A stretch of 63,164 bases of DNA, filler included, from Collodictyon triciliatum (lineage: Eukaryota): the NCBI GenBank assembly GCA_043381765.1. It is 3 parts of 3 records of this genome, joined end to end, with 100 filler letters (N's around TTAATTAATTAA, not from the genome) between each part and the next. Parts side by side here need not be neighbours in the genome. Positions count along the whole stretch, not along the records: positions 21,111 to 42,091 come from JBHJMP010001213.1; 2 more parts are not named here. One strand, given 5' to 3'. Every line of letters begins with the position of its first letter. The stretch's first letter is position 1. A program made the position numbers and the translations under genes. The notes under the pieces were generated by a model. That model was not told the DNA's origin. It made no database searches and saw nothing but the letters and a program-made list of their open reading frames with translations. This document shows positions 1-63,164 of the stretch, in pieces.

Positions 1-13044: not shown

Positions 13045-13116
13045 AAAAAAGGAAAAAAGGAAAAAAGGAAAAAAGGAAAAAAGGAATTAAGGAAAAAAGG
13101 AATTAAGGAAAAAAAA
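12970..13116. repeat. Poly-A (about 73 nt) followed by (GGAAAAAA)n
   Basis: Directly visible. Confidence 0.9.
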
Positions 13117-14053
13117 GAGGAAAAATGTATTGCAAATGCAAGGAACAAAATGGCCATTCAAGAGCATCTGCCCCAAATGTGTTTCATGATTTTTTTTTGA
13201 AGCCCTTGAGCCCAATTAATGAGTAATAAGGGGAAAAGAGGATTTGTGCATATGACGGCTGCTCTCTGCCCTTTGCACTGGAGTAAACGATTATTATTAT
13301 TTTTTTCACCACCGATAACATGCTATGATTTTCCTGAGAGTGTGCTTGTGGCATGATTTGTCATGCGTTCCTCCTTTCGTATATTTTGTTCACTTCATAG
13401 ATGCCGAAGTTCTATCAAGCATCGCATCCCCATCAACTTCCTTAATCCAGTTTCATGGCATCTGTGTGTGCGTGTGTATGTGTTTGTGTGGCTGTCACAA
13501 GTCACGCTGATGAATTGTTCTGCGTGCTGAAGGAGCTTTTTTTTTTTCCACTTTGGCATTCAACCAGCGCTTGTTTTTGTTTTTGTTTTTGTCTTTTGTT
13601 CTCCATTTTCTTTCTCTTTTTTTTTTTTAGTAGAAAGACGATAAATTGACCAGAAAAAGCAGGCAAATGCGGAAATCCGACCCTTTTCCGAGAAACAATC
13701 CAGGGAATTTCCGCGAAGAGCAGCTATGATAGCGAAGCATAGCAAAGCTATCATCCCACATGTGGAAAATACATCACTACGACCATATTTTCCATATACC
13801 GCTTACTAGCGAATAGCCACAAGCAAAAAAAAAAAGAAAACGCAGTGTACCACAGTGCGCAGCCACGCATCAGCAACACGAAGTTACAGGTACCGAACGA
13901 CATGAATCACACTGCCTGTGACTCGCGTATCGAGTCCGTTTATGATCATCACAAAAAAAAGAAAAAAAAGAAAAAAAAAAAAGGACGAGTGAGTGGGGAA
14001 GGACACTAACCAAGAAAGACGGAAAGGAAAGACAAGAAGCAAAGGAAAGCAGG

Positions 14054-14908
14054 ATGCAGGCACGACCGAGCGCCCTGGAAAAAGTGATGAACCTGCCGGA
14101 CGCGGTGGTGGAGCCGCTGGGGCTGCTGCTGTTCCACGCGGGGATCACGGGGGCATACGCGTACTCGTTCGCCCTTGCACACGCGGAGGGCCGCCTGACG
14201 CGCCACGCATACCAGTTCCTGACGATCTGGATGGTGGCCGCCAACACGGTGTACTTTGCCCTGGCCACGGCACGCGACGCGCTGGATCTGGCGGCGGGCA
14301 TACGCAGCAGCAGACGGCGGCAGCGGGGCCGCACGCGGCGGGGCGGACGAGGAGGGCGTGGCGGACAGCCACAGCCACAGCCACAGGGACGACCACAGCC
14401 ACAGCCACAGCCGCAGCCACAGTCGTGGGCGCACCGGGCGTGCACGCGGCTGCAGCTGCCGGTGGTGAGCGTGTCGCTCGGGGCGTGCGGGGTGTTCTGG
14501 GCGCTGTGGCTGGCGGATGCGGAGCTCGTGCTGCCGGCCGCGCTGCAGTACCCGCCGCTGCTCAACCACCTGCAGCACACGCTGCCCGTCGCCACGGCGC
14601 TTGCGGAGCCGCTGCTGCTGTTCCACCCCGCCGACGCGCCCCCGCCCGCCGCCGCAGACTGCGCCGCCGCCTCCGCCCTCGCCCTGCTCTACCTCGCCCT
14701 CCTCGCCGTGCGCGGCGCCGTCCTCGGCCTCGGCTTCCCGTACCCCTTCATGCGCGCCTGGGGCCCCGCCGACTTTGCCTGCTTCGCCCTCCCCGCCGCC
14801 CTCCTCGCCCTCGCCCTGCCGCCCCTGCTGCGCCCGCTCCGCACCTACTACGCCCGCCCCGGCCCCACCCCCGTCCCCCTCTCCTCCCCCGACTCACTCT
14901 CCGACTGA
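14054..14908 (+). CDS. FAR-17a/AIG1/ADTRP-family integral membrane hydrolase, intronless
   Basis: 284-aa ORF with 'YQFLTIW', 'FWALWLADAELV.P', 'PPLLNHLQHTLP' and 'YPFM' motifs; the family's catalytic Thr (FLT) and His region (NHxxH) are present. Internal (CCACAG)n encodes a PQ run. Confidence 0.88.
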   Translation: MQARPSALEKVMNLPDAVVEPLGLLLFHAGITGAYAYSFALAHAEGRLTRHAYQFLTIWMVAANTVYFALATARDALDLAAGIRSSRRRQRGRTRRGGRGGRGGQPQPQPQGRPQPQPQPQPQSWAHRACTRLQLPVVSVSLGACGVFWALWLADAELVLPAALQYPPLLNHLQHTLPVATALAEPLLLFHPADAPPPAAADCAAASALALLYLALLAVRGAVLGLGFPYPFMRAWGPADFACFALPAALLALALPPLLRPLRTYYARPGPTPVPLSSPDSLSD

Positions 14909-14949
14909 GTCTCCGGCCCATGAAGCTCTTCCCGCCCGCCTCTGCCTCT

Positions 14950-15937
14950 TTACAGCCCGCACCGCTCGTCCAGGTCCACCAGCGCCTCTGCCTGCGCGAG
15001 CGTCAGCGTCGGCCTCTGCCCCCGTCGCGTGCGGATGAACTGTTTGTTGGTGATGCCGTTGTTATTGGCGATGGTGCTGCCATTTCTTCTTCTTCTTCTA
15101 ATGCTCTTGGTGTGTCGGATTCATGTGGTGGTACCTCCAGCGTCTCCTCCAGCGTGGTGTACCGGTGCGCGCCGCCCTTTGCCGTCTCGTGCTGGTGCCG
15201 CGCCTGCGACGTGCGGGCGGTCTGCTGGATGTGGCTCAGATGTGCGCGGAAGAGGTCGTCTGCTGCCGTCCGGGCCGCCGATGCGCAGGGGTGGTCTGCT
15301 TGCATGTCTCATATTATACACAGATATAACTATGCCGCATATGCGTGTAGATAGATGTGGACTCGGCAAAGGAGCCTCGTCTTTCCCTTGTGTCCTGTTG
15401 TCGATATGTGGCGGGGGGTGGCTTTGGGGCGGACGTGCCTGTGCGCAGGGCAGCCGTCAAGGTCGGCGGCACGATGGGGGTGACTCCGCCCGGTGCCGCG
15501 TGCAGGTCGTCAAAGACCATCCGGCGCAGTCGCCCGTAGTCGATGCCGCTGCCCAGCTCCTCTGCGCTCAAAGGGATGTATGCCTGCACGCCCATGTCCG
15601 ATGCCGTCTGTGGTGGTCGGTGGCGCGCGGGTTAGTCAAAGGCCTCGGCTGCTTGGGCGCCACACCAAGTGCACTCTTGAAGGCGCCGGTGTGGCGGGTT
15701 GCCGATTCTAGTCCTTCTCTCTCTCTCTCTTTTTTTTTCTCTCTTCTCTTTTCTTTCTATATGTATGTGTGCATGTATGTGTATGTTTGTGTATGAATGT
15801 GTGTGTAGGCCTTTGCTGGTTTTGTGACAAGAGGTGGGGTCATTTCGTATCTGAGATTAAGAACCATTTTGGGATGTGCGACTTTCGTGAATAGCGGCTC
15901 CTGTGGTTGTGTTTGTGCTGGTGTCTGCGGATGCTTT

Positions 15938-16016
<79 letters not shown>

Positions 16017-19000
16017 TTAGAAGAAGGGATGCAAACATGATTGAACATATATACGATTTTAATTAGGTACACGAGGTTCATTATAAAGAATTGCGTATTA
16101 TCTGTAACATAGGTAGATTGTAATCATACATAAATACTAGTATTTGATATTATTGCATATTCTTTTCTCGTCAATGAAAATGAATCAAATGTAGTGGTAT
16201 ATACGAGGGTTTGTGATGTATATTCATGTTTTCAAACAGAAAATAGCAAGAAGGAAATTAGCAAGAAAGGAAGGTAGAAAGGTAAAATTAATTATAGAGT
16301 GTACCATGACTGGCTTAGTTTGGGTGGTCGGAGCATTTGCTTTTTGCATTGGAATGTATTTCAGTTTGTCACGTATTTGCGTGGCCACAAGCGAAAAAGA
16401 TTCCCTTACAGGCTTTTTTTTTTTAAAAAAAAGGATAAATGCATGAAATTATGCACAACTAACATAAAATAAAACTAACTCTAATAAAAACTCAAATCAT
16501 TATCAATAACAACAACAATAATAAACAGATATATAGTATCGTAATTTGCAAATTTACCTTGGGCTCTGGAGTCTGCTTCTGAACGGTTGATGTAGACTAC
16601 ATGATTCATTATCGATGGTGATGTTAATTATTATTTTTTTGCGACTTTTCTCTCATTATTTTCATCAGAAAAAGAAAGAAAAGAGCAACGAATGATAATG
16701 ATGGTCCAGTTACAATTGTTTGGTCACATTCGAAAGATAATTATGCACCCCTATTATATCCCTCTTTTTTTCTTTCTTCCCCCTCCTACATTAATTACTG
16801 ATGTAAAATGAGTGAAATATTGAATACGCATATTAAAAGTAGAACCAGTTCAGCTCGGGAGCGTGACATAGACTCTTCCTCAAAAGTGTCTTCATAGTTA
16901 TCCTCACTCTTGATTTCAGAGATAGATGATTCTCTGACAGAGGATGCTGATGTTGTTTTCGATGAGTCAGATGACTCTTCAGTTTCACTTGAAGATGAAT
17001 GTGACGAGGATGAAGACGATGAAGATAACGTGTCATCGGAGACCACACCACTGGATACGGTTTCAGCAACAGACTCTGCAACAGATTCTGAGAAGGAAAC
17101 GGCTGTGAAGGAAAATTAATACTAGTTTAAAAAAAAAAGTGGGGAGATAACAAAGAATTACTTAAATTAAAAAATAATACATTTCCAAAAGGAAAATACA
17201 TAAGTTTATTTCGAATATTTGTAAAATATTTTATTTTGATTATTATCTTTTAATTATCCTCTTTCTTCCCCTCTTTCTATCTAATTATGATGATGATTTT
17301 ATAAAGTTCCAGTTGACATGCGATATAATCAATTAAAAGTACATCTATTCAAAGGAGGTTTCGAGAGTGATGTGGGCTTTTGGTCGAACGCTGAAGATTG
17401 AGGTCTCGACGAATCTTTCTTTGGAGAGATTGACGACTTAATTGGAGGCTGTACGGGCTTTGGAGGAACTTTGGGAGGCTTTTCATCAAAGCTTTTGCTA
17501 TGAATAAAACTGTCGCCTGTTTCTGTGTGAATAGATTCGGACTTGATGTGGCGATGATACAACACCCATTTATATATAAATTAGTTAATTATAAATTCTT
17601 AAATCAATTCTATACCTTCTTGTTTAAAAAACTAGAGATAGACGGTATTTTTAAATAAATAATTGCATATGTACATATACTTATAATCAAATCTACAGCA
17701 TACAATTTGGTCTGTGGAGTCATCTATGCTAGATGATTGATTGACTGGAGCGACCTTCTAATTTATTTTTTCTTTTTTTTTAAAAAAAAGGAAATCTCAA
17801 TTGATTTAGGTGAAAGAGATATTAAATTTGGCCTCATTTAGTCAGAAAGGCGAGAATAGAATAATTATTTCCGGTATAATTATCAAAAATGCATACAGTC
17901 AGTTTTGCAGACACATTTTGAGGCTTTATTTTTAGATTTGTCGATGTATTTTCCTTATTTAGCGTTAATATGTTATTATTTCAACATATATTTACTTATT
18001 TATAGTAAATCTTCATTTAAATCAGTGCTATTATTAATGTCACTGTGTATTTTTCTTTTCATTCAAACCTTGGCCACCTCATCTTTCTTGAATGTTTGTG
18101 GTCTTGTTTCTGTTCCTGTGGTGATATTTACTTGCTTTTTCCCAGCTCCTTTCGCGGTGTGTGGCTCGGCGTGATGTCTATCGTCGGTTGGAAGTTCAAA
18201 ATCGGCCATACTTTTTGTCATGTCTGGCTCCTCAATATCACTGCTTATATCAGAGTCTAAATCGTCAATACTGCGCAGCGCACTTGTTCCGAACGAAAAT
18301 GAAGGTTCCTTCTGGACAAAGGGTTGGATAAAAATGAAGTTGATATTAGATTTTTCTAGATTTTTCTCAACCTCCCCCAGAGACCTCCACTTTACACGCT
18401 AGAGGCTTACTGACATAACAAGTAAATAAATCACCGAAAGGTTGCATAAAAACAACACATGATATATATATCAGCATACACGTTAAAAACAGTTACTTTG
18501 TCTCCAAATAGTTCCTTGTTGGATATCACCTTGTTGGTTGTTTGAGCACCACTTGACAGTTCAATTTCTTCCTATATTGCAGTACTTGAATTTATTTTTT
18601 TTCTATCATAAAAATGAATCCATAATAGATATGGGCGCTGATAGATTCTTTAAGATATGCTTGATAAAATTCTTAATTTTTTCTTTAGCGATTTATACCT
18701 TCTTTTTCACTTGTGTTGAGGATGTTGCAATATTTGTCTGAAGTTTATCTACTATTTTTGGTGTTTGTTCACCTATTGGCTGTGCCTTTGTGTTTGACAT
18801 ATGTCCAGCAGGGCTCGTGAGACTCGACCTTACAGAAGCAAATGTGCTATCAAAACATGAAAATTTGAATACAAATCTTGTAAAAATAATACGTTACATT
18901 TATCACATTCACTTTAAAACTTTTACATTTGCTCTTAATTAAATTTAACTTGAATAATCAATGTATAAAATTAAATTCACTTTTATCATAAAAAGAAAAA

Positions 19001-20657
19001 AGAAGGAAGAACAATTAAGATAAAACAAAATATATGATAAAAAATCTAATAGTGCACCTTCCTTTAGACAGAAGCAATTTAGCCTTTTCGATAGCGGACG
19101 TGGACTTTTGGGATAATGAGCCATCTTGGGTTTTTTGTACAGCTCCTTGGCCGGGTGAAGTCAATTTTGAATTTGTAGATTTAAAGGAGTTCGCAGCTGG
19201 CCTTTCATCTCTAATTATAGTTTGAAAATATACTCTTTGAGTGGATGTAAATATGCAAGTTATTTGGCCGAGGGCGTTTTTATAATTTAATTTAGATATA
19301 GCAATAAAACTTTATATATTCAAAAAGAATGGTACTTTGAATCGGCTCGCTTCGGAATTTCAATATCTGAGTCAAAGTCCAAACTATCTGCACTTTGGAT
19401 CAAGCCATGCTTTGACTTTAATAATGGATCTGATTTTGGTTTCAGAACCTTATACGAAAAATGGCCGTTAGATGGTGTCATTATTTAAATATTGAACTAG
19501 AAGAATTTTTAATTATAAACGATTTTCTTCTAAAGAATATTAGTGCACACTTGATTTGTACTTTCTTCTTCTGAATCTTGTGTAAATCCATCGATAGATC
19601 CGATGAAGTCGTTTTCTTCATCGCTTTCAGCTAAAGCTTGTACACATGAATTTTCAAATATATTCAATATCAATTTAAAGAAAAAAACTCCATCATATAT
19701 TGTTCATAAGAGTTTGATTTAAGAGAGAAAAATTTGGCAAAGTGAATGTCATTGTATATTTCCAGATGTCTCGAATTGAAAGGAAGAATAATTTTTTTTA
19801 GGATGCCTGCTTTTGGATTAAATTATATTCAATAGTATACAATACAAAAACGTACTTTTTTCTTTCTGCTGTTTTCTAATCATCTTTTCTTTTGCAGGAA
19901 CGAATTGGGATGAGAATCCAGAGTGAAACGAAACTTTCTGTCGAGGTTTCGTGACTAATCTGTCCATATCGTCCCCGCTTGCTTCCCATGAATCCCCGAA
20001 CGATACTGATGGAGATTTCTTCAGTGACGGCTTCGTTGGGGCAGCGGTCGCTGATATCGGTTCTGTGTCTGGTTTAATGATTGAAAATGGCTTGCCCGTG
20101 AATGTGTTTTGGCCTTGGTTGGCATTTACATTTGCAGCCTTTCCCTTCTGCAATATGTTTTGTGCATGATTGAGAGCAGATGAAGCAGATTTTATCAAAG
20201 AGGGTTTGTTTGATGAATGCTCGACAACATTTTGGCTTCCTTGCTTATGGAGTAATGATTGAGCTGTGCTGGCGAAGGGTTTTGCGTCTGTTTGTTTCAC
20301 TGCTGATGTCGAAGGTGTTGATTGAAGCATAGAACCGAAAGTGTTTGGAACGGATACCTTGGGATTCTTTGAGCCAGCAATTTTTGATGGTGTGCTCCTT
20401 TTTGGACCAAAGAGGCTGGTAGAATCTTCGTCATCGTCAAACAAAGAACTTGCAGAGAATGAACTTGGTTTTTTCGTTCCAACACCTGTGAATGGGTTCC
20501 GTAAATTAGTTTATATAATTATTTGGACAATTTTGCTTTATCAAAAATGGATTACTTGAAGAATATTTGTAAAATAAATTCAATTATGTAGTTCACATCC
20601 ATATCATTAAAAACCGCCATAGTTTCCAGTACTTTGTAGCACCGGTTGAGCTGTTTT
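14950..20657 (-). CDS. Large multi-exon S/K/P-rich protein with C-terminal DUF4614 (C19orf44-like) domain; 5' end off contig
   Basis: Phase-consistent 3' exon chain ends ...TASDMGVQAY...PPTLTAALRT|ADHPCASAARTAADDLFRAHLSHIQQTARTSQARHQHETAKGGAHRYTTLEETLE|FIRTRRGQRPTLTLAQAEALVDLDERCGL*, resembling the C19orf44 tail 'F/YHYxTLEExxEYIRxxRPxxLTxxxA'. Upstream exons are low complexity and only partly traced. Confidence 0.65.
15942..16014. repeat. (TG)n microsatellite, intronic
   Basis: Directly visible. Confidence 0.95.
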
Positions 20658-20927
20658 CTGTTAGGTTAATTTTTACAAAGGATAAGGTTTATTTTAATAT
20701 TAGTGAAAATAAGATAACATAATAATAAATCAAATGCTTAATTGTTCGGTTCATCAAAGAGAAAGAAAATATAAACAACAAATTAGATTATCCATGATAA
20801 AATTTTCAACAAAATCCAAATACACTTTCAATCGAATAAAAGAAAAACAATATCCAATAGCAAGATGAATATTTTACCACCATCACCATTTTTGTTAATA
20901 AAAAAGAGACTGGCACGAGAAATTTAC

Positions 20928-20928
<1 letters not shown>

Positions 20929-21010
<82 letters not shown>
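20929..21010. repeat. (ATA)n microsatellite at contig end
   Basis: Directly visible. Confidence 0.95.
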
Positions 21011-21110
21011 NNNNNNNNNNNNNNNNNNNNNNNNNNNNNNNNNNNNNNNNNNNNTTAATTAATTAANNNNNNNNNNNNNNNNNNNNNNNNNNNNNNNNNN
21101 NNNNNNNNNN
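21011..21110. other. Artificial contig linker N44-TTAATTAATTAA-N44
   Basis: 100-nt spacer with stop codons in all six frames; identical copy at 42092-42191. Confidence 0.97.
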
Positions 21111-22065
21111 CATGAATTATGTTTACTCAGTTCTGTCTCTAAATCGATTAAAGATACTCTTGATGTCTCAAACTGCTGATTCTCTTCAAAAGTCACGGCA
21201 CCAAAAGAAGCAGCACTTTGTAAATCTGTTGTCATGCATATCCTGAGGCATTGTACTTTTTTTTTCTCGTGCAAGAGAATTTTGTGATTTTTAAGAGGTT
21301 TGCTATCATGTCTTCTTTGGCGTACCGTGTAACGTAATTTCTTACCTGTCTCATCCATCATGTAAACGAAATTAAACTTGCCTGCGTCCACTCCAACTTT
21401 ATTTTTTTTTCACTTATAAAGATAACTGCTCTTCGGAAAGTTCATCAATATAAACATATTATTGGTTTTTTTTTGGTTATATTTGGATTTAGAATTTTGA
21501 AATACCTTTCTTTCCAAACAACGATGACACTGCCAAGCCGTCTGTTTTTATCATGTATTTAAAATTGTAGTCTGTTTGATGAAGGACACTCTTCTTCATT
21601 TCAAAGAAATCATCCCATAGGGTCTCTGCATCATGATATATTCTTCATTAACGATGTTTTTCAGTTGATACAAATAAATCTATCAAACATGCGGTATCTA
21701 GTGTAATATGACATGGCATATAGTTAGTTCTTATAGGGATTGGTTGATACTTTTTGATTCCAATGTCCTCAAAAATGTGATTCATGTAAATCAGATATGG
21801 AATGAACTTATTTGGATTGACTTTGACGTCATATTCGATACCATTTACAATATTGCTGGGAATGATACGATGCATATGCGTTTTAGCTCATTCTTTATAT
21901 TGTTCAGGTATTTCGAGTTTCTTGAATATGGCTTTTTTCTAACTCTCGTAACTCTGCCTTTTTAATAGCTTCCGTAATATTCTCATCTTTAGGAACTGTT
22001 TGATTTATAAAGTGCAGTAACCTCTTTACAAAATGCTCCTTAATGTTATTATGATAAGCTGTTAG
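21111..22065 (-). pseudogene. Decayed Fanzor1-like (TnpB/Cas12-family RNA-guided nuclease) fragment
   Basis: Minus-strand motifs in the expected order: LTAYHNNIKEHFVKRLLHFIN; YDVKVNPNKFIPYLIYMN; QPIPIRTNYMPCHITLDTACLIDLF; YNFKYMIKTDGLAVS; YIDEL...KVGVDAGKFNFVYM (RuvC-I, Asp at 21386-21388); KLRYTVRQRR; LETELSKHNS. Interrupted by TGA at 21888-21890, several TAA and apparent frameshifts; 3' part runs off the contig. Confidence 0.82.
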
Positions 22066-22290
22066 TCCACGGGGGGAAATTCTGCCTCGAATCGAATCCA
22101 GGCCAGGGCTCCCGGTAGTTACAGCTCTTTAGAATTGTAATTATTCTCAACCCTCTCGGGTGCATAGTGATGAACCATGTATCCAGCTTCCGTACCAGAC
22201 CGGCCTGCACTCTTATCCGACACACGTCACTGCTTTCAACCAAGGCGCATGCAACTACCTCGGACTGGAAAGAAGATCATCTAAAAGCCA
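22066..22290. other. Unidentified GC-elevated, potentially structured segment abutting the 5' break of the Fanzor relic
   Basis: Fanzor similarity stops abruptly at about 22066. Plus-strand stems: 22115-22144 (12 pairs incl. 3 G-U) and 22158-22164/22206-22212. Confidence 0.35.
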
Positions 22291-22960
22291 TTCCTTCCCT
22301 TGGATCGAATAAAGGAAAAAAAAGTATTTTTTAACCTTATTATATATACTAATTATACTATTATATTATTCAGGTTGTTTCTTGGATTCATCACTGCTCC
22401 TGCTTTTGTCAATCCAGATTTAATTCGATAGTTGTCTGCGCAAGGAAGAAAGAACGCCAGTTCAATATTATTATTTTCTGAGGAATGTGTTATTTGTCTC
22501 TCAGTGTGCTTGTTTCTCAGCAAAGGAGACTTTTTCTTGTTCGCTGGTTTTGTTTTTCGTTGCTCCTCTCAAGTCTGTCTCTCTCAGCGATCACCGCATT
22601 TATCCATTGTGGGGTATAGAATAGTCAATCCTTAAGTTATCTGTGCGCGCAAACATATATATTAACATCATAATAATTAGCATAATGTTGAAATTTCATC
22701 ACAGATTGCCTATTTGTTGAATCTGTATATTTTAAATATGTGGAAATGATATATTCCACATTATAAAAATGAATCTGGAAAATATATTTCGCCAGACTTC
22801 GCCACATAATCAGATCCAAGCCACGTTTGTGGGTGAGCCCACAATCTTTCGGTCCGAAGAATAAGGCGCTTGCGACGACAACTTGGAAAACTGGAGTCAG
22901 GAAAGACGTCTGCGAAACAATAAAAGAGTTTACTAAAAAGCAGCACAACTTTCACAAGGA

Positions 22961-25900
22961 ATGAGTGCCAAGCAACACAGAAATAAGCCACAAACAGCCA
23001 AAGCAAAGGCCAGTCACAACAACAACAACAACAACAACAACAGCGGCAGCAACAGCGGCAGCAACAGCAAAGAAAGCAACGAAGGCGAAGATGAAACACA
23101 CTTCCGGTCAGTTCGGCCGGCCTTATCTGCAACTCTGCTGAGTATTGTGGAGGAAGGCTTTGGCTTCACCCGAATGACGCCCGTGCAGCAGGCTGTGTTG
23201 CCACTGTTTCTGTCCTTCAAGGATGTTGCAGTGGAGGCGTGCACAGGGTCTGGAAAGACGCTCTCTTTTGTCCTCCCCATTTTCCAGATGCTTCTGCGAA
23301 GAGAGGCGCCCATCGAGCCTGCTGATAGGAAGGTTCTTGCCCTCGTCATTCTCCCAACAAGGTCTGCCGGCCCAATCTCCTGCTTCTTCTTTGCTTAGCA
23401 AATGAGTCATCAATATGAATAAATATCTCAATTAATCAAAAACATCATAAAAACATCATAAAAACATCATAAAAACATCATAAAAACATCATAAAAACAT
23501 CATAAAAACATCATAAAAACATCATAAAAACATCATAAAAACACCAGAAAATATCAGAATTTTTTAATTGAAACATCGCCCAGTGATAGAAAAGCAAAAT
23601 CCATGCTCGAATTTCAACACAATATTTCTTCCTTTAGATTCAGAGAATTTCAACACAAATAAAAATTGGACGCAACACATGTTTTATTCATGATTATTTG
23701 TCTATTTTTTCATATCATAGAGAACTCGCAACACAGGTTAGCACCGTGATTCAACCATTTATGAATTGCATCCCCACTGCCACTCTTCAACTTTTTATCG
23801 GTGGAGAGGACGTTCATGCTGGTTCGTTTTTTTAAAAGAAGCATTTCAAGCATAGTTTTATGCAAGATGATATCAATTTTCATGTGGATATCTAGTCGAT
23901 GAGCTAAAAAATTCCTGCCTTGCTTTGCCAAGATGTGGACAGGTTCAAGGAACAAGGCGGAACCGTTGTTGTTGGAACTCCTGGGAGGCTTTGGGACTTG
24001 ATTAGTCGTATGGACTCAATGAACTTCAGGGAACTGGAAGTGCTTATATTGGATGAGGCTGATAGGTGACATTATCTCTTTATTCACACATTCACGAAAT
24101 CAACAACCACTTGTAGTAAGGCATTTAGAACAAGAATTAAAAAATTATTATGTTTGTGATAAAACTTCTCGTCCTTTCGTGCAGATTACTGGATATGGGC
24201 TTCGAAAACACCATTAACTCAATCCTTCAAAAACTTCCTAAGCAAAGGCGAACGGTAAATCTGTTCTTTATTTTAATTACGAGAATTTTAAATGAATTAA
24301 ATCTTTAATTGCCTTGATTTTAGTATGAAAGTAAGTTTTTTCTTAGATTACTTTTTAAGCCTTATTATTCATATAATTTTCTTACCTGTATCTATTCGTT
24401 TATTGAATGTTTTTTTTTCAAAAGGGACTTTTCTCTGCAACCTTAACCGAAGGAGTCGCAGAGCTTGTACGTTTATATAATGAGATACTGTTTTATTAAT
24501 CTTTCATTATTTTCATCGCAATGGCCATAATGATATGTTGATGAAATGATTATTTTCTTTTCTTTTTTTTAAAAAAAAAAACAGGTTAAAGCTGGAATGA
24601 GAAATCCTGTGAAAGTTAGTGTTCGAGTTGAAGACACAGCGAAGGGAGTACAAACAACACCAGAGAGGTATTCTTTGAAAGTTTTAGTTTATGGGAACCT
24701 TTTCCGAGTATTCACACTATTGAACAAAAAAATTAATTCAAATTATATCTTAATCAAGAAATCTGCTTTCTAAGATACAACCATCTTTTTCTCAATTTTT
24801 TTCTTAGCTTGACCAATTGGTATATGATTGTGGAAAACAACCAAAAGTTTAATGCACTCGTCAGCTTTTTGAAAAAGAATACTGATCAAAAAATCATCGT
24901 CTATTTTCTAACATGCTATTGCGTGGAATATTTCACAAAGGTAGAACGAATCTCATGGCTTCATAAATACCTTGTCACACCAATGCTTTTTCTTTTACTT
25001 CCCTTTTTCCTTTTCCACTGCGCTAACTGATATGTGAATACTGATAAAGCTTCTGGAATGAACACCCCTCTGAATCATGAATTGGCGGTATCAATTAGGT
25101 GTTATCTCTGGAAAAGTTAAAGCTACCAAAGGTGTTCACTCTACACGGAAAGCTGAAGCACAAGAAGAGGACAAGTATATTTCCAGTTCCAAATATCGAC
25201 AATCTCTATACCCTGTGTAACCGCCGATATTATGCATGAATCATCTATCTGCATTCTATCTAAACTCTACAAAAGGCACACTCCAAGAATTTACGCAGGG
25301 CACTGGTGGGATTCTTTTAGCAACAGACCTTGCTGCCCGCGGTCTTGATATTCCCGACGTGAATTGGGTTATACAGTATGTGTACTTTCCCATTGAATGC
25401 GAATGTGATACTTGCTTGTGTTATTTTTTTCAACAAGGAAGATATTAGTAAATTTTAGCCTCTGAAATACCAAAGAAAACCGAGAACTTTATCAGTGGAA
25501 TACAAAAATATATGCGGTGTACTCTTAAACGATGAGAAGATTTTGCAGATGGCCTTTTTTTGTTTTTATATTTCCCGGCATCTGTAAATTATATCGAAGG
25601 TAATATATTGGAAATAGGTATGACCCTCCGCAGGACCCCAAATCCTTCCTTCACAGAATCGGTCGTACGGCGCGCATGGGAAAACTTGGAAGTGCTATTG
25701 TATATTTAACTCCGATGGAAGATACATACGTTGGTAAGGCGAAACAAAGAGGCTATGAATACAAACAATCCACAAAATTAGTTTATTTCATAATGAGAAT
25801 AGTATGCAATTAAAGTGGGTTAATTTTTTTTTTGTATTTTTTTATATCCAGATTTCATGAAAGTTCGAAAAGTTCCGATGCAGAAACTTGCGATGGGCTC

Positions 25901-27472
25901 ATCCAACGTTAACTATCTTAGTGTTATCAAAGAATCAGCAACAAAAGATAGAGACATTTACGAGAAGGTTTGATTTTGTCGTATAGACTTCAAAAGTTGA
26001 GCATGTTGCATTAGCATTCATTCACCCCACTCCAAATCACTTTTGTGTACCATTAGGGCCAGCGAGCAGCTGTGTCATATGTCAGAGCATATAAGGTGAA
26101 TATACTTTTCTTTGAAATATTACATAGATAAAAAAATGTGTTTCTCGGTAGCTGCACATGATAATCGAAATGTTCCTCACCCAAAAAATACTTAAAATAG
26201 GAGCATCATTGTAACTTTATATTTAAATTGAAGGACTTTGAGTTTGGGAAGCTTTTCACAGGATTTGGCCTATTAAGAGTATGTACAAGTTTTATTCATC
26301 GATATTTATTCAAAATACATGATATAATATGTAAGCGTATTTTGAATATGTGTGAATTGATACGGTAATAAACCAACATACTTTAAATGAAGGCACCAAA
26401 AATGCCGGAAGTAAAAGAGCCTGTTCCTTTATTTGAGCCTACAAATGTCGATATCAATAGCCTCAAATACGCAGATAAAACCAGAGAGAAACTGAGACAA
26501 AAGATTCTGAAAGACAGAGCAGAGAAGGAAAAGTATACCTAATTCAATCTCTTATTCCCATTTGAACCCACAAAACCATGAGTGACATCCAAAAATTTTA
26601 TTATTACATATTTTCTTTAAAACCCCCCAATATTTGTGGCTTCATGCATATGCTCTGTCTAAAAACTAAGTTACTAAACGAGCATTAACTCATCTATTCT
26701 GCACGCTACACTTTGAATCGAATAAAGGAAGAAAAAAAACTCATATATTCTGCTGAATACCATTCATTCATGAAAATCTACTCCTTCATAGGGCATTAAC
26801 CGCAGAGAAAGAACTTGCAAAAGGACAAAAGAGAAAGCAACAAGATGCTAAGGCTCAACATCCGGCAAAACATGCCGCCAAAAAAAGTGCACATCAAAGT
26901 AAATCAATTGGGGATGGAGAAGAAGACGAAGATGAAGACGAAGACGATGATGACTTCAACGAAGAATACAAGACGATTAAGAAAGTATGTACATGGCATT
27001 AATCAAATTCTTTCAGTGCGCTTTCATGATGATGGATACCTTCGTACACACAGCCGATAGACACAAATGATATAAAACCATCATCCACATGAGCCATTCC
27101 CACACTAACCCATCATCACAGGCCAAAAAACGCAGATTATCGGAAAAGGATTTGCAGAAGGAACTCGGAGAAGATGAGTTGTTTTCTGATTCTGAAGTCA
27201 AGACAAAAGCGCAACGAAGCGAAGCCACAGCTGTAAATAAGGGACAAAGCAGCGACGAAAGCGAAGAAAGCGATTCAGAGGATTCTGATAGCAGAGAGGA
27301 TTCATTACCAGACGCACGACAAAGAAAGAAAGGAACCACAAAATCAAATATGGCGCCTGGCCAAAAGAAAGGGTCTTCGTGGAGCAAGAAAAAGGAACTG
27401 AATGATAAAAGAAAGCTGCGCAAAACTAAAAGGCAGATGAAGAAAGCCTTAAAGAAAGCATCTTCTGACTAA
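22961..27472 (+). CDS. DDX55: ATP-dependent DEAD-box rRNA helicase DDX55/Spb4, multi-exon
   Basis: Q motif 'GFTRMTPVQ', '[14 protein letters not shown]', 'PTRELA', 'GTPGR', '[14 protein letters not shown]', 'LPKQRRTGLFSAT', '[14 protein letters not shown]', '[21 protein letters not shown]' and the Spb4-type tail '[15 protein letters not shown]'. Confidence 0.93.
23438..23543. repeat. 11-bp tandem repeat (AAAAACATCAT)n, about 9-10 copies, in DDX55 intron 1
   Basis: Directly visible. Confidence 0.92.
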
Positions 27473-27831
27473 TCGAAATCTCCATACGGCTCTAATAAAG
27501 TCATTAAAAACATTGGCAAAGCAAGTCGTGTGACTTTTATTTCTTTTCATTTAATACCCATGCTTTCACTTAATATGTATTTTATTTCCTGCAAACAGCA
27601 TGGATGATGACATATGGGAATGAGAAGACCAATATCTTTCCGAAACTGCTGACGAGCATGCGCTATACAAAAGTAAAAATGGTCAGTTAGGCTTCTGGTA
27701 TATATTTCAATAATATCGCGGTATTGTGATACCACTCTTCTGGGATTCCATATGAACAGACAAAAAGAACCAAAGGAGTAGGAAGCAGAGGAAAGCACAT
27801 GATAAAAAAAAAAAGCTGAGATGTTACTTTG

Positions 27832-28825
27832 TTATGTACGCTCCAGTTCGCGACGATACTCGCGGAGAATGACGGGAACCGATGTGGCAGGCAGCATTCC
27901 GACCTCGGATACAATCATAGTCACATATTCTACCGGAGTGGCATCGTACTTGAGATTCAGCGCCTAAAATCAAGAAAGGATTACGCTAATACTCTACATA
28001 TTCAACTTCAAACAAGACTGTGATTCAATTTTATTGGGTGCATCGGTAATATTCTTTTCTCTTAGTGTGTCGTTTCACTTCAAAAAAATACATATAGCGA
28101 GGGAATTTCTCTCCAGGACGAAATATGACTGTTTCCATTTGGCACAGAAGCGATTGACTCAGGATTACCTAAAAATCGAAAAAATACAAGAGAAAAGTAT
28201 AATAAAATAAAATATGCAGGTAGGAATTAGGTAAACTATAAACAGTAAAAAATAAAAAAATAAAAATAAACAAATCGAAAAGATTCAACAAAGGGCAAAA
28301 GAGGTAATAAAAGTTTCTTATGGTTTTGAATTGAATATGCGCACACCAAGTTCGTTGGAACATATCGAATCAAGCTGTGTTCTGTCAGAAAACTTGAACA
28401 TTTCAGAGCACACAATGAAGGGAATGTTGTGAGACTTGGCAGCAAGCGCAACCATCGATGTTCCAACGCGTGATATACATGAACCATTCTGGAGTACTGC
28501 GTGGGCACCCACGATGCACTTCGTGACCTACCAAAATAAAAAATTAATTAATTAAATCATAAAAACAGAAAACAGAAAACGTGGAGAGTAATGGAATTAG
28601 TGTGTTATTTTGAGGTCGTGCCATGAAATTAATCAGAATCAGTTTCCTGTGAAAACCACAAACCGATTTCATGATAAACGGTAAAGAGTTGATAAGGACA
28701 TATGTGCAGTTGATTCCTTCCATGACTAAACGGCTCAGCAGACTGCGCCCTGTGGAGAGCATGGAGATTGGATTTACATACATAATTTGATAGGTGAGCA
28801 TATGGTGATACAGATACAAAGAGTG

Positions 28826-28868
<43 letters not shown>

Positions 28869-30077
28869 NNNNNNNNNNNNNNNNNNNNNNNNNNNNNNNN
28901 NNNNNNNNNNNNNNNNNNNNNNNNNNNNNNNNNNNNNNNNNNNNNNNNNNNNNNNNNNNNNNNNNNNNNNNNNNNNNNNNNNNNNNNNNNNNNNNNNNNN
29001 NNNNNNNNNNNNNNNNNNNNNNNNNNNNNNNNNNNNNNNNNNNNNNNNNNNNNNNNNNNNNNNNNNNNNNNNNNNNNNNNNNNNNNNNNNNNNNNNNNNN
29101 NNNNNNNNNNNNNNNNNNNNNNNNNNNNNNNNNNNNNNNNNNNNNNNNNNNNNNNNNNNNNNNNNNNNNNNNNNNNNNNNNNNNNNNNNAAAAAAAAAGT
29201 CACAACGACTCAGAGGGGGATATTTTAGGCGGAAAATAGACCTTGCGTAGGTCAATATCACATCACCATCACCAATTCGACTCGTAATATGCTTTGATAT
29301 GATATCCACAGCAGCTTGGACTCTAACCAGCAAGAACTGGTCGATAAGGTCAATCAAAACTTGCTTTCCCTGTTTTATTTTTGTTTTCGTATTTAGAATA
29401 AATAAATAAATATAAGTTGATGTATTAAGTATGTTGAATCGTTGGTGTGATTCTGAAAGATAAACCAAGCGAGTAATACGGATGCAATGCGATTTGAGTC
29501 CATACAACGAACACAGAATAAAGACACGGCATCACATAAAAAAATACGGAAAACATTACTTAATCTTACATTCGATTCGCTGATATCAGATGGTAGTTTT
29601 GATATCTTAACTTTCAACCATGTGATGACGTTTCCAAGAGGGATTCCCAAGGGCCGACACTCAACAAGAAATCCTATCTGTTGCTTCAATTTTTGCTCGA
29701 GGTCTCTTTTATAAATGTCCGTCGAGAGAGAAATATTGTCCGCAATAAACTATTCATTAAAATCAATTAAAAGCTGAAATATAAAAAAAACCACTTAAAA
29801 GAGGCGATAAAAAGTTCAATCAGCCAAAAATGGGACGGGTTAAAACAAAAATATCAACCTGCTTCACAGTGGTAAGGAATGCTATACATCTTGCTGTGCT
29901 TCCAATCACTTGGTCGTGTGCGTACTGCATCCCCAACCGAATTATCTGAGGGTGTATTTCGGACTTCGATATACCAATACCCAGAGAAATCCGTGTTGTT
30001 GGCTCAAACTGTGGGAGATGTGAGAATAGGGCGACCTGTTTTTGTGAAACCTCCCGCTGGAGAATCTAACGAGAAAA

Positions 30078-30152
<75 letters not shown>

Positions 30153-30854
30153 ATAGATGAATGAATGTTGAAAAATGATAAACACATATATAATTTTTTC
30201 CTTTATTCGCTTTAAGGGAAGGAAATATTTTTAGAATAAACGCATAAATAATAAATGATAAAAAATAAATAGATGAATAGATAAATGAATAGATAAATGA
30301 ATAGATAAATGAATAGATAAATGAATAGATAAATGAACAGATAAATGAACAGATAAATGAACAGATAAATGAACAGATAAATGAATAGATAAATGAATAG
30401 ATAAATGAATAGATAAATGAATAGATAAATGAATAGATAAATGAATAGATAAATGAATAGATAAATGAATAGATAAATGAATAAATCGCAGTATAAATAG
30501 AGGCTGGAGGACCTGTTTTCTCGTAACTTTGGCCAGTTGCTTCGGATCATCAAACTGAACTACGTTGCTGGGAGCTGAGGGTGCCTTCTTGAGCCTCTCA
30601 GGATTGGATCCCTTATCCTTCTCTTTTTCCTTTTCCTTGTCTTTGTCCTTTTCCTTGTCTTTGTCCTTACCTTTTGTTTGTTGGCCAGACTGGGTAGGCT
30701 TCTTTGCACTTCCAGGTTGTTCGCTGGCATGTGTGACTCCTGGAGACGAGAGCGGACCCGACAAAGAACTCAACTCGGCAGCAGAGGAGTTTGAGATGGA
30801 TCGCTCCTTTGAGACCGAGGCATTCGCGATTTGGCCAGCGATCTCGTCGCTCAT
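27832..30854 (-). CDS. EIF2B4: Translation initiation factor eIF2B delta subunit; one exon probably hidden in N gap
   Basis: 'VQFDDPK', 'VALFSHLPQF', 'IHPQIIRLGMQY...GSTARCIAFL', 'FLVECRPL', 'DGDVILTYA', 'GAHAVLQNG..SRVGTSMVAL', 'KFSDRTQLDSICSNEL', 'LNLKYDATP...SEVGMLPATSVPVILREY'. Confidence 0.93.
28869..29189. other. Within-scaffold assembly gap (321 N) between poly-A runs
   Basis: N run without linker motif, inside the eIF2B-delta gene. Confidence 0.97.
30075..30486. repeat. (AAAT)n tract and 12-bp (ATAAATGAATAG)n tract in eIF2B-delta intron 1
   Basis: Two arrays at about 30075-30153 and 30266-30486; four adjacent 12-mers carry a T>C variant. Confidence 0.93.
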
Positions 30855-31320
30855 GCTTTCGTAGCCCCAGAGCAAAGGAAGCGCCGATTGAGAAAGTGAT
30901 CGCAGAGCACAGACACACAGACACACAAGAACCGAAAGAGTAAACGATCAAAAACAAACAAATAGAAAAAAAAATAAAGAGAAAAAGAGGAGGATATTCA
31001 TGAACAAAAAATGTATATGAAGGAAGGGAGTAGGTATCGGCTTCAAACTGGGTCATGGCGGTGTATGTGGTGAATCAAACCTAAGCAGCCTCTTTGCATA
31101 GCGTTTTTTCTTCTTTCTTTCTTTTTCTTGCTCTTGTGTCCTGCAATCCCCTCTGCTTTCCGAGTATTTAAGCACAGAGCCACCGAAGGGGAATCATACA
31201 AGAGGGTGTTCTTTGCAGTCCACGGAACTTCTTTGTTCGGTCTTGTGTTTGGGAGGGGATGATGGCCACAGCACGAAGGAAGGGAGAATGGAAAGGCGTT
31301 CAACTTTGTTGGGATGTGGT

Positions 31321-33914
31321 TTAGCTTAGAGCGTTGCAGACTTCGCAGTCAAAGACAACATCCTGCGCAAAGAGAATGATGCCACCAATGATGAAGAAGA
31401 GACACACAAAAACACCCGCGATTCGGAGGCGGCGATTGATTTCAACTCCGTCGCATCCAGGTTTGTTGCTCGGGGGGAAAAACTGCGGTGTAATGACATG
31501 CTCGTGAGCGGTGTTGTTTGCACTCAGACAGGAAGCTTAAAGTGAGTATTGGAAGGTGGGCTATCCTCTAACATGACTCTTTCGTTACATCATCGACTGT
31601 GTCAGTCTTCATCGAGAAAATGATTTATATTCACCTTGAGAAAAAGAAGGCCCAAAGAGCCCCCACATATGAGACCACCAATGTGCGCCTGCGTGAATGC
31701 AACATAAGAGACAAAAACAAAATTATCAATTAGATTTCATTCGATTACATCTTCAATCATCGATAATTTTATGATATGCGGTCAAAAGCAGAGAATAAGA
31801 TACATGACAGACCAGATGATATGATTTTAGAGTTAGAATGCATGAAGTTGTGAAAAAAATGGCTTGTACAAAATTGTACCCAATTGTCGATACCAGGAAG
31901 TAAGCCAACAGCAAGGTTGAATATAATTGTACATATTTGGACTGCAATAAAAGAAAAGTATCAGATTTGGTAGTGCGTTTTCCATTGGTAGTGCGCTTCA
32001 TTCATATACATACTTGTAATTAGTTTCTTGGGCTCTTCCAGTGAGACCCTAGGTGTTGATTTACAATTTGGCATAGCCGTCACGATATGACATAACAAAA
32101 CATGAATGGCATGATATAATATCATGATATGTGTCGTTGAGAATTTCTCAGCAAAGCTTTTCATTCAATATCCAGCTGATTTGAATGATGCATAAGACCC
32201 CTTGTTCCCATCGGAGCAACCACATACCAATTTATCAAAACGTCCCTGTGTCGTATTTTAATTTATTGGCGTTTTATGTAGCAAAGTATAACTTATCCGT
32301 TTTAAATCTCATTTTCAGTCAGATAGAATCATCCATAACAAGTCACGGCTCATAATGAAAGAATAGTGAAAGGAGGTGTAAGAAATCAAAAGATGATATT
32401 AATTAATTACACGACTGTGGCTCCCAGAAGGCCAAATAAGCTTCCACTAGATTTTATTCATGGTTTGAATGAGCATTACAAATAATCACATTATTTCATC
32501 CAATGTTTGATGCTTATTTATTGTTACCTTGCCCCAGCAGTTATATATTCGTTAGTTGCTGAAAAAAGACATGATGTCAAATTCCCATAGAATCCAGAGA
32601 AAATGTATAGCCCAATCCAGGTCTTGTGGCCCCATTCAAGCTCCTTTGCAGATATAAACATTTAAACCCATCTCGAAAAAATACAATATTTCAGCTGCTT
32701 CGATACCAATTTGACTTTCATGAACCTCTCGTTACATATGTGTTTAAGGAGTAATGCAATAAAAAGAGCTTATCGTGTTAGGCAGCAAAATAAAGATAAA
32801 CACACCAAATCAATTCCCAGTCTATAGTGCATGAACATGTTGATTAATAAGTGAATGACACCAACATGAAGAAAAACAGCAACAATTAACCTCCAATATT
32901 CTCCATCTCGTATTTTGTCACAGTCCTGTTACCAAATGGTTGTCGTTCATTTTGCAAGTTATTTAAGAAATATAATGATAAAAAAATGCTTAACCTTAAC
33001 ATGATACGTGATGATTTAGGCCCTGAGAGTCTCACAAAATCACTCAAAGTATAATATTTTCAAAGGAGCCGCACAAGCGTGCATTACATACCTTTCCCCC
33101 AAATAGAGTTATGGTGTCTTCTGAAGCCCCTATCAATGGATTCTCATTGAAATCTTCAAACCCTGTGAGAATTTAAGTGCGTTTGGATGTCAAAGTCCAA
33201 ATACTCGAATTCGTGTCCATTGGTTGGGATTTTATGGTTGAAAAACATAATCTGTCTGAATATAGTTACACTTTTTGCACTAGAAATCCTGAAAACCTTG
33301 GTTGTAGGCTATCGTAATGATAAAGAGGATCAAATCGATACACATTATCGTCCAGCATAAGTAGGGCCTTCTATTCTCTCTATTTTGCTCGTGCTAGATA
33401 ATAATCATAATTACAGTAAAAAAAATAATATTCAGCTTTCTTTTGCGCGGTAAAAGTGCTCTCCCAGCCACCATGACAACTAAGGTGCTTAACACAATAT
33501 CTCTTAAACCCTTCCCGTTATACCAATCAATGGTGTTCAACGTAATATTTTTGATGCAGTTCTAAAGTATTATAAGTATAACAATCGTCACATTTATTTT
33601 TACTATCATTGTCATTATCATTGTCATTATCATTATCATTATCATTATTCAAAAGATAACGAATAAAAACAATCAAGATAACAAGGAACCTGCTCTATCT
33701 CTGAAGGGATCAGAGGGGTTGTTTCGACGGGTCTGTTGGCCAAAGATCCGCCGACTGGGCCTTCAGAACGGCCAGTTTGGGAGATAACCTGTGGGGTTGT
33801 TGACAGTCTCTGCTGCTTTGCAGCATCAATCAAGATCATCCCTGACTGAACCGTCTCGTGTGCGCTCTCTCCATTGATGGAGCCATACATAACCGCCTGC
33901 TTGAAGCTTGTCAT
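31321..33914 (-). CDS. Rhomboid intramembrane serine protease (plant RBL-like architecture), 11 exons
   Basis: Spliced: RRPYLCWTIM...ENPLIGASEDTITLFGGK|DCDKIRDGEYWRLIVAVFLHVGVIHLLINM...YIFSGFYGNLTS...TAGAS|GSLFGLLGA...LLPGIDNW|AHIGGLICG...DCEVCNALS*. WR motif, GxSG serine and AHxGG histidine are intact. Start uncertain (33914 or 33890). Confidence 0.9.
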
Positions 33915-34548
33915 TCTTAGTCGTGCTTTAAAGGCCAAACCGTTCTACGCGTCTATTCTGCGGGGGGTTGAGCCCACAGAAGAAGAAAATAAAGGAAAGG
34001 AAGGGGGAAGGGATGGAAAGGAAAGAAAAAGATAGCGAAAGAAAGGAGAGGACAGGAAAAGATTGAAAAGACAGCGCCACAAATCAAAAGAATGCCCGAA
34101 CAAAATATATTTTCCGCATATAGAATTGAGTTTATTTGAAAGGACTCATTTTCAATAAATAAATTTCTTAAATTGGAGAATGGCGCGTAGTTTGTTTGAA
34201 TAACCCCGCCAACATCGCTTCGAATCGTTAATACCCAGAGTCATGGAAGGAAACCGCTTGTGATCGCAGACACGAAAGGACTTTTGGGCGGTTCTTCCAA
34301 GTCGAGTGGGATGTTTGTGTGTGTGCGAAAGAAAGAAAAAACTGCAAACAAATAATTGATTAATTAAAAAAAATACAACAGAAAAAGAAAAAGCCTCAAG
34401 TTGAAAATGCCTCTTTGCGTGACAGCCAGGAACCAAAGTGTCACGCAAGATTGCGCTTTATGTGCCTGGATTTCTTGTCTTTGCTTTCTTGGCTTCTCCT
34501 CTTCCTGTCAGTGTATTCAATCTCAGTCTTTATTTTGTTCATAGCCCT

Positions 34549-34636
34549 ATGGATCGTAAGCAATCGCGCAGGTTCTCCAACCAGAGCCCGCATACTCCAA
34601 CTGGGTGAGTCACTCGGTCTCTATGCATACATGTGT

Positions 34637-34714
<78 letters not shown>

Positions 34715-37700
34715 CGTAGAAAGATATTCGTGCGTGAATCACCAACCATGTATATTCAAAGAGAAAGAGGACTTGGCTCTAAGATGCCATTCAACGTATA
34801 GCGCAGAGACATTTAGTGGATCGCACGCATTTTTTATGCAAAGCAACGATTATGATGATAGTGTCTTTGCTGGAAACTCCATGAAACTAAAGATGTTCGC
34901 CACTTTTGCTCCCACGCAAGTAAATACCTTACATTCACCTTATTATTGGGTACAATTAAATACGCACATGAATTTTTCCTTTTTATTTGTAACATTATGA
35001 TAAAAAAAAGCAAAGAAGATGAAAAAAAAAAAGAAAAGACATCTTATGGTATGCTTAGTATGTAAAAAGCATTATTCAGGATTTTGCTAATGTCTGTGAA
35101 AGTTAATGAAAAGTACTTTCTTAAATCAGGTTTTGCAGCGCGCAATCGATCGAGCACAAAGGCCTCTGTCGTACCCTGATTATGAAGTCTTTGAATCTGC
35201 GGTCATGTTTGCCGATATATCCGGATTTTCTGCACTTGCAGACCGCTTGACGAAGGCCAAAGGCATCGAAGGAATGGAACTCCTGAACTCTATCATCAAT
35301 TCTTTCTTTGCTGTATTAGGAAGAAGGATATTCTCGTGTGGGGGAGATGTGATCAAATTCAGCGGAGGTGTGTTCATGCGTGTTGGATTCATGATCTTGT
35401 GCCCTCGATATCCCCTCTTATAGATACTTGATCATCTGTTACTCATATTTTTTTTTTTAAAAAAAAATAACTCAAAGTGTGCATATATTATCCACCTGCA
35501 GACGCTATGTTGGCCATTTGGCCAGTGAGGCCTGGTCAAAAGGAAACTCTCCAAAATGCTGTCTGTCTTGCCACAAAATGCGCACTCCTCATGCTGCGAG
35601 ACCGGCCAGCATTTCAGTCTGTTGAGGTATTCATTCAAATAATCAATATCATCAACATTATTTATTTATTTATATGTTTGGTTTTGATTTTGCCATCCAA
35701 TTAAATTTTTGAATCATATCTATCATATATACCTCACTATAGTTTGCACTTTTTATCACAGGGAAGCGGTATTTCGATCGACCTTCAGGTTCACATAGCA
35801 TTGGGAGCTGGAAAGGTGGTTGGAATGCACGTTGGTGGCGTCAGTGAAAGAGCCGAATATGTGATTGGTGGTGAGCCTCTGCACCAGATTACCAAAGCAG
35901 AACACCTTGCAAAGGCTGGTATGCTTGTTGTAAGCCCAGAAGTTTGGTCTATTATCCGCGAAAAGGTATTAGCCTATGAATAACATCTTCAGCGTATTCG
36001 TTTAGCATTTTCTGGTTATCATGTTTTAAATTTTGTGCATTTCTGCCTATGTTATGATTACATGAACGATCACACGCTCGCATATGTGTATGCGTTTCCC
36101 CTTATCTTAAAGAATAGAAATAAAATGAAACTCGAGCAAAATAATTCTACATCGTTTATTTGATTCAAAAAAATTCGCAGGCGAAGGGAAGTCCAGTCCT
36201 GGAACTCGATAGTCTCCCTAGAGTAGATGGAATTGAGCCGGATGTTATGCTTTTTACACCAGAGGCTGTCTCAGATGGTGGACTTGCAAAGCCTATCGTT
36301 TGCCAGGTATCTGCCGAATACAGAGGAGAAATCGAAGTTGACATCGAGTCTATTTGCTCCTACGATCATATTTACGTGCACGTTCACAGTATCGATTACG
36401 ATGAGACTACTGCAAAGAATCTTAGAAATGAAGCCTTGACCTTGTTTACCACGTCTGTAACTCTTATTTTATTTTGTAAAAACACAGATAAGATATTTCA
36501 ACCATCCCAACAAAAGAAAGAGTATGCTCCACAGAACCATACATGAAAACTTGCATTTAAAATATATATATCCATTTATTAGCCACTACACGAGGGAACT
36601 GGGGCAAATTATTTGGAGATACACTTCAGAGTCCATACGCCCACGACTCACAGTGGGTGAGATGGTTGGACAAGGTGAATTGCGCAGAGTAACAATTCTA
36701 TTTGTTCGCTTATCGGGCCTTAACTACGACGTGCCTAGTAGCTCTATTGTTCGCTTGCAAAATGCAATGTCTATTATCCAGGTGAGCTTCAAAAATAGAA
36801 AGTAGATATAATATTTCAAGATTATACGCCGCGTAGAGGAGTATGATATTCCTATTCTCTCATAAAGAAATGGTTTCCCCTCAAATATTATTAGGGCGCA
36901 TTGGCTGATTTTGAAGGAGTTCTGTCACGCCTTCAGATAGATGATAAGGTATCCGGTTGTTTTCTGTTGATGTCCAATTTTATCTTCTTTTTTTATTATT
37001 CATTTATTGATGCCTGGTATTGTTCCAATCGTGAAGGGTACGATTGTCAAGGCAGCTTTCGGTCTTCCACCACGAAGTCATGAAGATGACCCCATAAGAG
37101 CACTTTTAGCGGCTATGCAAGTAAAGAAGAAATTAAAAAATTAAAAGAAAATATACACGATTATATTCACCCCCTTCACACGGATTATATATTTGAGCTA
37201 TGATTATATTACCACAATAGATGCACGAGCAACTTGAATCGATCAACATACATGCAAGAATAGGACTCGCGACAAGCACTGTATTCTTTGGAGTGGTAAA
37301 CTTTCAACGTTTAGAAATAATATGCTTGCAATCCCTCCATGCATCCGATTTATATTTTTCATTTTTTTTTTAATTGCATGACGTATTCCTCATATTAGGT
37401 CGGCAGTAATTTATTTCGGGAGCTTTCGACTGTTGGGAGCACCGTGAATCTCGCTGCTAGGATGATGCAAGCTGCCAGCGATGATAGTCCGATTTTATGT
37501 GAAGAGTCGACATGCAGGCTGGCACAGTCAAAAATCAAATTTGTTGACCGAAACGAAATAAGCGTTAAGGTGATTGCACCAAAAAGAGACTTTTTTTAAA
37601 TAAACAATTTTTTTCATGACTCTCCCTTTTTTCTTCTTTTTTAAGCTCGTCGTTTATTTATATTTTCCTATATATTCCTCTATTTTTGCTAATCCATATA

Positions 37701-40700
37701 TTTCCCTTTGGTGTTTGAACACTTGTATGCATGAAAATGCACTGAATAATGTTAAAAGGTATCCTCTTTCTCTTTTTCTTTTTGTTTTGCATTCACAGGG
37801 TTGGAAAGAAAAGATCCATATCTACTTCCCATGTGGAACCCAAACGGCTCAGATGAAGGAACTGGAGAATTATCCAATGCATGGACGAGTCATGGAAAAG
37901 AGACAAATTGACCAATCCCTCCGTCAATACCTCAGAAAATACCATTCATTTGCGACTGGATCGCGCACTGGAATAATTCTCATAGATGGGGCTTTGGGCA
38001 TGGGCAAATCAAAATTAATATCAGAGGTTACAAAATCAGCTTCCAATTATTCGATTTCCATTCACCGAGGGAGTGGTGACGAAGTCTTTCAAAACGCATA
38101 TATGTACCCATGGAAACACATCTTCCTCAGTCTATTTTCTATAGACCCTGATCAAATGGATCAAATGGATAGCGAGAATGCCACCCAAATTGTCCTTTCC
38201 TCTATGAAAAGCCTCTTGGAAGAAAAAAAGAAAGAAAACAGAATTACTCGAAAATCTACCAGGATATTCCGATCTGCGGGGCTTATCGCCGAGGATGACG
38301 ACGAAGATGAAGAGAATGAAATTTGCTCAGAGGCAGAAGACGATGTTTCATCAAAGGATAAAAGCCGTCGGGCATGGGTTGCCAATCCTTACATGCGATA
38401 CGACATCCCTCGCATCTCAGCTTTGACACAAAACATTATTGTGATGAATACACCAACAGAACCTATCTCAAAAAGCTATGCATCACTTCAGGAAGAACTC
38501 GGTACTCTTTTCCGTGACATTGGAATATCCTTTGGTACGGTACCTGAGCTCGTTGTCTCTGAAGATGAAGATGAAGGCGAGTCCTCTGGTAGTGATGATG
38601 ATGATATTCCCATTGGCAAAGGGGCCGCAGAAATCCTTGCCCGAAGAGGAGAAAGGGCTGATTCAGCGCAGTCAGCAGAGGGTGCTGGCCTTCGTCCAAC
38701 CCTATCACAATTTTCAATGCAATCCGATATATTCTCAAATGAGAGGTCGTCTGACCAATGGGAGACTTTCCTTCCTCTGCTGAACCAATTGTTTAATGTG
38801 AACTTTCCTGAAAATGGCGTTACTGGGCAGCTATACGGCCCTAGTCGTGTTGCCGCTTTGATGCAATACCTGCACTCAGTACTGTTCTTTGTCTCTAAAG
38901 TGCGTCCGATACTTATTATCATGGAAGACATTCAATGGTATGAGCTTATATTGATCAGAAATCTTTGATTTCAAGGATAGCTTTTGAGTCCTTCCTTTTC
39001 AATTCTAATTCTTCTTTTCTTCTTTTCTTCTTCTTTTCTTCTTCTTTTCTTCTTCTTTTCTTCTTCTTTTCTTCTTCTTTTCTTCTTTTGTTTTTGTCCT
39101 TTGGTATTCCTTGAACGTGTCATTAGGATTGATCCATCGTCTTTAGCTTTCCTAAAGCAAATTGCATATTCCGAGCTACCTTTGATGCTCATTTGTACAA
39201 GAAGGATATCGGAGACTGAACCGCCACCTCGATTTTCACAAAAGCTCATTCGACATCACATCACACTTGAGCCTCTCACTGAACAAGCACTAACTTCTCA
39301 TCTCTGTGACGTCCTTCGCGCCACCTCCATCCACAGAGATCTTTTCGAATACATCATGTCACGCTCTAAAGGGAATCCTATGATTGCCCAACAAATAGCT
39401 CTTTCTCTTCAATCACAAAATCACATAGAAAACAGACTTGGCGAGCTTCAGCTTATACAATCATCTGCAGAATTGGTCTTGACTGATTCGGGAAACCTTC
39501 AAGCCATGATGACAAGTTACATCAACAAACTTGATGTAAACCAACAATTGACACGTAAGTATGAGCATGATGACTTAAGATGATGTTTTGAACAACTTAT
39601 TCATCCATTAATTTTTTCATTTACTTATTTAATGAGTCATGATAAACAAATAAATTATTTCCCAAATAACATCACCAATTGGATTGCCATATGGTTTGAC
39701 TTGTCTTCTCTATTCTTTGAAACATCAGTTCAGGTTGCCAGTGTTATTGGAAAGGTCTTTACAAAAAAAATCCTCATTGATGTATTTCCACAAGACGGGC
39801 AAGAAAAAAGAATTCTGAATGATTTAAGAATCATAGAGGATGCAGGACTCATCACACCATTGTCTCACAAATCTGGGGGTCCCATAACAGACCGTAGCTA
39901 TCAGTTCACCTATGTCCTTGTTCACGAGGTTTGCTATGGCATGGTATCCTTCAAAATGAGAAAGCGCCTTCACGCACTGATTGCTACTTGGTACGAAAAA
40001 CTGCTGAAAGACCAACACTCGAACGTTGCTTTCTACTGTCCCAACAAAGGAACTATCGCGCGTCATTGGGAAAAGGCAGAGGATTTGAAAAAAGCTCTTG
40101 CGCATTATGTCGATGCAGCTAATGTTTCCTTCGCCCAAGGGTCGTTCATGGAGGCATCACACTACTACGAAAAAGTAATTAATATGATGCAGCCGAAGGA
40201 TGAAGAAGAGTACGTTAGGATTCTTGTCATATAACATCACATAATATTTATTTTATTTTATCACATCCCATTCCACATATTTCAGCGATATTTTTTTTTA
40301 TTTAATGCCATTACTTATCAATATTTACTTCTGACAGAAAAAGAATCAAAGGGATTAGCTTCGTCAGGCTTGGGATTTCCTATTTTAATCAAAGTACGTA
40401 AAATTTAAACGATATTAGAATTCATGCAATATCTGTTAATAAAGGCCGAATAATTATGTGGCGTTATATATAAAGGAAAGAAAACATTCCTGAAACTACA
40501 TATGTAATAGGTAAATATTTGGAGTCCAGGACAGCGTTGGAGAGTGCCCTTGGATTGTTTGGTAGAGAAATCCCAGAGTCCCATCTCAAGCTTATGGGGA
40601 AAATCAGCAAAGCAAAGAGCCGCTCACTCCTCCACAAGACGAAAATTGTGTCAAAAAAGTTCTTTGGTCACCATCTACTCCCAATAGACGAAGATATCCA

Positions 40701-41904
40701 CCAAAGTCCATACATATGGCTCACCGAGCTGTATATAGCTGCACAGCAGCGGCAGCGAGCGCTTCTGTGCAACGTCCGAATAATCGACCTCCTTCGGCAC
40801 GAGTCTGATATTGAAAGTCTTATTGGATTAGCGGTGGCCTCCTCTCTTTCTGCCTTACTGCGCTTTGCGTCGCACCAAAAGGAATCGGCCAAAAGATGCA
40901 TCAAGCGAGCATTGGACCTGGCAAGCAAGTTCGGGGGCTTTCGAATCCCGCTTTCGCTAGTCCTGTACAACATCTCCATCTACTACACAAGCGCATGTGA
41001 GTGGGGACTGGGCCAGGATGCCATCGACGAGGCGCACACCATCGCGGTCCAACTGAAGGACAATGTGATTGCCGACAAGTGCGAGATTATGATGGCCAAG
41101 ATGGCCTTCTTCCGGTCGTGGTATGAGTATGCACATAACATTCTCCAGTCCACTATTTCATCCTCCAAAGAGCGTGGAGATGTCCTTCGAGAATGCAACG
41201 CGACGCTGGTTCTGGCGCTGTGTGGCCTTCGCCAAGGCAAGTATGAGGAAGCGCTCCGGCTGCTGGACTCTGTAAAAGTGGGGCTTGGCTCGCTGGGATG
41301 CAACGTTGACTTTGTACTGGAGCAAATCCACGAGGCGGCCTATGCACGGTACTATCTGTACACTGGAGATGTGGACAGGTCCATCCGCATCGCAGACGAG
41401 GTTCTGGCCAGCTCCTCCAAAAGAACCCCTGCGGATTTGATATCATTCGACTATCTTGAGCTGTTCAACGCCATGGCAGAGGTCAATGTCATTGCCTGGA
41501 AGTACATGCTCGACCAGAACAAGACGGAGCGGGACGAGAAGGGCATTGGCGACCGCATCATGGCTCGGCGGAACGGAGCAAAGTATTGGTGCGAGCAGCT
41601 CAAGGCGTTTGGAGCCACCTTCCCAATCGCCCAGCCTTACTACTTCATGTGGCGCGGGGTATACTGCCTGCTCAAATGCGACAACAAGGAGGCTCTTGAA
41701 CAGCTGCATCAGGCGTCAAGGCTCTCGTCTGCCTTCCAGAACACCCTGGTTCTGGCCATCAGCCTGTTCTTTCTGGAGTATCTGCAGGACTCGGCGGAGG
41801 CATCGACCAGGGCGCTTCGTTTGGGAGCGGCCACGCGGCTGTTTGAGAAGATGGGGGACGAGTATTATCTGCGGATGACAAAGCGGATTGGGCAGCCGAT
41901 GTAG
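34549..41904 (+). CDS. Soluble adenylyl/guanylyl cyclase-like protein (ADCY10/SgcA type): two class III cyclase domains, STAND P-loop NTPase, TPR-like C-terminus
   Basis: C1 'AVMFADISGFSAL...GGDVIKFSGDAMLAIW'; C2 'GELRRVTILF...IDDKG...AFGLPPRSHEDDP...VNLAARMM...VKG'; Walker A 'GALGMGKS', Walker B 'IIMEDIQW', 'SKGNP', 'VASVIG', 'YQFTYVLVHEVCY', 'IARHW'. First exons uncertain. Confidence 0.9.
34639..34712. repeat. (CT)n microsatellite
   Basis: Directly visible, probably intronic. Confidence 0.95.
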
Positions 41905-41982
41905 GCGCCTGCTTGTGCACTTCTCTGTCTGTCTTCCTTCTCTCACGCTCTCAAGCAGCATCTGTTTTCTTTCATCGCCTCC

Positions 41983-42056
<74 letters not shown>

Positions 42057-42058
42057 CT

Positions 42059-42090
<32 letters not shown>

Positions 42091-42091
42091 T

Positions 42092-42191
42092 NNNNNNNNN
42101 NNNNNNNNNNNNNNNNNNNNNNNNNNNNNNNNNNNTTAATTAATTAANNNNNNNNNNNNNNNNNNNNNNNNNNNNNNNNNNNNNNNNNNNN
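42092..42191. other. Artificial contig linker N44-TTAATTAATTAA-N44
   Basis: Identical to 21011-21110. Confidence 0.97.
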
Positions 42192-42292
42192 ACAGAAAAA
42201 ACAGAAAAAACAGAAAAAACAGAAAAAACAGAAAAAACAGAAAAAACAGAAAAAACAGAAAAAACAGAAAAAACAGAAAAAACAGAAAAACA
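42192..42292. repeat. (ACAGAAAAA)n 9-bp tandem repeat at contig start
   Basis: Directly visible. Confidence 0.93.
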
Positions 42293-42416
42293 GTGAATGA
42301 GGAAATTAATTTTGGACAAAAGATGTTAAGATTTAAAGGAGAAAACATCTTTTAAATAGTATATTATTAATTTTTTTAAAAAAAGTTATCGGCCTTTTTT
42401 TTTTTTAAAAAAAAAC

Positions 42417-45467
<3,051 letters not shown>

Positions 45468-46502
45468 TTCAAAAGCGCTTAACTTTGAGACCTCCTCAGG
45501 ACTTTCATACACGAGGTTAAATTGTTCATTGGTTATAATCTAGCCCAATATGTATTGGGATTGCAGTTTATCTTCTTCTTTTCCCCTTTTTCTCCACCGA
45601 ATGTTAATAAAGAGAAGAAAATGAAAAAAAGTATTTTGTTTTATGGTGCGGAATCCTTTGCTTACTCTTCAAAGTTCTGCCTTTGCCAGTCCATCGCAAC
45701 GGTGATGGATTATCAAAACCCCTGGTCAGGCCCGATTCTGAGGAATACGCGAGGGTCTATAGAATAAGTTCCAAGGGCAACTCGGTCGTCCGACCTTGGC
45801 TCTCAGAAGCCCCTTCTAGAAATCCTAATAGGAAACTGACTTTGACTCCTTTTTTTTAAAAAAAAAATGATGAAATAATATAAATACAACCGCATGAAGG
45901 CAATGACAAAAAGATGAAGACGAAAAGACAATAGGCTAAAAAAAAAAAAAAGAGAAAAAACCGCCAACAAAAAACACATTCTAACCCCAACGTATTCCCC
46001 CCTGTTCTCTTGGGTTTGAGGGAGACCCTTTGTGGTTTACCACTTTTTAAAAGGGTGTGGTTTTTTTTCTTTTCGTTTTTAATATGGTTCGTTCTCGATT
46101 TTTCTGATTTAATCTTGTGATCAGCGAGACAGAGAATGCGAAGAGGATGGTAAGTAATCTAGATTTCCTCTCGCAACTGAAGACATCCCAAGAATGACAG
46201 CTGTCATCACAAGAAAATATGGCCGCAGTATTGTGAAAACGTATTCCGCAAACCAGTTGACTTGCCCCTTGTGACTGGCACAAACAAAGCACAGAGACAA
46301 AGGTTTTTTTTTATTCTTCCTTTCAATTTTGTGCAGGATGGTTGAGATGTTGGCTTTGGTTCGCTGGCCATTTCAGAGAGGAAGGCATAATTATATCCCA
46401 CATCTATATCACCTGAAGCCACCAGCATACTTCGCTTTCGGAACATGGTAGATGAAGCCCAGACCACCCGCAAGGTCTTGATAGCTTCTCGAGAGGAGTC
46501 AG

Positions 46503-47911
46503 CTAATGATATTCCAGTGCTTGTATATAGTTGCAAGTAACATCGAGTGCTTGAAGCCAGTCCATTTCGTAAAGGACACATGGAAATGATGTAAGCTGCA
46601 TCGAGTTTTTGTTTCAGAAATGAATTTTGAAGGTGTGGGATAAGACCAAAAATTAAAAAAAAAGTAGCAACAACAATAATAACTATGATAATACCATCGA
46701 ATTAATTAATAAATAGATAAGGGTTGATGGCTTACGGAATTCTTTGCAAGACAGAGACTCGTTAATGCAGTCAAAAGGGTAAAGGAAGATGGTATTGTCC
46801 TTATCTAAAACAAAGCTGCCAATATCAGAAAAAAATTCCACACATAAGAAAAAAAAACCAACAAATATCGTATAAATCACATTCATATTTGGCCGAAATG
46901 AAGAGATCGTGACCATTTACTTTGTTGAAAGAGAAGTCCAGGGAACAAAAATCTGTTAATGAAAAGGGATTGATAATTGTTCCCTCCAAATTATTGTGTG
47001 CAAAAACTCTATCATACAACGTGAGGCTTTCAAGTACCGAAGCTTGTTCCCAGGTTGAATTGCCACTTGAATCCCAACAAGGCAATGATGTCATAGCCAA
47101 TGGACCTCGTACAATTGAACCTACTCCAAAAGCTGAGATATTCAATGTCTCAAGTCGAGTAAATCGAGAGATTTCATCAGGAAGAACTTCAACCTGCAAG
47201 GATCATAAGGAAGTTTAGGGAGTAGACGAAGAAATGAACCCATAGCGGGGAAATAATGCAAATTCAAAGTGAAGGAAAATATAAAATGCAACACCATTAT
47301 GTTTTATGAGTCTTTGTTCTACTTTGCTTTTTTTTCTTATCATATGAACAATGAAATAATGAAGAGCTCTTTTTTTAAAAATAAATAAATAAATAAAAAA
47401 CCTCGTTTCCATACAAGCTAAAACTTGTTATATGCGTAAGCTTGCACAACGACTCAGGGAAGCGCGTAAGCTTGTTGTTGTGGAGACTGAGGCTCTCCAG
47501 AGATGCAAGAAGCGAAAAGCCACTTGGCAAAGTCGAAAGTTGGTTTGAACCCAAGCCAAGGATGCTGAGGCTTGTTAGGTTTGATATTTCATCGGGCAGG
47601 CTCGAGATGCAGTTCCTGTACATGTCTAAAGCTCTCAGATTTGTCAGGGCACCCAGATGCCGGGGTAAGTTTGCGATCATGTTGCAGTTCAGGTCCAGCT
47701 TTGTGAGATTGTTGAGAGAAAAAATGCAGGCTGGCACCTTGTAGAGTTTATTCGAGCCCAGGGACACGTGCTTGAGAGAAGACAGAGCCGATACCTCTGA
47801 AGGAAGGTCGCTGAGCTGCTTCCCGTAGAGATTGAGCATCGTGCCGCTGAACAGCTCGGCTTCAATCTTGGGCATTGTGCAGCCACTGAGGTTGAGTTCG
47901 GTCGTCCCCAT
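46503..47911 (-). CDS. Intracellular LRR-only protein (SHOC2/PIRL-type repeats), about 4 exons
   Basis: Repeats LxxLxLxxNxLxxLPxxIxxL; spliced tail ...DFSFNK|IRTIPSSFTLLTALTSLCLAKNS|LTSFPCVLYEMDWLQALDVTCNYIQALEYH*. No signal peptide. Confidence 0.85.
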
Positions 47912-48475
47912 ATTCTCTGACTCTTCGCTTTGTTGCAGGGAACTTGGTGGACAACGTGGCCTTTTCCAACTAGGACTAGTAAGTCAGCTAGAATAAATAG
48001 CGTGTACAGCTCGTACATTGACGTTTGCGGGTTTATACGGTCGCACGGAATCCAACACTTCACTTTTGTTTTTCAGCACGTTATGAACTAATTATTGAGA
48101 TATATTCGCTACGATGTATGTGTAAAAAAAATTTAATGTAAATAGAAATTGTATTTGATTGTAAATTCCAAAATTAGATAATATTTGGTTTGCTGGTGAA
48201 TTGAATTCCTGCTTTGTTCTTCATTCCGAGAATAAAGATACTTCCCCGAAAAACCACGCGCGTGTATATATAGCAGGTCGAGAAGGAAGGCGAACTGCGG
48301 CACGCAACCAAGCAGCAAGGCAATCACGCACCAGGATACAGACCGAAGCGTTCGAATTAGAATCCCAAGTCTGTCCCTTTTAATAAAAATAATAATAGAA
48401 ATAATAATAATAATAATTACGAGTCGTTCCCTGCTAGTGCGAACCAATACAGAGTAAATCCCACTGAACCAGGAC

Positions 48476-50328
48476 ATGGAGAACATTGCGACCGTACCGA
48501 ATATGACGCTTCAGTTAACATCAAACACATCGTATGCCAATCGAATACCAATATTATTGATGTAATCATCAAATGAAAAACTGAATAGCTAAATAAATGG
48601 TTTTTTGGCTCTTCCTCTCAGTTCATACGAGCTGATTAATATATACGCATACAAAAAACTTAAACCAAGTCATACAATCATATTTATTTCCAAAAAAAAA
48701 ACTGCTTGTCCTTGATAATTGATTTTTTTTTAATTTTATGAATCAAACGACACAACACCTCTATTTCCCTTGTCCTAACTACTTTTTTTTTTTTTAAAAA
48801 AAAAAAAGGATCACAGTTAGGGTGTACATTAGACGCACGCATTACCCCATAAACGACGTCAATCAAGCCTTAAAAGTCGGAAATTCCATGTGTTTGTTGT
48901 CATTCTCAACGGAGAGTTGCCCATTCGAACTGATTGTGGTACTTGGATCAGCTAAGAGGGTTCGGAAAGAAGTCGAATGCCATATTAGCCTATGCGACCA
49001 CAAAGATGAAATCGTTCAAGACGGACTGAAGCGCGTCGAAGGAGAAATAATGGTTTGCATCTCAAAATAACGTTTTTTTCTTTGATCTCTTTCAAGTCTC
49101 ATGTTTTCTGTGTGTATACAAAGCACTCATAATAGATTGGTTCTATTTCTCCATCTTGAAATCTACATATTAATTATAGGATTCAATATCATTTTCTGGA
49201 CTGAAGCGGAAGTTGTCCTCCAAAAAGTTTGGGATTAACAAGTCCAGTTTTCATCCAACTCCAACCAACCCCCCAACAATCCCCAACGAACAGATTGTGA
49301 TGCCCTCTCACTTTAAGGTTGTGATTCGAGGGAAAGGAAATGCAGATTGCATCGAGTTTAGGACACCGTGCTTTTTTGTGTACTCCAAAATACCTGGAAA
49401 TGTATGCTCAAAGGATTATGTCCTTCGGTATTTGAGGAGCAATGCCGAATTAATAAGATACGGGTCCGAGGATTCCAATGACCTTACTGATCACGACAGA
49501 CATAGGTCAACTGTGCATTTTTACCTATCAAAAGTTTACTCTCGAGTCAGTTTCTACAGTTTATCCAAGGTCATTCTAGGACGCAAATGTGAAGATATCC
49601 AGAAAGATATTTTCTCCGACTTGGGAGACATACCGACGCAGCTATCTTTCGAGAAATGGACAAGTCACGATATGATTATTTTGGGCAGCTCTGATGCTTC
49701 TCCCGAAATCACAGAGGACCAGAGACCGATGACAAAAGTCTCTGGCAATATTTGCACACTTCCAGCAGATAGAATAGACGATGCATCAAAAGAAAAGAAA
49801 AGGGACATAGACTTAGGTGGCAATCTCGACATCGATGCCTGGGCGGGAAGAAGAAATGATCTGATACCCACTCTCGCACCTGCGAATATTTGCCATCATG
49901 GAATTTCAAAGCAAAAGCTTGAGCCATGGATTTTACCCAGATTTACAGACTTGAATGAGTACATCAAGAATCACCATCTCGACGTCGTTTTGTTACCTCC
50001 TCTCCGATTAGAGCAATCATCTTTGGAATGGAATTCGGATACAGAAGAATTAGATACTCATGAAATACCCCAACCCCAGCTATCCCCTGGGGACAACTAT
50101 AACCCCCAGTATCGAACACAAGAGATTCCGGGAGAAGAGATGGCTAATTTCTTGTGGGAGGAAGCGTTGTCTCCCCTGAACAAGCGCAAGGTTGCAGGCG
50201 AGAGTCCCCCAATGCCACCAGAAACAGAATCAGATGCAGGCAGCCATCCTTCAAACGGGATGTGTTACACTTGCTCCCCTGACTTGCTCAAGAAAACACG
50301 CAAGATTGCAAAGTGCTCTAGACAATAG
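48476..50328 (+). CDS. Hypothetical protein, possible Ig-fold (STAT/CudA/CBP60-like) DNA-binding domain, 3 exons
   Basis: Phase-consistent exons, long last exon. 'ISFSGLKRKLSSKKFG...FKVVIRG...FRTPCFFVYSK' resembles the 'FxxLKxxxxSxK...FxL...SxPFxVxSK' pattern. The gene is likely; the function is weakly supported. Confidence 0.55.
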
Positions 50329-51110
50329 TTTTCATCAAATGACTATGAACCTGCTATAATTGTGAATATCTCCAGCAAAACGGACGCGGATAGTCAATCG
50401 CCCCACCAATACACCATGTTTCGACTGACAACACACAAGACTTCTCGAGTATACCTTTATCTGCCAACATCTAGTTTCTGTGCTCCACCCTCACCACTTG
50501 TGCATGCCATAAAAAGAATCCGTTTTATATAATTTGGAATTTGGTGCGTCCGTTTTATTGTTTTTTTTTCCTCCAGCCAATCACAACTCGCTGCAACTCA
50601 ATCCAAACAGAATCTTGTCGGCCGCTCCTTGGGTTGAGTAGAATACAACAAAAAAATAAAAAAAAAGAGGACTAGAAAAAAGACTAAAATAGAGTAATAC
50701 ATCCAATCACGCAAAAATCTCTGAAAGCCATTGCAAGCTTCGGGTTAACTAATGAGAGGACAAGGAGAGGTTATAACTCATATACTTGCATCTTTTCAAA
50801 CAATCATGTTCGCCTTTCTTTTCGTATATCCCCACTAGTAGACTTTGGACACTTGGCGTACACTTCCCACTGCGTGTCCGCACAAGAAACATAAAAAATA
50901 CCATTATCGAAACAAATATAAACTGGTCGATTTTAGTTATATATTTCATGCATATTCTGCTTTCTTTTTTGAAGCTTCTCAAGCAAATCCTTTCAGGGTT
51001 CAGACGCAAAGATTGCCTTTCCTTTCTTTAATACGAATAAATGATACTAAAAACGTGGATATAGAAATACACACAAAGAAGCCTTGAGGTGATAATCCAA
51101 TCGAAGAATC

Positions 51111-54100
51111 ATGTCTGACCCGAGAAAAGGATTTGACGCCGATCCAGAAGACGATGACTATCTCGACAATGATCAGGAAGCACCAGAGGCACAGAATGCA
51201 GCTGAAGAGCCTGAATATGAGGACGACGATGACATTGATCCAAATGCCACGCTTGAACCCGACAACGTACACTATGCTTGATGAGATGCATTCTTTCCTT
51301 GTTTTCACATTCAAAAGAATTTGTCGCTTGTTTTACCCCAAATATTTTACCCCTCTTTATTTTCATATTTGATTACTTCTAATCAGTCAGGATATATATT
51401 CGCATGTATGGTTCTGGTCTGAACCCAACATTATGCCATTTATTTATTTCGTCGTGTTTAACTTTATGCAGCCCTTACTTGCTCGTGTTCAAGAGGCGAT
51501 TTACCGACAACTCCAAACTGCGAATAATCGTGTTACCACGGATTTGAAAGATCGCGTATTTTGTTTATTCTGATTCTTCCTTGATGACAAATGAACGAAA
51601 AAAGAACGCATTGCCTTTTTATATTATTTAACCTATTTTATACTACATCGCCTTTTGCACCTTTCCATCCTCTTTGTGAGAAAGGCATGATGATGGCAGG
51701 GTTTTCCTAATCCTGATAATCACAACCTAGCAAGAATTGTTAAAGAAAGTCAAAAAAGAACGCGAGGATTTGGGTGTTGGGCTATACAACGTACAACAGC
51801 AATTAGCTAAAGAGCAACTGCAGCTAGAAAGACAGCATGACGTTCTCAATGCTGCAACCAAGGTTTTTATGGCAGACATATAAGAAGGGATGTGATTAGA
51901 TTTCCTGTTTTATTGACCTGTAGTAAATCCATGAGACTAATAGTGCACTTGATGTTCACTCAAAAGCAAAAATTCAATTAAAAGGCTATGCATCCTTGAA
52001 TTATTATAATTTTTTAAGAAAAAAGAAAAGAAAAGAGAGATTACACGGAGCTAATATCCATTTGAAAACTTTAACATGAACAGGGTCGAATCCAATTCGA
52101 GAAAGATTTAGAATCCTACAGAGAGGCTTTGTCTTCGAAGCAAGAGTCGATTTTAGAGTTACAGAAAACAAGTAATATCTATCCCGTATGAGAAGTAATA
52201 TATAAGCCTATGAGACTAAAGAAAACACAATTGATCATTAGGAATGAAGTATCAGGTAGAACTTGATAAGTTAAACACTTCCCTTCGGAGCGTGGAAGAG
52301 TACAACGAAGAGGTCAAAAATCAAATTGCAGTGACAAGGAGAGAGACATACAAAGCTGAAGAGGACGTCACCAACCTAGAAAAGATAAAAAAGACTCAGG
52401 TAAAATTAGTTTGACTTTGAATAATCTCATTATTACTTTTTATGAAGAAATTGAAAGTTCTGTTGGCGGTTTATGAATCATTTAATGAAATCATAGGACA
52501 TTCTGATCGACAATCTGAACGAGCAACTGAAGCAACTGCACGACCAATATGCATTATATGAAGCTCAACTGATTGCACAGAAGCAAGAAACAAAAGCTGC
52601 TGCAGAGACGTTGGCCGCTGCGGCACTCGAGATCGAGGTAAACCCATATGTGATTGTGTATCAAAATGAATATACAATACCCTTACACATCAAATCGCGA
52701 CTATTAATTACACATCACATTTTAATTGCAATCTTATTGTATGGTATGTGATTCATAGGCATTGCAATACGAAATGAAGCAACTCGTCATGCAATGGAAG
52801 AGCAGCCTTTTGGGAGTCACCCGACGTGATGAAGCACTTCAACAAACAGAGGACGCCCTAAGCAAGCAGTTTGAAATTCAATTGGCCTACGACAGCGAAA
52901 TTAGGGGATATAAGCACACAATAAAGTTAGAACAGGAAAAGAATGAAAAACTCACCACAATTCAGAACAAGGTGAGCCTATTATCATTATTTTACTATTT
53001 TTTTTATTACTATTACTATATTTTTGTTTGTTACTCACGAAACGACATAAGACGACCAGTCTATGAGGAAGGTTTTCAACGGAACATCTAATCACCATAT
53101 CATCAAATAAACTTATGAAATCGTTTTAGATCCGAAATGAGATTAGCTTCTTGGAAAAACAAATTAAAATCAATAATGACCGACGCGAAAGATTGAACGA
53201 TGAATACATGATGCTCAAAAAATCTCTCGACCAAACTGACAATGAGCTTCAAAAAATAATGATGGTTTGTTCATTCCGCCTATTTTTCGATTTTTGATTA
53301 ATTAAAAAAGAAAGACAAAGCTTTTGGTATATGACTCTGTAATTCATATAGGGCAATACTATTCATTACCTTATCGACATAAAATAATTGAATATTTGAT
53401 CCTATGAATAATTTTTATAATTATTTTAAAAAAGAAATTAATAACATAACAGGAGAAGAATCGTATTCGTGAAGAAATGAATCTCATTCAAAAAAACATG
53501 CAACAATTGCAAGAGGAAGTGCACAAATTAGAGGAACAAATTGCCGGAAATATTAATTCCCAGACTACGTTGCTGAAAAGTAAACAAAGCACAGAACAAG
53601 GAACAAAGAAGCTTGGGTATAATTCTATCATATTTCCCCATCTTTTCAAAACAACCACGAAGAGGGATGGCCATACAATCAGCAAAGAATTTATAAGATG
53701 AAGCGGTATTATATTTTTATATCGCACACTCTATCTTGCTAGTGTCATATGTATACCTTACAGCTACTTATAAATTAATAAACAGGGGCAACATCAGAGA
53801 AAAAGAAATGGAATCTGCACAAGCTCAGAACGAGCTGTCACGTATCAGAGTGGATGCACTCAACACCCGGTCCCACATCGAGCAATTAAAGGGTAAATTA
53901 CAGATAATTTTTTATGTAAATTTGGTACTTCAAACTTTTTTACTATTTCATAAATAGAGCATCTCCAGCAACTTTTGAAGGAGTTGAAAGAGCGAGACAA
54001 AATGATTGAGCGGTGCGAGTTGGAAATCAGACGACGAAACGATGATATCGAAAAGAAGCAATCTGAAGTCGATAGACTAAACAAAAAATATGACCAGCTT

Positions 54101-56334
54101 ATTTCTGCTATGGAGGCAAGCACATTCTATTATCAACTGATTAATCATGAGCACCAATGATGAAGACATACGTTCTTTCTTTATATCAACCAATAATCCT
54201 ACCAATAGGATGAGAATCTCGGTCCCTTGGAAGCCACTATACACAATTTAACCAAGTCAATCGCGAGCACCGAGCATGAATGCAACACTTTACAACACAA
54301 CTGGATCAAAAGGCAAACAGAACTTGTCGATTTGATTAATGATGGAAACGCGCAGGTGGAAAAAAATTCGGAAATGAAAAGTCGACACACTATCTTAAAG
54401 CAGCGCCGGATGAGGTGGGTCATTATTGCCGTATTATTGATGGAAACTACTGAATGTACCGACTACGATTAATTCAAACAAGAGGGTAGCACTAAAAAAA
54501 AAATATTTCGTTTTCTCACATAGAATGGACACCGCTGTAGAGAATCATGAGAAAGAAATACGAGAGATAGAATCATCAATAAGATCTCTGCAAACGGACA
54601 TGCAAAAGCTGAACGTGCTGATTGCTAAAAACATCGATTCACACAAGTTCCTGACTGAAGGCAACCTGGACATGGAGACTATGATTGTTGGAAGGTATGT
54701 ACATATCAAATATCGGCCTTTCCCTCCAGTTTACATTTAAATTGTGAAATATTCATGAAGAACGAATGTTAACAGACTCAAAGACCACGAAGCTGAATCA
54801 ATTCAACTCCAAACTGCAATGGAGAGTATTAAGGAGGAAAAGGCACGAATCATGGCTGACTTGATCGAGGCAGAGAGACAATTAATGCTTTGGGAAAGAA
54901 AGATTCAACTGGAGCGTGAAACACAAGAGGCCATCGACCCTGAACAAGGTTAATATTTCCGAGCATTTCTCTATCCGCGGTATCATGTTTTTTTTTTTTT
55001 CCCTTTATTCGTATAGTGATTTTATTTTTTTTTTGGAATTTCAGGTGCGGCTGAAACCAAAGGAATGAGGAAAGAAATCCATCGGATGGCTTTACGTTAT
55101 CAACAGCTGCAAAATAAACAGGAAATGCTAATCCAGGGAATGGAAAAGGCCATCAATCGCAGGGAGACCATTATGACCAAGTAACACAGAAATAAATCTG
55201 AACTGGAAAATAATAAAATCCTAATCAGAAGTTCTGTTTTTTTTTTTTAGTCAATAAATCAGACAATTCAGTCTTTATATAATTATGTTTTTGTTTTACC
55301 ATCAAATTTGACAATCTATTATTAATAATAAATCAATCATGTGAAAGAAACCGCAACGCTCAGAAGTCGGGGAAGGGAGCAGGAACGACTCAGGTTCGTG
55401 TATGATATAAGATGGGGAATAGCAGACGAAGAAAGCTGTAAAGTTCTGGTCTCATACATTGTTTCTTTTTAGAACACCATGCTTAAAATGCCCATATTGA
55501 TAATTTTAGGTTTCGCTCCAGCAAGAAATATCAGAAGTGTCAAAGAAATTGAAACAAACCGCGCACGAGATTGGTCTCTGCGATAAGGAAATTAGGGTAG
55601 CTCTTTCAGCACTTCTGCGATTCTACTGTCTTGTGCATTTCCCTTTTACAAATCAGTATGATGTTTTGTGCCTGTACTTATGAAAATACATCGCAGTCGC
55701 TTGTATCAGCCCAAGAGCAGCTTGGCCGTGAAGTGGAGGACACGGCTAATATATGCAATAGCATGCGGCGACAAGAACAAGAACTCTTGCGGTCATTAGA
55801 AACCAGCACTCACCAACGAAACAAGGTAGATTTGTCAAGAGTCTGCACCCACACTTTTACACACGAGTTCATGTTATTGGAATATACATTTTTTTTCCTT
55901 TTTATTCGATTCATAGTGATATCACCAGAACATATATATATATTTACAACGCTCGACCGGCTAAAAAATAAAATAAAAATTGGGGTTAATGGCAGAACAT
56001 GAACGACATCATGAGATACCAGCGCATAGCAAAAAGATACACTGCAGTGGAGAGTGGGAAGTACCAGATGTGCAGCAAGGATGTGGACGCCGACCTCACA
56101 AAACAGGATGATAGGCTCCGTAGAATCGAACACGTTTGCCTCCATTTCAAAGAGAAGCCACGTTTCCGCCAACGAACTTTTTTACCTCTCACCTTTTCCT
56201 TTTTCTCTGGTGATAAATCCTTGTCTTCTTGTGTGGCTGTATACTAGGTTCTCAAGGTTCTCTGTGAGGAGTTCCCGCAAGTGAAGGAAGACATGGAGCG
56301 GATTATCCTGACCATTAAAGAGACTGCCATCTAA
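51111..56334 (+). CDS. CCDC40: Coiled-coil domain-containing protein 40 (axonemal 96-nm ruler, FAP172), many exons
   Basis: Acidic N-terminus, 'LEPDN|PLLARVQEAIYRQL', 'REDLGVGLYNVQQQLA', 'IAVTRRETYKAE', 'K.TQDILIDNL', 'KQLVMQWKSSLLGVTRRDEAL', 'NELSRIRVDALN', 'LGPLEATI', 'RQLMLWERKIQLERE', 'EIHRMALRY'. Confidence 0.9.
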
Positions 56335-56920
56335 GTCTAGAGCAGGGAATAAAATCGATAAATAACAAACAAACAAACAAACAAAAAAAAAATACAGTAA
56401 AAACAAAAGCAGTCAGTTAGTACATACCATAAATAGCGCTAGTGAAGCATTTACTCTCGGAAAAGGACTTCCGCGAAACCACGGCAGAATTCTTCGAAAG
56501 CAGTTTCCGGGAAATGTTGCGAGAAAGTGATCCCTTTGTCTGCCTCCGCGTATTAAAAGAGCTCTGTGCGAATATCCGACAACTTGGTTGGCTCCTCTGC
56601 GCTCTGCGTTGAATAAACGATCAAATATGAGCGAAGCAATCAAGGTGAAAACAAAAACAAAAAAGAAACGAGAAGAAAAATAAATAAAAGGCAATTGTTT
56701 TCTTTTTTTTTTTTATTATTATTATTTTTTTTTTTTACAGCAGAGAAAAGCTTGGTGTTTGCCGATAGCTAGTTTGCACCTTTCGCATTAGGCTGTGTGC
56801 ATTTTTTTTTTTTTGAAATTAGACTGATTACCTTATTTACTTATTCCAATTATCATAATGCGATAAGTAAAAATTCCTCATGTCAAAGCAGAAAGAAAAA
56901 TATTCAAGCGCCCAAGTGCA

Positions 56921-59383
<2,463 letters not shown>

Positions 59384-60336
59384 GATGATGAATCACGATT
59401 CTGATTTGCTGTCACATCTACCTGTCTATCTGCTTCTTGTCCCTTTTGCTGTTTACTATCTCTGTGTCGCTTCTTCGCTGCAAGTCTTTCCCACACACCC
59501 ATTTTTCTTCCTGTTGTTGATGCCAAGTCTCGTATTATCCAAAGTTATTTTCTGGTTCTTTTCTGTGGTGGAGATTTTTTTGTAAATAAAGCCTGTGGTT
59601 CGGCAAGTCACCCACCATACTTTGATTTGTCGCTCTGTTCAATGAAGTCATCCGTAGAAGGTATGATGGAGCAAAAGTAGCCAGGGGCTGCTGATTTGTG
59701 TGTTTATTTGTGGATCTGTTCTTTGGCTGGTGTGCTGGGTTTTGGGTCTTTGATGCGTGGGCGTATCGTAAGATCGGCTCGTGGGAAGTCTGACTCGCTT
59801 GAGATAATGAGACTGGCGTTTGGAGAGAGAGCTGATCGTGGGAGGCATTTACCTCTTCATTCCAGATACCGTAGCTGTGTGGAAGTAATAGATTCCTGGT
59901 TTTTTGTTGTTGTTTTTTCAGCCAACCTCTTGTCTTCTTTCATTTGATCTGGCGAGATTGTTGATAAAACAAAATTAAATAAAGAAGGTAACTCTTCATC
60001 TTTTTGATCGGCCCTTTTGATTTGATGCAAGAACCATCCAGTAGCAGTGGTATTGGGGAAAGTAATACTAATTCGGCCATTGGCAGCGCTTCGCAGTTTT
60101 TAAGCTTATCAGAGGTACACCAGTCTTTTCCATAGGATTTCTCGCGCCTTGCAAATGAGGCAACAGTGCCACTCTTATGCGTTTCTTGGTCCGCATTTTT
60201 GTGTCGAAGACCGTCCCGACTTTTTTTTTCCCCTTCATTCAACGTTTTTTTTTTCGAGGATAACATAACCAAGATATGAAATATGAATGGGTGTATTAGC
60301 TTCTAATTTTTATTTTGTTCTGAATAGAGTGTAAGA

Positions 60337-61316
60337 ATGTGCGGTATATGGGGTTGCTTGAAGGCAGTTTTTACACCGAGTGATCGCCTGGTCGTCATCG
60401 ACGGGAAAAGGTGATCGTATATCCATTCCTCTTGACTTCTCCAAAAAGAAAAGAAAAGAGGGAAACAGCCTCATGACACCATGCCTAAGCAATACTGTAT
60501 CGCACTCATTTTTGTAACAGTACATATTGGCTAATTGATTGATTTCATATCAGATATCGCACCTTGCAACTTCTTGGTGAGGGCGGTTTTTCGTTTGTAT
60601 ATCTTGTAGAGGAACTTTCTAGCGGTAAAAGATATGCCTTGAAAAAGATATTAGTCCAAGACCGTGAACAAAATGAGGTCAGCTTGGTTGAGATGATATA
60701 CCTTCTACTGCTCGCTGTCATAGACACACACTGTATTTATATATAATTAAAATAGATATATGTGATTTTTAAAACATATCAGCTTCATCGCATTCCGTTT
60801 CTTTATTTTTTCATTCCAATAAATTTGGGCTTTTATGTCATTGCAACAGTGCGCGCAACAAGAGATAGAAGTGCATAAAATCTTTGGCAAGCATCCAAAT
60901 ATACTGAGACTCTTGGGCTACACAACAAGGGATTTTCCCAACCGACCATATGCAAAGGAATACTTTATGCTTTTGCCATATTTTCGGGTAAGTTATTTCT
61001 CGCGTATGCTTCATTTCTATATTCTCACTGTTCTTCCCAATACACTCAGGGAATAAATATCTCTGCATTTTTTTTTATTTGTCCTTAGGGAGGAACTTTG
61101 CTTCATCATGTTGAGGATATGCACAAACGTGGACATTATTTTACGGAGAGGGAACTACTTATAATGTTCAAATCCATATGTGAAGGTCTCCGTGCATTCC
61201 ACAAGCATACAACTCCATATGCACATCGCGATATCAAAGTAAAGAATAAGGAAAAAATGATACTTTGTATAGTGGGACGCTCCGTCCCCTTTCCTTACCA
61301 TAGAGTAGTCACGCTT

Positions 61317-61412
<96 letters not shown>

Positions 61413-62370
61413 TTTAAGGTGCTCTTTGTTTTGAAAATCCAACAAAAATGGAAAACCGAGTGTGTATTTCTTTTAATCAATGAAAAATTGAGTTAAAATC
61501 CTACCCAAAAAACCATTCGTACTCACAGCCTGGCAATGTTCTGTTGGATGATAAAAAGACTCCTGTTCTGATGGACTTTGGGTCTGCGTGTCGAGCCAGG
61601 CTTGTTATTGAGGATGTTAGTCAAGCTAAAGCTTTAAGGGTATACCAACAATGATATTGTTTTGAATTTATCATGCTAAATTGTTGATTTTTTTTCTTGA
61701 AATAAAACAGAAGTCTTAACAACAATAAAAAAAAAAAACTTAAATGAAAATGAAAAAAAAAATAGGAGGCTGCATCAGAAAAATGCACGCTACCATACAG
61801 ACCACCTGAATTAGTGGACGTTCCCTCGAACTGCACCATCGATGAAAGGACGGATATATGGGTCTGTATCGCTTGATTTTATGTGTGTTACATGGAAACT
61901 ATATCATGCATTCACAAAGTGCGACAACAAGCGTTTATGAGCGAATCTATTCCATTCAATATAATATGTTTTCCTCTCGTCCAGGAATGGAAATAAAATA
62001 TGGTCTAATATCTGATGTCGGTGTAGTCGCTAGGATGCACTTTGTATTTCATGGCTTTCCATTACTCTCCGTTTGAGGGCCCTACCATGGCGAAGGCCAG
62101 TCTAGCGCTTGCGATTCAAAATGCAAAGATTCCGTTTCCGCAGGATACGAGGTTCAGCTACTATATCTTTTTTTTTCTCCCCTTACTCTCCCAACTTCAC
62201 CGGGCATCAAAAGTAATTAACAAAATCAACAATTTAACATCAGGTACTCCCAGCGTGTTCATGATTTAATTCTATTCATGATGAATCCTAAAATCGCTGA
62301 AAGGCCATCCATCGATCTGGTACTTGCACGTCTGAATGAAATCATGCGCGCAAATCAGATAGTGATGTAG
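60337..62370 (+). CDS. STK16: STK16/MPSK1-like NAK-family Ser/Thr kinase, 8 exons
   Basis: 'VIDGKR|YRTLQLLGEGGFSFVYLV...YALKKI', 'HPNILRL', 'YAHRDIK|PGNVLL', 'VLMDFGS', 'ASEKCTLPYRPPEL.DVPS.C.IDERTDIW|SLGCTLY..AF..SPFE', 'SLALAI', 'ERP'. An upstream coding exon cannot be excluded. Confidence 0.88.
61316..61410. repeat. (TTG)n microsatellite, intronic
   Basis: Directly visible. Confidence 0.95.
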
Positions 62371-62448
62371 ACGAAAAAGAAAGAAAATAAACAGAAGGAA
62401 ACCTCCCAGTACAATTACAGCCGCGCCAATTAATATACATATTTACAG

Positions 62449-62563
62449 TGTTTGTTTGTTTGTTTGTTTGTTTGTTTGTTTGTTTGTTTGTTTGTTTGTT
62501 TGTTTGTTTGTTTGTTTGCTTGCTTGTTTGTTTGTTTGCTTGTTTGTTTGTTTGTTTGTTTGT
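62449..62563. repeat. (TTTG)n microsatellite downstream of the kinase
   Basis: Directly visible. Confidence 0.95.
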
Positions 62564-63100
62564 TTTTCAGCATCAGTTAGAAGACATTCATGTTTACTTT
62601 TGCAATTATTTAGCACGATTGGCAAGAGAAAAAACCAGTGTGGTAAATCTTGCAACTAACAAACGTCATCTTCGGCCCTTTCCACATAAAGGTTAATTGC
62701 TATGTCCCAAACGAATTAGGTAACGCCTTACGTTTGTGGTCTTCCGGTCTTGGAATCATCTGTTTTCCATTTTTCTGCGCGTGCAACAAAATTCGTCGCG
62801 AGCATCGAACAGAATCGAGCAGTAATCGAAGATTCTTTCCCATTATGTGCAGGAATCGGGATTGGATCGACAAAATCCCTGCACATAACAAGATATTCCA
62901 GAAGAAGAATAGACGGACAGTTATTTGACAACAAATTTCTGCTTGCGTTCATTTGCTTCACAAAAAATAAAGAAAAGTAATTTTTTCGGGTTTCACTTTG
63001 GGCGTGCGAAAAAACAAACAAAAAAATAAGGAAGGAAGCAAGCTGCAATTAACGGACACAGCATTAAAAAAAAAAAAAAAAAAAAAGAAAATAAAAAAAA

Positions 63101-63164
<64 letters not shown>

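What the first reader, a model, noticed from the sequence alone, without database searches (positions are those of the whole stretch)
21111..22065. Fanzor1-like RNA-guided nuclease relic in a protist genome
Seen: ordered motifs 'TAYHNNIKEHF..RL..FIN', 'HITLDT', 'F...IKTDG..VS', 'VGVDAGK' (RuvC-I, DAG in place of the usual DPG) and 'LRYT..QRR', broken by stops and frameshifts; AT-rich and without clear introns, unlike its neighbours. Known: Fanzors are eukaryotic and viral TnpB-derived RNA-guided nucleases carried by transposons, with the omegaRNA at the element's 3' end. Inference: an intact family member, possibly of giant-virus origin, may exist elsewhere in this genome. The break at the contig start without a microsatellite suggests a multi-copy element. 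RuvC-II/III and the omegaRNA region are off the contig.
Basis: partly seen in the sequence, partly recalled or inferred. Interest (0 to 1): 0.75.

Follow-up and report, generated by a model that had tools for sequence, protein, structure and literature searches.

The report
Decayed Fanzor1 transposon gene fragment
This is a broken, half-length leftover of a Fanzor1 gene (an RNA-guided DNA cutter carried by jumping genes) in a protist-like genome; it is an ordinary fossil of a known family whose closest labelled intact relatives sit in giant-virus DNA.

Summary
On the minus strand of 21112-22065 lie four colinear ORF pieces carrying every quoted motif. They match a 648-aa intact relative (P0003) over its residues 126-455 (tblastn E 7e-82, 51-60% identity). 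P0003 matches the three solved Fanzor1 proteins at E 2e-28 to 4e-23. A profile of 27 relatives matches SpuFz1 end to end at E 2.6e-99 and no other solved protein.

The copy is dead. It has six in-frame stops and two frameshifts. Its 5' end is truncated at 22064/22065. Its 3' end, with RuvC-II/III and any omegaRNA, is cut by the contig start.

It belongs to a multi-copy repeat. In four public runs up to 20 different contigs cover one position of the relic, while the neighbouring helicase gene has almost none. Other copies lack at least two of this copy's stops.

The nearest labelled relatives are full-length genes in giant-virus contigs. They sit inside 2.3-5.5 kb elements with 32-33 nt terminal inverted repeats, often next to a DDE_3 transposase.

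This is a new member of a known kind, of low to moderate interest. Whether an intact copy exists in this genome could not be tested, because no assembly is held.

The parts
21011..21111 (.). Artificial spacer between two contigs (N runs around TTAATTAATTAA). The relic's 3' part is lost here.
21112..21409 (-). Frame -2 piece carrying the RuvC-I region 'VGVDAGK', then 'LRYTVRQRR' and on to 'SLIDLETELSKHNS'. It aligns to P0003 residues 361-455 (60% identity) and is open to the contig edge.
   Evidence: family profile E 2.5e-16, positions 359-423
21398..21419 (-). Frameshift zone (-1 to -2) at a run of ten T (21401-21410). Some other copies in public runs have one base fewer here.
   Evidence: table 4 (21398 and 21401 'left out 1')
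21420..21938 (-). Frame -1 piece with 'YDVKVNPNK', 'PIRT..PCHITLDTACLIDL' and 'YMIKTDGLAVSSLF'. It aligns to P0003 residues 180-353 (51% identity) and holds six in-frame stops (21888-90, 21648-50, 21645-47, 21489-91, 21477-79, 21459-61).
   Evidence: profile E 1.4e-29 and 6.5e-14; PDB alignment to SpuFz1
21925..22065 (-). Frame -3 piece 'LTAYHNNIKEHFVKRLLHFINQTV...AELRELEK'. It aligns to P0003 from about residue 139. A one-base frameshift against frame -1 lies near 21931-21938.
   Evidence: profile E 1.3e-9; P0053 alignment
22064..22065 (.). 5' truncation point of the ORF. In 4 of 4 runs laid, other copies run on here with sequence that I translated by hand as VLPYLAKQM, the residues that precede LTAYHNN in P0003.
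   Evidence: table 7; for P0003; no match to profile positions 1-132 anywhere in the window
22065..22321 (.). Unrelated 257-nt segment of 49% GC abutting the truncated ORF. It has no Pfam or Rfam match and no fold signal, and it is itself moderately repeated. Its identity is unknown.
   Evidence: one contig of run X3 spans 22029-22373 at about 97% identity (table 8)
22322..22515 (.). Short repeat with higher summed contig depth than the ORF in runs X2 and X3. Other copies diverge from the window before 22322 and after 22443. It may be the terminal piece of a transposon; a link to the Fanzor element is not shown.
   Evidence: tables 2, 3, 7

Best explanation
The segment is a dead copy of a Fanzor1 gene from a multi-copy DNA transposon family resident in this eukaryote's lineage. 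About half of the gene survives (residues ~139-455 of a ~650-residue protein). This part covers most of the N-terminal half and the first catalytic motif of the RuvC nuclease.

The first ~138 codons were lost at a breakpoint where unrelated DNA now abuts. The last ~190 codons (the rearranged RuvC-II glutamate, the zinc ribbon and RuvC-III) and any guide-RNA region lie beyond the contig start. The assembler probably broke the contig there because the element is repeated. The surviving part carries six nonsense codons and two frameshifts, so it makes no protein.

Inferred from relatives and the literature, not shown here: the parent element was a 2.3-3.3 kb unit bounded by terminal inverted repeats. 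It would have moved by a Tc1/mariner-IS630-type DDE transposase supplied in cis or in trans. Its Fanzor1 protein would bind an omegaRNA transcribed from the 3' end of its own gene and cut DNA matching the guide next to the element's end.
For: Homology:
- tblastn of the intact 648-aa P0003 covers the relic in three frames (E 7e-82).
- The read-through with X at the breaks is 53.6% identical to P0003 139-455 (E 4e-107).
- P0003 matches GtFz1, PpFz1 and SpuFz1 at E 2e-28, 2.7e-24 and 3.7e-23.
- The family profile matches only these three PDB sequences at E<=1e-3 (3 of 3 hits, best 2.6e-99 over positions 10-600 of 608).
- Pieces A and D, which were not used to collect the family, still hit the profile at 1.3e-9 and 2.5e-16.

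Decay: stops and frameshifts are listed. In other copies 21888 reads C, turning TGA into TGG (Trp), in 24 contigs over four runs. P0053, which is about 83-86% identical, also has W there. In other copies 21491 reads T, turning TAA into AAA (table 3).

Multi-copy:
- 230 contigs of X2 and 260 of X3 were laid on 3.5 kb.
- Up to 20 distinct contigs cover one relic position.
- Summed contig depth is 131-325 over the relic in X2. It is 4.7 at most in X2 bins from 22633 on, where one 99.7%-identical contig covers part of the neighbouring gene.

Family traits:
- D364 and G521 are invariant; E555, T558, S559, R603 and D604 are at least 90% conserved in 27 relatives.
- 13 of 27 relatives match PF07282.
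- P0003 fits D-x-[TS][TS]-x-x-C4-RD, the motif of PMC3627910 (passages).

Element anatomy in viral relatives:
- 80 of 80 loci hold a full-length ORF.
- A DDE_3 transposase lies beside the gene in L002 and L005, and a homologue lies in the flanks of 30 of 80 loci.
- TIRs of 32-33 nt were found in 3 of 3 loci examined.
- An exact inverted repeat of at least 20 nt brackets the gene in 57 of 80 loci.
- All 34 aligned right ends finish ...GGTGTA.
- A 7-bp helix in the last codons shows compensatory changes (208-244: CG 17, AU 7, UA 5). Over the two counted helices (12 pairs), 91.8% of cells are paired against 36-64% when slid, and 0 of 500 shuffles reach the observed score.
Against: - No Pfam model matches any of the four pieces, nor P0003 itself, in the local Pfam copy.
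- Piece D alone finds no Fanzor in the PDB.
- The relic's direct PDB E-values are modest (2.7e-4 at best), so the assignment leans on the chain through P0003 and the profile. The profile was collected with the relic's own middle pieces as query.
- Copy number rests on Logan contigs from other samples or organisms, and the tool warns that summed depth is not a copy number. The source organism's own reads were not available.
- No transposase remnant (best E 1.4) and no viral-type TIR (0 matches with up to 3 mismatches) is present in the window. The carrier superfamily of this host copy is therefore inferred only from relatives at 34-39% identity.
- Both frameshifts lie at homopolymer runs and could in principle be assembly errors. 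The six substitution stops and the truncation could not.
Confidence: 0.9

Rival explanations
1. The gene is intact in the organism, and the breaks are sequencing or assembly errors on a low-quality contig end.
For: Both frameshifts sit at homopolymer runs: T10 at 21401-21410 and T6 near 21931. Some other copies differ by one base in the T10 run (table 4).
Against: The six in-frame stops are base substitutions, two of them adjacent. The first ~138 codons are replaced by unrelated 49% GC DNA. That junction is seen independently in a 345-nt contig of run X3 at about 97% identity (table 8).
Confidence: 0.03
2. The fragment is part of an endogenised giant-virus segment, not a copy of a host-resident transposon.
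For: The nearest labelled relatives are in giant-virus contigs. The nearest Atlas clusters are 92-100% viral. The relic is more AT-rich than its surroundings.
Against: Only about 870 bp from the ORF breakpoint lies a multi-exon DEAD-box helicase gene of cellular type. No other viral-type gene was seen beside it. The relic's clade sits on a long stem (0.56) apart from the viral rows. None of the 80 viral loci kept exceeds 47% identity to P0003, and the P0003-specific scan of IMG/VR found nothing. Many 85-95% similar copies exist in organism-labelled runs.
Confidence: 0.06
3. It is a relic of another TnpB-type protein (Fanzor2, IS607/IS605 TnpB of bacterial origin, or a Cas12-like gene), not of Fanzor1.
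For: All these proteins share the RuvC/zinc-ribbon core. 13 of 27 relatives match PF07282, 'Cas12f1-like TNB'.
Against: At E<=1e-3 the family profile matches only Fanzor1 chains in the PDB (3 of 3). The PDB also holds a Fanzor2 structure according to the abstract of PMC11832414. The surviving part is the N-terminal half, which PMC3627910 describes as variable between Fanzor and TnpB. It is nevertheless colinear with SpuFz1 and PpFz1.
Confidence: 0.02

Closest known systems
Fanzor1 of TIR-bounded single-gene elements (SPu-1 / SpuFz1 of Spizellomyces punctatus; PDB 8gkh)
   Same: The family profile matches SpuFz1 over its whole length (E 2.6e-99). Protein size is the same (~600-650 aa). Relatives are single-ORF elements of about 2.35 kb with 32-33 nt TIRs, against about 2.1 kb and 33-bp TIRs for SPu-1 (PMC3627910 passage). 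The conserved G...E pair (G521/E555 here, G500/E536 in SPu-1-1p) is shared. Both are multi-copy with intact and broken copies.
   Different: The window copy is a half-length pseudogene without termini. Sequence identity to SpuFz1 is low: only 24 bits for the 132-residue read-through. The relatives carry the N-terminal family PF26935/DUF8286, which my local Pfam copy did not return.
[quoted passage not shown]
   Same: The closest labelled relatives (L002-L006) are about 3.3 kb units in giant-virus contigs. They pair a DDE_3/HTH transposase with Fanzor1 between TIRs that end ...GGTG followed by TA. This is the architecture the paper describes for Mariner+Fanzor1 elements with TA duplications (passages).
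   Different: I did not compare sequences with those named elements. The window copy is in a cellular context, is only 34-39% identical to the viral proteins, and shows no transposase or TIR trace.
TnpB of IS200/IS605 and IS607, and Fanzor2
   Same: They share the RuvC-I Asp, the [TS][TS]-x-x-C4 zinc ribbon, the RD of RuvC-III, and a guide RNA encoded at the 3' end of the gene. The covarying helix overlaps the last codons in the viral relatives. Saito et al. describe omegaRNAs that overlap the Fz gene (figure legend).
   Different: No TnpB or Fanzor2 chain reaches E 1e-3 against the family profile. The N-terminal half, which is the part that survives here, is specific to Fanzor1.

Membership tests
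Fanzor1 | Significant sequence similarity to experimentally characterised Fanzor1 proteins over a colinear stretch | tested here: met
   Relic read-through: the top 3 of 6 PDB hits are SpuFz1, PpFz1 and GtFz1 (E 2.7e-4, 1.7e-3, 4.9e-3). Closest intact relative P0003: 2e-28 to 3.7e-23. Family profile: 2.6e-99. All four pieces hit the profile in order.
Fanzor1 | RuvC-I catalytic aspartate (the D of DPG) | tested here: met
   VGVDAGK at about 21377-21397 aligns to VGVDPGK of P0003 (D364, invariant in 27 relatives). The neighbouring Pro is replaced by Ala.
Fanzor1 | Rearranged RuvC-II (Gly at the canonical site, alternative Glu before TS), C4 zinc ribbon, RD of RuvC-III | not testable with these tools
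   This part lies beyond the contig start at 21112. It is present in P0003 (G521, E555, T558-S559, CxxC...CxxC, R603-D604). Equating G521/E555 with the published G500/E536 and the 'alternative glutamate' (PMC3627910, PMC10530073 passages) is my inference.
Fanzor1 | Open reading frame able to give a protein | tested here: not met
   Six in-frame stops, two frameshifts and loss of about 138 N-terminal codons. It is a relic of a member, not a working member.
Fanzor1 | omegaRNA encoded at the 3' end of the gene or the right end of the element | not testable with these tools
   This region is off the contig. In 34 viral relatives a 7-bp helix in the last codons shows compensatory changes at 3 pairs in 4 or more sequences. 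RNAalifold on the same gappy alignment predicted no pairs.
Fanzor1 | Carried by a transposon (TIRs, target duplication, transposase) and present in several copies | tested here: inconclusive
   The window has no TIR, duplication or transposase trace. Many diverged copies exist in four public runs. Viral relatives have TIRs and a DDE_3 transposase.
Fanzor2 / prokaryotic TnpB | Closer similarity to Fanzor2 or TnpB than to Fanzor1 | tested here: not met
   Only Fanzor1 chains pass E 1e-3 against the family profile (3 of 3).

The most novel reading that the evidence does not exclude
The relic marks a host-resident, multi-copy branch of the mainly giant-virus-borne DUF8286 Fanzor1 clade. On this reading the protist lineage and its giant viruses exchanged an RNA-guided-nuclease transposon. 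Intact copies with their own omegaRNA are still active in this genome or in its close relatives. That would give a natural system in which a Fanzor element can be followed across a virus-host boundary.
Probability: 0.3. Interest if true: 0.4.

Novelty: new member of a known kind. Interest (0 to 1): 0.25.

Why it matters
On its own this is one more fossil of a family already catalogued in thousands of eukaryotic and viral genomes. That figure comes from Jiang et al. 2023, which reports 3655 unique putative nucleases (passage), and from Saito et al. 2023 (section read).

Its modest value is as a pointer. It shows that this freshwater-associated eukaryote lineage carries a repeated Fanzor1 family. 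The nearest labelled kin are full-length, TIR-bounded elements in giant-virus genomes. An intact 54%-identical relative with all catalytic residues exists in public data. Anyone mining compact eukaryotic RNA-guided nucleases, or studying transposon traffic between giant viruses and hosts, could use it as a lead.

Tried and rejected
- Whole-genome search: no genome is held for this window.
- Pfam on the four pieces gave nothing above threshold; the best was DUF5958 at 22.4 bits against a cutoff of 23.6. Pfam on P0001-P0004 gave nothing.
- Piece D alone against the PDB gave only irrelevant hits at E about 0.9.
- Rfam (E<=1 on 21111-28868; gathering threshold on the whole window) and tRNA scans found nothing.
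- Other copies in the window: none by tblastn, blastn or the family profile.
- The viral scan with P0003 alone found none. The 27-row alignment was too diverse to scan with. A 7-row alignment worked.
- Further protein searches found no relative closer than P0053 (84% identity over a third of the query) or P0158.
- Sequencing runs: no listed holder has more than 0.13 of the sampled words, and no RNA holder is listed. Neither expression nor the source organism's read depth could be assessed.
- The neighbouring gene is largely uncovered in the laid runs. I treat this only as missing cover.
- I considered a TGA=Trp code because one TGA sits at a Trp position. I rejected it because other copies have TGG there, and the other TGA (21645-47) and the four TAA stops do not align to Trp.
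- I considered introns as the cause of the breaks. I rejected this because homology runs straight through the stops.
- The 257-nt GC-rich neighbour has no Pfam hit and fold z-scores of -0.54 and -0.97.
- RNAalifold on the 3'-end alignment predicted no pairs. I then counted a helix that I had named by eye, so the counts lean towards it.

Full report
**What is there.** The window is three contigs joined by spacers of N around TTAATTAATTAA (N runs 21011-21054, 21067-21110, 42092-42135 and 42148-42191). The finding begins at the first base of the second contig (21112).

- 21904-22128, frame -3: ...LTAYHNNIKEHFVKRLLHFINQTV...
- 21648-21887, frame -1: ...PCHITLDTACLIDL...
- 21489-21644, frame -1: ...YMIKTDGLAVSSLF...
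- 21112-21409, frame -2: VGVDAGK...LRYTVRQRR...SLIDLETELSKHNS

The stretch has 32.7% GC, against 38.7% for its contig and 46-56% for three exon pieces of the next gene. That next gene (22937 to about 25813, plus strand) is a DEAD-box helicase split into many exons. The host is therefore an intron-bearing eukaryote, and the relic itself needs no introns.

**Is it Fanzor1?** The local Pfam copy returned nothing significant for the pieces. Piece D alone found nothing relevant in the PDB.

The 79-aa piece B has the three solved Fanzor1 proteins as its top three of five PDB hits (E 0.0044-0.0051). The two same-frame pieces, read through with X at their two adjacent stops (P0001), give SpuFz1 2.7e-4, PpFz1 1.7e-3 and GtFz1 4.9e-3. 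These alignments run colinearly from the P..R....P.HI..DT motif to TDG.(A/S)VS.

A word-indexed search found four longer relatives among 79 candidates. The key one is P0003, an uninterrupted 648-aa protein. tblastn of P0003 against the window covers its residues 126-455 in three frames (E 7e-82; 48%, 51% and 60% identity). P0003 matches GtFz1, PpFz1 and SpuFz1 at 2.1e-28, 2.7e-24 and 3.7e-23.

An exhaustive HMMER scan with P0001 found 829 representative proteins at E<=1e-3 and 181 at E<=1e-10. I aligned 27 full-length relatives from that scan (A1). The A1 profile matches SpuFz1 over positions 10-600 of 608 at E 2.6e-99, PpFz1 at 4.7e-96 and GtFz1 at 1.3e-80. It matches nothing else in the PDB at E<=1e-3.

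I scored the profile against all 2495 ORF pieces of the window. Only the four pieces hit (1.3e-9, 1.4e-29, 6.5e-14, 2.5e-16), in order, on positions 133-183, 195-271, 278-323 and 359-423. The next best piece has E 0.11. The profile was gathered with the two middle pieces as bait, so their scores are partly circular. The first and last pieces were not used as bait and are independent support.

The A1 consensus reads NNIKxHF, ITxDT, IxTDGxxxS, VxxDPGK and LRYTxxQR.

**State of the copy.** Following P0003 and the closer fragment P0053 (about 83-86% identical), the reading path has three parts:
- frame -3 from 22065 to about 21932;
- a one-base shift near 21931-21938;
- frame -1 to about 21420, with six in-frame stops (TGA 21888-90, TAA 21648-50, TGA 21645-47, TAA 21489-91, TAA 21477-79, TAA 21459-61);
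- a second shift at the T10 run 21401-21410;
- frame -2, open to the contig edge.

The RuvC-I aspartate is kept (GVDAGK). The neighbouring proline, at least 90% conserved in the family, is alanine.

Upstream of LTAYHNN the homology stops at 22064/22065. Nothing in the window matches profile positions 1-132.

The relic thus covers about residues 139-455 of 648 (53.6% identity to P0003 over 321 columns, E 4e-107). The conserved Gly/Glu pair, the TS-zinc-ribbon and the RD of RuvC-III lie beyond the contig start. These are G521, E555, T558-S559 and R603-D604 in P0003. P0003 fits the published Fanzor/TnpB motif D-X(125,275)-[TS][TS]-X-X-C4-X(5,50)-RD (PMC3627910, passages). My strict regular expression for the motif found it in 11 of 27 relatives. 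13 of 27 relatives match PF07282.

**Other copies.** No genome is held, and no run holds more than 0.13 of the sampled words of 21112-24600. I laid four runs at 85% likeness or better: two metagenomes and two small organism-labelled runs, all as Logan contigs. The results were:
- 81, 230, 260 and 46 contigs were laid. Nearly all lie on 21112-22064 and 22282-22515.
- In bins from 22633 onward, cover is zero or low in all four runs, apart from one X1 bin at 110.8 (23452-23568). In X2 that cover (4.7 at most) includes one 99.7%-identical contig on 23073-23404.
- Up to 20 different contigs of one run cover a single relic position.
- Likeness classes in X2 were 20 contigs at 99% or better, 53 at 95-99%, 92 at 90-95% and 65 under 90%.

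The tool warns that summed depth is not a copy number, so I use only the count of distinct contigs as evidence of many diverged copies.

Other copies read C at 21888 in 3, 9, 8 and 4 contigs of the four runs. That turns this copy's TGA into TGG, matching the W of P0053. They read T at 21491 (TAA to AAA) in 1, 6 and 1 contigs. At least these two stops are therefore private to this copy.

At 22064, loose ends in all four runs continue with a 30-nt consensus. I translated it by hand as VLPYLAKQM, which precedes LTAYHNN in P0003. Other copies therefore keep the 5' part that is lost here.

A 345-nt contig of X3 spans 22029-22373 with 10 differences. The junction with the 49% GC segment is therefore real and is shared with a close relative, or was duplicated together with it.

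**Relatives in giant viruses.** A scan of IMG/VR with P0003-specific peptides found nothing. A scan with a 7-row alignment found 411 related stretches out of 471 pattern matches. The best 80 loci are 38-47% identical to P0003 over its full length, and many lie on contigs named GVMAG, up to 289 kb long. Their features are:
- All 80 loci hold one uninterrupted full-length ORF.
- In L002 and L005 the flanks encode a ribonucleotide reductase small chain and an mRNA capping enzyme/methyltransferase, among other proteins.
- In L002 and L005 a ~345-aa DDE_3 (+HTH_28) transposase lies directly upstream and divergent.
- A homologue of that transposase lies in the fetched flanks of 30 of the 80 loci. 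None is in the window (best E 1.4).
- Inverted repeats of 32-33 nt, 97-100% complementary, bracket transposase plus Fanzor1 in L002, L004 and L005.
- An exact inverted repeat of at least 20 nt brackets the gene in 57 of 80 loci. Element sizes cluster near 2.35 kb (Fanzor only), 3.3 kb and 4.6-5.5 kb.
- All 34 aligned right ends finish ...GGTGTA before diverging. This is what a Tc1/mariner-type end with a TA duplication would look like (inference).

This matches the Mariner+Fanzor1 elements that Bao and Jurka described in algal giant viruses (passages).

A 7-bp helix inside the last ~18 codons shows compensatory changes: 208-244 is CG 17 / AU 7 / UA 5, 209-243 is UA 25 / AU 4, and 210-242 is CG 27 / GC 4. 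Over the two counted helices (12 pairs), 91.8% of cells are paired, against 36-64% for slid partners, and 0 of 500 shuffles reach the observed score. I named this helix by eye after RNAalifold predicted nothing, so the counts lean towards it. It fits an omegaRNA that overlaps the gene's 3' end, as in the figure legend of Saito et al..

**Placement.** I built a quick IQ-TREE of 43 rows: the relic read-through, the 27 A1 rows, P0002, P0004, 12 of the 80 viral ORFs and L001 as outgroup. P0053 was left out as too short.
- The relic groups with P0003, P0002 and P0004 (SH-aLRT 99).
- This group is sister, at 92 (not starred), to four viral rows plus P0009.
- Both sit inside a starred clade of 22 rows, 12 of them viral.
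- The relic clade has a long stem (0.56), and the relic's own branch is long (0.79).

The ESM Atlas names PF26935, the precomputed domain of the relatives, as DUF8286. The four nearest clusters are 92-100% Viruses, with Nucleocytoviricota the commonest phylum.

The giant-virus link is thus real at the level of the subfamily. The direction and date of any transfer are not shown, and the immediate context here is cellular.

**Verdict.** This is a half-length, decayed copy of a Fanzor1 gene from a repeated transposon family. The family is known, and so are its presence in protists and giant viruses, its carriage by Mariner-type elements and its frequent truncation (PMC3627910, PMC10432273 and PMC10530073; passages and one section read). 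I rate it a new member of a known kind, with interest 0.25.

Noticed in passing
window 14030-15700 (first contig): An island of about 57-72% GC lies in a background of about 33% GC. The ORF 14054-14905 (+) is a FAR-17a/AIG1-like membrane protein (PF04750, E 3.2e-15). The cause of the compositional jump is unknown (foreign origin, local bias or assembly chimera).
   Followed up: partly
window 22065-22321: A 257-nt segment of 49% GC is wedged between the truncated Fanzor ORF and another repeat. It has no Pfam or Rfam match and no fold signal, and it ends in an A-rich stretch on the plus strand. It is moderately repeated in runs X2 and X3. About 40 nt of its 3' end resemble 30194-30235 (83%).
   Followed up: partly
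window 22322-22515: A short AT-rich repeat has higher summed contig depth than the Fanzor ORF in X2 and X3 (804-1012 at 22394, in 19-20 contigs). Other copies have sharp shared ends at 22322 and 22443. It may be the terminus of a transposon or a MITE.
   Followed up: partly
window 22937-25813 (+): A multi-exon DEAD-box RNA helicase gene (GSGKT, PTR|ELA split by an intron, [12 protein letters not shown]) lies next to the relic, with an Asn/Ser-rich low-complexity N-terminus.
   Followed up: no
window 20927-21010 and 15860-15930: The first contig ends in a (TAA)n microsatellite of about 84 nt. A long (CA/GT)n run lies near 15.9 kb.
   Followed up: no
L002-L081 (IMG/VR loci): Several giant-virus MAGs carry two or more copies of the Fanzor1 element on different contigs, for example GVMAG-M-3300023184-165, -3300009161-26, -3300023179-64 and -3300024278-1. 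L040 and L058 hold a second partial copy within 6 kb. This suggests the element is or was mobile within viral genomes.
   Followed up: partly
L012, L037, L048, L054 against the other loci of alignment A3, columns 262-278: A second hairpin (GTAGG...CCTAC) spanning the stop codon is present in most viral copies. It is cleanly deleted in four of the 34, so it seems dispensable.
   Followed up: no
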